Shown here piece after piece: positions 1 through 64,000 of a DNA stretch of 64,000 nt. How positions within the stretch are numbered: the first letter of the stretch is position 1; each line of letters starts with the position of its first letter. Origin of the DNA: a virus; UHGV virus genome UHGV-0348865; one strand, 5' to 3'. Under the pieces are notes generated by a model. The model saw nothing but the letters and a program-made list of their open reading frames with translations, searched no databases and had not been told where the DNA came from. A program made the position numbers and the translations under genes.

Positions 1-599
1 AATTGACTGTTTGTTCCGTTGTTAGTTAACTTGACCCCAGCATATCTTCCGTTGACTGTAGAGTTAACACCCCACGTAGCTTCATACTCAGAGAGTTTCA
101 TATACTGAGAAAGGCTTCCGTTGATATTTTGCAGTTCTGTCTGAACAAGAGCAATCTCTTGACCTTGATCGTTAACAATACCTTCTACTGTCTGAATCTT
201 AGTTGTGTTACCTTCGATGCTAGTCTTAAAACCAGATACAGTGCTTTCCAGCTTCACAGGAGGTTGAACAGAATTATCCCAAATATCCTCAGTGGACAGG
301 TTCCCCATCTGGGTTTGGATATCTGCAATAGCTGTTTCTATCTCTGTAGTAATTCTATTCTCAAGCCCATCAAATTGTAGATTCATTGCATTAAGAGCTT
401 TAATACGAACATCAATCTCTTCGTGAATTTCATCTATAGCTTGGAACATTTGGTTAGTAGCTGTACTGACTTTTTGTAATTCATCATACACGGCTACGTT
501 ATATGTTTCTGTGTCCTGTACATTATTGAGAAACCCAACGTTGTACGGGAGTGTGGTGTTGTTACGACCTGTATTCTTTCTAAATCCTCCAGCACCCAT
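1..599 (-). CDS. tail-associated structural protein, N-terminal part (partial; ORF runs off the window start)
   Basis: ATG at 599-597 on minus strand preceded by AGGAGGG ribosome-binding site; frame stays open to coordinate 1; predicted coiled-coil-like sequence; context next to tail genes. Confidence 0.5.
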   Translation of the reverse strand, partial: MGAGGFRKNTGRNNTTLPYNVGFLNNVQDTETYNVAVYDELQKVSTATNQMFQAIDEIHEEIDVRIKALNAMNLQFDGLENRITTEIETAIADIQTQMGNLSTEDIWDNSVQPPVKLESTVSGFKTSIEGNTTKIQTVEGIVNDQGQEIALVQTELQNINGSLSQYMKLSEYEATWGVNSTVNGRYAGVKLTNNGTNSQ

Positions 600-625
600 T
601 CCATAATCCCTCCTTGCTAGATAAT

Positions 626-656
626 CTAAAAACAATAAAAGGGGCACGAAGCCCCT
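626..656 (-). terminator. rho-independent terminator downstream of 662..3679
   Basis: GGGGCTTCGTGCCCC hairpin followed by TTTATTGTTTTT on the minus strand. Confidence 0.7.
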
Positions 657-661
657 TGTTA

Positions 662-3600
662 TTATCTTCGTCCGCCAACAGCAAACTCTATCGTTAACCC
701 ATTGATAGCAGCATTACTGTTAACATCATTATCTATAACATTATAGAAAAGGTATGGATGGTTCAGTCTCACAGAGACATGCCTGTCAACACCGATCGTG
801 TATGTCTTAGATGTGTGTGGGTGTCCATATTCATTTGAGAATTGACTACCACCAGCTTCAAATATGTAAGTACCTGAACCAGTTGTCTGAGGTCTGAACC
901 TGTTGATATGTTTCTGATTCCATTCGTTAGTGATGTTATCAAAATCCATACCAGTTCTTTCTAACCTCATCTCCAGTGGTTTTTCTATAACCTTATCATT
1001 AAGCCTATCATAGAAGTAATCCAAAGCACCAACATCCACTTGATAGAATCCCCTCAAGAATGAACCTACTATCGTAACCCTCTGTCTAAAGTTTGTTGCA
1101 TCCTTTCTCCAAACAAGTTCTTTGATAGATGGGTCATCCCAAGTGATCTCTTGGAAGTCAGACCAGATTGGACCTCTCTCTAAAACAGGAGGGTCAACCA
1201 GACCGATACACTGAGCATAAGGGATAGTACGGAAAGACCAAGTATCAAACTCATAATTCCATACAGCAGCTTTAGTGCAAGCGAAGCTTTCTTTCGGCTC
1301 TCCCGGACCTACATAGAGAACCCAAACTTCTTTCTTATCCTGATGCAAGTGTACTCGAGTAGCTAGAGGGTTAACCAGACAAACCTCGTTAATCAGCATG
1401 TTCTTAACACGGTTAGATGCAATTGACTTCTTGGTTGCACCATTGTGTAAGATCACATCGTTCTGAGTAACTACGAAATGACTACCTTCTACTTCAACCA
1501 CACACTCAGGAGCAAGGATACCAGAGTCATTAAAGAGTTTCTTGAACATCAGAGGTTGGTATGTGTTATTAGTTGGAGAACCAATATACGTTTCAAACTC
1601 TGTATAAACGAACAAGTAGTCTTTAAGAGGCAGGATATCAATCAAGCTACCATTAGAATCGGCTAGGTCAATGTAACCAGCATACCCATTCTCTAGAGCC
1701 TGAGTCTGCCCTACGATGTTAGAAGCTAAGTCCGAAGACACAACTCGATCATAGGCAAAGTCATCCCACAGTGTAGGAGCCTTGTTCTCATTGGCAAAGT
1801 TAGACCAACGAAGACGAAGCGGATAGTTAGTGGTAACACCAGAAGCATTAGCCTCTCTCATATTCAGAGCAAAAAGACGGTTGTTAAAAGATCTCACTCT
1901 CTCACATTTCCAGTTAAACTTCTTGACTGAAGGGTTTCCATCACTATCAACAACTGTTTGCTCACCCCACCCCGGAAGGTCTACAAAGTATTCTGATTCG
2001 AATTCTTTTACCTGAGGAGTTTCATAGTGAGTTGTAGCAACTGCACAGTTAGAGATAACAGCGTGATACCAAGGGTAGTCATCAAAAGCATCGTAATCCT
2101 TCTGAGTCATCTGACTGACAGTGCATGTTACGTTAATCTCTCCTTTACGAAGAGCAACCAGTTTGATAGATTTACCAGTGACTGAAGTTGTAGAAACATA
2201 ACCAGTTTTATCAACAGACCACTGATAAGAGTACTCACCTTCTGGAGAAGCTGTGGCTGTAATGACAATCTCTTCACCAACATCAAGGGAGGCGCTGACA
2301 ATATCTAAGGTTACAGACGACAAAGGGGTTGCCAGTAAAGAAGCTCTTGCAAAACCTTCAATGTCATTCACGTTAGAGTAGTCGTAGAAGTTGTTACCTT
2401 CATACATCCCTGACGTATCAATACCGGATGTAGGCTCAGCAAAATAAACCGTCTCTTCACTTTCAGGAGGAGTTACTACTTCTTCCTCTTGAGTTTCTAC
2501 TGACTCTGACACAGGAGCGGCAAATGCCATAGCACTTGTTCTCATTGTCCTTCCAGCTAAATCCACACGTACAGTACAGACAGCAACTCTGTTACCTTCT
2601 TCAGTGGTAGCTGTAATCTCAGTAAAACCAGCAAGCAGAGCGTTGATCGTCCCTTGTGTGCTAGTCCCTGATACTGTTGCAATATTTGGGTTAGAAGAGG
2701 TCCAAGTAATGTTTTGATTAGGGGCGTTAGCAGGAGAAAGGGTGGCAGTTAAAATATACTGAGAACCTCTACTCACAGTAACATCTGACTGGCTTAAAGA
2801 GATACTATCAATCTGAGGGATAGAAACAATCTCACAAGAAGCAGTCTTAGTCCCGTTATCAGCAGTGATTGTTACATTACCTTCTCCATTCGCTGTAATG
2901 ACAGCAGTTAAAGAGTTGGCGTTAGGGGTTACAGATACAATAGAAGCATTATTGCTGGACCAAGTTACAGGGGTTTTGCCAGTAACAGCCGTGAGGGTAG
3001 TAGTCCCTCCTTTACGAATTGTAACAGTATCTTGACTCAAGAAGATGCCTGAATCACCATCGATGATATTAACAGCAATCTGAGCCACTACGGATTCATT
3101 GGCAGTAGAGATAGTTACTACAAGATTACCCTCTTTCTCAAAAGATGTTAGAGTAGCAAGTTTAGAGTCACTAGGGTCTACCGTAATACTTCCATAGGAT
3201 GAGTTACTAACCTCCCAAATAAGATCGGTATTGTTAGCATCAGCAGGGAGAAGAGAAACCTCTAGATTCTTGGTCTGATTGAAGTTCATTGAGATAGTTG
3301 ATTCTTTAGGAACGATCTGAGAAACAACTGGATAAATCTTAATTGAGGCAGAAGCCTTCTTAGTGACTGTAGCAACCTTACGGCTAATATCAGTCAAGCT
3401 TTCATCTGTCAGTTTATATAACTTCTTATCAGTACCTACAACAAGAAAGCTATTACCTGCGCTATAATAATCGAAAGGCATAGAAACGAAAGACAGAGGG
3501 GTTAAATCCTTATCTTCATCTACATAAGAAAGAGGGGCATTGCCCCCCGTCTTAAATACTCTCTGCTCAACAAATCGAGCATTTATAGCATTAGTGAAAG

Positions 3601-3679
3601 CATTAGGAGCTAAGTCTGTCGGAGCCTGATCAGCGATAACGCCTACAGCACCTAGTGACTTTATTGGATACAGCGCCAT
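662..3679 (-). CDS. large tail protein with repeated Ig-like (Big_2-type) domains; possible tail spike / host-specificity protein
   Basis: 1005-aa ORF; repeated approx 80-aa Thr/Ser-rich beta modules resembling bacterial Ig-like domains; position in tail module. Confidence 0.5.
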   Translation of the reverse strand: MALYPIKSLGAVGVIADQAPTDLAPNAFTNAINARFVEQRVFKTGGNAPLSYVDEDKDLTPLSFVSMPFDYYSAGNSFLVVGTDKKLYKLTDESLTDISRKVATVTKKASASIKIYPVVSQIVPKESTISMNFNQTKNLEVSLLPADANNTDLIWEVSNSSYGSITVDPSDSKLATLTSFEKEGNLVVTISTANESVVAQIAVNIIDGDSGIFLSQDTVTIRKGGTTTLTAVTGKTPVTWSSNNASIVSVTPNANSLTAVITANGEGNVTITADNGTKTASCEIVSIPQIDSISLSQSDVTVSRGSQYILTATLSPANAPNQNITWTSSNPNIATVSGTSTQGTINALLAGFTEITATTEEGNRVAVCTVRVDLAGRTMRTSAMAFAAPVSESVETQEEEVVTPPESEETVYFAEPTSGIDTSGMYEGNNFYDYSNVNDIEGFARASLLATPLSSVTLDIVSASLDVGEEIVITATASPEGEYSYQWSVDKTGYVSTTSVTGKSIKLVALRKGEINVTCTVSQMTQKDYDAFDDYPWYHAVISNCAVATTHYETPQVKEFESEYFVDLPGWGEQTVVDSDGNPSVKKFNWKCERVRSFNNRLFALNMREANASGVTTNYPLRLRWSNFANENKAPTLWDDFAYDRVVSSDLASNIVGQTQALENGYAGYIDLADSNGSLIDILPLKDYLFVYTEFETYIGSPTNNTYQPLMFKKLFNDSGILAPECVVEVEGSHFVVTQNDVILHNGATKKSIASNRVKNMLINEVCLVNPLATRVHLHQDKKEVWVLYVGPGEPKESFACTKAAVWNYEFDTWSFRTIPYAQCIGLVDPPVLERGPIWSDFQEITWDDPSIKELVWRKDATNFRQRVTIVGSFLRGFYQVDVGALDYFYDRLNDKVIEKPLEMRLERTGMDFDNITNEWNQKHINRFRPQTTGSGTYIFEAGGSQFSNEYGHPHTSKTYTIGVDRHVSVRLNHPYLFYNVIDNDVNSNAAINGLTIEFAVGGRR

Positions 3680-3688
3680 AATTCCTCC

Positions 3689-4492
3689 TTAGCTAATACG
3701 TCTCCAAATGTGAGCTGCTCTGAATGGTGGCAAAGTGTTAATAGGTTGACGAGAGATATCATCACGACCAAGACTTACACTACCAGAGATTGTATGAGTA
3801 TGTGTGTCATTATCAGTTCTCTGACTATAACCACCACCCGGACTATACCAGTTTGGTGAGCTGTTATGACCACTAGCATCCCCACGACCAAACACCATAT
3901 TGTGACTGTGAGTATTACTGGATAGAGAGAAGCTGGAGCCATTAACTGTCATCAAAGGTACGTTCTCAGTTCGAATAGTATTGAAGACACGACCACCAGT
4001 ACCACCTGCTTGGAACTCAACTCTCTGAGCATTAGGAACAGTTCCATCAGGGTTTACTACACCAGTACCCATAATGACACCAGTCACTTTAGCCCAAGAA
4101 CCAAACCCTAAGGAGATTGAATCACCTGGGTTAATGTCTTCTTCAGTGATATAGTAAGAACCAATTCGATAGAGCTTATTCTCCATCCAGTTCTTCATGA
4201 ACGCTTCCATCTGGCCTTTAGTAACAACATCCTTGTCACCAGTTCCCGGAGTAACATTCTTGATCATAAGACCACCAACATCCATTGCATCACCAGTAAA
4301 CTTAAGCTTCTCTGACATAATCTTAAAGGTATCAGAATCTATATCAACCGGTTCTGTAACATTGGGGAATGTGTTCTGTAACGTTTGTTTAATGAGGCGG
4401 ATTTGAGCCGCCCCTTCGTAGATGTAATCCCTGTCTCTAGGATAGAGCGGGTTTAAGTCGGTAATAACTACCGCATTAGTTTCGATAGCCAA
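3689..4492 (-). CDS. tail fibre-like protein (tail collar-type domain)
   Basis: 267-aa ORF, Gly-rich with collar-like segment; adjacent to tail genes. Confidence 0.45.
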   Translation of the reverse strand: MAIETNAVVITDLNPLYPRDRDYIYEGAAQIRLIKQTLQNTFPNVTEPVDIDSDTFKIMSEKLKFTGDAMDVGGLMIKNVTPGTGDKDVVTKGQMEAFMKNWMENKLYRIGSYYITEEDINPGDSISLGFGSWAKVTGVIMGTGVVNPDGTVPNAQRVEFQAGGTGGRVFNTIRTENVPLMTVNGSSFSLSSNTHSHNMVFGRGDASGHNSSPNWYSPGGGYSQRTDNDTHTHTISGSVSLGRDDISRQPINTLPPFRAAHIWRRIS

Positions 4493-4504
4493 AAGGCACC
4501 TCCA

Positions 4505-4996
4505 TTAATATTTACCTTCGGTGTAAAGATCAGCTTCTGCAACCCTTCTATTATGAAGACCCTGACTTCTCTGCTTCTCTCCCTTGACCGTTATTTTATC
4601 CCAACGAAGAAATTCGGAATATACATCCCCTTTAACTTCTCCATTGATAACCTTCCTTAACTTAGATGTGCTCAAAGCACCACTGCCAACATTGAAGTTG
4701 AAAGAAGTGAGTGCATCAAACTCATGAACTAGTAAAGGAACCTTTATGTTCTTTTGAGTAGCACGAACAGAGTCTTGTGTGTCTCTATCTAGCAGAGCTA
4801 GACAATCCTCTATAGAATACGTTAATCCTTGTCTAACCGGATAACCATTCATATCGCGCGTAGCCCCTACACATATAGTCCATATACCTGCGGAATCTTT
4901 ATAAGCCTTGGTTCTCATACCCTCATGCTTCATGATGAATTCCATTCCAGCTGGGCTTAAGTTTAGTTGTACAGGTAGCAATGCGGCGTTATCCAT
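4505..4996 (-). CDS. endolysin, T4-lysozyme-like (glycoside hydrolase family 24)
   Basis: N-terminal motif FIMKHEG...KAYKDSAGIWTICVGAT matches the T4 lysozyme catalytic region (E...YKD...YTIGIG). Confidence 0.75.
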   Translation of the reverse strand: MDNAALLPVQLNLSPAGMEFIMKHEGMRTKAYKDSAGIWTICVGATRDMNGYPVRQGLTYSIEDCLALLDRDTQDSVRATQKNIKVPLLVHEFDALTSFNFNVGSGALSTSKLRKVINGEVKGDVYSEFLRWDKITVKGEKQRSQGLHNRRVAEADLYTEGKY

Positions 4997-5025
4997 TCCT
5001 AACCTCCTTTTGTAGTCCCTTTAAA

Positions 5026-5244
5026 TTAAGGTAGTATCTTTCTCAGAGCGTTAGATTCAGCATCAGGGCAAATAACAACTAAGTTATTTTGAATTGTTCT
5101 CTGCTTGCATTGAGAGCTAAGCTTCTCTACTGGAGCAGGGACAGTTACTAATGGATGAACTGCGCTTACAGGAACTGCGGTTGATACCACAACGCCTGCA
5201 ACTAAACAGATTAAACCATATGCAGCCTGTTTCATCATTTTCAT
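5026..5244 (-). CDS. small secreted/membrane protein next to endolysin (possible lysis accessory)
   Basis: 72-aa ORF with N-terminal hydrophobic signal-like segment; location beside endolysin. Confidence 0.35.
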   Translation of the reverse strand: MKMMKQAAYGLICLVAGVVVSTAVPVSAVHPLVTVPAPVEKLSSQCKQRTIQNNLVVICPDAESNALRKILP

Positions 5245-5303
5245 TTGAGTGTCTCCTATATATTAACCTCTTGGGATATATTAGTTTCATTACTTACTAA
5301 GGG

Positions 5304-5333
5304 TACTTACTACTAAAGCCCCCGAAGGGGGCT
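5304..5333 (-). terminator. candidate terminator after tail fibre gene
   Basis: AGCCCCCTTCGGGGGCT hairpin on the minus strand followed by a moderately T-rich tract. Confidence 0.45.
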
Positions 5334-5337
5334 TATC

Positions 5338-7446
5338 TCACTTGTTAGATTTGAGTTCAGCAATCTCTGCTTTAAGGGTGTCGATTTGTTCCATCAAAGC
5401 CAGAATAGCTTCGTGGTGAAGACCAATCGCAATACCAGTAGAATCTGGAGATAGGACACCTTTGACAACTGTTCCATCAGGGAGGGTTCTGTCTGGGCCT
5501 GTATAGACCAACTCTGGATAGATATCCTGAACTTCTTGAGCAATGAACCCAATACCAAACTGGCCCCCGTCTAAGCGTCGCCAAGTGTACCCATGTAGTT
5601 TCTTCATCTTCTCAAGAGGTTCTTCTATCTTAGCAATATCCTTTTTAATTCGGATATCCGAATTACTTACCCAGTTAGCAGGAGCTATGGCACTACCAAA
5701 CTGGTTAAACAACCAATCATAATTCACCCCTGCTCCTGAGAATCTAAGTATGCCAAAGCTATCAACGCCCACGTTCTCCGCAAGAGACATGGAGAAAACA
5801 GCGCCCTGTGTTCCTGGATTACCCGCCCTGCCTGTCAGCTCACAAATAAACGCCGGGGATGCTACAGGCCACAGACCATCAGACCCTAACTTAGAAGCTG
5901 CAATGAAACCTGACCCCACACCTCTAGTGTATGTTGGGATTGTTAGCTCCCCACCAAGGTCGAATCGAATCTCGGAACTTTTACCTTGATAGTCTTCAAT
6001 TCTCCATACACCACCTCCACGTTGACCATAATTACCATCAGCACGCATAGAAGATCTTATGTGCATAGAGTCTCCAATATTATAGTCAGAGCGAACCTCA
6101 CCACCCTTTATAGCCGTCCCTGTTCCAGGAGCAGCGGAATCTCCATTAATAACAGACCAAGAAGTATTAGCTGCAATAAATGCTCCGTTGGCACGAACTA
6201 CCCATACGCCAGATACTTTGTTTGGAACGATCTCTGCTGAGTTGTTGCGTCCGTAGACGGCGCTGGAACGGGAGGCATCGAAGGTGATTCGCCCGTATGC
6301 GTCCCCAGAAGCTGCCAACGCGGTGAGGTTCGTGGCTGGCGTAACAGTTCCCCCAGCAAACGCCCCGCTGGGACTGAAGTATATCCCACGTGTTCCGGCG
6401 TATGTGTTGTCTAAAGAGGCTGTGATATTAGGAGCGCTATTCAACGCGACAGTCATATCAGAAGCAGAAGTTTTTCCACCTCGGAAAAACAAACCTTCTA
6501 TAGAGCCATCCTGAACACCGTTCCAATCTGGTACACGGAAAGTAGTTGTACCATTACCTAAAGAATATTTGCCACGCTGAGATGGGTCTGCTAACCAATC
6601 AGAATCGTCAATAGGGGTTAGCATTTGAGCAAACACCCATAGTTCTGGATATTTAGCTCGTTCTAATAGCTGCCCATCTAAAGTCACGTCATATGGGTGT
6701 ATAAGTGCTCGGCTTGCAGCCATATGAGGAGTACCAATTCCGTAGTTCATAATACCGTTCATTGTGGCTCCACCAGAACCACCACTGTTACGAAGCTGTC
6801 TCATAGTCACAGCGTCATAATCACCTACACCATCTGCAATAGTAACAGGCTGTTGGAAAGTTACCTTCTGAGTAAACTGTTTGATATCAGAGTTAATTCC
6901 TGTACGGTTCACACCAATAGTGCGACCCTTAGAATCCTTAACATAAGAGCCAATCGCAGCAAAAGGCAAATCCTCAATCTCTGGGCGATAACGTTTAGAA
7001 TAAACTGGATACTTGGTTTCTACACCAGAATCGTTCTGGTCTACTACTTGAAGACGACCAGCAGAGTGAATCTCTACCCCTTGAACAGAAGAAGCATAGC
7101 TACCAATCTTGATTGCATTGTCAGTAGTGACTTTCATCATATCCACAGACTCTACACCATTAGCCCCAGCAGAACGGAAAGGGATGTTATTGTCTACGAA
7201 AGGGTCTGCTTTGAACAAAGCACCTTCCATGATAGGTTGAATTGAATCTAATACATAATCTTTAGATGCACCTTCTGTTTTAGTTTGATATACATCAGCT
7301 GCATCTGTTTTCTGTAGATATTTACCTGTTAAATCTACTGCACCAGCTACTCCGTCTACAGTAGAAACCCCAACAACTGCTGCATCTCTATTGATTACAA
7401 CATGTGGCATCATTATCCCAGATTTGGGCATTAATTCTCTAGCCAT
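5338..7446 (-). CDS. tail fibre protein 2 with tail-collar domain and C-terminal intramolecular chaperone (peptidase S74-like) domain
   Basis: collar-like motif KYSLGNGTTTFRVPDWNG; C-terminal SDIRIKKDI...GFIAQEVQDIYPELV chaperone-type motif; paralogous to C-terminal part of 7486..10773. Confidence 0.7.
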   Translation of the reverse strand: MARELMPKSGIMMPHVVINRDAAVVGVSTVDGVAGAVDLTGKYLQKTDAADVYQTKTEGASKDYVLDSIQPIMEGALFKADPFVDNNIPFRSAGANGVESVDMMKVTTDNAIKIGSYASSVQGVEIHSAGRLQVVDQNDSGVETKYPVYSKRYRPEIEDLPFAAIGSYVKDSKGRTIGVNRTGINSDIKQFTQKVTFQQPVTIADGVGDYDAVTMRQLRNSGGSGGATMNGIMNYGIGTPHMAASRALIHPYDVTLDGQLLERAKYPELWVFAQMLTPIDDSDWLADPSQRGKYSLGNGTTTFRVPDWNGVQDGSIEGLFFRGGKTSASDMTVALNSAPNITASLDNTYAGTRGIYFSPSGAFAGGTVTPATNLTALAASGDAYGRITFDASRSSAVYGRNNSAEIVPNKVSGVWVVRANGAFIAANTSWSVINGDSAAPGTGTAIKGGEVRSDYNIGDSMHIRSSMRADGNYGQRGGGVWRIEDYQGKSSEIRFDLGGELTIPTYTRGVGSGFIAASKLGSDGLWPVASPAFICELTGRAGNPGTQGAVFSMSLAENVGVDSFGILRFSGAGVNYDWLFNQFGSAIAPANWVSNSDIRIKKDIAKIEEPLEKMKKLHGYTWRRLDGGQFGIGFIAQEVQDIYPELVYTGPDRTLPDGTVVKGVLSPDSTGIAIGLHHEAILALMEQIDTLKAEIAELKSNK

Positions 7447-7460
7447 TAAATCCTCCTAAA

Positions 7461-7478
7461 AGCTCCCCGAAGGGAGCT
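7461..7478 (-). terminator. intergenic hairpin between the two fibre genes (attenuator or RNA-stability element)
   Basis: AGCTCCCTTCGGGGAGCT perfect hairpin on the minus strand; no clean T-run, next gene's ribosome-binding site follows. Confidence 0.3.
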
Positions 7479-7485
7479 GTGTTAA

Positions 7486-10400
7486 TTAACGAGCTTTCAG
7501 TACAGCTACTTCATTCTCTAGAGCTTCAATCTTGTCCAAGAGGACAAGAAGAACTTCGTGATGAAGAGCGGCTGCTACACCATAGGTGTCAACAGATTTA
7601 ACATCCTTCACAATTGTTCCATCTTTCAACTCCGTGTCAGAGAACTTAGTAACCTTGACGGCATCCGGAAAAACCTTCTCAACATCTTGAGCTAAGAAAC
7701 CAATACCATTGGGCTTAGAGAGTTTATCCAACCGCTCCCATGTTACACCCTTAATAGCTTTAAGTTTCTCTATAGGGTTTTCAATCCGTTTGATGTTCGT
7801 CTTAAGCCTCTCATCAGAGGTGCTTGCCCAATTTCCTGCTTGTGCCGTTCCATCAGGAAAGAACTTGAAGTCAGCAGCTGTTCCAGTACCACCATTCACA
7901 GAAATCTGAGCGTGCATCAACTCTGTTCCACCACCACGAACACCACCAAAAGTGTAACTGCCATCATACCAGTCACCAGAGAAATAGGAAACATACCCCG
8001 GAGTACTTTGGTTGAAATTGATCATCCTGATAGCGTTCTTCTCACTTGGTGCTACACCAACAGAATTGTTAGCCCTGACCAGCACGTCAGTAGGTCTTAA
8101 GTATGCATCAATTGTTAGTGCCCCGTCAGCCCTCTCTGTTCCAATCTGGGTGATAGCATTGGGAAATACCAGAGTACCAGCATTATTGAATTTCCATTCC
8201 TGGTTTCCATTAAGAATCTTAGCACCAGACTTATTAGAAGCCCCATCTATCTCTCCATAAGCAGACATAGTTGCTGAGTAGGTTAAATCTGTTCCTATCT
8301 TATATTCTGAACGAACCAGACCACCAGATACAGTAAACCCAGCCGATGGTTTAACATCATCGCTATTAATAACACTCCAAGAAGTATTAGCAGCAGTAAA
8401 GCCACCATTAGCACGAATCACCCAGACACCTATGAAGCTGTTGGTGCGGACTTCGGTCGTGTTGTCGCGACCATAAGCGGCGTTTGATAGGCCCGCTCGA
8501 AAGCCGACGGAAAGCGCTGGTGTGGTTCCTGCGCCTAACGGAATATTAAGTGCTGGATCAGCCGCAAACATCGCCCCCGTAGGATCTCCATATACGCTCC
8601 ATATGTTCGCACCAACGGAGCCTGTAATATCAGGCGCGGCGTTCTGCTGAACAGTACCGTCGTTGGCGCTGTTACCACCGTCACCGCGAGCATACAGACC
8701 AGAGATAGAACCGGTTTGAACGCCATTTCTATCAGGAACGCGGAAAGTAGTAGAACCATCACCTAAAGAGTATTTACCTCTTTTCTGAGGATCAGCCAGC
8801 CAGTCAGCATCTGTGATAGGGCTTAAGGCTTGAGCATAAGCCCATAAATCTGGATATGAAGTACGAGACAAAAGTTGTCCATCAGAAGGTACATCATTAG
8901 AGTGAATTAAAGCACGACTATCAATTAAACGGAAATCACCTATGTTGAAGTTGGACACTCCGTTTAAGCTTGCACCACTTCCACCACCTCCTTGGTTGCG
9001 TAATTGACGAAGGGTAACTGCATCTGAATCACTAACCGCATCACCACCTAAACGAGTGGGACCAATCAATCCTTCCAGTTTCGTAATATCTGAGTTAACC
9101 CCAGAAGAGTTGATAGCAGCAGCACCAATAGCAGCAGGAGTAGGTTTGTTACCTTCAGTGTAAAACTTATTCTCACCGCTAGGACCAACATGCACAGGAA
9201 CCGAAGCAGACAGCACTTTTGTGTTACTTGTATCGTTGCCAACCAAGACAGTACCGTCAGAACCAGAGGTGATCAAATTAACAGCAACACCATTACTAGA
9301 AGTGCCTGTTAATACAATACCTGTTCCTAGATTTAAGTGTCCTGTCATTTTACCACCAGAAGTAGGAAGAGCACCTAAATCAGAAGAGGTCAAAGCAACA
9401 TTACCTGTTACCTCGTCAGGAACTTTTCCATTAACTGCAACAACATATGGAACTTGAGCAAGAGGCTTACCATCATACTGAGCATCACTGGTAAGATTTG
9501 GAGATCGAATTGCTTCCCCTCCTGTCCAATCAGGCAGACGGATGTTGATGTAGTTTGTAGAATCCGCATCAGTGATACCGTCAGCAAGTTTACCCCAAGA
9601 ATAGTATTGCTTTGAACCAGCCTGCCACTCTGTCTCAGAAACTACCGGAAGCTGACCGTTGACCAAAGAAGCTCCTAAATCTGATGCAGTGTCTTTGGAA
9701 ACCAAACGACCATCAGCAGGCAAAATACCCGGGTAAGAAACAGGACGAGATGGGTCATATGGAAACATCAACAATTCACCAAGATACAGAGATGGGTTCC
9801 CTGTCGGGATGGTGATATCAATATTACCAGTTGAGTCAGGAATACGAGAGTTTACTGTTATTACCCTATTCTCTGTCTTAACTGGGGTTAATGTTTTGTT
9901 CGAAGCTACAGTATAAAATTCATATTTGTAATCTTCCCAAACCAGAACGTTCTCACCAGTTTTTCTGTTAACAGCATCGGCATCAGCCGCAGCTTTTGTT
10001 CTGTATGTTTTAACATAACCATCCACTTTCCCATCAACCTGAGATGTACTGTAAGATGCAACGTTTACGACATTATTTAAACCAACTGAAGTTTTATCTA
10101 AGACTAGATTAACATCACCGGTAGCTGGAGATCCTCCGTTCACTGCAACTGAACGAACAGATGGGATTAAGTTAGCGATATCCTCTAAGGTTGTTTTATG
10201 TACGGTATTATCGTCCTTATCAACATAGAATCCTAAATCACCAAGCTCAGGAATACCTGTAGGTGCTGTATCCAAGTCTTTAACAGAACCATCTTTTCCG
10301 GGTTCGCCTTCTGGGATACCTAAAGAGATTACACCAGTGTTAGGGTTAAAAGAACCAGTAGCTTGACTCCCCGGAGGAAGGGTAGTTACATCAACAGACA

Positions 10401-10773
10401 TTCCCAACAGGATATCAAGCTGTCTCTGAACTTCGATTAGTTTCTGGTTAATGAGAGCAACGGCATTATTAGCATCCGACACTGCTGCGTTAGTCTGAGC
10501 AATAAGTGTCATCAAACGAGCATCTTGATCTTTAAAGTCCTGTTTAAGTTCTTCGATATCTTGCTTCATTAAAACACCTTGTTGATACAGACGTTCTACT
10601 TCAGTGATCAAGTCATCAATTGTACCAAACTTAGACTCCGCTAGCAGTGCCCAATATTTGGAGTCAGCTGCATATTCTGCTGCTTGCTTGTAAGCTCCGA
10701 TAGAGCCTTCCTTAGCACCAAACTGCCCAACATCATTCACTGCATCAGGTGCTTGGTTATTATAAACGATCAT
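7486..10773 (-). CDS. tail fibre protein 1 with tail-collar domain and C-terminal intramolecular chaperone (peptidase S74-like) domain
   Basis: 1095-aa ORF; DAVTLRQLRN and KYSLGDGSTTFRVPDRNG motifs; C-terminal SDERLKTNIKRIENPIEKL...GFLAQDVEKVFPDAV motif. Confidence 0.7.
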   Translation of the reverse strand: MIVYNNQAPDAVNDVGQFGAKEGSIGAYKQAAEYAADSKYWALLAESKFGTIDDLITEVERLYQQGVLMKQDIEELKQDFKDQDARLMTLIAQTNAAVSDANNAVALINQKLIEVQRQLDILLGMSVDVTTLPPGSQATGSFNPNTGVISLGIPEGEPGKDGSVKDLDTAPTGIPELGDLGFYVDKDDNTVHKTTLEDIANLIPSVRSVAVNGGSPATGDVNLVLDKTSVGLNNVVNVASYSTSQVDGKVDGYVKTYRTKAAADADAVNRKTGENVLVWEDYKYEFYTVASNKTLTPVKTENRVITVNSRIPDSTGNIDITIPTGNPSLYLGELLMFPYDPSRPVSYPGILPADGRLVSKDTASDLGASLVNGQLPVVSETEWQAGSKQYYSWGKLADGITDADSTNYINIRLPDWTGGEAIRSPNLTSDAQYDGKPLAQVPYVVAVNGKVPDEVTGNVALTSSDLGALPTSGGKMTGHLNLGTGIVLTGTSSNGVAVNLITSGSDGTVLVGNDTSNTKVLSASVPVHVGPSGENKFYTEGNKPTPAAIGAAAINSSGVNSDITKLEGLIGPTRLGGDAVSDSDAVTLRQLRNQGGGGSGASLNGVSNFNIGDFRLIDSRALIHSNDVPSDGQLLSRTSYPDLWAYAQALSPITDADWLADPQKRGKYSLGDGSTTFRVPDRNGVQTGSISGLYARGDGGNSANDGTVQQNAAPDITGSVGANIWSVYGDPTGAMFAADPALNIPLGAGTTPALSVGFRAGLSNAAYGRDNTTEVRTNSFIGVWVIRANGGFTAANTSWSVINSDDVKPSAGFTVSGGLVRSEYKIGTDLTYSATMSAYGEIDGASNKSGAKILNGNQEWKFNNAGTLVFPNAITQIGTERADGALTIDAYLRPTDVLVRANNSVGVAPSEKNAIRMINFNQSTPGYVSYFSGDWYDGSYTFGGVRGGGTELMHAQISVNGGTGTAADFKFFPDGTAQAGNWASTSDERLKTNIKRIENPIEKLKAIKGVTWERLDKLSKPNGIGFLAQDVEKVFPDAVKVTKFSDTELKDGTIVKDVKSVDTYGVAAALHHEVLLVLLDKIEALENEVAVLKAR

Positions 10774-10782
10774 ATTATCTCC

Positions 10783-11535
10783 TTATACACGAGAAGTACG
10801 AATACCATAAATATCAGGCAAGCTGCTCTGAAGTCGAGTCATGTTATTCGGAATTGCGATAGGTGAACCTGAGTACTCTTGTTTCTTATGCTGCTCTACT
10901 ATTTCATCAAGGATAGCTTTTCCTAATGCAGACCATTTCTGAACTCCATTATCATCTTGAACAAATAAGCAAGCGTGACGTAGAGTGAAATACAGAAGAA
11001 GCTCTGGTGCAATAGTAAGGATAGCACTGGTATCTGTATCTTCATGGAATTCCGGTGGGTCCGCATAATAGCTAAGAATCACTGAGTTTTCTGCTGGAAT
11101 CAAAGGGCTTCCATCATCAGGATAAACAGGAGTGTCTGCTTCAATACTAGGATAGAAAATGAAACGACTCCCGAAACGAGCAAAGTTAACAGGCTGGTTG
11201 TTCCAGTGGGATGGGTTAATTGTTCCATGCTGTCTACGATAGCTAATCTCTTCCGGAGATGTTACTTGGAAGATTGTACCATCTTTGGCTCTCATCATCC
11301 ATTGAGCTTCTAAGTAATCAGGAGGAATATAAGCCACTCCATCTTTGATATCTAAATACACTTCTTTTTCCAGAGGAGGAATACGTAAGTTACGATAAAT
11401 CTCTTTCTCTGCAAAGTTAATAAAGTTTGGAATTTGATTAACAAATTCGTCATCGTCCCTATCTGCCCAGAGGGCCACGGCCTTCTTTAGCCACCCATAG
11501 GTATTGATGGGGTATTGAACATCTGGCATTGCCAT
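10783..11535 (-). CDS. virion structural protein, function unknown
   Basis: 250-aa ORF between capsid/Ig ORF and tail fibre; tight spacing to neighbours. Confidence 0.4.
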   Translation of the reverse strand: MAMPDVQYPINTYGWLKKAVALWADRDDDEFVNQIPNFINFAEKEIYRNLRIPPLEKEVYLDIKDGVAYIPPDYLEAQWMMRAKDGTIFQVTSPEEISYRRQHGTINPSHWNNQPVNFARFGSRFIFYPSIEADTPVYPDDGSPLIPAENSVILSYYADPPEFHEDTDTSAILTIAPELLLYFTLRHACLFVQDDNGVQKWSALGKAILDEIVEQHKKQEYSGSPIAIPNNMTRLQSSLPDIYGIRTSRV

Positions 11536-11597
11536 AGGTTGTCCTCCTTGTTATATGTAGACAAAGAATATACATTACACACTGGCTTGTATAGGTC

Positions 11598-11629
11598 TTA
11601 AAACGAAAAAACCCCGCCCGAAGGCAGGG
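11598..11629 (-). terminator. rho-independent terminator after capsid/Ig ORFs
   Basis: CCCTGCCTTCGGGCGGGG hairpin followed by TTTTTTCGTTTT on the minus strand. Confidence 0.7.
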
Positions 11630-11636
11630 TCTAATT

Positions 11637-12149
11637 TTAAGCAGGTGTTACACCAGTAAAAGTGCATGTTGCATTGATAGACGGGTCAGCTGTCAAACTA
11701 GCTTGAACAGTAACTTCGCCACTTGCAGCAGCATCTAATTTTAACGAATTATTAGCGCTTATTGTACCAGCTTCTACGGGAGTTACAACAAGTGTGTAAT
11801 CATCAGCAACAGAATTGGTTACAGTAAACATGGTGTTGAAGTTAGTGGTAGTACCACCTACTTTACCTGTAATTGGCCCACGACTCACAATAGTAGGAGC
11901 AGGAGCAACAATTTCAGAAATGGTTGCTGTACCAGAAACACCTTCTAAAGTTGCAGTAATGGATACATCAGTGGATTGAGACGCACTCGGAGCAGTATAC
12001 AAACCAGACTGAGTGATAGAACCACCTCCTGTCACTGACCAAGTAAAGCCAGTTGTTTCGGTAGAACCATCACTTTTCTCCGCGCTTGCAGTGAACTGCC
12101 GAGTAGCCCCTGTCTCTAGACTTGCTAAAGACGCAGGGCTAACAGTCAC
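11637..12149 (-). CDS. Ig-like (Big_2-type) domain ORF; probably the C-terminal extension of the capsid protein made by -1 frameshifting
   Basis: Ig-like sequence; its frame is open upstream through the capsid 3' end and across a GGGAAAG slippery heptamer at 12173-12179. Confidence 0.5.
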   Translation of the reverse strand: MTVSPASLASLETGATRQFTASAEKSDGSTETTGFTWSVTGGGSITQSGLYTAPSASQSTDVSITATLEGVSGTATISEIVAPAPTIVSRGPITGKVGGTTTNFNTMFTVTNSVADDYTLVVTPVEAGTISANNSLKLDAAASGEVTVQASLTADPSINATCTFTGVTPA

Positions 12150-12160
12150 ACTGTCTACTG

Positions 12161-13219
12161 TTACGCCGCCACCTTTCCCGCAGCAGTGAACAGAACGCCG
12201 GAAGCATACGGGTTGCGGTGACGCAGACCAACTTCCATTTCAATCATCCACTTCTCGTAAGAACCGTCTTTAGCCAGTTCAGTACGTTTCGGAGCACGCA
12301 GAACCATCTGAGTCCAGTCAGCGCTACGGAAGAAGTAAACTGCATCGGTAGGCATCCAACGGTTAACGATGATTTTGTAGCTCTGGCCCAGCGGGTCAGT
12401 GATGCTGTTAACTTCGTAGATGAACTGCTTGGTGTTCTCAAAGATACGCTTACGTGAACCCTGAGTATTTTCTTGCAGGCCAGCGAAGATCTTAGCATGA
12501 GCCGGGTTGATCATGATGATATCTGCTTCAGAACCAGCGGTATACAGTTGCAGAGTCATATCAAAGATATCAGCTTCGTCGAAACCAATGTTAGTGGTCG
12601 GGTTAGAAGCATTCTGTGCAACTTTAACAGTTACTGCACCAGTATCCGGGTCAGCAGGACCATTCTTAGTCTTGTCAACAACGCCACCAGACAGACCACC
12701 GTGAGCACACAGGAACTGGAATGCACCAGTCTTACGAGCTGCATGGGTGTCGTTCTTACCAATCTGATCTGGATCAGTTGCAGAGTTAGTCAGGTACTGG
12801 TCAGCCAGAACGTCGGTACGAGCCTGACCGGACAGAAGGATTTTCTCGAGGTCACGCTTAATCTCTTTACCTTTCTTCTCCAGCTGATACATCAGTTCAC
12901 GACCACGACCGTAGTTAGCGGTGGTGTTAGCAGTATCAGAAACACGAACAACCTTACGCAGAATCTGAGTAACGTTAGATTTGATAACAGTCGGTTTCAT
13001 TTCGCCGTCTTCAGCACGAGAGCCTTCGACGTGTGCGTTATTACCGTCAACGCTTGCCAGTGCATCGGTCTGCCAGCTAAAGATAGTCTGGTTGATAGAC
13101 TCTTTACCGGTCATAGATACGAACGGGGTATCCTGAGGGGACAGAACAGAAATCCAGTTAGCAAAAGAAAGTTTTTTACCATTCTGGTCATACGATACAA
13201 ATAAAGTTGGATTAGCCAT
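12161..13219 (-). CDS. major capsid protein
   Basis: 352-aa ORF downstream of portal and scaffold-like genes, strong ribosome-binding site, followed by Ig-like extension ORF; assignment by context. Confidence 0.6.
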   Translation of the reverse strand: MANPTLFVSYDQNGKKLSFANWISVLSPQDTPFVSMTGKESINQTIFSWQTDALASVDGNNAHVEGSRAEDGEMKPTVIKSNVTQILRKVVRVSDTANTTANYGRGRELMYQLEKKGKEIKRDLEKILLSGQARTDVLADQYLTNSATDPDQIGKNDTHAARKTGAFQFLCAHGGLSGGVVDKTKNGPADPDTGAVTVKVAQNASNPTTNIGFDEADIFDMTLQLYTAGSEADIIMINPAHAKIFAGLQENTQGSRKRIFENTKQFIYEVNSITDPLGQSYKIIVNRWMPTDAVYFFRSADWTQMVLRAPKRTELAKDGSYEKWMIEMEVGLRHRNPYASGVLFTAAGKVAA

Positions 13220-13260
13220 GTTATGTTAGCTCCTATACTATTAATAATTTAATTTGTCGG

Positions 13261-14337
13261 TTAATCTACGAGGAATTTGAATGCGTCTTCGTGACTAACG
13301 CGACCCTCTGCGAATGCCTTGGCAACCTTAGCGTTGTCGGGCTTATTGGAAGTGCGAGACTTTGCAGCATCAGACTTCACAACCTTGCGTGGAGCACCGG
13401 GACGTTTAATCTTAGCCATCACCTGTTGCTTACCTTTATCAAATTGGTATGCTTTATGGAGAGCTAGGAAAATAGACGGACGGTTTTCCTTCAATACTTC
13501 TTCTTCAGTAGCACCTAAGTCAATTGCGTATTGCATTAAGTTTTGATATAAGTTTTCATCCCAATTTGGAATCTCACGTTTCAGAATATTAACACATTCA
13601 ATGCTCTTGGCTTGGAAAGCTTCCTGCTCTTTAGCTGCTGCTTCCTGCTTAATACGGGCCTGAGCCTGTTCAAGCTGTTGACGGCGAGCTGTGTACTTCT
13701 CTAGGAAACGTTTGTTTTCAACATATGCTTGAGGATCTTCTACTGCAAGCTTGTCCCAATCAAAACCGTTATAATCTTCAATTACTCGGTCTGCTTCTAA
13801 AGACGCTAGTTCTAATACATCCTTCAAACCTACTACACGTTCCTCAAATGCTTCCATATGACGCTGAAGAGTTGATTCTCGTTCTGTCATATCAGCACCA
13901 GTAAGATAGCCATTAGAAAGTTCTTCAATAGTCATCTCACGTCCATCAGGAAGGGTGATAACGGTTTCGTAGTCTACATCAAAGACCTCACCTTCACCGT
14001 CAACAGAATCATCTTCATATTCTGCATCGCTTGAATCTTCTTCCTCTTGTTCTTCTGCTTCAGAGGATTCATCTTCATCTTCTTCGACTTCGCCTTCCTC
14101 TTCACGATCTTCCCAACCATCTTCATCTTCGAACTTAAGCTCATCGCTTTCACCGAGAAGGTCGGTATCAAAGTCGAAATCGTCACCGTCTTTTTCCGGG
14201 AACTCATCGTCAATGTCCACTTCTGGTTCTTGTTCAGATTCTAATCGACCGAGTTCTTCTTTGAAAGAACCTTTCAGGTCATCCAGTTGGAGGAAAGATT
14301 TAAAATCGTTCGGGTCAATATAATTATCTTGTGGCAT
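13261..14337 (-). CDS. scaffolding-like protein (highly acidic N-terminal half)
   Basis: 358-aa ORF with long Asp/Glu-rich tract and helical C-terminal part; located between portal and capsid. Confidence 0.4.
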   Translation of the reverse strand: MPQDNYIDPNDFKSFLQLDDLKGSFKEELGRLESEQEPEVDIDDEFPEKDGDDFDFDTDLLGESDELKFEDEDGWEDREEEGEVEEDEDESSEAEEQEEEDSSDAEYEDDSVDGEGEVFDVDYETVITLPDGREMTIEELSNGYLTGADMTERESTLQRHMEAFEERVVGLKDVLELASLEADRVIEDYNGFDWDKLAVEDPQAYVENKRFLEKYTARRQQLEQAQARIKQEAAAKEQEAFQAKSIECVNILKREIPNWDENLYQNLMQYAIDLGATEEEVLKENRPSIFLALHKAYQFDKGKQQVMAKIKRPGAPRKVVKSDAAKSRTSNKPDNAKVAKAFAEGRVSHEDAFKFLVD

Positions 14338-14573
14338 TATGAAACATCTCCTGCACTATTGATAGCAGCTTTTATGACCTCTTTTAAGCTACCCACCATT
14401 TTATACTTTTGATAACAATCTTCGCGTTTCTTATTCTCATGAGGTTCGGTTTGAACTATCTCTGTCATGAGTCTTTCTTTCAATGCCTCTAATGCTGCGT
14501 CAAGACTGCCGTTAAGATTGAGAGCCGCCAAAGCGGCGGCGTGCTCTTTATTGAATTGATGCCTAATGTTCAT
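14337..14573 (-). CDS. small hypothetical protein
   Basis: 78-aa ORF tightly packed between portal and scaffold genes. Confidence 0.3.
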   Translation of the reverse strand: MNIRHQFNKEHAAALAALNLNGSLDAALEALKERLMTEIVQTEPHENKKREDCYQKYKMVGSLKEVIKAAINSAGDVS

Positions 14574-14582
14574 TCGACGTCC

Positions 14583-16826
14583 TTACTTTTTACTTCCAAG
14601 ACGTTTGCCTGGAATCCGTGAATCTTTGAGAGAAGCTTGTTGCTCTTTCTTAGTTACATTAGCTTCTTTCTTTTGGAGTTCCAAAGTTTTGTCCTGAACA
14701 CGAGCTTGCTGAACAATCTTCTCTTGGTCTACCTGATGAGACATAACCATCTGCAATTCTTTCAGTACAGATTCATACTGACGGACCTGCTGTTGCATAA
14801 GAGCTAACTTGTGCTTAGCTTGTTCCAGAGTAGCATTGTTATCTTCTTTACGGTTTTCCAGAGTCATTTCATCTGCTGCATTTTCTTGCTTGAACTGCAA
14901 CTCTTCCTGACGCAGACTTAATTCATCCGCAGCTTTCTGCTGTTCGAATGTAGTACGTTCACGTTGGTCGAATGCATCAGCAATCATCTTCTGAGAAGAA
15001 GCCTGTACGTTCTCAACCTGAGCTTTAGTCATCTCGAGCTGAAGGATTTCCATCGGAGAAGGTTCTGGAGGCTGATACTGTTCCAGAGGCAGAAGGTATT
15101 TATGTGTATCTTTAATACCCATCAACTCAAAGATCTGTGCAGTCATGTAACGGTCTTGCTCCAAACCAAAGAGAGGTGCTAACTGTGCATCTGCTGCAAT
15201 CAGCTGTTTCAAGCTAATCAGTTTCTGTGCACGTTCTGCTTTCTCGTTAGGAGAGATAGCCACAACAACTTGGAGGTTGTGACGAGCTGGTAATTGTTTT
15301 GGATTTACCTGAACCATACCACGAGGGGTTTGTACCTCAATAGGAACTTCACCGTTTTCTCTGATAAGGCTGTAAATACCACGCATCAACTCAACCATAC
15401 CATTGTGAGCAATGTTACGACATACCATACGGAGACGGTTCTGTGCAGCATTCATCATCAAGCCTACGGTTGCATAAGCGTTATCATTCTTAAACACATC
15501 AGGGTTGATACCCATGCCTAGTTTGGTTACACCTGTACGTGTCTCTTTAAGCTCCTCAGACATACCTAGGAGGCCATCAATACCTTGAGGTAGGTTATGG
15601 TATGGGAACAGGTCAATAGCGTCCTGACGTTCCATTTCAACCACTCCACCGGGACGGTTATCAAGCAGAGAGCGACGATCGTATGCACCAACAAGAGCCT
15701 TGTATCGACCATAGTTAGCATTGTTGACGTTATCAATGTAACCACGAACTAGCGCGGTACGTAAATCTTGAATATCTTTCGTAATGTCATAGACCGATTG
15801 ACCATAGAAGGAACCCGGAATCGGATACGGGCAGAAGGTTACAAACGGAATGTGAGTCACTTCTTCAGTGTGAAGGATATGCTCACCAGCTTGAATAACC
15901 TGATAGAGTTTAGACTCTTTATTCTTATCTAGAACACCAGTACGAATGTAGTGCTCATAAACCCAAACCATAGAAGCGATATCTTCAGTATCTGTACCAA
16001 TATCAGCATCAATATCCTGACGCCAGTCAGTACGAGACCAAGCAACTGTAGATTGAGTAGTATCCATCGTGTCTGTCCAGTCGTTAAATGCTTCAATCTC
16101 ATCTTTAGGGAAGCCCATAGCAACCAGATCTTCTTTAGAACGACGTACACGATGACAGAAGTATTGTGCATCTGCAAAAGAGGTAGCATGTTCGTCAACA
16201 AAGATTTGCTCTGAAGGAACATATTCAACTTTCACACGTTTAACAGTTTGTTCGTAAGTAACTTTAACATCTACTGTACCGTCTTCATTTTCTTCAGTGA
16301 AGATTTCCAGATTCTTGAGTCCACCAGCTTCTAATCCCTGAACATATGCAGCCAATGCTTCCGGTGGTACACCTTCAGCTTCTTCAGTTTGAGTAGAAGT
16401 TTGCTCATCCCAATAATATTTGATAAAAGAGTTACGAGTAACCAGACATTCTTGTGCAGCAGAAGAGATAATATTGTATCCCGGATTGTCACGCAGAAGA
16501 ATTTGGTTAACCAATTTAGTTGCTACATCAGCAGCATCAGAATCCTGTTGGTTGTCAGCTACGAAAGTAACTGCTTCATCACCAGAACAGAATACGTTAA
16601 TAATATCTTGCAATGTACCGTTAACAGATTCCCAAACAGTACGATCTACCCAACTAGAGCTGCCAGCAGTTACTGGTGCAGGTAAGTTACCATAGAAATA
16701 TTCCCAAGCTTCACGAGCATAGCCCTTAACAGCCATGTCCACGTAGCCTTGAGCATAATTAAAACGACGTTGAAGGTCAACACGTAACTCGTCCAACACC
16801 TCTTCACTATATTTTTGCTTAGCCAT
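14583..16826 (-). CDS. portal protein
   Basis: 747-aa ORF immediately downstream of large terminase in the late operon; C-terminal coiled-coil; assignment by size and context. Confidence 0.55.
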   Translation of the reverse strand: MAKQKYSEEVLDELRVDLQRRFNYAQGYVDMAVKGYAREAWEYFYGNLPAPVTAGSSSWVDRTVWESVNGTLQDIINVFCSGDEAVTFVADNQQDSDAADVATKLVNQILLRDNPGYNIISSAAQECLVTRNSFIKYYWDEQTSTQTEEAEGVPPEALAAYVQGLEAGGLKNLEIFTEENEDGTVDVKVTYEQTVKRVKVEYVPSEQIFVDEHATSFADAQYFCHRVRRSKEDLVAMGFPKDEIEAFNDWTDTMDTTQSTVAWSRTDWRQDIDADIGTDTEDIASMVWVYEHYIRTGVLDKNKESKLYQVIQAGEHILHTEEVTHIPFVTFCPYPIPGSFYGQSVYDITKDIQDLRTALVRGYIDNVNNANYGRYKALVGAYDRRSLLDNRPGGVVEMERQDAIDLFPYHNLPQGIDGLLGMSEELKETRTGVTKLGMGINPDVFKNDNAYATVGLMMNAAQNRLRMVCRNIAHNGMVELMRGIYSLIRENGEVPIEVQTPRGMVQVNPKQLPARHNLQVVVAISPNEKAERAQKLISLKQLIAADAQLAPLFGLEQDRYMTAQIFELMGIKDTHKYLLPLEQYQPPEPSPMEILQLEMTKAQVENVQASSQKMIADAFDQRERTTFEQQKAADELSLRQEELQFKQENAADEMTLENRKEDNNATLEQAKHKLALMQQQVRQYESVLKELQMVMSHQVDQEKIVQQARVQDKTLELQKKEANVTKKEQQASLKDSRIPGKRLGSKK

Positions 16827-17063
16827 CGATTCTCTCCCTCGGTTGATAGCTTAAATAAAAGAAGGGAGGACAAACCTCCCAATTTTTCTGTTTGGACGTT
16901 TCTGTTTTTAACGTGGGGCTGTCCTACCACCACTAGAATTTAGTAACCACAAGACTAAAAGGGAGGTCGTAGCCTACTCTCCCCAACAAGCCGCCAGAAT
17001 GCTTGCCCCCTGCGCTAGAAAGGCTAATCTCTGGCCTAAACCTCTCTAGAAACTCTTAGAATT

Positions 17064-18605
17064 TTAGTAACTCTGATTCCATCTGCTTACGTTTGCCTCA
17101 TACAAAGAAGCACTTCCGTAGCTAACGTCATGCTTAGAGCGACCACGATGTGTAACAGAGCACGCTGAATAGCGCATTGCATCCATTAAGTCATCATGTT
17201 CTTTAATAATCTTACCAACCTTACGGTGATATCTAGCTTTCTCTTCAAATAGCTTAGCGTTAGCGGCTGTGTTAAAGATTTTAAAGCGTCCACTCATCAT
17301 TCTTTCTCGGATATCCGTGATTCCCGGTTCTACAAAGAAGTTCTTTTTACCATCCATTCCAATTTTGTTGTAGAAGGTCTCACTCTGTACGTTAACTCCT
17401 GCATTCTTATAGAATTGAGCAACAGATGAACCACTACCTTTCTCAATATTGTCCGCATCGTGCGGTAGGATGACAGGAATCCACTGACCACGACCATTAA
17501 TAGCTGGAGCATGATACACTGGAGTAAAGCCACCTTCTTTATATGAGTCGTAAACATAGATAGTATCCGTGTTTGCATCGTAAGCTGTCCAAACAGCAGC
17601 AGTTGGGTGATCAATACCAATATCAATTGCACAGACACGTTTCCACGTATCAGGAATTTCGAATGGTTCACATTTAATTGTGTCATCCGATACATCATAA
17701 ATCAAACCACTTCCTAACAATGGCATACCTTTCGAACGCATCTCTAACTGCCACGCTGGAATACCTTCAGTCATATCTTTTATATCTTGGTCAGTGATAT
17801 GTCCACCTAGGTCTGCATGAGCATCCCACCAAGAAGCATTCTGGAAATATAGAGAACCTGTGTTCTCATCCCCTTCACCTTTCATAAATTTATCTACCAG
17901 TTCAGTTAAACCGTTCTCTGGTGTAGCTGTAATTGTAACTAGACCTTTAGTTGTGAGTGTACGTGTGACGCACTGTGCGAATATAGCCATAGACTCGTAT
18001 GGATCTTCTTCGTCTAACCAAATGTAGTCAACTGTTGCACCCATCAATGTGTGTTCACCCTGTTGGGTTGAACGGAATTCTAATGTACTTAAACCGTCAA
18101 ACTCTCCTCTTTCGTTTTGATGTTTGATTTGTACGATTTGAAGTTTGTTACCATCTCGCTCTATCGTGTCAATGACGATAGCATCACGAGGAATGACACC
18201 TGTCCCCAATAAGTTTGTATCCTTTCCGATAGGCGTACCAAACAATTCCTTTTGCAACACTTTCCTTGTGGAATCCCCTGTAATACCAACTGCCCATGCT
18301 AAGATAGGTCTTTTAAATTTATATCCTGTCCACCAAGTTGGGTAGCGACCTGTGACATGACAAGCAAACTCGTATGCCTCGCTGTAAGATTTACCAACAC
18401 GGTTCGCTGCACACAAGAATCTAAAGCGATGCTTCAATCCTGCTGCATAAAATTTCTTTTGGAAGTCATACGCCTTGAAAGACAAAATCTTATTATACTT
18501 CCTCCATTGGTCACGCTCTTTCAACATATTCAATAGTGCTTTCTTTTCCTCTACACTAAGGTTGTTACCAGTTAGAGCTTCATAAATTTGTTTATCTAAT
18601 GACAT
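17064..18605 (-). CDS. terL: terminase large subunit
   Basis: 513-aa ORF; Walker A-like ANRVGKS near N-terminus; Asp/Glu-rich nuclease-like C-terminal half; precedes portal. Confidence 0.75.
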   Translation of the reverse strand: MSLDKQIYEALTGNNLSVEEKKALLNMLKERDQWRKYNKILSFKAYDFQKKFYAAGLKHRFRFLCAANRVGKSYSEAYEFACHVTGRYPTWWTGYKFKRPILAWAVGITGDSTRKVLQKELFGTPIGKDTNLLGTGVIPRDAIVIDTIERDGNKLQIVQIKHQNERGEFDGLSTLEFRSTQQGEHTLMGATVDYIWLDEEDPYESMAIFAQCVTRTLTTKGLVTITATPENGLTELVDKFMKGEGDENTGSLYFQNASWWDAHADLGGHITDQDIKDMTEGIPAWQLEMRSKGMPLLGSGLIYDVSDDTIKCEPFEIPDTWKRVCAIDIGIDHPTAAVWTAYDANTDTIYVYDSYKEGGFTPVYHAPAINGRGQWIPVILPHDADNIEKGSGSSVAQFYKNAGVNVQSETFYNKIGMDGKKNFFVEPGITDIRERMMSGRFKIFNTAANAKLFEEKARYHRKVGKIIKEHDDLMDAMRYSACSVTHRGRSKHDVSYGSASLYEANVSRWNQSY

Positions 18606-18766
18606 ACTTCCTCCAGTTTAAAAATAGAAAAGGGAAAGTCCCTTCGTCAAAGAACCTCCCCTCTCCACTACAAGGGTACACTGCAAAAGAACATCGTGGC
18701 AATAAAACTATAACAATCCTCAGATTGCTAGTCAGATGATCTTCGACAGCTCCCTGTTTCCTTTAA

Positions 18767-19240
18767 TTAACTCTCGTCCGCTTCCTCCCCCTTTTCAGCG
18801 TCCTCAGAGTTGTCTTCTTCTGGAGGCATAACGTCGATACCAAGTGCTCCAGTCAAGAAGTCCTTGATTTGTGCATTCAATGATTCTTCGTTGATTACAT
18901 TCTCTTCCTCAATCTTAACTTCAACAGAGGCCGCCTTAGGATATACCAGATCTGCAACTTTTGATGCAGCCTTGAATCTAAGATCAGGTGGAATATTAGG
19001 ATCTTCGTAAATTTGAATTAACACTTCATCAGGAGACAAATGACTTGCAGCAACACGGTCCAACATTAATTGTGTCAGTTTACCTCTACTACCTCTGGGT
19101 CGTCCGAATTTATTTCCCTTTTGAAACTTCCCATTGCTTGGGTTCATACCACGGCTTTCGAGTTCTTCCGTTACTCCGGGTAATCTTCCTGTAACCTCAG
19201 CTACCTGTGCAGGCGTGAGTTCTCCGTTTTCTCCAAACAT
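18767..19240 (-). CDS. candidate terminase small subunit
   Basis: 157-aa ORF directly upstream of terL on the same strand; N-terminal helix-rich region, acidic C-terminus. Confidence 0.4.
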   Translation of the reverse strand: MFGENGELTPAQVAEVTGRLPGVTEELESRGMNPSNGKFQKGNKFGRPRGSRGKLTQLMLDRVAASHLSPDEVLIQIYEDPNIPPDLRFKAASKVADLVYPKAASVEVKIEEENVINEESLNAQIKDFLTGALGIDVMPPEEDNSEDAEKGEEADES

Positions 19241-19296
19241 TTTATACTCCTTCTACATTATCAACAACACAAAAAGCCTCCCAACGGAGGCAAACA

Positions 19297-19932
19297 TTAC
19301 TTACAATCACCAACGGACAGGTTAAACATCTTACCTAGAGCAATCGTCTCACCTTCCCACGGAAGTTCTGCACCCTTCTCTTCCTCTAAAAGAATAGAGC
19401 CGTCGACCAAAAATTTTTCGTAGTCTCGCAGTGCGTCGTCTACTAACTCACTCTTGTGAATCCACGTAATAGTTTCTGTACCATCCTCTTCGATTCGAAC
19501 ATCACGATGCCATTCATCTTTGGAGGTAATGTAATCATGGAGCATTTCATATTCAGCTTCTTCAATCATCTCAATCATTGCACGAGCGTAGTCAGGGAGG
19601 TGATCATGTTTGGTAGATTCATATTCAACTACTTCCAGAGTAGATGGTTGTGTTTTAGTTTTAGAATCAGGGCGAGTAGTATGAATCAAATCTAACATGT
19701 TTTTGTTCTCCGTAATAGTTGGTTTAAGAATACTTCCACTATATAAATCTTGTACAGCTAGTCCTGAAATATTTCCCATAGTTTCTAAATGTTGCAAGCT
19801 ACAACCAGAACGGCATAGCTGTGAATTATAATCGTTAAGGTCCATTGCTTTAATGTGGAAAGGAGAACCAGAAGGGAAACTACCTCCATCTCCATAAACA
19901 CCTTCCATGTTACGTGCGATTAAACTATTCAT
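19297..19932 (-). CDS. hypothetical protein
   Basis: 211-aa ORF in late operon. Confidence 0.35.
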   Translation of the reverse strand: MNSLIARNMEGVYGDGGSFPSGSPFHIKAMDLNDYNSQLCRSGCSLQHLETMGNISGLAVQDLYSGSILKPTITENKNMLDLIHTTRPDSKTKTQPSTLEVVEYESTKHDHLPDYARAMIEMIEEAEYEMLHDYITSKDEWHRDVRIEEDGTETITWIHKSELVDDALRDYEKFLVDGSILLEEEKGAELPWEGETIALGKMFNLSVGDCK

Positions 19933-20179
19933 CTGTCTCTCCCTTACTATAATCTTTATACGTTTCTACTTTGTAAGTGCGGAATGCTCTGAAGAAGAGC
20001 CAACCTAAGCTACTCACATCAATTGTAATATCGAAATCTGTTTCATCATCTAAATCAACAAGACGACCTAAGCATGTAGCTTCCATCCCTTCTTCAGAGT
20101 CACTATTGATTACGAAAGCGTATGTCTCTGTTCTAAACCGAGGCACCATCTCTGATAAAAAGTCTAATACTAAATTCAT
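19925..20179 (-). CDS. hypothetical protein (first ORF of late operon)
   Basis: 84-aa ORF; overlaps start of 19297..19932. Confidence 0.3.
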   Translation of the reverse strand: MNLVLDFLSEMVPRFRTETYAFVINSDSEEGMEATCLGRLVDLDDETDFDITIDVSSLGWLFFRAFRTYKVETYKDYSKGETDE

Positions 20180-20204
20180 AATTCTTCTCCTCTGAATAAG
20201 AGTA

Positions 20205-20340
20205 TAAAGGGCACATCATAAGACCTACCCGTAAAGGCCTCCTCATACCAACAACCCGTGTACGCTGAAGTAAAGGGCATGTCATAAAGGGGACTTCATG
20301 TTAAGGCACCTTCATAAAGGCTATATCACGTTAAGGCTTA
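20205..20340. repeat. 4-5 imperfect direct repeats of approx TAAAGGGCAYNTCATAAAG
   Basis: copies near 20205, 20231, 20271, 20301, 20331 immediately upstream of the late operon start. Confidence 0.55.
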
Positions 20341-21029
20341 TCCACCCACGTACTGAATCTCAACTTACCACATTCCTTACACTTCCATGTTGATAGATAC
20401 AAACCATGTATTCTTTCATCCCCGTAAGCTTTACGAAGAAGATAGTAATTGTGCTTACACTTCATCCGTCTAAATACTTTAATTAGATTCATTAAGTCCT
20501 CTCTTAAGCTTATATATAAGAGTTTAAAATTCTGATTTGACCGAGTGGGGCTAGCCGCTCGCCGCGCGTTTCCTAAAAAGGGGGAGTCCTCATTTAAAAA
20601 AGGGTTATTGGCAATGCCTTTACCCTCCCTTTCAACGTTCCACCTTTCCCCGTGCCTACTCCCCGTAGTTATTCCCCCGTGTATACTACCCAATACATTA
20701 CCTACCCGTTTATTTAGTACCCCTTTAGAGAGTGAGAGAAAGGCTAGCACTGTACAGGCACAATCATAACAGGTCTAATAATACCGTATAGTAACCATTC
20801 CGTCCCCCATAGTTTGAATGTAAATAGTTTCAATAGTTGTTATTATGAGTGCAATAATGATATATGTATTAATTAAGTGGATGATTGTATTTCTTTTAAT
20901 TGTTTCTTTTATTACTTTCTTTTTCAGCGTACATGAGCGTAGCGAATGGTCTTTGATGTTTGAGTAATGCTATTAATAGTTAACTAATTATTTAAGTGGT
21001 ATATTATTACCGCACTATCTTGCTATGCT

Positions 21030-21105
21030 TCCCCGTGGTCTGTTCTGCGGTTGTTGTATCCCCGTTTGTCCTGGTCTGTTGGTCTGTTACCCGTGGTGTT
21101 ACGCT
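21030..21105. repeat. iteron-like short direct repeats (GGTCTGTT x3, CCCGTGGT x2) in divergent control region
   Basis: visible repeats in an otherwise AT-rich ORF-poor region between minus-strand late genes and plus-strand early genes. Confidence 0.45.
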
Positions 21106-21225
21106 AACGCTACGAATGTTATAAAGTAACAATAAGAAGTAAGCTGATTCTCTGAGTATGGAAAGATTAGTAAATTAAATTCCTTTAGTTTTCAGTAGGA
21201 TGCAAGAAAGTTAGAAAATAAATGA

Positions 21226-21253
21226 TTGACAGTCTTTTCCTTTATTATATAGT
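21226..21253 (+). promoter_or_regulatory. sigma70-type promoter (TTGACA-16 nt-TATAGT) upstream of first early ORF
   Basis: consensus -35 at 21226-21231 and near-consensus -10 at 21248-21253. Confidence 0.55.
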
Positions 21254-21291
21254 TGTTGACAGTTGATTGAATCTATCTAAGGAATAACGAA

Positions 21292-21780
21292 ATGGCTAAA
21301 GCAATGCAGGTAGTTAATCTGGCAAGTTATGCACTGATTGCCGCGATCGGTGTTAGTGCACTGGTCACATCTCTTTCTGATAAGGCTATCGCTAGTCCTG
21401 CTCCTGCAACTGATGCGGCTAGTGTCTTCTCTAGTTCCATCAATAAGGGTTGGATGATTTGCAACGGTGCGGATAGTGACACCAATCAAATCGTCTTAAA
21501 GGTTAAATTCAGTAACGTTTCCCGTGATGGTCTGGTCGTTAGTACCAAAACACTAGATAATCAGGGCAATGAAGATTTGCTATTGAAGCGTACTGATAAC
21601 GATCCCGAACTAGTTACCTTCGGCACTGTACAACGTTACAGTCATGCGAAAGCTGTCACGAATCTGGTCAGTTATGGCCCGATGAACGAATCAATGCTTG
21701 CTACCACGGTTTACAATAACGAAGATAATGCGGTTTATACCGTACACATCAATTTGGCTAACTGTATCGGTGCTAAATAA
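21292..21780 (+). CDS. secreted early protein (signal peptide)
   Basis: 162-aa ORF, N-terminal hydrophobic signal with AIA-SP site. Confidence 0.45.
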   Translation: MAKAMQVVNLASYALIAAIGVSALVTSLSDKAIASPAPATDAASVFSSSINKGWMICNGADSDTNQIVLKVKFSNVSRDGLVVSTKTLDNQGNEDLLLKRTDNDPELVTFGTVQRYSHAKAVTNLVSYGPMNESMLATTVYNNEDNAVYTVHINLANCIGAK

Positions 21781-21804
21781 TATTAAATCTAACAGGAAAT
21801 ATTT

Positions 21805-22062
21805 ATGGGAAATGAAACTATCGCACTGATTGATACACATAATTACGGTGGCGTTACGCTCTCCTTTGATGAATCAACCGACGCTGGTTATTTATCTTTT
21901 CTTGCTAAAGGTGAGATACAAAATATCCGCTTTCCCGTTGTTTGTCTGGTGCAGGATTATATAACAGTTGGGAAGTATTTGGCGCAACGTGGGATTCTCC
22001 TATCGCTGGAAGAAGTGGAACAAATCAGTGTATCCTTTTTTGGCGAGGATAGCAACCAATGA
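21805..22062 (+). CDS. hypothetical protein
   Basis: 85-aa ORF. Confidence 0.3.
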   Translation: MGNETIALIDTHNYGGVTLSFDESTDAGYLSFLAKGEIQNIRFPVVCLVQDYITVGKYLAQRGILLSLEEVEQISVSFFGEDSNQ

Positions 22063-22253
22063 TTCATGATTATTTTTGGCGTTGCTTGTTTGGTGCGACC
22101 TTCCTGCTGTTCATTACTGATATGCTGTATTCTTACGTTTTCTAAGGTCTGGATGTGCTGTTTTTGTTTTTGTTAGTCGTGGGCTTCATTTCTTTAAATT
22201 ATTTACTGATTGTTGCCGCTCTCGATGTTATTAATCTCATTATTAAAGGTTGA

Positions 22254-22625
22254 TTGGCTATGTGGTTTATTAAATTCGTCGTTAAAACGGTTGTAGGCTT
22301 CTTTCTGGTTGTTCTCCTGTTAGGTGTCCTGCTATCGGCTATGGGTAGTGTAAAGGCTGCAACGTTCTCCCCTGCTACGGTTGACGGTTTACAGTGCACC
22401 TATTTGATTGAGAATTATGACACTGGTAAACAGTCACCTAAAGTTATTATTTTGCATGTAAATGATTTCGATCATGTGCAATCATTTGATAAAACTATTC
22501 AACTGATGAATGAGTCCACTGGCAAACAAGTCATGATTGATCATCTGATGCGCTCATCCCTAACCTTGTTTGATGAGTCTATGAATGAAGTTGCATCCGG
22601 TAACGGTCAATGTGTAAATCCATAG
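22254..22625 (+). CDS. membrane-anchored early protein
   Basis: 123-aa ORF with N-terminal transmembrane segment. Confidence 0.4.
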   Translation: MAMWFIKFVVKTVVGFFLVVLLLGVLLSAMGSVKAATFSPATVDGLQCTYLIENYDTGKQSPKVIILHVNDFDHVQSFDKTIQLMNESTGKQVMIDHLMRSSLTLFDESMNEVASGNGQCVNP

Positions 22626-23012
22626 GCTTAATCTTTCTCCTGTATTGTGCCGTGGTCATGCCTATGGTCATAATCTATCTGATGCTCTAAATCCTTCCTG
22701 TAAGCCTCCTAGTGAGGCTTTTCTCTTTTCTAAGGTGATTGTATGCCTTACTCCCTTTTAGTTCGCTGTAGTGCGTTTTAGACCGCTCATTATTTCTTTA
22801 CAAGCCGTTTTCTATGATGTACCGCGTGCGTGCGCTCTTTTACCTTCCTATAGTGAAAAAGTTTAAAATATTTTGCTTTACCCTATTGTATCCCTCACTG
22901 GTTAATGTATACTTCATTTCATCGGGTACGATGTAAAACATACAAGGCAAGGAAACTTGCCCCGCTCTTTAAAAATCAGGCAAGAAAGTGAAAATATTCT
23001 TAAAAAGAGTAT

Positions 23013-23040
23013 TGACACCAGAAAAAGCCTGATATATAGT
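23013..23040 (+). promoter_or_regulatory. sigma70-type promoter P1 (TTGACA-16-TATAGT) with A-rich upstream tract
   Basis: consensus hexamers and spacing. Confidence 0.6.
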
Positions 23041-23156
23041 GAGCATAAGTCAGCGATGACGTGAAATATCCCGCTCTTTAAAAACTTATCATCTTGCCCT
23101 TTCGCATAGATTCAAGCGAGATAAGGGAACGGAATAAAAGAAGATGATAAAAAGAG

Positions 23157-23186
23157 TTGACAAGCTAACACGGTGTGTTAAGCTAC
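23157..23186 (+). promoter_or_regulatory. candidate sigma70-type promoter P2 (TTGACA, weak -10 TAAGCT)
   Basis: consensus -35 with A-rich upstream tract; -10 imperfect. Confidence 0.4.
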
Positions 23187-23314
23187 AAATGCAGTAACCG
23201 CTCTTTAAAAATATGAATCATAAGTTAAGCCTCACCGCTTAATCTTCAATCAAATATAGCTGATTGATATATCCTCCCAATAAGGGGAGCGACGAAAAAA
23301 GATTAAAAAAGTGG

Positions 23315-23343
23315 TTGACAGCTAAAACAGCATGATTCATAAT
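23315..23343 (+). promoter_or_regulatory. sigma70-type promoter P3 (TTGACA-17-CATAAT)
   Basis: consensus hexamers and spacing. Confidence 0.55.
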
Positions 23344-24267
23344 GAGCACTCACTAAGCAAATCATCGCTTCAGTGAAAAGCGTAACAACGGCTAACAGTT
23401 GCATAGTGTGAGAAAGCACACTGATAGATTTACCGCTCTTTAATAATTTAAACATTCTCCTATATCGGTTGAATATGTTAGATGATAATAACCATCGGAT
23501 AACATACCAGATAAAACGGCGTAAAACTCCCTAAATTATCAGGGTAAACAGGTTTACATTCCCTTACTGGAAACGTCACCACTGATAAACGGATTCATTG
23601 AGTGCACGCAAAGACTTAAGCTAATCGCCCACGGTTAAGGGTAGCGGCGGCTATCGCTAACAAGGCGCTACAGTGAAAGAAGTTAATCAGGGTAGGCAAG
23701 TCCGAAGAATTAACGCCCAATTGAGGGCGGCGGGGAGTGGTTAAAAAGTGGCAAATTGCTATTTAACAATAAGGTTTAGTGTGAACGTTTACGATGTGAA
23801 CGGCTTGAGATTCATCACAAGATGAAAGTACATAGTCGGTTTATGTAGTAAACTTGCCGAAAGATATAAAACGTCAGAACATTAGACGGTCAATGACTCT
23901 TTCACAATAGCATCCCGTTGTGGGCGATGGCTAGTGATTGAGAGTTGATACAAAAGGATAGGCGAGAGCGAAAGCAAAGTAGACGATATTGCCGACGGTT
24001 ACAATAAACGTAACTAATTAGAGTCGGACGCACTGCCTTATTGTGATGATTGATCATCGCTATCAGGTCGGCTTGGTTTATAGCGACTAATTAAAGATAC
24101 CAGATGAAACATCACAGATAAGGGGGCGGCAAGGTTAACTCCTGATAAGACCGCCCCGCTTATCAATAATTACTTAACAATGAGTGATTATCGATAAGTC
24201 AATAGTGACTTAAAAAGCTCATAGCGAGCGGGGGCAATAGTGCCCTTACAATTGAAAGGTGAATATC

Positions 24268-25167
24268 ATGGCTAAAGTTTTTAATCTGGTAAAAGAATCT
24301 GGTTTTAACGCACTGGCTAACAACATTCGTAGCAATAACGCGGCGATTAAACAAGATGTTTCTAATTTTCTGTTAGGGCACTTGCAGCACTTCCGCAGTA
24401 ACGGTAAAAAGCTGGACGTATTGCAGGCGGCGGTTGACTTTCTGTTAACTGAACGTTTTCGTGATATGGATGTGATCGCCACTGCAATTACTTTCTTAAC
24501 TCCCATCAAGTTTAACACCGATGCGGCAAACGGTCGTAAAAAGTGGATTAATCTGGAAGGTGAGGCGAAAGCGAAAGAAGATGCGAAAGAAGCGCAAATT
24601 AAGGCCAAAATGGAACAAAACCGCGCTCGCTGGTCAAATGCTTTCGAAAACTTTGCTTTAGGCCGTGAAATTGAAGTCGATAACCCTAACTTTTACAAGG
24701 GTTGTAATGACAACGTGGCGGCACACCTGCAAATTCCGGCGAAAAACAAGGAAGATTTTAATCAGGATATTTACGCTTTAGTTGAACGCTTGAATGCAAT
24801 CCGTATTGAAGCCAAATTACTGGCTGATGAGCGCAACGGCGCAACTAGCGATAACACTATCGCCCTGAGTGAAGAAGTTGGGAAGGTTAAAAAGTCCTTT
24901 GATTCACTCATCAAGAAAGTCACGGCCTCAACGGTAGCGATCTCGGATGATTATCTGATGAACGCATCAAGCAAGGAATTAGAATCACTCGATTCATACG
25001 CTGATGAAATGGAAAAGACTGTTGCAGCTATGCAGGAGAAGTTAGAAAGTCTGCGCGGTCGTATCTCTTCAACGGTTGCTACCCGTACCGAACAAGCTGC
25101 GAAGGCAGAAGAAGAAGAAGTATTGCGTAAAGCGGCTGAGATTATGGCGGCACGTCAGGCGGCATAA
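24268..25167 (+). CDS. hypothetical early protein (helical, Lys/Glu-rich)
   Basis: ATG at 24268 with GAAAGGTG ribosome-binding site; first sizeable ORF after the promoter array. Confidence 0.5.
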   Translation: MAKVFNLVKESGFNALANNIRSNNAAIKQDVSNFLLGHLQHFRSNGKKLDVLQAAVDFLLTERFRDMDVIATAITFLTPIKFNTDAANGRKKWINLEGEAKAKEDAKEAQIKAKMEQNRARWSNAFENFALGREIEVDNPNFYKGCNDNVAAHLQIPAKNKEDFNQDIYALVERLNAIRIEAKLLADERNGATSDNTIALSEEVGKVKKSFDSLIKKVTASTVAISDDYLMNASSKELESLDSYADEMEKTVAAMQEKLESLRGRISSTVATRTEQAAKAEEEEVLRKAAEIMAARQAA

Positions 25168-25190
25168 GTAAGACAATATAAATAAACATA

Positions 25191-25226
25191 AGGCGCTATC
25201 TTAACGGGTAGCGCCTTTTCTTTTAT
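25191..25226 (+). terminator. rho-independent terminator
   Basis: AGGCGCTA...TAGCGCCT hairpin followed by TTTCTTTTAT. Confidence 0.6.
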
Positions 25227-25269
25227 CAGTGCATTGATTCAGTGCATTAATCAAAGAATTTAATCAAAG

Positions 25270-25497
25270 GTGATGATCATGTTAATTACGCATACCACGA
25301 TTTATAGGAATCTTGTCAACGGTCAACATTACCGCCTATCTAAAAAATATGGCGTTGAATGCAAATGTATTATTACCGGTGAATGGTATCCGTCACCAAT
25401 GAAGATTGAAACATTGGAACGTGAAGCGATCAGCTATATTATCACGCAAGAAACAACGTTAGGCCGTATCTTAAGAAAGTTGGGATTGAGAAAATGA
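25270..25497 (+). CDS. hypothetical small protein
   Basis: 75-aa ORF. Confidence 0.35.
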   Translation: MMIMLITHTTIYRNLVNGQHYRLSKKYGVECKCIITGEWYPSPMKIETLEREAISYIITQETTLGRILRKLGLRK

Positions 25498-25718
25498 TAT
25501 TCAGTAGTAATTTTGGCAAGTGTCCTATTTGTGAGAAACATCGCAGCACGGGCAACCATCGAAAATGCAGTAAGATATTACAGCGCCAACGTGATAACAA
25601 CCATTGGGATACTGTACACACTAACCAGCGTAAAGAAGAAGTTAGGAAAATGGCTGTTAAAGCGTCATTTGCTCAATCCACTCGTATTGAACACATTCAA
25701 AGGTATCAAGCATTATGA
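25494..25718 (+). CDS. small Cys/His-rich (zinc-binding?) protein
   Basis: ATGA start/stop overlap with upstream ORF; CPICEKH motif. Confidence 0.4.
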   Translation: MIFSSNFGKCPICEKHRSTGNHRKCSKILQRQRDNNHWDTVHTNQRKEEVRKMAVKASFAQSTRIEHIQRYQAL

Positions 25719-25924
25719 TCACTAACATTTCAGAATTTAAGAAAGCACCTTCCCGCTTGTTAGGCCGTCGTGTTGTATATCTTTACAGCAATAAAGGTAA
25801 ATGTACAACCGGACGAATCACAACGGTGAGTAGTGCTAACAAGAAACTACTAAAGTTATGTGTGACTATGGATGATGGTACAATCCTGCTACGCAGTTGG
25901 AAGTCATTTAGTTTACTCGATTAA
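25715..25924 (+). CDS. hypothetical small protein
   Basis: ATGA overlap coupling with upstream ORF. Confidence 0.4.
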   Translation: MITNISEFKKAPSRLLGRRVVYLYSNKGKCTTGRITTVSSANKKLLKLCVTMDDGTILLRSWKSFSLLD

Positions 25925-25993
25925 GTTATTTGTTCAAGCCTGTCACCTTGATGGGCTTGCCCGATATAATTTATCACTAAAAGGAATAAGATT

Positions 25994-26437
25994 GTGGCTA
26001 AATCTAAAATCAGCATGAAGGGCGGGCGTTGTTTTGCTATCTCTGAACTGGAGAAAGAGAAGCCAAAGGCAACTAATCACGTTAGCAAGCGTAGTCTAAA
26101 ACGTCGTGCTGCAAAAGCTGAGGCTGAATCCCATGTTCCTTCCAGTGTGGCAAAACGTATAGGCCATCGTGTCCATCGGGCTGATGCGTTGTTGTTAGCT
26201 GATCATAAACGCTCTTTGTTAAAGAGCGGGGGAGCTAAAACAGAAGAGGAGAAGAAGTTAGAAATCTTCTGTAATGGTCGCACCCGTGGTAAACAGAAGT
26301 TTAAAGGTAGTACGAAAGACCCGCAGGCTTTCCCTAAGACAAGTCAGTGTGCGCCTGATGTATTCTACGCAGATAGTAAACACAAGTGGGGTGTTGAGAA
26401 ATACATTGACCCCATTAAAGAGGCGAGGGTAAAATGA
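25994..26437 (+). CDS. basic hypothetical protein
   Basis: 147-aa Lys/Arg-rich ORF. Confidence 0.4.
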   Translation: MAKSKISMKGGRCFAISELEKEKPKATNHVSKRSLKRRAAKAEAESHVPSSVAKRIGHRVHRADALLLADHKRSLLKSGGAKTEEEKKLEIFCNGRTRGKQKFKGSTKDPQAFPKTSQCAPDVFYADSKHKWGVEKYIDPIKEARVK

Positions 26438-26616
26438 TTTATTCAGAGATTCTAAATAAAGTCAGAGAGATGCGGCAAGGTGATGCAGTAGTTGATGTTC
26501 TGGTTCATCTGGTAGCATCCTTGCAAGAAGAAAACGATTTGCTAAAGAAGGAAATAGAATCTAGAAGTAGAGAAAGGGATAGGAAATCATTATGGAATAG
26601 CACTCCTCTCTTTTAG
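26434..26616 (+). CDS. hypothetical small protein
   Basis: 60-aa ORF overlapping stop of previous gene. Confidence 0.35.
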   Translation: MIYSEILNKVREMRQGDAVVDVLVHLVASLQEENDLLKKEIESRSRERDRKSLWNSTPLF

Positions 26617-26627
26617 TACTATGACGC
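26611..26627 (+). promoter_or_regulatory. conserved 17-mer TTTTAGTACTATGACGC (copy 1)
   Basis: identical 17-mer recurs at 34695-34711; both followed by terminator-like hairpins. Confidence 0.45.
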
Positions 26628-26672
26628 TCTTTCTGTAGCGTCGTGCCCTCTCCCCATTTGAAGCTTCCGAAT

Positions 26673-26696
26673 AGCCGCCTTTGAGCGGCTTTTTGC
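26673..26696 (+). terminator. terminator-like hairpin
   Basis: AGCCGC-loop-GCGGCT followed by TTTTT. Confidence 0.5.
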
Positions 26697-26757
26697 GTTG
26701 CTGTAAGTACATTTGCGAGTGTATTTATAGCAACGGTCATGTGTTGCTTTCAGGTTT

Positions 26758-26783
26758 GCCCCGGCTACGGCTGGGGCTTTTTT
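26758..26783 (+). terminator. rho-independent terminator
   Basis: GCCCCGGC-TACG-GCTGGGGC hairpin followed by TTTTTT. Confidence 0.7.
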
Positions 26784-26807
26784 ATACCTATTGTATAGGA
26801 ATTTTCT

Positions 26808-27125
26808 ATGAAAAACCCGTTCGAGCTGATAAGTACAGACCCTGTAGAGGCTAACATGCTTTCATTGAAATCCAAGCTGATCATCATTCTTACGAAGTTA
26901 ATTCGTGATCAGGGTTGGTCGCAGTGTGTTGCCGCAGAGAAGCTAGGTGTTAGCCAGCCGAGGATTAGTAGCCTTATGAATGGACAGCTTTCAAAGTTCT
27001 CCATCGACACATTGTTGAAATTGATTCTCAAGGTGGGGTATGAGCTGGACATGAACTTCACCCCATTAAACACCAGATCGCCACTTGCAATAGCTGTAAA
27101 AGGTGATGATATAAGTTACAAATAG
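26808..27125 (+). CDS. HTH XRE-family DNA-binding protein, HigA-like antitoxin type
   Basis: central motif QGWSQCVAAEKLGVSQPRISSLMNGQLSKFSIDTLLKL typical of addiction-module antidote HTH proteins. Confidence 0.6.
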   Translation: MKNPFELISTDPVEANMLSLKSKLIIILTKLIRDQGWSQCVAAEKLGVSQPRISSLMNGQLSKFSIDTLLKLILKVGYELDMNFTPLNTRSPLAIAVKGDDISYK

Positions 27126-27238
27126 TAAGATACCGCCTATTCCGAAAGGGATGGGTGGAGCTATAAGCATCTTTTCGAGGGTGTTTATTGAAACAACAAA
27201 ATAGGAGGTAGCAAGTTCTGATAACAACGGCACAGCTA

Positions 27239-27628
27239 ATGTTGACATTGACTATTTATTATGAGGCAGGGAATCAGCCAACCGCATGTAAGGCTTTAGT
27301 TGCGGATACCGTGATAAATAGAATGGCCCAACGAAAACTGACCGCTGAACAGGTGATAAGACAAAAGAACCAGTTTGAGTGGATTCCGGTACTATTAAAA
27401 CAGGAGAAACCTTATAAACGTTATGTAAAGCTGATTCGTGATAAAAATCCGATGACTAAGCAAGCCATTGGAGAAAGCGAGCGACTTGCTAAACGTGCCC
27501 TTAAGAAGAATTATGTTCCTCTGTACAGTGGGACTTACTTTCAGAGTAAGAGCGAAGGGGTGCCAAAATGGTATGCCAATCCTATGTATTGTGGTGATTT
27601 AGTGTTCGATAATAGCTCTAGGGAATAA
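27239..27628 (+). CDS. SleB-like cell-wall hydrolase (Hydrolase_2-type) domain protein
   Basis: motif IYYEAGNQ...KALVADTVINRM resembles the SleB/Hydrolase_2 signature. Confidence 0.45.
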   Translation: MLTLTIYYEAGNQPTACKALVADTVINRMAQRKLTAEQVIRQKNQFEWIPVLLKQEKPYKRYVKLIRDKNPMTKQAIGESERLAKRALKKNYVPLYSGTYFQSKSEGVPKWYANPMYCGDLVFDNSSRE

Positions 27629-27827
27629 TCACTAGTGCCAGATTTGACAAACTAAATTCCTTTATAAACCAACCACTTAGTAAATTTATTGAAAAAGATG
27701 GTAGTATTCTGGGACTATGGGTAATGCTCTGTATATAGACCCTTTGAAAATTTCTTAGAAAATAAGTTTACTAAATATAACTTACTTAAATAATATTACT
27801 TTTAATCTCTGATAAGGGGTAAATAAT

Positions 27828-28124
27828 ATGACTTTAGAAGTATATAAATTCCTTTTTGTAAGCTGTTTAACTATCAGCGTTATAGGATTTATTGTTCTCA
27901 GAAACAAAGCAGCAAGCTGGGAGAGAATGTATAAATCCCTAGTCCGAGTGGATGAGATGTATAATGAGAAAGTTAAAGTAACTCTTAACGATCTTATTAT
28001 GCAAGTTGAAGACAGAAACAAGCGTCTTCAGAACCTCAATCATGAAGTGTTGCGCCTTGCTCGTGCTAATGAAGACTTACGAGTGGCTATTGCTAAGCAG
28101 CAGGAGATTAACAGTGAAAGTTAA
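27828..28124 (+). CDS. membrane-anchored coiled-coil protein
   Basis: N-terminal transmembrane segment then heptad-like helical region. Confidence 0.4.
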   Translation: MTLEVYKFLFVSCLTISVIGFIVLRNKAASWERMYKSLVRVDEMYNEKVKVTLNDLIMQVEDRNKRLQNLNHEVLRLARANEDLRVAIAKQQEINSES

Positions 28125-28350
28125 TATTAAATCTGATCGTACAATGCTTCGATTAAATAATATGAAGCCGGGGGTTCTGTTTGAGCGTAAAGAATCCCTT
28201 TATATTAGAACCGACACATTGTACGCAGACAATTATGTCAACTGTGTTGATGTGGTAACTGGAAAGCTCATGCCTTTTAAACGGGATGAAATTTGCCAAG
28301 TACGCAGCGATCTCCACATAACTAACATAGAGACTAAAGATGAAGATTGA
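28114..28350 (+). CDS. small paralogue family member 1
   Basis: GTG start overlapping previous stop; shares family pattern (hydrophobic-G-x-[VL]-F ... Y-[IM] ... [CA]-[VI]-[ND]-[VL]-x-[TN]-G). Confidence 0.4.
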   Translation: MKVNIKSDRTMLRLNNMKPGVLFERKESLYIRTDTLYADNYVNCVDVVTGKLMPFKRDEICQVRSDLHITNIETKDED

Positions 28351-28591
28351 TCTTGAGTTTAAGAATCCAGAGCTGAAAGTAGGTGATTTGAAACTTGGAG
28401 ATGTATTCCAAGTGAAGGCAACATGTATTGACCATTACATGATTGTCCAGCTATACACACCACATGTGTCAGAGACTGATCTTCGGAATGGTTGTGTAGT
28501 ACTTAGTTTAAATACCAATCAAGTAATGAAGCTAGACTCAAACTTACCTGTTTCGGTTATCCATAATGTAGTAATTACCAATCGGAAGTGA
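28340..28591 (+). CDS. small paralogue family member 2
   Basis: KLGDVFQV...HYMIVQL...GCVVLSLNTNQ pattern. Confidence 0.45.
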   Translation: MKIDLEFKNPELKVGDLKLGDVFQVKATCIDHYMIVQLYTPHVSETDLRNGCVVLSLNTNQVMKLDSNLPVSVIHNVVITNRK

Positions 28592-28806
28592 TTATGAACA
28601 TTGAAAAGAAGGTTGCTGATGAGGCTGTTCAGTTGCGATCTCTTGAAACACATGATGTATTTGTGTGGAGAGGTAGCCTGTTTCAGAAATCTGCCTATGC
28701 TGTAGAGGGCGGGGTTCGTTGTTTTAATATCCTTAACAACGAGATGCAAATCCTTCCTAACTTCGCTCATGTTAATAAGTTAGTTCATCTAACCATCAAT
28801 CAATAA
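28588..28806 (+). CDS. small paralogue family member 3
   Basis: THDVFVWRGSLF...VRCFNILNNE pattern; ATGA overlap with previous. Confidence 0.45.
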   Translation: MIMNIEKKVADEAVQLRSLETHDVFVWRGSLFQKSAYAVEGGVRCFNILNNEMQILPNFAHVNKLVHLTINQ

Positions 28807-28816
28807 AGGTAAGTAG

Positions 28817-29035
28817 ATGGAAATTAAAGTAGTTGATTATCCTAAATATGCAAATGCAGAAGACGTTAAAGGTGGTGATGTTTTCTCTTACGACAGACGT
28901 TTCTGGCTGATGTTAGAAGATAAAACTCCCGATGGTTTGTGTAAGGCCGCTAACCTGAACAGTGGTTCTGTTGAAGTCTTCGGTCTATCAACCACTGTTA
29001 TGCCACGTCCTGATCTGTGTTTATCCCAAAAGTAA
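28817..29035 (+). CDS. small paralogue family member 4
   Basis: KGGDVFSYDRRFWLML...CKAANLNSGS pattern. Confidence 0.45.
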   Translation: MEIKVVDYPKYANAEDVKGGDVFSYDRRFWLMLEDKTPDGLCKAANLNSGSVEVFGLSTTVMPRPDLCLSQK

Positions 29036-29040
29036 CACCG

Positions 29041-29150
29041 ACTTATAGCCCTTGTGTTTATCAGAGGGCTATGTGAGGGTGTTCCTCATTAACTTATTAA
29101 TTCAGGCATATGCCACACCGCTAGGGAGAGCTTGCTCGAACATCCGGTGT
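29041..29150 (+). ncRNA. conserved non-coding element, copy 1 (hairpin ACTTATAGCC...GGGCTATGTGAG plus GCTAGGGAGAG...CTCGAACATCCG block)
   Basis: same arrangement recurs at 35487-35605; no ORF. Confidence 0.4.
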
Positions 29151-29523
29151 TAGACTAAAACCTGTTAATTTTCGAAAGACTTTCCGATATGTAGGGGTAC
29201 GTATTGGTTTGGGATTCAGGAGACTTCCTAGGGGTAGGGAGTCTTCACCAGTTGGGATAAGAGATAGCTCTAGAACCTGAACTCTTAGGCAGAGAAGGTC
29301 GGCAATGAGTACGCGGTCAGGGTTAGTCTACTGACTAGGGCTATCCCTTATATCAACTGGCAATAATGCCTCCACTAACAAAGAGAGATAGGTATGAAAG
29401 TATCAACCAAACGTATGAACCGCCCTGAACGTATGGATGCAGTAGCTAATGGTGCTCTGAAACTGGAAGGCTTCTGGATTCATGCAATGTCAGCCATTCG
29501 TAACAAGCAAGGCAATTGGACCT

Positions 29524-29733
29524 ATGCCGGTTAAAACAGTTCATGTAATAGGTATGCGAGAGATCATTCGCATTGCCTTGATGGAACACACTGATCGCAA
29601 CGCTCAACTAACGCAAATCTCTAAGTGTCTTAACTGCTCAAGAGATGTGGCTAAGGAGTTGATGTTCGCATTCCTTTATAATGCAGAAGACGAGATGCTA
29701 CAGAATCATCTGATTCGTGGTGTGAGTCAATAA
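29524..29733 (+). CDS. hypothetical small protein
   Basis: ATG overlapping stop of a 46-codon upstream ORF (29394-29534). Confidence 0.35.
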   Translation: MPVKTVHVIGMREIIRIALMEHTDRNAQLTQISKCLNCSRDVAKELMFAFLYNAEDEMLQNHLIRGVSQ

Positions 29734-29736
29734 AGA

Positions 29737-29768
29737 AAGGCTGCCTTCGGGCGGCCTTTGTTGTTTTA
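29737..29768 (+). terminator. rho-independent terminator
   Basis: AGGCTGCC-TTCG-GGCGGCCT hairpin followed by TTGTTGTTTT. Confidence 0.65.
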
Positions 29769-29811
29769 ATTAAGGGACAACTCTTACTTAAACTAACAAG
29801 AGGAAGCTAAA

Positions 29812-29988
29812 ATGTCTAAGCAAACAATCAAACATACTCAAGCTGGTTACTCTTATGTCAACTCCCCTTGCTGCGGTGCTCGTATTAGTCTGGTTAAGGA
29901 AGAGGTTCGTATCGTTCAGCGTGGCGCTACTGTTGTTCGTGCATGCTGTGTATGTGGTAATGATATTTTCATTAAAGGTAAAGTATGA
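29812..29988 (+). CDS. small zinc-ribbon protein
   Basis: 58-codon ORF not in track; CCGA...CCVCGN Cys pairs; AGGAAG ribosome-binding site. Confidence 0.4.
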   Translation: MSKQTIKHTQAGYSYVNSPCCGARISLVKEEVRIVQRGATVVRACCVCGNDIFIKGKV

Positions 29989-30209
29989 TTATCGTTCGCT
30001 CTGAGCCTAAAGATAACACTTTTGGCAGCCTCCGTAATGGTGATGTGTTCTCTCTAGAGATAGACGGGGATACAAAACCTCCTTTATATATGAAGGTTAT
30101 GCACAGACATGCTATCTGTATAAATAACCCTGAAACAAGATTTACATTTGATAGAAGTTGTCCTGTCAGATTTTATCAAGCTACCCTAAACGTCAGGAGA
30201 GTAGGATGA
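29985..30209 (+). CDS. small paralogue family member 5
   Basis: RNGDVFSLEI...LYMKV...AICINNPETR pattern. Confidence 0.45.
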   Translation: MIIVRSEPKDNTFGSLRNGDVFSLEIDGDTKPPLYMKVMHRHAICINNPETRFTFDRSCPVRFYQATLNVRRVG

Positions 30210-30457
30210 AAAACTTCCAAGCTGCACCAATCACTAAAGTGATCGAAGTTGACGGTGTGATGATGACTGTTCCTCTGAATACCCGTCACATTGCGATTGA
30301 TAAGATGGGATATGTGTGGGCTTGGAAGATTAAGCCCTCTTACAATGAACTCTTTGATGAGTTTGTTTGCACTGGCACATATAGCCCTACGTTCTTGGGT
30401 ATCTTTGAAGATTTCAAAGGCAAGCCTAAGATTATCACACTCCCTGCATGTGCTTGA
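30206..30457 (+). CDS. hypothetical small protein
   Basis: internal ATG with GGAGAGTAGG ribosome-binding site; overlaps previous stop. Confidence 0.4.
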   Translation: MKNFQAAPITKVIEVDGVMMTVPLNTRHIAIDKMGYVWAWKIKPSYNELFDEFVCTGTYSPTFLGIFEDFKGKPKIITLPACA

Positions 30458-30464
30458 GGTTGTT

Positions 30465-30719
30465 ATGAAAGTTTCTAAACGCTGGGCAATATTTGGAGAG
30501 ATTCAAATAGGTGGTGAGATTAGGAGTGGAAGCTCCCAACTTGTAGCAGTGTTTGACTCTTATCCAACAGAAGAGTTCCTTATGAAGCTTTCTATTCCTG
30601 AACCTCGAAAGAAGGATGTAATTAAGCGCATTCTGGAAAGGGGTGTAGGTTTCTGGAAAGAGGATTGGTACTCTAAAGGCTATATACTCAGAGAGATTGA
30701 TTATGTTCAAATGGTTTAA
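30465..30719 (+). CDS. hypothetical small protein
   Basis: ATG with GAGG ribosome-binding site. Confidence 0.4.
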   Translation: MKVSKRWAIFGEIQIGGEIRSGSSQLVAVFDSYPTEEFLMKLSIPEPRKKDVIKRILERGVGFWKEDWYSKGYILREIDYVQMV

Positions 30720-30900
30720 ACGTCTCGTGCATCTGCACGATTGGGTAATCCTTGAAAAATATTCTCTGAGGATTACCGATGATTGTGGCGGGACAAAGCA
30801 CAAAGGTCTCCGCTATATCATGCAGTGTAAAGTGTGTGGTAGTATTACCTATCGTGACATTATTTAAATAAATCTGCGCTCTTAGCTCAACGGAGGGGTT

Positions 30901-31329
30901 TTGAAGATAGAGTTAGAATACCCCTTCGTCAATGACTGGCGATTGGGTTACTTAAGAACAAGTAGAGATGGTAGGAAGCGTGTTGATTTGTACAACTCCG
31001 ACACGGAAAGGACAACCATTTCTTACGCAAGATATTTAATGTCTTGTTATGTGGGTAGATACTTAACTTCAGAGGAAGAGGTTGATCATATTGATCAGGA
31101 CTCAACCAATGATGAGATTTCCAACTTACAGATTCTAAGTATCAGTGAACATTTAGAGAAGACATTAAAACATAGGGTTAAGGGTGCAGTATCAATCTTG
31201 ACTTGTGCCAACTGTGGTGTACTTTTCGAACGGAGAGAAAATAAAATACACAAAAAGAATCAGAATTATTTTTGTAGCAGATCTTGCAACGGTAAGTATT
31301 ACTGGAGCAATGGTTTCAATAACAAATGA
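30901..31329 (+). CDS. HNH homing endonuclease
   Basis: TTG start after GGAGGGG; motif EVDHIDQD...NDEISNLQILS..EH and C-terminal Cys cluster. Confidence 0.6.
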   Translation: MKIELEYPFVNDWRLGYLRTSRDGRKRVDLYNSDTERTTISYARYLMSCYVGRYLTSEEEVDHIDQDSTNDEISNLQILSISEHLEKTLKHRVKGAVSILTCANCGVLFERRENKIHKKNQNYFCSRSCNGKYYWSNGFNNK

Positions 31330-31340
31330 GAGTTCTTAAT

Positions 31341-31419
31341 GGGGGTGTACCTCACCCGTCTTCTAAACGGGCGTTAATCGAGTAATTGGAGTATGCAGGT
31401 TCGAGTCCTGTCTCCCCCT
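31341..31419 (+). ncRNA. tRNA-like element with canonical T-arm; possible tRNA (anticodon-like loop CTTCTAA would give UCU/Arg) but D-arm not resolved by eye
   Basis: T-arm GCAGG-TTCGAGT-CCTGT; 7-bp acceptor-like pairing GGGGGTG/CTCCCCC; flanked by 10-nt inverted repeat AGAGTTCTTA/TAAGAACTCT. Confidence 0.4.
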
Positions 31420-31436
31420 CTAAGAACTCTTGGAGA

Positions 31437-31766
31437 ATGTTTATGTTTAAAAAAGTATTATTACTATGTACTCTCTCACTAAGCCCTCTGGTTATGTCAG
31501 CTGATTTGAATTTCCTAGATGGGTCTTCCTCTTATTTAAAAAGAGAGAGAGGTTTGGTTAACAGTAGAACTCCTGATGAGGGATATTTTGTTGGATATAC
31601 AACCTCCACTACACGAAATATTGCTAATTGTAGCTCATCGGGAACCTTAAACAAAGTTGTGTGGGAGGTTGTTGCTTTATACATTGAACAGCATCCTGAG
31701 AGACGTCATCTAAGCAATGATGATCTTATCATAGAGGCTGTAAACAACGCTTGGTGTAATAAATAA
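31437..31766 (+). CDS. secreted protein (signal peptide)
   Basis: N-terminal MFMFKKVLLLCTLSLSPLVMSA signal. Confidence 0.45.
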   Translation: MFMFKKVLLLCTLSLSPLVMSADLNFLDGSSSYLKRERGLVNSRTPDEGYFVGYTTSTTRNIANCSSSGTLNKVVWEVVALYIEQHPERRHLSNDDLIIEAVNNAWCNK

Positions 31767-31782
31767 ACCATAGGAGGTGCTT

Positions 31783-32064
31783 ATGAGTTGGGGTGGTGTA
31801 ATATCCTTAATCTGTATCTTCCTTGTCTGTGTGGCCCTTACAGGCTGCGTACAGAGCCGTCCTGATGGATGGTGTGCATTATCTGTTGAAGGTGTGTGCG
31901 TATCTCGTTGGCATAAGGGTGAGAAGGTTCCTTCTGGTGAAATTGATATGCGTTACAGTGGTATCTCATGCCTGAATGGTGCAGCAGTAGATGAGGAGAC
32001 TAAAACCTTGTCAGATGCGCAGTGGTGTGGTGGCTCTGTAACAACAACCGGTAAGGAGTGGTAA
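31783..32064 (+). CDS. lipoprotein, Cys-rich
   Basis: signal peptide ending in lipobox-like LTGC; several Cys. Confidence 0.45.
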   Translation: MSWGGVISLICIFLVCVALTGCVQSRPDGWCALSVEGVCVSRWHKGEKVPSGEIDMRYSGISCLNGAAVDEETKTLSDAQWCGGSVTTTGKEW

Positions 32065-32065
32065 C

Positions 32066-32314
32066 ATGACAGCTCATTATTGGAATACAAAGAAGCTCCT
32101 TGAAGAGATGGCTGGAGTTAGTAAGTTCCAGTTAAATTCCATGCTTCGAATGGATGCTCGCTCTTTACGCTTCCAAGTAAAGATTGGTAACTTCAGCGAT
32201 GGCCTTTACTACACACTGAAGGAAAGGATTAAGAAGACTCACTTCATCATATATGGACTCAAACCGAGAACATATGTTAACTACATGTATTGGGATACAT
32301 GCTACGATAATTGA
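32066..32314 (+). CDS. hypothetical small protein
   Basis: 82-aa ORF. Confidence 0.35.
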   Translation: MTAHYWNTKKLLEEMAGVSKFQLNSMLRMDARSLRFQVKIGNFSDGLYYTLKERIKKTHFIIYGLKPRTYVNYMYWDTCYDN

Positions 32315-32321
32315 GGTTATT

Positions 32322-32543
32322 ATGAAACTAGACTCTAAGCAGTCACTTAAAACCGTTGAGCTGTCCACGCTGCCAAACGGAAGTATTTTTGGTCATGATA
32401 AACACTTCTGGATTAAAACAGACATCATAAACGATGGATATATCACCTGTGTCAATCTTTGGAACGGCTCAGTGGATGGTTATCGCCCTAGCACAAAGGT
32501 GGTCCCTCAGCCTGATGCTAAGGCTGTAGGTTTAGTTTACTAA
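32322..32543 (+). CDS. small paralogue family member 6
   Basis: PNGSIFGHDKHFWIK...YITCVNLWNGS pattern; start at internal ATG with GAGG ribosome-binding site. Confidence 0.45.
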   Translation: MKLDSKQSLKTVELSTLPNGSIFGHDKHFWIKTDIINDGYITCVNLWNGSVDGYRPSTKVVPQPDAKAVGLVY

Positions 32544-32552
32544 GGAGTTCAT

Positions 32553-32726
32553 ATGAGCTGTTATGGTGGCGGTGAAGTATACGATGACGATGATATGGAA
32601 TCTAACGATACATGCCCTGATTGTGGGTGCGAAACATTTGATGGAGTGTCAGTATATCCTACCTGTAGTTATTCACCAGTGATCTGTAAAACATGTGGAG
32701 ATCAACCTTGTGATGAGTCTTGTTAG
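32553..32726 (+). CDS. small Cys-rich acidic protein
   Basis: 57-aa ORF not in track; multiple CxxC pairs; AAGGAG ribosome-binding site. Confidence 0.4.
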   Translation: MSCYGGGEVYDDDDMESNDTCPDCGCETFDGVSVYPTCSYSPVICKTCGDQPCDESC

Positions 32727-32955
32727 TGTGTTAATAGCCTATCTGATAGGATCAGTAGTATCAGGTGTTCTGATTAAGATTATAGATGTTAAAGGAAATC
32801 AGTGTTTCCGAGATTGGGATGGTGAGCCAGACCTCGGAAAGATAGCAGCTATGGTTTTCTTGTGGCCTATTATTGCTGTACTATTTATAGCACTCGTAGC
32901 ATGGGCTGCTCTTTGGGATTTCATCCTTCCTAACAAAAAGTATGAGGACTCATGA
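32713..32955 (+). CDS. small membrane protein
   Basis: two predicted transmembrane segments. Confidence 0.4.
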   Translation: MSLVSVLIAYLIGSVVSGVLIKIIDVKGNQCFRDWDGEPDLGKIAAMVFLWPIIAVLFIALVAWAALWDFILPNKKYEDS

Positions 32956-33564
32956 CTAAAGAATTTTTAGAGTGGTTTGGTGATACCTTCAAAGAGTATC
33001 TATTCTCTCCAGAAGACTTTGAAGAACTGAAAACCTACACTTGGTTGGCTTGGAGAGATAGCCGACGAGAGATGAATAAGTAATATCGTGAAGGATTCTT
33101 ACGAGAGTCCTTTGAGATAGGACTTCAGATCTCCTATCAAACTAACATTCATGTAACTAGCCCATAAGGGCGTTACCCTTTAATAACCCAGCCCACTAAG
33201 GGGGCGGGAGTTTAGTGCTGGATTAGCATAACGCTTATTCCTACAAAGGCAACCGATTGTTAGATCTTACATGCAATATTAATTAATAGGATATGGGAGG
33301 GTTCGTCCCCTCCCCCTATTTATAAATTATCAGGAGAGTGCATTAGCTGATTAGCTGTAGAAGGGAGGCCGATACTACAGTGTGGCCCAGAGCTAGTGTA
33401 CTCTCCTGATGAGGCACCTCCTCATCGTGGTAAGCTGTGGAATGATCTTTACAGTAGTTACTTGAAGTAGCCTGTACGGCCCTCAGCAAAGAGTCCGGAC
33501 GATATCTGAGTGACTTTAAAAACAGATGGAGCCAGGTGGAATCCCTGGCAATTAATTACAGGTA

Positions 33565-33700
33565 TAGCTTATGTGACCCAGTAATGCAGAGTCTACGGTA
33601 AAGCAGTCGCCCGTGGTCGAATGACCGTATGCCCATTGGATGCATTCCTTTGGTGATGGCTAGGGAGTCCGAGCGTAGGTTCGAATCCTACACCTGTAAT
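33565..33700 (+). ncRNA. structured RNA candidate with tRNA-type T-arm closed by a 9-bp long-range stem
   Basis: T-arm GTAGG-TTCGAAT-CCTAC at 33675-33691; ATTACAGGT (33565-33573) pairs with ACCTGTAAT (33692-33700); region 33060-33730 has no ORF. Confidence 0.35.
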
Positions 33701-33730
33701 CAAATTGAATAATATCTAATTGGAGGATGT

Positions 33731-34042
33731 ATGAAAGCACGAAGAACTATATGGACTCCGATGCAGATTGAAAATCTTCGGAGACTAATCAAAGAGTACT
33801 CGGTTCAAGAAGTTGCTCAGATCATGAATGTAACGGAGAATGCCGTTAACACAGCTTGCACTAAGTTTGGTATATCAAGAGCTTCAATCCGAGTTAAGTG
33901 GTCTAAAGAAGAAGATCAGTTCCTTATCCGTAATGCTGGGTTCATGCCTATCCAGAGAATGGCTGACATGCTCGGTAGAAGTTATGCTGCTGTGCAGAAC
34001 AGGGCATGTATGCACCTTAACATTAGCCTAAAACTTAAATAG
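33731..34042 (+). CDS. DNA-binding regulator with two tandem HTH-like repeats
   Basis: two repeats of W...E..L.......S..E.A..M.....AV resembling sigma region 4 / Myb-like HTH. Confidence 0.4.
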   Translation: MKARRTIWTPMQIENLRRLIKEYSVQEVAQIMNVTENAVNTACTKFGISRASIRVKWSKEEDQFLIRNAGFMPIQRMADMLGRSYAAVQNRACMHLNISLKLK

Positions 34043-34050
34043 GAATCAAT

Positions 34051-34296
34051 ATGAAGATCATCCCAAAGATTAAAGATAACACTGTTTCACTGGCTACAAT
34101 TATTCCCGGAAACCCTTTCGTAGTTCAGAGAGGAACAGCATCTCCTCAGTATTACATCCGTGTCAGTAACGTGTCCAACAAAATCTCTGTAGAAGAGGGT
34201 TGGATTACGACAGTAAATCTACTGACTGGTGTACTGGGTGTTATGAAAAGTGATGCCCCAGTTGAAGTGATTCGTATGTCTGTGGTTCAGGAGTAA
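34051..34296 (+). CDS. small paralogue family member 7
   Basis: PGNPFVVQRG...YYIRV...ITTVNLLTG pattern. Confidence 0.45.
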   Translation: MKIIPKIKDNTVSLATIIPGNPFVVQRGTASPQYYIRVSNVSNKISVEEGWITTVNLLTGVLGVMKSDAPVEVIRMSVVQE

Positions 34297-34303
34297 TAAG
34301 TAG

Positions 34304-34552
34304 ATGAGCACCATTAATATTAAAGTTAAGCATAAGAAAGAGAACATCCTCAGGGTTATGGATTTATTCAGAGCCGACGTCTTTACTTTAAAACAGTGTC
34401 CAACTTCCCATACCTACATGCTAACGAACCCGAGCAATGGTCTTAAGCCCGCTGGGGCGGTTAATCTGGGAACTGGAGAACTTCGGACAATTGCTGGTGA
34501 TATGGTTGTTGATGAGAAGTTTAGTAAAGTCGAAATGATCTTGACTCCTTAG
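34304..34552 (+). CDS. small paralogue family member 8
   Basis: RADVFTLKQ...YMLTN...GAVNLGTG pattern. Confidence 0.45.
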   Translation: MSTINIKVKHKKENILRVMDLFRADVFTLKQCPTSHTYMLTNPSNGLKPAGAVNLGTGELRTIAGDMVVDEKFSKVEMILTP

Positions 34553-34694
34553 GAAAACAAATGAGACTTAAAGCATATTCTTATGACGATATGATTAACC
34601 AAAAAGGCTTCGGTCAACGACAGCCTGACGGTTCAATTATCTGGTTCGTAAATGGACAGAAAAAGGTAGCTAAATAAGCCCTCTTCTCTCCTCC

Positions 34695-34711
34695 TTTTAG
34701 TACTATGACGC
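34695..34711 (+). promoter_or_regulatory. conserved 17-mer TTTTAGTACTATGACGC (copy 2)
   Basis: identical to 26611-26627; followed by hairpin GCGTAGGG...CCCTCTACGC and T-run. Confidence 0.45.
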
Positions 34712-34783
34712 CTCTCTGTGGGCGGCCCAATTTGCGTAGGGAATTCCCTCTACGCAGCCATGACTTTTTAAGGAATTTCCCCT

Positions 34784-35017
34784 ATGTCTAAAGTAAGCGC
34801 AATCGATGCAATCCGTCAACCGTTCCAGTTCCAATCTAAATCAACCCAAACCTTCAGTGAGCCTAAGCAAATTCGCTTGGGTGGCACAGAGAAAACTGTG
34901 TTTGATCTGGCTAAAAACAAGAGTGTTACCGTGGTTGATGGTGGCACTCTGGTTAACGTTTCCCATCGTATCCGCACTGGCAAAACTGCCAAAGATCGTG
35001 CTAAGAAAGGTGAGTAA
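34784..35017 (+). CDS. hypothetical small protein
   Basis: 77-aa ORF. Confidence 0.35.
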   Translation: MSKVSAIDAIRQPFQFQSKSTQTFSEPKQIRLGGTEKTVFDLAKNKSVTVVDGGTLVNVSHRIRTGKTAKDRAKKGE

Positions 35018-35259
35018 TGAAAATAGGGAAACCAGCTAAGGATGTTCTAGCGAAGATTAGTGATATCTCTACTGGGGAAGTTTTCTCAGCAGAGCACTTT
35101 TCAAGTTACTACATGAAAATCCCTGACACTAAAGTAGAGGGTTGCATCATCCCTGCCAACGCAGTTAACCTGAACACAGGACATTTGTCTGCATTCAAAC
35201 CTGATTCACAGGTTACTGAAATCAAAGATGCCTACCTTGCCTTTGGTGGAGATAAATAG
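35017..35259 (+). CDS. small paralogue family member 9
   Basis: STGEVFSAEHFSSYYMKI...ANAVNLNTG pattern. Confidence 0.45.
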   Translation: MKIGKPAKDVLAKISDISTGEVFSAEHFSSYYMKIPDTKVEGCIIPANAVNLNTGHLSAFKPDSQVTEIKDAYLAFGGDK

Positions 35260-35260
35260 C

Positions 35261-35476
35261 ATGATAACACTCGTGTCTGTCGTTTACAGATTACACTACC
35301 GTCTGGATAAAGGAAAATCCTATAAATGCAAGAGTAAGACAGGGAATCGATGCTCTGTAGAGAACAACTCTGGTCAATGGGTGGATGTTCCTTGTTGCTG
35401 GTTCAGGAAAGATTTGACTAGCAAAGAGATTGACGAAATTCTTAGTGATGATTTTGTAAAATCAGGCGATTTTTAG
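35261..35476 (+). CDS. hypothetical small Cys-containing protein
   Basis: ATG overlapping upstream stop. Confidence 0.35.
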   Translation: MITLVSVVYRLHYRLDKGKSYKCKSKTGNRCSVENNSGQWVDVPCCWFRKDLTSKEIDEILSDDFVKSGDF

Positions 35477-35486
35477 ATAGAGTGAC

Positions 35487-35605
35487 ACTTATAGCCTTCC
35501 CTCCGGAGGGCTATGTGAGTTATTCTGACTCAACTAACCTAATCTTAATATATTTCCCGTATGGGGCCGATGCTAGGGAGAGGAATAATCCTCGAACATC
35601 CGTCG
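35487..35605 (+). ncRNA. conserved non-coding element, copy 2
   Basis: hairpin ACTTATAGCC...GGGCTATGTGAG and block GCTAGGGAGAG...CTCGAACATCCG shared with 29041-29150. Confidence 0.4.
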
Positions 35606-35870
35606 GATAGATATTTTAAGAGCAGGTTATCCACAGATATTGGGTAATATCTTTTTTTGAATTTAAAGCTTGGCTCTTTTCGGAGAGTCCTTTTTTAAAT
35701 TCAATGAGAGGAAATATGTCTAAATTAGATTTAAAACTGCTAGCAGCAGCGGTAGTGATTTGTGCACTAGCACTGGTAACGCAGAGAACATCTGGATTTA
35801 TTCAGTGTTTCTTTTCTGGGCAATCCACTTATCAGTGGGTTATTGACGAGTGTAAACAACAGGAGTAAGT

Positions 35871-36233
35871 ATGAATACACGTCCCATTAAGGGCAACGTT
35901 AATATTGAAACTCTGAACAAGGTTGCATCAAATCTCGGTGGAATGTCCAACGATGAGCTTGAGCAAGAACTTGCTTGGATTGCAAATGGTATCAAAGTTG
36001 CTAAAGGTAAGATTGCTCGTGAGCAAAGCAACATGAAAGCTCACAAGTATATCATCCGTCGTGCAAATGTGTTACCAGAGCGGGTTGTACATCTTGCCCG
36101 TAAAAACTACGCAGAAGCAAAGAAAGCGCTGGAAGAAGCTACTTTCCAGAAGCACCAATTTATGAACAACTATCGAAACTTCCGAGATATTCTTTATATC
36201 CGTAAGTCGATTGAGTTGATTAAAAACCAATAG
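35871..36233 (+). CDS. hypothetical protein
   Basis: 120-aa helical ORF. Confidence 0.4.
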   Translation: MNTRPIKGNVNIETLNKVASNLGGMSNDELEQELAWIANGIKVAKGKIAREQSNMKAHKYIIRRANVLPERVVHLARKNYAEAKKALEEATFQKHQFMNNYRNFRDILYIRKSIELIKNQ

Positions 36234-36244
36234 AGGTTGGTATA

Positions 36245-37438
36245 ATGTTTCCAGTAACATTAGAAGATACTGAAGGTAATGTTTTAACGGTCAACCCTCC
36301 TTGTTATGGGTTCCTTCAGCTTCGCAACTATAATGGTGGCGTTGATGAAGACGACGAAGATGATGACTACTTCGACCCTAACATGTATGAGGCAACTCAT
36401 GGATGGAATATGCACGTTCGAGTGTGGCATAAAGAAGCCAACGTTCGTAGTGCTGACGGGGAAGAATTCTTGTTAAGCCGAGAGATGGATATGTGTAAAA
36501 TCAAGCATATCTGGAACTCCGGAACTCATATGAAGATGTTAGGTTTTAGACGTTGGCGTGATGAAAAACCTGTATCCGCAGCTTTAGGTTGGGGTGCAAT
36601 TGATCACGAAGGCGAGCTTAAAAATAACATTGAGCACTGGAACGACAAAAACCCTGAACATCGAACCACACCTCGTGCTGTACTGGAAGCTATGGAAGCA
36701 TTTGTGGACAAAGATCGTCCCTCCTGTTTACGCTGGCACGAGAAAGGTTTTATGGGGGTAGCAACTGAGAACGTTCCTGCTGATCGTTGTCTGTTCTATT
36801 TGATGTTAGACCGAACCTTCTATTGTGAAGATGAAGAGAGTCAAGTTGAAACCTTCCTTCATAAATGGTTGGTTGAAGGTTGGACAATCCTTCAAGCTTA
36901 TGTCTACTCACGAATGGTTAGCACTCACACTAACCTCTTGGGAGAAAAGAAAGCAACTCTGGTTGGTAACGATTGGGATGCTTGTATTTTCCCAGCGTCA
37001 CTATTTACGGTTGGCATGGCTGATAAATATGCCGAAGCATTTAAAGTGCCTTGGCGTCAACAGTCATATAGAGATGGTTGTGGTCACTTTCGTGATGAAG
37101 ACTTTAAGTGGATTCATTATGAGAATGATGAAACAGCAGAGCTACGAGTGAACAACTCAATGTTCTTGCCGGTTATGCACCCTGATCTAGTAAAAGATGA
37201 GTCAGAAATACTCAAAGGTGACAACCTTCTGGTTACCTTTGCTCGTCGGGTATCTAAAGATGAAAGAACAGCTGACAGATTAGTCTACGCTTATCGCGCT
37301 GAGACTAAAGATATGTTCAATATTTATAATATTGTTCAGCGATTCAGTAGCGGAACTCTGGACCAAAGTTCGGAGTATTCAGTGATTCCGTCCTCTGAGT
37401 GGGATGGTATTATGAGCGGATTATTTTTAGGAAAATAA
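36245..37438 (+). CDS. hypothetical protein, first gene of ligase/amidotransferase cluster
   Basis: 397-aa ORF, no motif recognised. Confidence 0.5.
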   Translation: MFPVTLEDTEGNVLTVNPPCYGFLQLRNYNGGVDEDDEDDDYFDPNMYEATHGWNMHVRVWHKEANVRSADGEEFLLSREMDMCKIKHIWNSGTHMKMLGFRRWRDEKPVSAALGWGAIDHEGELKNNIEHWNDKNPEHRTTPRAVLEAMEAFVDKDRPSCLRWHEKGFMGVATENVPADRCLFYLMLDRTFYCEDEESQVETFLHKWLVEGWTILQAYVYSRMVSTHTNLLGEKKATLVGNDWDACIFPASLFTVGMADKYAEAFKVPWRQQSYRDGCGHFRDEDFKWIHYENDETAELRVNNSMFLPVMHPDLVKDESEILKGDNLLVTFARRVSKDERTADRLVYAYRAETKDMFNIYNIVQRFSSGTLDQSSEYSVIPSSEWDGIMSGLFLGK

Positions 37439-37448
37439 AAGGTTAGTT

Positions 37449-47631: not shown

Positions 47632-48182
47632 AGAAAAAGAAGAAAGTGTTTGCATTCGATATCGAGAGTAATGCACTGTACGATGACATAACTAAAGTAT
47701 GGTGTATCTATATCTTCGATGTTGAAACTGGTGAAAGGTGGGGCTATCGGCCTCACCAAATTGAAGACGGGATTCGTAAACTGACAGAAGCAGATGTACT
47801 AGTTGGTCATAATATTATTGACTTCGACTTACCTGCTCTGAAAAAGATGTATCCCTCTTTGATTAAATATAATTTTAACGTCTTTGACACTTTATGTCTT
47901 AGTCGATATCTTAAACCTGACCGTATTGGTGACAGTCCTGAGTATCCGAAAGGCGACCCTAGACGTGGCCCAAGAGGTCACGGCTTGAAGCAATGGGGTG
48001 AGTTCTTAGAGGAACTTAAAGGTGACTACGGTGAGCAAGAGGAAGCATGGGATGCTTTCACTGAAGATATGTTTACTTATTGTGAACAGGACGTTAACTT
48101 GACTGTTAAGGTTTATCTTTTCTTGTGTGAACTCACGGGATTTGACCCTTACGACCCACCTTCATTATATTGGAAAATGTAA
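47625..48182 (+). CDS. DNA polymerase 3'-5' exonuclease domain (T7 gp5 N-terminal homologue) as a separate ORF
   Basis: FDIES (Exo I) and [11 protein letters not shown] (Exo II) motifs align with the T7 DNA polymerase N-terminus; overlaps helicase stop. Confidence 0.75.
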
Positions 48183-48183
48183 A

Positions 48184-49545
48184 ATGATTGTTATCCCGAT
48201 TAACCAAATTGAAGATAAGGTTGCTCAACAACCTGATATCGCTGTTGGTCGTCACTTCATTGAACAGTTGATTAACAACAACTTGATTCCAGACGGTATC
48301 TGTCCCATCATTACTGGGGGGGCTGTTCGTGATGCTATCCTTAACAATATAGCCCCACATGACATTGATATCTTTATTGTCAGAGGACAAACACCAAGAA
48401 CTCAAAACACTTTCATCCCAACTGATCATTGGCAAGAGCTTGGACGGGAGATTGAAAGCAATGTGAAGGAATGGCTAGAGTCACAAGATATTGAATATGC
48501 ATCACTTCTTGCTGAAGCTACAAACGAATCCTATGCTGGGGGTTCTCAATTAACATTCACTGATATTATTGAGTTTCAGTGGAATGGGGTTCGTATCCAA
48601 TTCATGTTTAATTATCCTACTTCTATCGAAGAGGTATTGGATAATTTTCCTATGATGTGCCGTGGTGCGATGACTCTTGACAACTTATTCATGACTTCTC
48701 ACGGATACTTGGCTATGACTGCCCCTTGTCCAGTGGTTGTTTCTAGTCGTGAAATCAGGTATGTTCACAAGAAGTGGCCTAACTCTCAGGTATTGAGGTT
48801 TTCCTCTCCAGCAGTTGCACATCAATACATGGCCCAAACTCGATATCTTCCTACACCTCAACCAGTTAATCATCTGGTCAACGAACAAGGTCAGGTTGCT
48901 CTTCTTGAGGATACAACAAGTGCTCAATATTGTGTTAACCGTGACATGAGTCGATTCTTTGGAATCCCCTATGAAGAGATTCAGCTAATGTCAAGCACAC
49001 ATGGCTCTAGCCAGATTTATGCGTATTGGTCTGAAGGGTTGACAAATTTAACGACTAACACGGGCGGTGATCTGCTTGGTCGAGAAGATGAACCTAACCG
49101 ACACAATGCAATTGAAGGGGTGTTTGTAGCCCCTGCAATGCGTCGAGCACAAGAGTCACGAAGAGTAAGTCCTACTCGTAGAACATCTTTTGAAGAGGCT
49201 CTTGGTGTTACTGGCGATTCATTTGAGCGGTGGTTGTCTAGACGTTCTAATGGTCGACCAAACGGCTTAAACGTTAGTGCACGTCAGTTCTCTGGTCAGG
49301 GTTTTGCTGTTGGTGATATCAACGCACCTGTTAGGGCTGTGTGGGCTGATGAAGGTGTGACCCTAGATGTGGTAGGTAGTCTTGATATTCCTTCTCATGG
49401 GGAACTTGCTGAGACTGTCAACCGCAGCCTCGCTGATCGGTTTATTGCTAACAACCCTGAAGTATTAGAACCTCAAACCCGTACAGTTCGGTTTGCCGAT
49501 GAAGCGGGTCGTGGAATCTCTTTTGATATGGAAACAAATAACTAA
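48184..49545 (+). CDS. nucleotidyltransferase of the CCA-adding / poly(A) polymerase head-domain type
   Basis: motif ITGGAVRDAILNNIAPHDIDIF matches GGxVRD...DxD signature. Confidence 0.5.
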   Translation: MIVIPINQIEDKVAQQPDIAVGRHFIEQLINNNLIPDGICPIITGGAVRDAILNNIAPHDIDIFIVRGQTPRTQNTFIPTDHWQELGREIESNVKEWLESQDIEYASLLAEATNESYAGGSQLTFTDIIEFQWNGVRIQFMFNYPTSIEEVLDNFPMMCRGAMTLDNLFMTSHGYLAMTAPCPVVVSSREIRYVHKKWPNSQVLRFSSPAVAHQYMAQTRYLPTPQPVNHLVNEQGQVALLEDTTSAQYCVNRDMSRFFGIPYEEIQLMSSTHGSSQIYAYWSEGLTNLTTNTGGDLLGREDEPNRHNAIEGVFVAPAMRRAQESRRVSPTRRTSFEEALGVTGDSFERWLSRRSNGRPNGLNVSARQFSGQGFAVGDINAPVRAVWADEGVTLDVVGSLDIPSHGELAETVNRSLADRFIANNPEVLEPQTRTVRFADEAGRGISFDMETNN

Positions 49546-49554
49546 GGAATAAGA

Positions 49555-50088
49555 ATGAGTTTACTAGGAAGTGTTGAACTGCATGATGTAATTGACAATG
49601 GCTATCTGGATGCGGAGCATAAGTATGTTAACGCTGCTAGTGTGGATATCCGTATTGGTGATACTATCCTTGTTGAAGAACAGGCTGATGGCATCGTTGA
49701 TATTGATGCGAAAGAGAATCTTCAGTGGAAGGAAGTAAAGATTCCTGAAGATGGTTTGGTTATCATCCCGGGTCAGTTCTTCTTGGCTCACTCTATGGAG
49801 GAGTTTAACCTTCCAGATAACATCTCAAGTCTGTTTGTTCTGCGTTCGTCTATGGCTCGTTGTGGTCTGAACCATCTCCACGCTGGGTGGGCTGACGGGG
49901 GTTTTAATAATAGTAAATTGACATTCGAATTCCATAATGTGACCAAGCACCACAGCTTAAGGATTCGTTCTGGTATGCGTGTCGGTCAGATGGTGATGTT
50001 TGAGCACTCTCATGCAGGAGATCACTCCTATGCAGTGAAGGGTCGTTATAATAACTCTGAAGGTGTAGTTGCATCTAAGGGTGTGTAA
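49555..50088 (+). CDS. dcd: dCTP deaminase / dUTPase-fold protein
   Basis: SVDIRIG...PGQFFLAHS...RSSMARCGL motif pattern. Confidence 0.6.
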   Translation: MSLLGSVELHDVIDNGYLDAEHKYVNAASVDIRIGDTILVEEQADGIVDIDAKENLQWKEVKIPEDGLVIIPGQFFLAHSMEEFNLPDNISSLFVLRSSMARCGLNHLHAGWADGGFNNSKLTFEFHNVTKHHSLRIRSGMRVGQMVMFEHSHAGDHSYAVKGRYNNSEGVVASKGV

Positions 50089-50298
50089 ATGAGGCCAATC
50101 ACTATGAGAAAGTTTTGGTTAGCGAAGATTAAGTGGGCATCAGGTGGTATGACTATGACTGCACTGCCTACTCGTCAACAGGCTCGAGATTTTAAAAAGT
50201 CTATGTTTAATATGGACTTAACTAAGAGCATCAGTATTCATAAGGCCAGAGAGTATTCCTCTGGTCGTGTTTATATCAGCGGAAAGGTACATTACTGA
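50089..50298 (+). CDS. small basic protein, paralogue pair member A
   Basis: tandem with 50298..50507; shared KKSM...SIH...E.S.G pattern. Confidence 0.4.
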   Translation: MRPITMRKFWLAKIKWASGGMTMTALPTRQQARDFKKSMFNMDLTKSISIHKAREYSSGRVYISGKVHY

Positions 50299-50507
50299 TG
50301 AAAAAGATGTGGGCTATTCGTGTTGTTTGGAATCACGAGCAACACTTGGGAAAAGATAATATCAAACTGTTTAACACTCGCAAAGAGGCTCGTATTGCTA
50401 AAAAGAGTATGAAAGCTCTGGTCGGTACAGTTGAACATGTTAGCATACATCGTTGGGTTGAATTCTCAGAAGGTACTAGTATGCTATCTCGGAATGTTTA
50501 CTACTGA
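50298..50507 (+). CDS. small basic protein, paralogue pair member B
   Basis: tandem duplicate of 50089..50298. Confidence 0.4.
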   Translation: MKKMWAIRVVWNHEQHLGKDNIKLFNTRKEARIAKKSMKALVGTVEHVSIHRWVEFSEGTSMLSRNVYY

Positions 50508-50579
50508 TTGGTAGTAGATATGGTAACTCTCAAATGTATATAGAGTACAATAAGAATTTGTATTTTACAGGAGAGAGTT

Positions 50580-50906
50580 ATGTTAGATTTGAGTAAAGTG
50601 GCCCCGCCCACTGAAGAGATTACAAAATCCAAGGTGATGCAACAGTTTTATCATCGTGATATGCTTGGTCGCTTTATCAAGAATCGTGATGTTGTTGCTT
50701 GGTCTATTGGTAATCAGGGATATCTGTTGAAGGTTCTTCAGGTTACAGGTTCAACTGCTAAGAGAGTTAAGGTGTATGACCCTGAAATGGGGCGTTCTAA
50801 GTCAGTAGACCCACAGAACTGCATCGTAATTACCCAGCAGATCCTAAGTAATCTAGAAAGAAATGTAGCAAATTCTACTGAGTTAGAAGGAGAAGACCCT
50901 AAGTGA
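50580..50906 (+). CDS. hypothetical protein
   Basis: 108-aa ORF. Confidence 0.35.
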   Translation: MLDLSKVAPPTEEITKSKVMQQFYHRDMLGRFIKNRDVVAWSIGNQGYLLKVLQVTGSTAKRVKVYDPEMGRSKSVDPQNCIVITQQILSNLERNVANSTELEGEDPK

Positions 50907-51397
50907 TTCCAAAGGAATTGGAAGGGAAGATTGATGTAACAGAAGATGGTAGAGTATTTACCGTAAAGAGTAGAAGGTTTTTAACCCTCCACACTAATGG
51001 TGCCTATTATAGAGTCACTATTTACTTTCCTGACGGATTAAAGAATTTCTATGTCCACAGGCTGGTTGCTAGTAAGTACATACCGAACCCTGATAATCTT
51101 CCGTGTGTCAACCATAAGGATGGCAATAAACTTAACAATCATAAAGACAATCTTGAATGGTGTACCCACCGAGAAAACTCTCAACATGCATCATCATTAG
51201 GTTTGATGGTACAGAGGTTTGGAGAAGACAATCCGCAGTCTAAACTTACTCTAAAAGATGTAGAGTACTGTAGGAGAGTTTATATTCCTCGAGATAAAGA
51301 GTTTGGAGGCTCTGCCCTTGCAAGACGTTTTGGTGTCTCTCAGCAAGTGATATCAAAAGTTCTACTTAATCAAACTTGGAGGGAATATAATGCATAA
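50903..51397 (+). CDS. HNH homing endonuclease with C-terminal HTH-like region
   Basis: VNHKDGNKLNNHKDNLEWCTHRENSQH motif; paralogous to 54759..55253. Confidence 0.6.
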   Translation: MIPKELEGKIDVTEDGRVFTVKSRRFLTLHTNGAYYRVTIYFPDGLKNFYVHRLVASKYIPNPDNLPCVNHKDGNKLNNHKDNLEWCTHRENSQHASSLGLMVQRFGEDNPQSKLTLKDVEYCRRVYIPRDKEFGGSALARRFGVSQQVISKVLLNQTWREYNA

Positions 51398-51953
51398 GAA
51401 TGTCTTTGATTTACCTGAGATTGGTCGTGACAGCTATAGCATGTTAGACCGGTCTGAGCTTTCAATCTCTCGCCTTGAAACAATGCAAGGCATGATTAGT
51501 GCAAACAGCCTAGAACACATCCTGAGCTGCTTACAAGCTAACATGGAACTCTTGCATATCAAAGCTAAGAACTACCACTGGAACGTCTCTGGTGCAGGAT
51601 TTCAGGGTGTTCATGGTATGTTTGACGAGCTGGAAGATTACGCACGACAAGTAGGAGATCGTATTGCTGAACGTATGCGTTACCACTGTGTTAAGGTGGA
51701 TGCTACAGCAGCTAACTATCTTTCTCATGCTTGGTTCTCAGAGGGTAATGCTGATCTAGATATGGATGGTATGCTCTCTGATATGTGCATGACCTTGATG
51801 TGTATTATTGAGAAGATGGATGAGTTTGATGGTGATTTAGCCTCATACCCTGTTGATCAGAGTATGCTTCAAGAGATTAATGAAGGTCTTGGCAAGTATT
51901 GCTATTTCGTCAAGAGCAACATGTCCCATTCAAGTGGCGACGTGTCTTACTAA
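51390..51953 (+). CDS. Dps-like ferritin-fold protein
   Basis: KAKNYHWNVSGAGFQGVHGMFDELEDY matches Dps signature. Confidence 0.5.
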   Translation: MHKNVFDLPEIGRDSYSMLDRSELSISRLETMQGMISANSLEHILSCLQANMELLHIKAKNYHWNVSGAGFQGVHGMFDELEDYARQVGDRIAERMRYHCVKVDATAANYLSHAWFSEGNADLDMDGMLSDMCMTLMCIIEKMDEFDGDLASYPVDQSMLQEINEGLGKYCYFVKSNMSHSSGDVSY

Positions 51954-52202
51954 AAACCTCCGCCCTGTCTCCTAACCCGAGGTGGGGCGAACTTATTTAT
52001 AAGGATATAGATATATGTTATCAGCAATCGTATGGGGTATTTGGGCTATCTTTATTGGTGGTGGTATTTACTGGGCTTCTGGTAAGCTTATTGAAGAAAC
52101 CCCTGACAAGAAAGGTGAGATTCAAACAGCATCAACCATCATGGTTATTGTAGCTGTTGTTATCCCATTCCTGCTTCACCTCCTGACCGCATAAGGATTT
52201 AC

Positions 52203-52481
52203 ATGTCTAAAGTAATTAAGTTTTATAGTGATCAGTGTGCTCCATGTAAAGCAATGGCTCCTACCTTTGAGAAGGTTGTTAAGGAGTTTGATGTAGAAGT
52301 GGAAGAGATTAACATCCTTGAAGGTGATGGTCGTGAACAAGCTGTTAAGTATGGTGTACGAAGTATTCCTGCTTTCGTTGTGCCTGACCGAAATAGTGGC
52401 GCACATTATAGTCTATCGGGTATGCAAACTGAAGCAAACCTGAAAGCATTTTTGGATACAGCTCTGAATAATAAGGAATAA
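52203..52481 (+). CDS. thioredoxin-fold protein (CxxC)
   Basis: KVIKFYSDQCAPCKAMAP with CAPC active-site-like motif. Confidence 0.65.
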   Translation: MSKVIKFYSDQCAPCKAMAPTFEKVVKEFDVEVEEINILEGDGREQAVKYGVRSIPAFVVPDRNSGAHYSLSGMQTEANLKAFLDTALNNKE

Positions 52482-52490
52482 GGATAATTA

Positions 52491-53147
52491 ATGTCAGATC
52501 AATTAAAAGCAACACTAGTAGAAGCTATGGGTTCAGATAAATCTGTTGTTAACGCAGCCCGGGTATCTTTTGGTGTAACCCGTGAAGGTGATTTAAATGA
52601 GCGGGATGAACGTCTCATTAATTTCTTAGCTCGTGAGAAGCATGTGACTCCTTTTAGGCACCCACAGGTGACATTTCGCTGTGTAGCTCCTATTGCTATT
52701 GCTCGCCAGCTAGGAAAGCATCAAACGGGGTTTAGTTGGAACGAGATGAGTCGTCGGTATAAGGATGGTGATGTTGAGGTATTTATTCCACAAGAGATCT
52801 TCTCCCGACCTGAAGACCTTCACAAAGGTTCTGGTATCTTATTACAAGACGAAGCCCGCGTAGAAGCTCTCACACTGATTAATGAGGCATATGAAGTAGC
52901 TGTTAGCAATTATGAAAAATTGATTGACCTAATTGCTCCTGAGCAAGCTCGGTTTGTTCTGCCTCAGGGAATGACGACAGAATGGATATGGACTGGCTCT
53001 CTTTACGGGTGGTCGGAAGTATGCCGACAGCGTCTATCAGAACACGCTCAATATGAAGTTCGTTTGTTTGCACAAACTATTGATGAAGAGATGAAGAAGC
53101 TATATCCAATCTCTTGGAAAGCATTATCTACTACTTGGAATAAATAA
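52491..53147 (+). CDS. thyX: ThyX-family (flavin-dependent thymidylate synthase-like) protein with divergent signature
   Basis: VVNAARVSFG, HVTPFRHPQVTF, ARQLGKHQTGFSWNEMSRRY align to ThyX; canonical RHR appears replaced by KHQ. Confidence 0.55.
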   Translation: MSDQLKATLVEAMGSDKSVVNAARVSFGVTREGDLNERDERLINFLAREKHVTPFRHPQVTFRCVAPIAIARQLGKHQTGFSWNEMSRRYKDGDVEVFIPQEIFSRPEDLHKGSGILLQDEARVEALTLINEAYEVAVSNYEKLIDLIAPEQARFVLPQGMTTEWIWTGSLYGWSEVCRQRLSEHAQYEVRLFAQTIDEEMKKLYPISWKALSTTWNK

Positions 53148-53149
53148 CC

Positions 53150-53479
53150 ATGATTGACAGTAGTACATTCAGGACTTCAAATGGAAGTGAGATAAGTCCC
53201 GCTGAAGTAATCAATCGGCATAGAAGGCAATTAATCATCCATTCCTATTTGTATTACTGGTTGGATGACCCTATCTGGTCCGATGATAAATGGCAACAAG
53301 TTGCTAACGATTTGGTTGAGTTGCAATCTCTGTATCCAGAACCTACTGGAGTCTTTGACAACGAGTTTAAAGATTGGGATGGTTCTACAGGAATGCACCT
53401 CCCACATAACGAGGCTGTTGCTTGTATGGCGACAGCTGTTTACAGGATTCATAAAGATATGAACCATGAAGTGCTCTAA
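53150..53479 (+). CDS. hypothetical protein
   Basis: 109-aa ORF. Confidence 0.3.
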   Translation: MIDSSTFRTSNGSEISPAEVINRHRRQLIIHSYLYYWLDDPIWSDDKWQQVANDLVELQSLYPEPTGVFDNEFKDWDGSTGMHLPHNEAVACMATAVYRIHKDMNHEVL

Positions 53480-53651
53480 ATGTGAAGGAACAAACCTTCA
53501 CTTAAGTAACAAGGTTATCAGAGAGCTTGCCAAAGGCTCTCCAACCAAAGGGAAGAACAAACGATTTACTAACGTCAGGGTTTATACAGCAATCTGTAAA
53601 GATTGCTTAACTACTGAGTGTCATTACGAAGAAATTGGAGAGCGTAAATGA
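53466..53651 (+). CDS. small zinc-ribbon protein
   Basis: CSKCEG...CKDC pairs. Confidence 0.3.
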   Translation: MKCSKCEGTNLHLSNKVIRELAKGSPTKGKNKRFTNVRVYTAICKDCLTTECHYEEIGERK

Positions 53652-54385
53652 GTCGTCGTCAATCACGGAAAGAATCACGGAAAGACCTTCGTCGGGAAGC
53701 ACTTGTTACTCGTAAAGGTAAGCGAGAGTATGAAGAGGTGGTTTTAGCAAAGCCTGTAGTCCCTCAGAACCAGTTTCAGTCTGAGCTACTCAATGCTATT
53801 AAGACTAAACAAGTTGTGTTCACAGACGCTCCTGCGGGCTGTGGTAAGACCTTTGTAATCACTTCCACAGTTATTGATGCACTGAAAAGCGGTAAGATTC
53901 AGAAGATCATTCTGAGTCGCCCTTCGGTTGGCATGGGCAATTCCCTTGGGTTACTTCCGGGAGGAATGCGCGAGAAGTTTGAACCTTACCTGATGCCTAT
54001 CATTGATGTTATTACTCAGCGATATGGTAAGGGGTTCTATGAATGCCAGCTCGGTAACAGTAACATCGAGTTCGTACCTCTGGAATATCTCCGTGGTCGT
54101 TCTTTCAATGATGCTATTGTTATTGTTGATGAGTTCCAGAACACAACTAAGGATGAAGCCTTCTCCATCATGACTCGATTGGGAGAAACCTCTCAATTGT
54201 TCTGCATGGGTGATACAAACCAGCATGATATGCGTGGTCGTGAGAGTGGTCTTACTTGGGCTACTAACTTTATTGATGAACATGATCTGTATGAGTTCGC
54301 TGAGATTGTAGACGGCGAATCGGATGACATTGTTCGTTCTGGTTTCTGTAAAGCTATTGTTAAAGCCATGGAAAAGAAAGCTTAA
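53648..54385 (+). CDS. phoH: PhoH-like ATPase
   Basis: Walker A FTDAPAGCGKTF and overall PhoH-like layout. Confidence 0.7.
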   Translation: MSRRQSRKESRKDLRREALVTRKGKREYEEVVLAKPVVPQNQFQSELLNAIKTKQVVFTDAPAGCGKTFVITSTVIDALKSGKIQKIILSRPSVGMGNSLGLLPGGMREKFEPYLMPIIDVITQRYGKGFYECQLGNSNIEFVPLEYLRGRSFNDAIVIVDEFQNTTKDEAFSIMTRLGETSQLFCMGDTNQHDMRGRESGLTWATNFIDEHDLYEFAEIVDGESDDIVRSGFCKAIVKAMEKKA

Positions 54386-54758
54386 ACAGTAACTTATAAT
54401 GTATACTCCTTAGTGTACACTGATATATTAAGGAGTTTTAAATGGCAGATCATGTAGGAAAGAGAGATTATGCACAAGAAAGACGTACCGCAATTGCCCG
54501 TGGTGAGACAGGCATTGGGAGCAAGAGCGGAGATGCTCAGCGCCACCGTGCACGTCGCATCGTTGAAAAGCGCGATGGAAAAGCTGCTGTCAGAGGTAAA
54601 GACGTTGGACACAAACGAGCTGTCAAGTCTGGAGGTTCTAATGCGTCAAGCAACTTACGTGTTGAATCAGTCAGCTCAAACCGTTCAAACGGCGGCAAAA
54701 GTGGTGATCGAGCTGGAAAAGCAGCTGGAGCCGCTAAGCGAAAAGGGGCACTGAGTCA

Positions 54759-55253
54759 GTGATTCCTATTAGAAGTTGGCTTTCTTATGATGAAAAATCT
54801 GGAAAGCTCTTCTTTACTTCATCTGCAGAAAAAGGTCGTAAGTGGAATAAGAGCCATCCCGGCAAAGAGGCTGGTCATATAAACCGAAAAGGTTATATAG
54901 GCATCTTTTTCGAGGGTAGGCATTGGAAAGCTCACAGACTTATAGCAACACATTTGATACCAAACCCTAACAACTATCCAGAGATAAATCATATAAATGG
55001 AATTAAATCTGATAACAGGTTGGAAAATCTTGAATGGGTGACTCCTTCTGAAAATGTGAGGCATTCATTTGATATAGGTTTAAATGTTGGAAAGGTTCGC
55101 GACCTTAATGCAGCCACCAAATTATCCTCTGGAGATGTTGTAAAGATCAAACAGATGTATGTGAAGGGTTCTAGGGATTTTGGCTCTAGAGGTCTTGGTA
55201 AGTTGTTCGGTGTGAGCCATACAGCTATACTCCATGCTTTAAAGGAGCTTTAA
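54759..55253 (+). CDS. HNH homing endonuclease with C-terminal HTH-like region
   Basis: INHINGIKSDNRLENLEWVTPSENVRH motif; paralogue of 50903..51397. Confidence 0.55.
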   Translation: MIPIRSWLSYDEKSGKLFFTSSAEKGRKWNKSHPGKEAGHINRKGYIGIFFEGRHWKAHRLIATHLIPNPNNYPEINHINGIKSDNRLENLEWVTPSENVRHSFDIGLNVGKVRDLNAATKLSSGDVVKIKQMYVKGSRDFGSRGLGKLFGVSHTAILHALKEL

Positions 55254-55269
55254 GCTCATCGTAATATGA

Positions 55270-55299
55270 GGCTACCCAAATGGGTGGCCTTTTCTTTTA
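55270..55299 (+). terminator. rho-independent terminator
   Basis: GGCTACCC-AAAT-GGGTGGCC hairpin followed by TTTTCTTTTAT. Confidence 0.6.
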
Positions 55300-55333
55300 T
55301 ATAAATCAAGTTGAACTTTTTTAGGTAATAAAT

Positions 55334-55588
55334 ATGTCTATTGTAAAAATCGTAAATATTTTTGATGTAACCAGAGATGGCAAGATTGTTAAGTGGACTT
55401 TCACTAACCACCACAACAAATCAAACAAGATCATCGAACGCATGATTGAGATTAACCCTAAAACAGCTCGCACTAACGTACTCCTTCGCGGAGCTGATGG
55501 AAAATTTATCTCTTATAAGAATAAGAACGTAGAAAAATCTTTCCGTGTTGCAGTAGAAAACCTAATCCCATTCCCTAAAGGAGTTTAA
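55334..55588 (+). CDS. small protein, paralogue pair member A
   Basis: shares KTARTNV.LR...GKFISY....PFPKG with 55590..55874. Confidence 0.4.
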   Translation: MSIVKIVNIFDVTRDGKIVKWTFTNHHNKSNKIIERMIEINPKTARTNVLLRGADGKFISYKNKNVEKSFRVAVENLIPFPKGV

Positions 55589-55589
55589 T

Positions 55590-55874
55590 ATGAATAAATT
55601 AGCTATGGTTCAAATTCGAGATACTTTTCCTCTGCGTGAGAATATGAAACCACGTACTTGGTCTTACCTGCTAGCTGAGAGTAAGACTATCAACAAATAT
55701 TTTGTAGAGATTGATTGTATCCCAACTAGTATCACATTACTCCCTCACAAAACAGCCAGAACTAATGTGATGTTACGTGACAGCAAAGGTAAGTTTATCT
55801 CTTATCGTGATTCACGAATCAATAACGAAATTAAATCTGCTATGGAATCTTTAATGCCATTCCCAAAAGGTTGA
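55590..55874 (+). CDS. small protein, paralogue pair member B
   Basis: tandem duplicate of 55334..55588. Confidence 0.4.
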   Translation: MNKLAMVQIRDTFPLRENMKPRTWSYLLAESKTINKYFVEIDCIPTSITLLPHKTARTNVMLRDSKGKFISYRDSRINNEIKSAMESLMPFPKG

Positions 55875-56037
55875 GTGATGAAAGAATACATTTACGTAGG
55901 ACAGCGCTGGTTCGGTGATGAATGGGAAGGTGGATACAGCGTTGTAAAAGCTTTTAAGTCGGAAGAAGATGCCAAGTCATGGGTCTTAAAAGACGATATT
56001 GGCGAGAGAACTTACATTGAAGTAGAGGTGGAGTAGG

Positions 56038-56451
56038 ATGCCATTACCAGCTAGACACCAAAACCGTTTCTTAGTTCTCAAGTGGGATGATATTGAAATG
56101 AATCTCACTGAACATGAACTAGATTTGTTCCATGAATTATTATCAGAGATTCGCTCTGGTATTCCTGAACGTCAGTATGTGGTTATCAGTGATAAGCACC
56201 CTCAAGAGTTTGAAGAAGCTTGGGGCATGAAGCTGGCCTATATCCAGAGAGCTATTAGAGAAAGAGAAGAAGTTGCTAATCAGAGGGTTGTGGCCCATCT
56301 AGTCAGAGAGCAGCCTCGTGAGGTTAGATCTTCTTATTCTGCATCTACTTGGGCACAAACAAATGCAGCAATGAGAACATATGCTGTTGATTCCTCATCC
56401 TTGGATGTAGTAGAAGATAACCAAGCATTTACAGATTTACTTTACCAATAA
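56038..56451 (+). CDS. hypothetical protein
   Basis: 137-aa ORF. Confidence 0.35.
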   Translation: MPLPARHQNRFLVLKWDDIEMNLTEHELDLFHELLSEIRSGIPERQYVVISDKHPQEFEEAWGMKLAYIQRAIREREEVANQRVVAHLVREQPREVRSSYSASTWAQTNAAMRTYAVDSSSLDVVEDNQAFTDLLYQ

Positions 56452-56467
56452 TTTAAAGGAGTATAAA

Positions 56468-57820
56468 GTGAGCAACCCGGACGCTCTTCCATTTTTGACA
56501 GAGATGACTGTCGCTGATATAATCTCTAAGCAAGCAAAGCACGGAGTGAGTTTCAACCGAAGAAATGCTCGGTGGTATGTTCACCTCCTTAAAGAGATTA
56601 TTGTTAATATTGACAGAGAGTTGATTCCTCTCTTACCCAAGATGAGATTAGATGGCTCTACTTATATGAAGCCGTTTAAGAAGTCTGGAGCTTTACAGAA
56701 GTGGCCTCAAGCCTATTGTGATAGGGTTGGGCTGAAGAGAGAAGACATTGGTGGAGCTTTCACCTGTGTCGAATACGTAGACTTTGACCCATCGAAAGAT
56801 GCACGAGTTAAAGAAGCTCTTATGGATGAGGGCTTTCTTCCTCCAGAGTTTAACGTATCTAAGAAGCCTTGGAATACTTTCGAAATTAAGAAAGATATGA
56901 GAAAGTATGGAACATACCAAGCATGGTATACTGCTTGGATGCGAGGCAATGCTAAGCAGAAGCAGACAGCTGAGATGGTTGACGCTGATATTAAGAAGTT
57001 CTTAGAAAAGCATTTCAGGTTTAAAACTAAGAATTACATGAAGGCTTACGTGTTTGGTTTAGGTTTAAACCCTAACCGACGTAATCCTGTAACGTTTGAT
57101 GAGATTAAGAAAGCACTAGCCACATCAAACAAGTGGCCTACAGCTCCTACAAACCTCGAGGAGACTCTTGAAGAAGGGTTAGGGGGTGAGCTAGGGAGTG
57201 TCGGAAGTTTGCTTAAGAGACGCGTTGTAGCGGCTCACAGGCTGGGTCTTATCAGTGGACTTATAGCAAAGGAACGCGAAGATGGTAAACTTTCGGCAGA
57301 AGCTAACAGCTGCGCTACGCCAACTTTTCGATTCAAACATCGTATCGTGGTTAATATTCCCTCCCGTGGTTTGTTTGGTCACGAGTGTCGCAGTTTGTTT
57401 GAGTCTGACTATAACTCAGACAGTGATCACTCTCGTCCTTTCGTTATTACTAACGTTGTTCCTGATGGTTGTTATATACGAAAAGGTACTAACGTAATTT
57501 ACGAGAAAGGTAAGCCGGGGAAGAAAGACAAACCTGTAGGTGCTTACAAATATTACATACCCGCTGGTAAAGAAGTATTCTTAGGGTATGATGGTTCTGG
57601 GCTTGAACTTCGTATGCTCGCTCACTACCTCATTAAAGAGTGTAGGGATATGCTTGCTGAGGCAATCGAAGAGAACAACCCAGCTAAGAAAGCTCTGGCA
57701 GAACGTGGTTTAGCTTCTGCTATTATGTATCGTGATATTCTCCTTGAAGGTGATATTCACTCCCACAACCAGAAACTTGCTGGTCTTCCTACTCGTGACA
57801 ATGCTAAAACGTTTATCTGA
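56468..57820 (+). CDS. DNA polymerase (T7 gp5-like, family A) polymerase-domain fragment 1
   Basis: GYDGSGLELRMLAHY and LEGDIHSHNQKLAGLPTRDNAKTFI align with T7 DNA polymerase; ORF stops right after TFI. Confidence 0.8.
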   Translation: MSNPDALPFLTEMTVADIISKQAKHGVSFNRRNARWYVHLLKEIIVNIDRELIPLLPKMRLDGSTYMKPFKKSGALQKWPQAYCDRVGLKREDIGGAFTCVEYVDFDPSKDARVKEALMDEGFLPPEFNVSKKPWNTFEIKKDMRKYGTYQAWYTAWMRGNAKQKQTAEMVDADIKKFLEKHFRFKTKNYMKAYVFGLGLNPNRRNPVTFDEIKKALATSNKWPTAPTNLEETLEEGLGGELGSVGSLLKRRVVAAHRLGLISGLIAKEREDGKLSAEANSCATPTFRFKHRIVVNIPSRGLFGHECRSLFESDYNSDSDHSRPFVITNVVPDGCYIRKGTNVIYEKGKPGKKDKPVGAYKYYIPAGKEVFLGYDGSGLELRMLAHYLIKECRDMLAEAIEENNPAKKALAERGLASAIMYRDILLEGDIHSHNQKLAGLPTRDNAKTFI

Positions 57821-57933
57821 CGTAAATGGATACTTCGAGAGTAATCTCGTCGATTAAATTGGGTGAACTCAGGGAAACTCTCTAGTAGACAATCCTGAGC
57901 CAAGCAAGTATTCTATAGCAACTCAACAAGGAG

Positions 57934-58440
57934 GTGCTTATGGAATATACAACTGTAACTAAAACTAAAGAAGAACAGACTGCCGAGGCAGGTAAATACC
58001 CTCAAGGTCAGTTCAACCCAAAACCTTGTCGTAATTGCTCAAAAGATTTTCAACCAAATGCACCATCTGAACATTATTGCTCTGATGGATGCAAAGATAG
58101 AGGCTGGAGAAATTCATACTTCAAACGAATGTATGGAATCACAGCCGATGATTACGAAAAGATGTACGCTGATCAGGATGGGAAGTGTGCTATCTGTAAG
58201 GGCGAAGGGTTTGTAATGGCAACACATCACAGAATTAGACTTGTGGTTGATCATTGCCATGAATCTGGAGTAATACGTGGTCTGTTGTGCCACAACTGCA
58301 ACAGAGCTTTAGGGCTACTGAAAGATGATGTTAGCCGATTAGAAACAGCTATAGAATACTTGAAGGTGCAACGACTATCCGAAAGGAGTACACCGGAAGC
58401 TGATGCCGGTGGAAGCGCCCAACCCCTCGACAGAGGGTGA
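57934..58440 (+). CDS. HNH / endonuclease VII-like homing endonuclease inserted within DNA polymerase gene
   Basis: Cys-rich N-terminus, motif HRIRLVVDHCHESGVIRGLLCHNCNRALG (His-Me finger). Confidence 0.65.
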   Translation: MLMEYTTVTKTKEEQTAEAGKYPQGQFNPKPCRNCSKDFQPNAPSEHYCSDGCKDRGWRNSYFKRMYGITADDYEKMYADQDGKCAICKGEGFVMATHHRIRLVVDHCHESGVIRGLLCHNCNRALGLLKDDVSRLETAIEYLKVQRLSERSTPEADAGGSAQPLDRG

Positions 58441-58496
58441 TGATATAGTCTATCCTACACGGCGACGTGTAGCAGTTCATAAGAGAACGGGCAGGA

Positions 58497-59018
58497 GTGT
58501 TGCGGCTCCTGTCGAATATACGAGATGCATTCAACTACGGTGCTGGTGATGCTAAGCTAGGTTCAATTGTAGGAGGCGGGGCTGACGAAGGTTCAGTGAT
58601 GCGAGCACGTTTCTTGGCAGAGAACCCATGTATTGCAATCCTTATTGATCGTATGACAGAAAAGGCTGCTCAGGGATACTTGATTGGTGTTGATGGTCGT
58701 AAGATTACAATGAGACGAGATGCCACTGGTAAAGTTATGGTTCATAAAGCTCTTAACACACTCCTGCAATGTGCTGGTGCTGTTGTTATGAAATATGCTA
58801 TGATGTTCCTAAACAAGTGGATTGAGAGAGATGGAGTTCGTTGTGCTAAGGTAATTGATATGCACGATGAAGGTCAATTCTCAGTAAACCGTAATGATGT
58901 ACAGAAACTCAAAGAGCACACCGAGCTTTGTGTTAAGAAGGCTGGTGAGTATTTGAACATGGAGTGTCCTCTGGCTTCTGATTGTCAGATTGGATTAAAT
59001 TGGATGCATACGCACTAA
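58497..59018 (+). CDS. DNA polymerase (T7 gp5-like) polymerase-domain fragment 2
   Basis: GTG start; AFNYGAGDAKLGSIVGG and KALNTLLQCAGAVV align with T7 YGFLYGAGDEKIGQIVGAG and ALNTLLQSAGAL. Confidence 0.8.
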   Translation: MLRLLSNIRDAFNYGAGDAKLGSIVGGGADEGSVMRARFLAENPCIAILIDRMTEKAAQGYLIGVDGRKITMRRDATGKVMVHKALNTLLQCAGAVVMKYAMMFLNKWIERDGVRCAKVIDMHDEGQFSVNRNDVQKLKEHTELCVKKAGEYLNMECPLASDCQIGLNWMHTH

Positions 59019-59579
59019 AATCAGAACTGAAAGACCGGAACACAAATGAACTATTCTTATTGATTGGTTCGTAACAAGGAGATTGAAGTGGAAGAGATGC
59101 CATCGGATTGGTGTTATCGTCAGAGCGCCATCTGTAATGAACAAGGACGTCCTGATGAGGCTGAGTTTTATTTAGAACTTGCTGAACTGTGGAAAGAACG
59201 AGAGGAGAAAGAGTGATGGAAGGTATTTACCGTAAGCCACCTCCAAAATATAACATCCTTTATACTGATGCAACAGGCGAGTTTAGAAGTGTGTTAGTTT
59301 ACACGGATGAAGAACGAAACCAAATGGTTGCTGCTATTGAAGCCAATGGTGGTACAATCATGCGAATTTATAACATAACATAACATAAGGAATATCAATG
59401 ACTGCTTCTGAATTAAAAGAAACCCTATCCACTGAAGAAGGTAAAGCTTTCTTCTTATCTCAAGTACACTCTATGGGTAAAGATGCCCTTCGCCAAGCAG
59501 TCGTTGAGCTTACTGGTGTAGTGATTGACTTGAGCATTGAAAACGAAACACTTGAAGCTAAAGTGAACAGTTAAATAAG

Positions 59580-59603
59580 AAGCTGCCTTCGGGCGGCTTT
59601 TCT
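59580..59603 (+). terminator. rho-independent terminator
   Basis: AAGCTGCC-TTCG-GGCGGCTT hairpin followed by TTCTTGT. Confidence 0.55.
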
Positions 59604-59620
59604 TGTCTAAAGGATTTGAC

Positions 59621-60013
59621 ATGAATATTGGTTTAGACTATGATGACACTTACACAGCAGATAGACGTCTGTGGAGAGATGTGATAGGTTTAATGAAAGA
59701 GTACGGACATGATGTAAGATTCGTGACTTTCCGTTTCTCAGAGCCTAATGGTTATGATAACGTGGATATCCTCTACGATGCAGAGACCCTGCAAATCCCT
59801 GTCATCTTTTGTAATGGTGTGCAGAAGGATGATGTGTGTCGACAGTTAGGTTTCTTTGTAGATATCTGGATTGATGACTTCCCTGTTGGAATCCCCAAAA
59901 AGGACCACCTAGATGGTATGCTGAAGGGTGTGAGACTTAATGACCTTAGGGCAGCACCTCCTGTAGAAATAGCCGCTCCTGTGTACTCTGAAGAGCCTTT
60001 GGTGATACGTTAA
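59621..60013 (+). CDS. HAD-like phosphatase (possible deoxynucleotidase)
   Basis: N-terminal IGLDYDDTYT resembles HAD motif I DxDxT. Confidence 0.4.
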   Translation: MNIGLDYDDTYTADRRLWRDVIGLMKEYGHDVRFVTFRFSEPNGYDNVDILYDAETLQIPVIFCNGVQKDDVCRQLGFFVDIWIDDFPVGIPKKDHLDGMLKGVRLNDLRAAPPVEIAAPVYSEEPLVIR

Positions 60014-60360
60014 TAAGGAAGATTAAATGATTTGGGTTCACACTTATAAGATTGGAAAGAAAGTAATTACTGTTGTACATCACTCTGAAGAAAGCGCTAT
60101 CGCTTCTCAAGAAGTTCTTAAAGGTGAAGTTAAAGTATACGCTGAAGTAAAAGGAACAGAAAATGATTAATAAGATTAAAGATAATGAATATTTACTTAA
60201 CTCTTCTATTTTAGATAATGGAAATACTATTGATTTCATTACTCTTTCAGAGTTAAAAGAGTTAGTAGATTCCTTATATTCAGAGGAACAAAATCGTTTA
60301 TTACAAGAGTCTCTTAGTGGAGACTATGTTTGTGATGGGTGTTTAATTTAAGAGGTCTTT

Positions 60361-60864
60361 ATGGCTGAAGTTTATTTTGCAGGAGATGGTCATTTAGGTC
60401 ATCGTAACATCTGTAGTTTTCGTAAGCAATTTAAAAACATTGAAGAACACGACAAAGCAATTCTAGCTGCATTTGATCATGTAACTAAGCGTGATAAAGT
60501 CTTCTTTACTGGTGATTGGGTGTTTGAAAAGTATGCCCTTGATATCATCGCTGAAGTAAAAGGGGATAAGCATCTAGTCTTAGGGAACCATGACAGGTTA
60601 GAACTTCTCCCTGATATGATGAAAGTCTTCCGTAGAATCTCTGGTGATTATAAATATAAAGAGTTTTGGGTAACTCATATTCCTATTCACACTGATGAAA
60701 TGAGAGGGAAGTTTAATATTTATGCTCATACCCATAATCATGTAATTGATGATTGGAGATATTTCTGTACATCAATGGAGCAAATTAATTATAAAGCTGT
60801 TTCTCTGCAAGAGATTAGGAAGGTTTTCGATGAAAGAAGAAAAGAACAAGATCTCATTATTTAA
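60361..60864 (+). CDS. metallophosphoesterase (calcineurin-like)
   Basis: GDGHLGH, GDWV, GNHD and HTHNH motifs in canonical order. Confidence 0.6.
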   Translation: MAEVYFAGDGHLGHRNICSFRKQFKNIEEHDKAILAAFDHVTKRDKVFFTGDWVFEKYALDIIAEVKGDKHLVLGNHDRLELLPDMMKVFRRISGDYKYKEFWVTHIPIHTDEMRGKFNIYAHTHNHVIDDWRYFCTSMEQINYKAVSLQEIRKVFDERRKEQDLII

Positions 60865-61555
60865 AGAACCTGTAGTTTATAAAGACTCTATCAGAGATAA
60901 ATATAATGAGATGTTAAAGAAACAAGCTGATTCTAATCTTCACTATCAGAGGATAGTAGAACAATCTAACTTTAAAGGTTTACTTGAATGGTAACTTATA
61001 TCCTTTACTTTTTAGCTTTCTTAGGAATAATCTTTTTATCTATTATTCTTGAATTTGGTTTAAGTAAATTAGTTAATTATTTAGGTAATAAGTAATTAAT
61101 ATTCTTTTAAATAGAGAATCAAAGTCCCTAGGAGTCCCTACAACCTAAATCAAGGAATCCTTAATTCTCTATTTTTATCTCGCAGGTGGCTCCTGCCCTT
61201 CCGGTAGTCTCTCAATTTCTTACAAACTTATGAGAGATTGTCGTCTGCGCCTTATCGTCGTCAGTCCCGTGCAATAACTTTATCAGCTATAACTTATATA
61301 CATTATAGCACTTAGAGATATACTACCATGAAATTTAATCATAAATATGCAGCTACAGAAAAAGCTAGAGCTTATGTAACTGCTAGACAGTCTCGGGTTT
61401 ATAAGAGACAGTCTCCAACAAATAACTCTAAAGAGACTTTTGTTTGGACAAAACCTACTACCTTCCGGTAGTTCCTACACTATATATGTAATGTATATTA
61501 TACATAACCGCTCAAAGAGAGCAACAATCTTTCAAATTAAATAAGGAAATTAATA

Positions 61556-62302
61556 ATGAGCATGATCCCAACTATCGCAACTGCTTCCCGTAAATCCAAC
61601 TACGATGTAATCCCTGATGGTGAATACGAAGCACGTATCGTTCGTGTAGTAGGTTTGGGTGTTCACAATCGTGACCCTTGGATTGACCCGAAGACCAAAG
61701 CAGTAACTCCTAAGAATCCGGCTTTCCGTATGGATTTAGCTTTCGAGCTGATTGGTGTTGATGCTACTGGTAAAGATTCCGATGGTAAGGCATTAGAACC
61801 ACGTCCTGCTTGTCAGTTCAAGAGCTATGATGTAAACCCACGAGCTAAGAACTCTGGTATTCTTGATCTTTGCAAGATGATTGACCCAAGTATTCAAGCA
61901 CTGAAAGGTGATCTGTCTTGGTTCAAGGATGTTCTGTTAGGTCAGCCTGTTAACATTCTGGTTAACTCTTATACTAACAAAGCTGGTGAAGTTAAAAACT
62001 CCATCAAGACCATTTCTCCAATCCCAACCAAATATCGTGCAGCAGTTGGTGAAGCTCGCAGTCCTCTGGTATTCTTCGAACCGTATGCTGAAACTGACGA
62101 GAACGTAGCATCCTATCAACTGATGTTCCCGTTCCAGCGCAACCTGCTTACTCAAGCTAATGACGCTAAGAACATGCCTCTGGCTGGTCGTGAAATTACT
62201 CGTGCTTCTGAAACAGAACAGAAAGAAGCTACTCCTTCAATCCCTACGATTGATAAAGAGCCTGCTTCTACTTATGAAGATGATAACGACAGCCCTTTTT
62301 GA
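61556..62302 (+). CDS. candidate single-stranded DNA-binding protein (T7 gp2.5-like)
   Basis: acidic C-terminal tail ending in Phe (YEDDNDSPF) as in T7 gp2.5; otherwise by context. Confidence 0.4.
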   Translation: MSMIPTIATASRKSNYDVIPDGEYEARIVRVVGLGVHNRDPWIDPKTKAVTPKNPAFRMDLAFELIGVDATGKDSDGKALEPRPACQFKSYDVNPRAKNSGILDLCKMIDPSIQALKGDLSWFKDVLLGQPVNILVNSYTNKAGEVKNSIKTISPIPTKYRAAVGEARSPLVFFEPYAETDENVASYQLMFPFQRNLLTQANDAKNMPLAGREITRASETEQKEATPSIPTIDKEPASTYEDDNDSPF

Positions 62303-62311
62303 GGATAAATA

Positions 62312-62725
62312 GTGGAAGAAATCTGGAAAGATCATCCAACTCATGAATTCCTGTCAGTATCCTCTCTAGGGAGGGTTCTGATAAAACCGTTTGAGTCTCC
62401 AATGCCATATGGAGGCTTTAGGGTTTATACAAGTAAGCCTTCCTATTGGGTAAATAAAGTAGACGGTAGATGTGTTTTTGTGAGTAAAAGATATAAGCTC
62501 AGAAAGAGGGTTCATATTCTGGTGTGTGAAACATTTAATGGGCCAAAACCGTTTGAAGGGGCAGTTGTAATGCACCTGAACGATAACCCGTTAGACAATA
62601 GACCTGAAAATCTTAAGTGGGGTTCTCAAAAAGATAACCTCAATACTGAGTCTTTTATTGCATACTGTAAATCAAGGGTTGGTGATGATAACCCTCGAGT
62701 AAAAGGTATGCATAAGTTCATATAA
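62312..62725 (+). CDS. HNH homing endonuclease
   Basis: VVMHLNDNPLDNRPENLKWGSQKDN motif. Confidence 0.55.
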   Translation: MEEIWKDHPTHEFLSVSSLGRVLIKPFESPMPYGGFRVYTSKPSYWVNKVDGRCVFVSKRYKLRKRVHILVCETFNGPKPFEGAVVMHLNDNPLDNRPENLKWGSQKDNLNTESFIAYCKSRVGDDNPRVKGMHKFI

Positions 62726-62747
62726 ATAACTCTCCTTGTTATAGCTT

Positions 62748-62770
62748 AGCCACCTCCGGGTGGCTTTTTT
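62748..62770 (+). terminator. rho-independent terminator
   Basis: AGCCACC-TCCG-GGTGGCT hairpin followed by TTTTT. Confidence 0.65.
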
Positions 62771-62783
62771 CGTTGGAGACAAC

Positions 62784-63134
62784 ATGCAAAACACATTAAG
62801 TGATAACTTAGGGTTTATCGTTTTCTCAGCTCTTGTATTCTTTGGTGGTATGAAGTTTAACGAATATCAAACAGATAGCAGTAATCTGGACAAAGAGAAG
62901 CACCAGCAAGAGTTAGAGATTGAAAGAAATAGAGCAGCTGATGAAGTTGCTCAGAGAGTTCTTACCGGTTTATCTAACTGGAAGAAGAACACGGAAACCG
63001 TTTATAAAGAGATGCATTATGAGAAAACTAAACCAGTTTTTTATAATGCCTGCGCTAGTGATGAGTATGTCAGCTTGTTCAATGAGCGACAACAGCAGGC
63101 AATCAATGCCCTTACCAACAAACCTAAAAGCTGA
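62784..63134 (+). CDS. candidate i-spanin (Rz-like)
   Basis: N-terminal transmembrane segment then helical periplasmic region; contains embedded lipoprotein ORF in another frame. Confidence 0.45.
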   Translation: MQNTLSDNLGFIVFSALVFFGGMKFNEYQTDSSNLDKEKHQQELEIERNRAADEVAQRVLTGLSNWKKNTETVYKEMHYEKTKPVFYNACASDEYVSLFNERQQQAINALTNKPKS

Positions 63135-63278
63135 ATGTAGGGTTGACCTGCCTCTTTTAGAAAGTGCTCAAGGAAAAGCACTAGCCACTACGTTGGAGTG
63201 GTATCAGGACCAGTACACAGAATGTGCTGCCAATCACAATGGATTGTTAGAAGCTCTGAAAGAACGTGGAATAAAATA

Positions 63279-63279
<1 letters not shown>
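63019..63279 (+). CDS. candidate o-spanin (Rz1-like lipoprotein) overlapping the i-spanin gene
   Basis: signal peptide ending SMSAC (lipobox-like), Pro/Cys-containing short mature part; overlaps and extends past 62784..63134. Confidence 0.4.

Positions 63280-64000
<721 letters not shown>

Follow-up and report, generated by a model that had tools for sequence, protein, structure and literature searches.

Two questions are raised by this locus, which lies in a 64,000-nucleotide stretch of viral DNA (UHGV virus genome UHGV-0348865; hereafter the window): whether a thymidylate synthase (ThyX) in which the RHR triplet of the textbook signature is replaced by KHQ still makes thymidylate, and what is the task of the small thioredoxin (Trx) encoded just ahead of it. 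The initial annotation had suggested that the replacement might alter substrate or chemistry, and that the thioredoxin may stand in for the host protein on a T7-type DNA polymerase. Both genes were already known, as a phage thymidylate synthase and a phage thioredoxin annotated since 2008. We consider it likely, with a probability of about 0.65, that this ThyX is a working thymidylate synthase making dTMP and that Trx is redox-competent and mainly supports dNTP supply.

The gene pair and its Kuravirus context

By nucleotide identity, which is 88-92% in this region to phiEco32, SU10, YF01 and Bas90-94, the window is assigned to the Kuravirus (phiEco32-like) phages of E. coli. The Trx/ThyX pair corresponds to gp65/gp64 of phiEco32 and is also annotated in about 100 relatives; in the phiEco32 annotation gp64 is a thymidylate synthase, gp65 a thioredoxin and gp67 a Dps-family protein. 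Both ORFs are on the + strand, each with an AAGGA ribosome-binding site ahead of it, and 9 nt separate them (Table 1). The gene order Dps, small ORF, Trx, ThyX, LigA-Ia, PhoH is common to the window and phiEco32, and Trx and the flanking genes are 98.9% and 97-100% identical, respectively. ThyX, at 81%, is in contrast far more divergent than its flanks, and among Kuravirus isolates it goes as low as ~70-80% identity, while Trx remains 97-100% identical in most of them. Other differences are an additional small ORF, gp63, found 3′ of ThyX in phiEco32, and two HNH genes and a polymerase intron that are present in the window and absent from phiEco32.

The pair belongs to a middle-gene cluster devoted to nucleotide metabolism and replication. 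The gene for dCTP deaminase, an enzyme that constitutes a step upstream of ThyX on one dTTP supply route, lies 2.1 kb upstream of the pair, and it is a conserved partner that adjoins Trx or ThyX in SE131, J3S and LAh_9. The Dps/ferritin-like gene is a conserved neighbour of Trx in C3-morphotype phages (3′ of Trx in J3S, 3′ of ThyX in SE131); in one published comparison the Dps-like protein and Trx were both present in five out of five C3 phages (PMC4281155). The 59-aa ORF, for which a family search gave no match, probably encodes a small membrane protein. No ribonucleotide reductase is annotated between 20 and 69 kb of the phiEco32 genome (49 kb examined).

Table 1. Coordinates of the features discussed, numbered from the first nucleotide of the window
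Feature	Position	Strand	Evidence
dCTP deaminase (Dcd)	49555..50088	+	Pfam DCD 4e-33; TIGR02274 104.4 bits (cutoff 92.8)
Dps/ferritin-like protein	51390..51953	+	Pfam Ferritin 2.7e-07; phiEco32 gp67 equivalent
59-aa ORF directly upstream of Trx	52015..52194	+	Matches phiEco32 gp66; two hydrophobic stretches
Small thioredoxin, phiEco32 gp65 orthologue	52203..52481	+	92 aa, CAPC; Pfam PF00085
ThyX, KHQ(X)8S subfamily, phiEco32 gp64 orthologue	52491..53147	+	Pfam Thy1, TIGR02170, AF2
Variant ThyX signature K76-H77-Q78-T-G80-F-S-W-N-E85-M-S87-R88-R89-Y90	52716..52760	+	Alignment of homologues
DNA polymerase exon 1 (exonuclease-less T7-type family A)	56468..57818	+	99.8% identical to phiEco32 gp53 residues 1-450
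Group I intron in polymerase gene	57819..58524	+	Rfam RF00028 43.5 bits, E=1.5e-9, full model length
Endonuclease VII/HNH ORF inside intron	57934-58440		Pfam Endonuclease_7 7e-24
DNA polymerase exon 2 (motif B onward)	58525..59018	+	Pfam DNA_pol_A 1.9e-16; 98.8% identical to phiEco32 gp53 residues 452-614

The KHQ signature of ThyX

The 218-aa product of the second ORF matches Pfam Thy1 PF02511 with E=1.3e-44 and 152.7 bits (cutoff 24.8), the NCBIfam thyX equivalog TIGR02170 with 129.6 bits (cutoff 87.9), and phrog_85 with 7e-64. Its AlphaFold2 model (pLDDT 95.2, pTM 0.89, a ligand-free single chain) has the ThyX fold: Foldseek comparison with the PDB gave T. maritima ThyX with a TM score of 0.82-0.83 over ~210 residues. 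The protein shares with canonical ThyX enzymes (T. maritima TM0449, T. thermophilus, M. tuberculosis, PBCV-1 A674R) the fold (TM 0.83) and, with that of T. maritima, ~33-35% identity. The HMMER alignment to the T. maritima and T. thermophilus proteins, in which ARQLGKHQTGFSWNEMSRRY stands opposite ARQWFRHRIA-SYNELSGRY, served as a check for an intact RHR; it confirmed the substitution by KHQ noticed in the initial annotation, and added to it a one-residue insertion. Instead of RHR(X)7S the protein has K76-H77-Q78-(X)8-S87, i.e. of the signature residues only His and Ser remain, with one more residue between them.

In canonical enzymes, the phosphates and the ribityl of FAD are bound by the RHR residues together with an arginine of a second subunit, and dUMP is bound by R78, R80, S88 and R90. 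Eight of the ten dUMP-binding or catalytic positions of the T. maritima enzyme are identical in the window (Q73, E85, S87, R89, Y90, R154, R181 and H57), and H185 is retained as well; the two changed ones are the dUMP-binding positions Arg78 (Lys here) and Arg80 (Gln here). In T. maritima numbering, Gln75, Glu86, Ser88, Arg90, Tyr91, Arg147, Arg174 and His53 are common to the canonical enzymes and to the window, and all of them, with His178 in addition, are kept in the KHQ subfamily. The window enzyme further departs from that of T. maritima by Asn163 to Ser, Arg165 to Tyr and Gly89 to Arg, and by an inserted Gly-containing turn. In PBCV-1 ThyX, residue 89 is reported to be able to reach the dUMP phosphate pocket.

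The variant is not private to this phage. Among the 120 closest homologues, 117 have KHQ, and a set of 25 diverse homologues has K76, H77, Q78, G80, W83, E85, S87, R89 and Y90 without exception; such invariance throughout the clade rules out a sequencing error or a pseudogene. When representatives at 50% identity are considered, KHQ is found in 72 out of 150 and nearly all have [K/R]-H-x with the insertion, Gly being present at position 80 in 139 of 153 and Arg88 in 142 of 153. The equivalents of T. maritima Arg80 and Arg165 are non-Arg or hydrophobic across the clade, and the subfamily can be described by the signature [K/R]-H-x-[V/I/T]-G-[L/F/M]-x-W-[N/S]-E-x-S-R-R-Y. Some metagenomic relatives carry inteins within the motif, between GF and SW; inteins typically home to functionally critical sites. 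A relative of RHT type was seen in a giant-virus-like context.

Homologue searches delineate KHQ-type ThyX as a large and, in contrast to canonical ThyX, mostly viral subfamily: 185,579 species genomes gave 34 loci, compared to over 600 viral ones, a ratio that is only indicative since the search patterns differed. The subfamily is not strictly virus-specific, because several of the genome matches sit among housekeeping genes: in a Spirochaetaceae MAG the KHQ-type thyX lies between citrate synthase/aldo-keto reductase and pyrD/pyrF genes, and MAGs of Dehalococcoidia, Poribacteria and Nitrospinota also have it amid housekeeping genes. These chromosomal settings speak for KHQ-type thyX having a housekeeping function in cells.

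These observations, namely a signature fixed in a large subfamily, catalytic residues that are kept and housekeeping contexts on chromosomes, do not support the suggestion that KHQ alters substrate or chemistry, and we infer that the KHQ enzyme most likely still makes thymidylate. The co-occurring dCTP deaminase is, like the chromosomal contexts, indirect evidence for this activity. In the scheme that we favour, dUMP would be provided by the dCTP deaminase of the phage and, after it, a dUTPase that is presumably host Dut; ThyX would methylate this dUMP to dTMP by means of CH2-THF and reduced flavin, and the effect would be to shift the host pool (~51% GC) to the needs of a 42% GC genome (41.9% in the window). 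The residue changes and the inserted turn would remodel the hold on the flavin and on the dUMP phosphates, the arginine gained at the position of T. maritima Gly89 may assume the role of Arg80, and the product would be unchanged. Since the altered residues are those that contact the phosphates of FAD and dUMP, a changed anchoring of cofactor or substrate is likelier than a changed product. The loss of Arg80, being that of a described conserved ligand of dUMP, could however weigh more than supposed.

The PDB contains no KHQ-type ThyX, the best sequence match being the canonical T. thermophilus enzyme (104 bits). We know of no member that has been assayed, and our search of the literature found no characterised one; earlier recognition of the motif variant is possible. 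At least one evolutionary survey of ThyX left out any sequence with more than two dissimilar residues in the motif, and the diversity of viral ThyX may therefore be under-sampled in the literature. The textbook signature RHR(X)7S fails for a large, mostly viral subfamily, even though Arg80 has been described as a conserved dUMP ligand, and inhibitor or mechanism studies based on RHR may not carry over to the KHQ enzymes.

Thioredoxin: a possible redox partner or polymerase subunit

The phage-encoded CxxC protein with a CAPC motif that had been proposed upstream of ThyX is indeed a thioredoxin-fold protein. It matches Pfam Thioredoxin PF00085 (E=2.2e-13, 50.5 bits, cutoff 23.5) and aligns to residues 24-106 of EcTrxA, the N-terminal beta1-alpha1 portion (~20 residues) being absent; the CxxC motif and the cis-Pro are found as C13-A-P-C16 and RSIP opposite C32-G-P-C35 and RGIP76. 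It is not a full-length canonical thioredoxin, which would have WCGPC and a five-strand/four-helix fold (49.2 bits with TIGR01068, for a cutoff of 96.8; motif QCAPC): the equivalent of Gly92 is kept, whereas Trp28, Trp31 and Gly74 are replaced by Tyr, Gln and Ser. Orthologues with C[AS]PC exist in Salmonella SE131 and Proteus J3S, and none of the orthologues compared, down to 40-47% identity, has lost either of the active-site cysteines. The SU10 orthologue has been detected by mass spectrometry.

At 78 of the 80 viral KHQ-ThyX loci scanned there is no Trx-like ORF within 7 kb, the exceptions being Kuravirus and 7-11-like loci, each with a Trx. Trx is present in every C3-morphotype phage examined, including some without ThyX: Proteus J3S has Trx and encodes NrdAB and NrdD, and ThyX was not found in its 24-kb replication region; no thymidylate synthase is reported in the paper on Privateer, a related phage. 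The 80-locus scan and the J3S case rule out a functional coupling of Trx and ThyX.

A redox role for Trx, e.g. in support of ribonucleotide reductase, appears at least as likely as a role in processivity. The 92-aa protein, encoded by a core gene of the C3-morphotype phages, would be a minimal redox-competent thioredoxin, and its likeliest job would be disulfide reduction in support of dNTP supply; the client would be host NrdAB in Kuravirus, no reductase of its own having been found in the phiEco32 region examined, and the phage reductase in relatives. In Aeromonas LAh_9, a Trx-like gene adjoins ribonucleotide reductase genes. T4 NrdC is a phage redoxin serving ribonucleotide reductase. Trx resembles redoxins of this kind, such as Syn5 TrxA, in being a small phage-encoded CxxC protein with a link to dNTP supply and with reductase neighbours in relatives; it differs from Syn5 TrxA and T4 NrdC in that no reductase is annotated in 49 kb of phiEco32, so that its client would have to be the host reductase or something else. 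The thioredoxin of cyanophage Syn5, so far the one phage thioredoxin to have been studied, was redox-active and promoted replication of the genome; structure prediction led the authors of that study to regard a part in processivity as unlikely. Some observations go against the redox reading: Kuravirus seemingly lacks its own reductase, so that any reductase client must be that of the host; E. coli is already rich in TrxA and Grx; and the thumb of the phage polymerase has a T7-like insert, which favours the processivity role.

The possibility of a processivity role comes from this polymerase, which had been described as adjacent to the pair and as fragmented. Neither description holds: the gene starts at 56468, 3.3 kb downstream, and the supposed fragments are two exons parted by a group I intron, recognised through RF00028 and from the comparison with phiEco32, whose gene lacks exactly these 706 bp. 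The thumb of the polymerase has a short insert, at residues ~59-96, that is reminiscent of the thioredoxin-binding domain; in T7 gp5 this domain has 76 aa (residues 262-338). The insert (~40 aa) is similar to both ends of the T7 domain and lacks its central basic loop, and the local HMMER score is weak (9.7 bits). A MAFFT global alignment with T7-like polymerases misplaced the phiEco32 thumb, and a focused alignment was used instead; in the multiple alignment of T7, phiEco32, SE131, J3S and MR299-2, SWYQPKGG is set against TYMKPFKKSG and TREYVAGAPYTPVEHVVFNPS against KREDIGGAFTCVEYVDFDPS.

It could then be that Trx is a dedicated processivity subunit of the exonuclease-less T7-type polymerase, bound to the shortened thumb insert in the way that EcTrxA is bound to the domain of T7 gp5, and that host trxA is dispensable. 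The idea is plausible on sequence grounds and not new, since it was proposed in 2021 for C3-morphotype phages with phage Privateer; we hold it possible, but with the odds clearly against it as the dedicated function. Residues 63-135 of the polymerase align with T7 gp5 295-363. In the multiple alignment, the polymerases of phiEco32, SE131, J3S and MR299-2 match the T7 domain at either end and lack only its central ~26 residues. The occurrence of Trx in every C3-morphotype phage examined, its conservation in Kuravirus isolates compared to that of ThyX and the apparent lack of a Kuravirus reductase for it to serve would also fit. However, the function of thioredoxin in T7 polymerase is not known to need redox chemistry, and yet both cysteines are kept in all orthologues. 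Bruynoghevirus MR299-2 has a homologous polymerase with the insert, but no Trx was detected in 37.6 of its 44.8 kb (84%), and in relatives a Trx-like gene adjoins ribonucleotide reductase genes. The replacement of Gly74 by Ser and that of Trp28 and Trp31 are unfavourable as well, and for Syn5 it was the host Trx that structure prediction placed on the polymerase, and not that of the phage. Compared with the E. coli TrxA/T7 gp5 couple, there is a likeness in the thioredoxin fold, the Cxx(P)C motif, the cis-Pro76 and Gly92 equivalents and the T7-type candidate partner, and a difference in that Trx is phage-encoded, has CAPC and is without beta1-alpha1, Trp28, Trp31 and Gly74, and in that the polymerase has no fused exonuclease domain and an insert of ~40 instead of 76 aa with no basic central loop. 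The redox reading, which we prefer, leaves room for Trx to serve the T7-like polymerase as an accessory subunit in addition, and the Trx and polymerase pair offers a cheap experimental test of a phage-borne processivity thioredoxin.

Flavin anchoring and restriction resistance

Another reading of the KHQ signature is that the product is the same but the cofactor or reductant regime is changed (a loose or exchangeable FAD, FMN, or another electron donor), because the two arginines clamping the pyrophosphate of the flavin are gone. The Arg80 and Arg165 equivalents, which in canonical enzymes hold the phosphates of the AMP and FMN moieties of FAD, are Gln and Tyr in the window and non-Arg or hydrophobic across the clade, and these changes are correlated, clade-wide and accompanied by the Gly-containing insertion. 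On the other hand, the RHR-type T. thermophilus ThyX is likewise devoid of an Arg165 equivalent, and Lys76 and His77 remain, so that we find a changed regime unlikely. Slightly more unlikely still is a combined version, in which the KHQ clade has a rebuilt site for the flavin and dUMP phosphates (Arg80 and Arg165 lost, Arg89 gained, one residue added) and a cofactor or reductant behaviour unlike that of all characterised ThyX, conceivably with another product feeding DNA modification in Gordonclarkvirinae, and in which Trx is the first phage-encoded T7-type processivity subunit.

The reading that fares worst, and to which we give very little credence, is that a ThyX-like enzyme makes a C5-modified dUMP and that an unrecognised DNA modification is behind the resistance of Gordonclarkvirinae to restriction-modification: these phages are remarkably resistant with no known modification pathway, the window shows no depletion of sites for the systems tested (EcoRI 11, EcoRV 37, EcoKI 8, EcoP1 97), the signature departs from the canonical one at positions described as dUMP contacts, and ThyX paralogues with altered substrate, e.g. 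PolB, exist, but KHQ is found in hundreds of unrelated phages and at chromosomal loci beside pyrD/pyrF, the residues that stack on uracil and those of catalysis are intact, YF01, a related phage, gave native nanopore reads of Q20-Q30 with zero polishing corrections, the termini of phiEco32 were mapped partly via restriction profiling, and routine sequencing has yielded over 100 genomes.

A published suggestion is that the restriction-resistant Gordonclarkvirinae carry dU in place of T. That an apparently functional ThyX belongs to the core genes of Gordonclarkvirinae speaks against it, and the question of restriction resistance is thereby sharpened. Site avoidance is ruled out as an explanation, EcoRI, EcoRV, EcoKI and EcoP1 sites being at or near expectation; the depleted sites in the window are only CCWGG, GATC and GC-rich palindromes.

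Two ORFs and the KHQ(X)8S signature of ThyX

The thioredoxin (Trx) and ThyX ORFs are separated by 9 nt, and no family support was found for the short minus-strand ORFs that overlap them. Both genes are already known and annotated. The ThyX ORF matches Pfam Thy1 (E=1.3e-44), NCBIfam TIGR02170 (129.6 bits for a cutoff of 87.9) and phrog_85, and its AlphaFold2 model (mean pLDDT 95.2, with 128 homologues in the alignment) superposes on the T. maritima enzyme with a TM of 0.82-0.83.

Coordinates of the two ORFs and of the other features discussed in the window
Feature	Position	Strand	Size	Remark
Amidoligase/ATP-grasp gene cluster	39843-45621
HNH_3 endonuclease ORF	50903-51397		164 aa	paralogue of 54759-55253
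Terminator-like hairpin	51961-51989		11-bp stem	after Dps gene
Trx ORF	52203-52481	+	92 aa	AAGGA ribosome-binding site upstream
ThyX ORF	52491-53147	+	218 aa	AAGGA ribosome-binding site upstream
LigA domain-Ia ORF	53150-53479		109 aa
TAATGTAT element	54397-54404			after PhoH
HNH_3 endonuclease ORF	54759-55253		164 aa	paralogue of 50903-51397
Insertion in polymerase gene	57819-58524		706 bp	exactly delimited against the uninterrupted phiEco32 gene (614 aa), which lacks it
Endonuclease VII/HNH ORF	57934-58440			inside the 706-bp insertion
dCTP deaminase gene	2.1 kb upstream of the ThyX/Trx pair

HMMER alignment with the T. maritima and T. thermophilus enzymes, in which ARQLGKHQTGFSWNEMSRRY faces ARQWFRHRIA-SYNELSGRY, confirmed the initial annotation in that the RHR triplet is not intact and KHQ stands in its place; the replacement is accompanied by a one-residue insertion, RHR(X)7S becoming KHQ(X)8S. 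Among the 120 closest homologues, which extend to 56% identity, 117 have the same triplet with identical spacing. A broader alignment of 153 sequences combined the window ThyX and two canonical references with the 150 top-ranking cluster representatives (clustered at 50% identity) found by searching 1.84 billion proteins. KHQ is found in 72 of them and nearly all the others read [K/R]-H-x, where x is K, T, Q or H; RHR occurs in three sequences only, two being the added references, and position 80 is a Gly in 139. A sample of 25 sequences shows no variation at nine residues (K76, H77, Q78, G80, W83, E85, S87, R89 and Y90). Such conservation across the clade rules out that KHQ is a lesion: judging from these alignments, KHQ(X)8S is a fixed signature and a genuine, conserved ThyX-family variant. 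The variant appears uncharacterised, since no paper describing or assaying it was found in the literature, although earlier recognition is possible; one evolutionary survey explicitly dropped ThyX sequences with more than two dissimilar residues relative to RHRX7S.

The initial annotation had also supposed that KHQ might alter substrate or chemistry. This finds little footing in a signature that is fixed clade-wide and in an enzyme that keeps its key residues, and the usual chemistry is most likely retained. In canonical ThyX, the FAD phosphates and ribityl are bound by the RHR residues together with an Arg of a second subunit, and dUMP is hydrogen-bonded by Arg78, Arg80, Ser88 and Arg90. The window ThyX (T. 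maritima numbering) retains His53, Gln75, Glu86, Ser88, Arg90, Tyr91, Arg147, Arg174 and His178; besides the insertion, Lys replaces Arg78, Gln replaces Arg80, Ser replaces Asn163 and Tyr replaces Arg165. At the position of T. maritima Gly89 an Arg is gained in 142 of the 153 aligned sequences; the dUMP phosphate pocket of PBCV-1 ThyX can accommodate the side chain of its residue 89. From these residues, the model being ligand-free, we may only infer that arginines would have been relocated around the phosphate sites of KHQ-type enzymes, rather than a new substrate acquired.

In several metagenomic KHQ-type proteins (P0121, P0127 and P0261; locus L123, 6001-7422), an HNH-containing intein is inserted at the exact GF/SW junction of the motif, giving the layout KHQxG[F/M] / C...HN / SW[N/S]E. 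Functionally critical sites are the usual location of inteins. The intein-bearing gene of L123 is in a phage-like context and adjoins a ribonucleotide reductase gene, itself apparently interrupted by an ORF of GIY-YIG type with a weak Pfam hit.

Scanning IMG/VR with two motif patterns gave at least 600 loci with a KHQ-type ThyX, and among the matches listed many of these genes adjoin a T7-type polymerase and a primase-helicase. A stricter pattern yielded 34 loci among 185,579 species (one genome each), some of which are clearly cellular to judge by their neighbours: in a Spirochaetaceae MAG (WTKD01000014.1; L084, 2968-3633) thyX is flanked by citrate synthase/aldo-keto reductase and pyrD/pyrF genes, and in Dehalococcoidia, Nitrospinota and Poribacteria MAGs (loci L088, L099 and L102 among them) it lies amid housekeeping genes. 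The subfamily is thus not confined to viruses, and no stronger evidence than these cellular contexts is available for the KHQ type being a genuine thymidylate synthase. An RHT-type relative of the clade, P0265 (L122, Logan SRR19787804 contig), is near SET/zf-MYND, NIF phosphatase and long dUTPase genes, surroundings that look eukaryote-like or giant-virus-like.

Thioredoxin and the polymerase gene

The predicted CxxC thioredoxin-fold protein with a CAPC motif was borne out: the Trx ORF matches PF00085 (E=2.2e-13), and its alignment to E. coli TrxA covers residues 24-106 of the latter, the N-terminal beta1-alpha1 being absent. Its active site is QCAPC, versus WCGPC in canonical thioredoxin, the cis-proline loop RSIP is retained, and its score of 49 bits is well under the 97-bit equivalog cutoff for canonical thioredoxin; a preprint on the Syn5 thioredoxin counts CAPC as a canonical active-site variant. 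A tie between Trx and ThyX is ruled out by gene arrangements. Trx is absent within 7 kb of KHQ-ThyX in 78 of 80 viral loci; the two genes are four ORFs apart in Salmonella SE131; no ThyX was found in the 24-kb region of Proteus J3S that contains Dcd, Trx, a hypothetical ORF and Dps (J3S carries NrdAB and NrdD); and in Aeromonas LAh_9 a Trx-like gene (CVNC) is near ribonucleotide reductase genes while KHQ-ThyX adjoins the polymerase. Trx belongs to the core genes of C3-morphotype phages, its SU10 orthologue has been seen by mass spectrometry, and both cysteines are kept in orthologues at 40-47% identity.

The initial annotation had suggested that Trx may substitute for host thioredoxin beside a T7-type polymerase in fragments, and the idea of a processivity factor is already published for phage Privateer. 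However, the family A polymerase gene begins 3.3 kb downstream of the pair, and by comparison with phiEco32 the 'fragments' are exons around the 706-bp insertion. The latter aligns to the entire Rfam group I intron model (43.5 bits, E=1.5e-9, under the gathering score of 50) and splits the gene in motif B (KTFI/Y/AFNYG). An accessory role would draw on a thumb insert of ~40 aa in this exonuclease-less polymerase, which resembles the T7 thioredoxin-binding domain (76 aa) at its two ends but is without the central basic loop. Against an exclusive role of this kind, the polymerase of Bruynoghevirus MR299-2 also carries this insert and no phage Trx was found in the 84% of its genome scanned; moreover, Syn5 thioredoxin, the only phage thioredoxin studied so far, is redox-active and was not placed on the polymerase by structure prediction. 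A redox role would therefore rank first and that of a polymerase accessory or processivity subunit, which we consider rather unlikely, second; the two are not mutually exclusive. Overall, what the initial annotation observed is confirmed and its interpretation is partly supported.

Thymidylate supply and restriction resistance

The phage dCTP deaminase would convert dCTP to dUTP, host Dut would take dUTP to dUMP, and ThyX would then produce dTMP; Dut is assumed, as a phage dUTPase turned up neither in the phiEco32 annotation nor in the window ORFs scanned. A route of this kind, likely here, is an ordinary means of raising dTTP supply. The GC content is 41.9% in the window versus ~50.8% in the E. 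coli host.

Gordonclarkvirinae have been described as 'remarkably resistant' to restriction-modification systems with no known modification pathway, and the authors propose that dU replaces T. Essentially all of these phages have a conserved ThyX that appears functional, which argues against dU-DNA, as do native nanopore reads of YF01 at Q20-Q30 for which polishing corrections were unneeded. A modified product of ThyX, leading to DNA modification, would suit the published resistance, but the same conservation and clean reads make it a low-probability rival to the ordinary supply of dTTP. Site avoidance does not explain the resistance either, since EcoRI (11), EcoRV (37), EcoKI (8) and EcoP1 (97) sites are not depleted in the window. 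CCWGG is strongly depleted (8 observed for 71 expected), GATC (143 for 237) and GC-rich 6-mer palindromes are depleted too, and no BamHI, KpnI or SacI site occurs in the whole window; this pattern bears on the published resistance.

Gene neighbourhood

At the DNA level the region is 88-92% identical to phiEco32, SU10, YF01, Bas90-94 and ~100 other Kuravirus/Gordonclarkvirinae phages. The phiEco32 annotation has the same order, i.e. Dps (gp67), a small ORF (gp66), thioredoxin (gp65), thymidylate synthase (gp64), LigA domain Ia (gp62) and PhoH (gp60), and the 49 kb of phiEco32 examined have no annotated ribonucleotide reductase. Trx is 98.9% identical to gp65, whereas ThyX shows only 81% protein identity to gp64. 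Since the flanking genes (Dps, LigA-Ia, PhoH, exonuclease and primase-helicase) are 97-100% identical, the window ThyX is a locally divergent allele, marking a local mosaic or a recombination hot spot. The hairpin after Dps and, after PhoH, the TAATGTAT element, which forms the core of late and middle promoters in phiEco32, suggest that the small ORF, Trx, ThyX, LigA-Ia and PhoH form a single transcription unit.

The LigA-type ORF, called 'DNA ligase' in the annotation of relatives, encodes the NAD+-binding domain Ia alone (Pfam Nlig-Ia 4e-35), without adenylation or OB domains. Neither HNH_3 stretch has a counterpart in the phiEco32 alignment, so both ORFs look like free-standing homing endonuclease insertions. 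Further upstream, a cluster of amidoligase, glutamine amidotransferase, ATP-grasp (RimK-like) and gamma-glutamyl cyclotransferase-type genes, comparable to phiEco32 gp77-gp86, is also present in SE131, J3S and LAh_9.

Follow-up and report, generated by a model that had tools for sequence, protein, structure and literature searches.

Known introns in phage DNA polymerase genes

The introns of the T7-like coliphages PhiI and W31, together with the endonuclease I-TslI, were reportedly described by Bonocora and Shub in 2004 and 2009. Family A phage polymerase introns with HNH-type endonucleases have been known since SPO1 and, in enteric T7-like phages, since PhiI/W31, whose introns belong to subgroup IA2, have an ORF of the HNH family within P6a, and undergo splicing both in vitro and in vivo (PMC3428280). 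Here, we describe an insert in UHGV virus genome UHGV-0348865, of which a stretch of 64,000 nucleotides (64 kb, hereafter the window) was analysed. The insert resembles the PhiI/W31 introns in its IA2 character, in its HNH-family P6a ORF and in residing in the family A polymerase gene of a podovirus that infects enterobacteria, but it lies at polymerase motif B, whereas the PhiI/W31 introns are at ‘site 881’ (E. coli numbering), i.e. motif C (PMC3428280). The td/nrdB-type IA2 introns of phage T4 share the ribozyme subgroup and likewise have their ORF looped out from a peripheral helix, and a BLAST search with the intron core of the window matches T4-like nrd introns, although the host genes and endonuclease families of the T4 introns differ from those of the window. 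The td intron endonuclease is a GIY-YIG enzyme.

An intron in the same polymerase motif B is found in the T7-like phages Berlin (Yersinia, NC_008694), Vi06 (Salmonella), and RCIP0053 and Kpp-61 (both Klebsiella). As in the window, these introns have an IA2-type core with P7.1/P7.2, an ORF in P6a and conserved A-I-(E/D)-Y-L-K codons that form the 3′ strand of P6a; unlike the window, they are without P2. In Berlin, Vi06 and RCIP0053 the insertion point is 5 nt upstream of that in the window (ACGUU/U) with GGGCGUC or AGACGUC as the guide, and in Kpp-61 it is 7 nt downstream, with the guide changed to match. Intron 1 of the Aeromonas phage vB_AsaP_MQM1 polymerase (OQ628262; hereafter MQM1) has an insertion point (UUUAUCU/) identical to that of the window, the same P1-P2 layout, and about 75-82% identity in P2-P8, but it carries no endonuclease ORF (short P6a loop), differs in the P9 periphery (43% identity), and belongs to another phage group and host.

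The closest relatives are the Escherichia phages Bas93 (AidaStucki, PQ850593) and Bas94 (ManiMatter, PQ850617), which have the same gene, insertion point and 706-nt length as the window, with introns that are 96.3-96.5% identical and endonucleases that are 95.8% identical to those of the window. Their GenBank records give the polymerase as a join of two pieces with a total span of 2551 nt (= 1845 + 706) with an ‘endonuclease VII’ inside. Both phages are plaque-forming isolates (PMC11990801); the BASEL paper that reports them mentions ‘homing endonuclease insertions’, and the word ‘intron’ has 0 occurrences in it (PMC11990801). Our literature searches found no paper on an intron in a phiEco32-like polymerase.

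Extent of the insert and restoration of the polymerase reading frame

The polymerase region of the window (56400-59100) gives matches to 128 phage records, nearly all of Escherichia, Shigella or Yersinia phages. As the best matches are phiEco32-like podoviruses (Kuravirus, Gordonclarkvirinae), and as identity to this same group is 91-94% over the structural half of the window, the sequence assigns the window to a phiEco32-like (Kuravirus-type) coliphage. The ORF list shows three consecutive ORFs in the region, 56468-57820 (450 aa), 57934-58440 (168 aa, GTG start) and 58497-59018 (173 aa), which agrees with the earlier note in that an endonuclease VII-like ORF (Pfam Endonuclease_7, E 7e-24) sits between two family A polymerase fragments whose ends meet in a conserved TFI-YG region. 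The 450-aa ORF has the C-terminus ...RDNAKTFI followed by a stop, the 173-aa ORF begins MLRLLSNIRDAFNYGAGDAKLG... and is identified by Pfam as the C-terminal part of DNA_pol_A, and the interruption falls inside polymerase motif B (the O-helix), at RDNAKTFI / YAFNYGAG.

An uninterrupted 1845-nt polymerase gene is present in phiEco32 and other relatives (about 126 of the 128 records). Joining 56468-57818 to 58525-59018 in silico yields a 1845-nt ORF with the reading frame intact, and its 614-aa product is identical to phiEco32 gp53 at 612 of 614 residues with no gap at the junction. The protein reads ...AKTFIYAFNYGAG... across the exon junction, whereby RDNAKTFI/YAFNYGAG is restored, and the junction-spanning peptide of the joined polymerase is TFIYAFNYGAGDAK. 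At the DNA level, the joined exons align gap-free to the intron-less phiEco32 and EcM-vB1, and the junction ...ACGTTTATCT/ATGCATTC... is the same in the window and in both of these phages; the ligated-exon RNA junction predicted from the excision is ...UUUAUCU/AUGCAUUC.... Since this alignment is free of gaps and the flanking bases permit no alternative placement, the insert is 57819-58524 (706 nt), which corrects the extent of 57821-58496 given in the earlier note. The gene is thus divided as follows.

56468-57818, plus strand: DNA polymerase exon 1, 1351 nt; collinear with phiEco32 gp53, the last base U57818 being the first base of a Tyr codon (...AKTFI-Y)
57819-58524, plus strand: predicted group I (IA2-type) intron, 706 nt, from G57819 to the terminal (omega) G58524; intron-less allele alignment, Rfam RF00028, covariance model R1 (see below), covariation
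58525-59018, plus strand: DNA polymerase exon 2, 494 nt including the stop; starts AU-GCA-UUC (..Y-A-F-N-Y-G..); Pfam DNA_pol_A

With these boundaries, the apparent ‘TGA’ stop of the first fragment consists of the last exon base U57818 and the first two intron bases, and GTG 58497, the apparent start of the second fragment, is inside the insert, the first 28 nt of that ORF being intron (P9.2 and the 3′ tail). Of the non-coding flanks of the endonuclease ORF, put previously at about 110 nt (5′) and 55 nt (3′), the latter therefore becomes 84 nt, and GTG 58497 is no start codon.

Two polymerase ORFs with an endonuclease ORF between them, as returned here by ORF calling and likewise by metagenome gene callers, would also be left by a free-standing homing endonuclease that had split the gene, with polypeptides of 450 aa and about 173 aa each translated on its own, and a split gene 43 is known from some T4-like phages. 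The only in-frame starts of the second fragment, however, are GTG 58497 and TTG 58500, which overlap or abut an AGGAG (0-2 nt spacing) and lie within helix P9.2. Moreover, the break separates residues of the O-helix that are conserved for dNTP binding, the ‘spacer’ on either side is a conserved, covarying ribozyme, and excision restores the intron-less sequence to the nucleotide. Neither a downstream start of its own nor flanks other than ribozyme were found for the second fragment. In the light of the missing usable start and Shine-Dalgarno sequence, the O-helix break, the ribozyme flanks and the exact excision, a true split gene, which the earlier note had offered as its second reading, is very improbable.

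Removal of the insert at the protein or translation level, i.e. by an intein or by ribosomal bypassing, has nothing to recommend it beyond the interrupted conserved motif. The junction carries an in-frame UGA and more stops follow in the polymerase frame, the ORF has its own frame and its own Shine-Dalgarno sequence, Pfam shows Endonuclease_7 only and no Hint/intein domain, and 706 nt far exceeds known bypass gaps, the bypass in T4 gene 60 skipping 50 nt. The in-frame stop and the lack of a Hint domain effectively exclude both mechanisms. That the interruption must nevertheless be removed follows from the polymerase being essential and from the plaque formation of the intron-bearing Bas93 and Bas94.

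Covariation analysis of the RNA element

At the gathering threshold, an Rfam search of the whole 64-kb window found no intron. With E-value thresholds, the group I covariance-model search suggested by the earlier note returns RF00028 (Intron_gpI) at 57804-58472 with 43.5 bits (E 1.3e-9), a match that covers the full length of the model (1-253), has an E-value of 8.9e-8 for the whole window (64 kb), and is the sole Intron_gpI match therein. The score remains below the gathering score of 50 bits because of a 434-nt ORF insertion in the P6a loop, which the match skips; the ORF-less homologue at the identical site, MQM1 intron 1, reaches 75.1 bits against the same Rfam model.

Base pairing was assessed in an ORF-trimmed alignment of 10 sequences (A1: the window, Bas93, Bas94, MQM1, Vi06, Berlin, RCIP0053, Kpp-61, the helicase intron of O18-011, and AbpL), in which, for the structure derived from the window, 93.2% of cells are paired as opposed to 36-40% with the partners slid. 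Both sides are changed in 45 of the 76 pairs, a value reached by none of 500 shuffles. As the A1 structure came from the window itself, the analysis was repeated on an alignment of 13 sequences (A2: MQM1 and 12 IMG/VR contigs) from which the window and its close relatives were excluded, and here 98.8% of cells are paired versus 36-43% when slid. A covariance model (R1) built from the 13 A2 sequences alone (Aeromonas phage MQM1 and 12 metagenomic introns) recovers 58280-58532 (115.8 bits, E 1e-37) and 57811-57978 (56.8 bits, E 7e-18) in the window, with no other match; the two matches are the two intron halves, and each stops exactly 8 nt into an exon. The same nested helices emerge when the intron, with its ORF deleted, is folded thermodynamically without constraints (minimum free energy; z = −4.07). 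The element thus has core helices P3-P8, the P3/P7 pseudoknot, and compensatory changes. On these grounds 57819-58524 is, with high confidence, a mobile IA2-type group I intron in the family A DNA polymerase gene of a phiEco32-like coliphage. The first reading of the earlier note, a group I intron with a homing endonuclease, accordingly gains strong support from the exact restoration of the ORF, the complete covarying core and the homologous introns of T7-like phages.

A decayed intron that no longer splices, with the polymerase a pseudogene in a defective genome, has in its favour the score under the Rfam gathering threshold, and relatives with decayed parts do occur, namely RCIP0053 with a truncated endonuclease of 76 aa and Vi06 with a polymerase whose annotation is that of a pseudogene. 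In the window, however, the low score is accounted for by the ORF in P6a as described above, all core helices are intact, and the substitutions relative to Bas93 and Bas94 keep pairing. The window and Bas93 show 26 intron differences, 9 of which are in ribozyme parts, all of them in loops or joining regions or with pairing kept, and two of the nine (58460/58467 and 58494/58509) are compensatory. The endonuclease ORF is intact in the window, Bas93 and Bas94, and the identical protein is present on 17 metagenome contigs; Bas93 and Bas94, moreover, are viable isolates. Given the intact covarying core, the intact ORF and these viable phages, a dead intron has very little probability.

Helices of the predicted group I intron

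The secondary structure of the predicted intron comprises the following elements.

57814-57832, plus strand: P1, exon UAUCU (57814-57818) and G57819 with the internal guide UGGAUA (57827-57832); read from the sequence
57836-57849, plus strand: P2 hairpin CGAGA-GUAA-UCUCG; two compensatory changes versus MQM1 (GGGGA/UCCCC), 100% paired in A2
57859-57865, plus strand: P3 5′ strand UUGGGUG, partner 58416-58422; 5 of 7 pairs change on both sides, in A1 and A2
57869-57898, plus strand: P4 (57869-57874 / 57893-57898) around P5 (57879-57881 / 57887-57889); 100% of cells paired, 4 and 2 covarying pairs
57899-57916, plus strand: P6 5′ strand GCC (57899-57901) and P6a 5′ strand CAAGUAUUCUAU (57905-57916); sequence and covariation
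58351-58367, plus strand: P6a 3′ strand (58351-58362, codes A-I-E-Y-L-K) and P6 3′ strand GGU (58365-58367); sequence and covariation
58373-58377, plus strand: P7 5′ strand GACUA, partner 58446-58450 (pseudoknot with P3); invariant in 10 of 10 in A1, one compensatory change in A2
58378-58411, plus strand: P7.1 (UCC-GAAA-GGA), GUA linker and P7.2 (CACCGG...CCGGUG), the IA2 signature; both helices covary, fold
58416-58422, plus strand: P3 3′ strand CGCCCAA; covariation in A1 and A2
58424-58437, plus strand: P8 hairpin CCCUC-GACA-GAGGG; Rfam match, A2 covariation, thermodynamic fold
58438-58450, plus strand: J8/7 UGAUGAUA (first three bases = endonuclease stop codon) and P7 3′ strand UAGUC (58446-58450); sequence, Rfam, A1
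58455-58513, plus strand: peripheral helices P9 (58455-58472), P9.1 (58475-58488) and P9.2 (58490-58513); A1 and A2 covariation, compensatory changes versus Bas93

In P1, the splice site is marked by the wobble pair U57818·G57828 (within UAUCUG/UGGAUA), the last intron base is G58524, and P10 is weak, with about 2 bp. In relatives inserted at other sites, the guide sequence varies with the exon sequence. An automatic site-finder favoured an alternative P1 (GUUUAU/GUAAAU) that would shift the two splice sites upstream by 2 nt, with ...TFIDAF... as the resulting protein sequence; this candidate was rejected because the intron-less alleles have ATCTATGCA (Tyr) at that position. The complementary segments CTCAGG (57868-57873) and CCTGAG (57894-57899) to which the earlier note drew attention are helix P4 with one flanking pair. 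In P6a, 57905-57916 is a perfect 12-bp complement of 58351-58362 that encloses the ORF, and all 8 of the 8 tested pairs covary. Subgroup IA2 is recognised by two additional helices, P7.1 and P7.2, which are connected by G-U-A and placed between P7 and P3′ (PMC3428280), and UCC-GAAA-GGA / GUA / CACCGG...CCGGUG at 58378-58411 conforms to this arrangement.

Endonuclease encoded in the P6a loop

Within the P6a loop, the following coding elements are predicted.

57928-57935, plus strand: putative Shine-Dalgarno sequence AAGGAGGU (AAGGAGGT) of the endonuclease gene; sequence
57940-58440, plus strand: predicted homing endonuclease gene, 166 aa plus stop, Endonuclease_7 / HNH (beta-beta-alpha-metal); Pfam PF02945, homology, ORF ends of relatives

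The protein matches Pfam PF02945 (Endonuclease_7) with 84 bits (E 6.9e-24) against a cut-off of 23.6, which bears out the family proposed in the earlier note; the ORF start at 57934 given there is likely to be replaced by ATG 57940, 4 nt after AAGGAGGT. In Bas93 and Bas94 the annotated ‘endonuclease VII’ gene is 501 nt long, which agrees with this start, and the same arrangement of Shine-Dalgarno sequence and ATG occurs in Klebsiella phage RCIP0053. The catalytic half aligns with the restriction enzyme Hpy99I and with T4 endonuclease VII, and keeps C-x-x-C...DH-H...C-x-x-CN; a second Cys-rich stretch, in the N-terminal half, presumably binds DNA. Besides those of Bas93/Bas94, the closest endonucleases in sequenced phages are those of Yersinia T7-like phages, with 58% identity. 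Judged by its sequence, this ‘endonuclease VII’ is a homing endonuclease and not the Holliday-junction resolvase of phage replication, and should be labelled as such in annotations.

The coding and ribozyme sequences overlap. The last 90 nt of the ORF (58351-58440) also form P6a′, P6′, P7, P7.1, P7.2, P3′ and P8, so that the description of the ribozyme parts as non-coding flanks of the ORF understates the extent of the RNA element. The A-I-E-Y-L-K codons make up the P6a 3′ strand, and in relatives the non-coding 5′ strand changes such that pairing with these codons is kept. The ORFs of Berlin and Kpp-61 finish with ...YL(N/K)V, their stop codon being a UAA in J6/7, whereas the window has CAA at that triplet; as a result, translation would run 23 codons on, through P7, P7.1, P7.2, P3′ and P8, to the UGA that opens J8/7. 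Endonuclease codons 144-166 are this read-through extension over the ribozyme core. Extension of an endonuclease ORF into the ribozyme core is the ‘core creep’ pattern of Edgell et al. (PMC3073962).

Two relatives were observed to have other ORF arrangements. The motif-B intron of Vi06 (locus L004, 1500-2100) has a P3-P6 core that is 84% identical to that of the window and a different, apparently decayed ORF, which crosses the ribozyme core in a different frame (...GATTISKESTSEANADGSAQPLETE), one that is also used by an unrelated ORF of HNH type in Acinetobacter phage AbpL. In the T7-like Klebsiella phage RCIP0053 (L006), three group I introns apparently lie within the polymerase gene or close to it (1349-1601, about 1890-2560, and 2918-3564); the motif-B endonuclease ORF of this phage is the one truncated to 76 aa, and the record annotates ‘hypothetical proteins’ only.

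Proposed splicing and homing

The splicing steps proposed here follow established group I intron chemistry. The polymerase gene would be transcribed as a single pre-mRNA, in which the intron RNA would fold into P1-P9.2. An external guanosine bound in P7 would attack after U57818, held in the U·G pair by the internal guide GGAUA, and the freed 3′-OH of exon 1 would then attack after the terminal G58524, exon ligation thereby restoring the Tyr codon U/AU and the 614-aa polymerase. From the P6a-loop ORF (57940-58440) with its own Shine-Dalgarno sequence, the Endonuclease-VII/HNH-type homing endonuclease would be made, whose presumed action is to nick or cut, close to the insertion site, those polymerase alleles of co-infecting phages that have no intron, such that recombinational repair of the cut allele would copy the intron in (homing). 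Splicing of the window's intron, the activity and specificity of its endonuclease, and homing are all inferred from the sequence. The intron-less EcM-vB1 is identical to the ligated exons of the window from −60 to +22 around the junction, so intact target sites do exist.

If this assignment holds, the polymerase should be annotated as one joined 614-aa CDS and not as two fragments or a pseudogene. Mobile introns of T7-like phages would then also circulate in Gordonclarkvirinae, at low frequency, and the element would mark a point of genetic exchange between co-infecting coliphages. The current understanding of group I introns is unchanged by it.

Distribution and insertion sites of related introns

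Among the 128 sequenced relatives, only Bas93 and Bas94 have the intron (2/128), and the metagenome or Logan contigs on which the identical 166-aa endonuclease is found (17) show the same three-ORF layout. The exons of Bas93 are 94.9% identical to those of the window, i.e. less similar than the intron (96.3%), and the exons of the window are nearer to those of intron-less Kuraviruses (97.3% for EcM-vB1). Such a contrast between exon and intron identity is compatible with horizontal spread by homing, and vertical inheritance with loss would fit the data likewise. No obvious co-conversion tract is seen, the window and Bas93 differing at +5, +8 and +14 of exon 2.

A heuristic junction-finder was applied to 80 IMG/VR loci with related endonucleases, with insertion offsets counted in nt from the motif-B Lys codon. 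By approximate counts, 25 introns are at +13 (the site of the window), 12 at +8 and 9 at +24, and each intron so placed has a 6-bp P1 and restores K-T-F-I-Y-x-x-x-Y-G. At least four insertion points (+8, +13, +20 and +24), each with a matching guide, are used by related introns that share one endonuclease family (L022-L101, L005, L010). Similarity between the endonucleases does not clearly track the insertion site: by a crude local-identity measure the nearest neighbour of an endonuclease shares its site in 17 of 35 cases. A separate scan of IMG/VR for the junction pattern ACGTTTATCT-N6-10-GGATACTT gave 6 loci, all chance matches without a ribozyme. We also considered whether an MQM1-like ribozyme had been invaded by a T7-like endonuclease gene in this lineage specifically. 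This chimera idea was dropped because the combination of P2, this insertion site and an endonuclease of this family is common among metagenomic phages, being present at 25 of the 80 loci. On present sequence comparisons, the element of the window is an ordinary member of a widespread mobile group I intron family.

Tentatively, these placements suggest that the window's intron belongs to a swarm of related introns that share one endonuclease family and occupy at least four points within 17 nt of the O-helix code, although we hold this to be somewhat less probable than not. The swarm may span T7-like, MQM1-like and phiEco32-like polymerases. If so, either ribozymes would have been re-targeted repeatedly, through guide changes, around one conserved endonuclease target, or endonuclease genes would repeatedly have been passed on to a neighbouring intron. 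The element would, in addition, have spread from one polymerase lineage to another, highly divergent one whose enzyme has no exonuclease domains. No description of such a multi-site intron pattern was found in the searchable literature.

Further elements in the window and in related phages

Metagenomic locus L103 (~3926-4533; also L104 and L106), which has the identical motif-B endonuclease, contains a second group I intron, which lies at motif C (H/DE) and carries an HNH_3 ORF. This second intron scores 26 bits with Rfam and corresponds to about 58868 of the window (...VIDMH / DEGQFS...), where it is absent; the motif-C position is the ‘site 881’ given for the PhiI/W31 introns (PMC3428280). 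A related group I intron with an HNH endonuclease was observed in the primase/helicase gene of the Kuraviruses O18-011 (Escherichia; L008, 2490-3290) and XT18 (L009, about 1830-2558), its 5′ core being 82% identical to that of the window's intron; an intron of this type was not detected anywhere in the 64-kb window.

Three further observations concern the window itself. A perfect sigma-70 consensus (TTGACA, 17 nt, TG-TATAAT; 12/12 matches) is present at 56495-56523 (plus strand), within the first 60 nt of the polymerase ORF; the total count of promoter-like sites in the region is no greater than in shuffles. At 31341-31419 (plus strand), Rfam calls a tRNA with 33.2 bits (gathering score 29) and a 20-nt insertion after the anticodon stem, and ARAGORN reports no tRNA in the whole window. 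Finally, a 164-aa HNH_3 endonuclease ORF (Pfam E 2e-10) lies at 54759-55253 (plus strand), between a PhoH-like gene and the polymerase; neither phiEco32 nor Bas93 has this ORF, which is found in only about 10 of 99 related phages (as ‘HNH homing endonuclease’) and from its sequence looks like a free-standing homing endonuclease.
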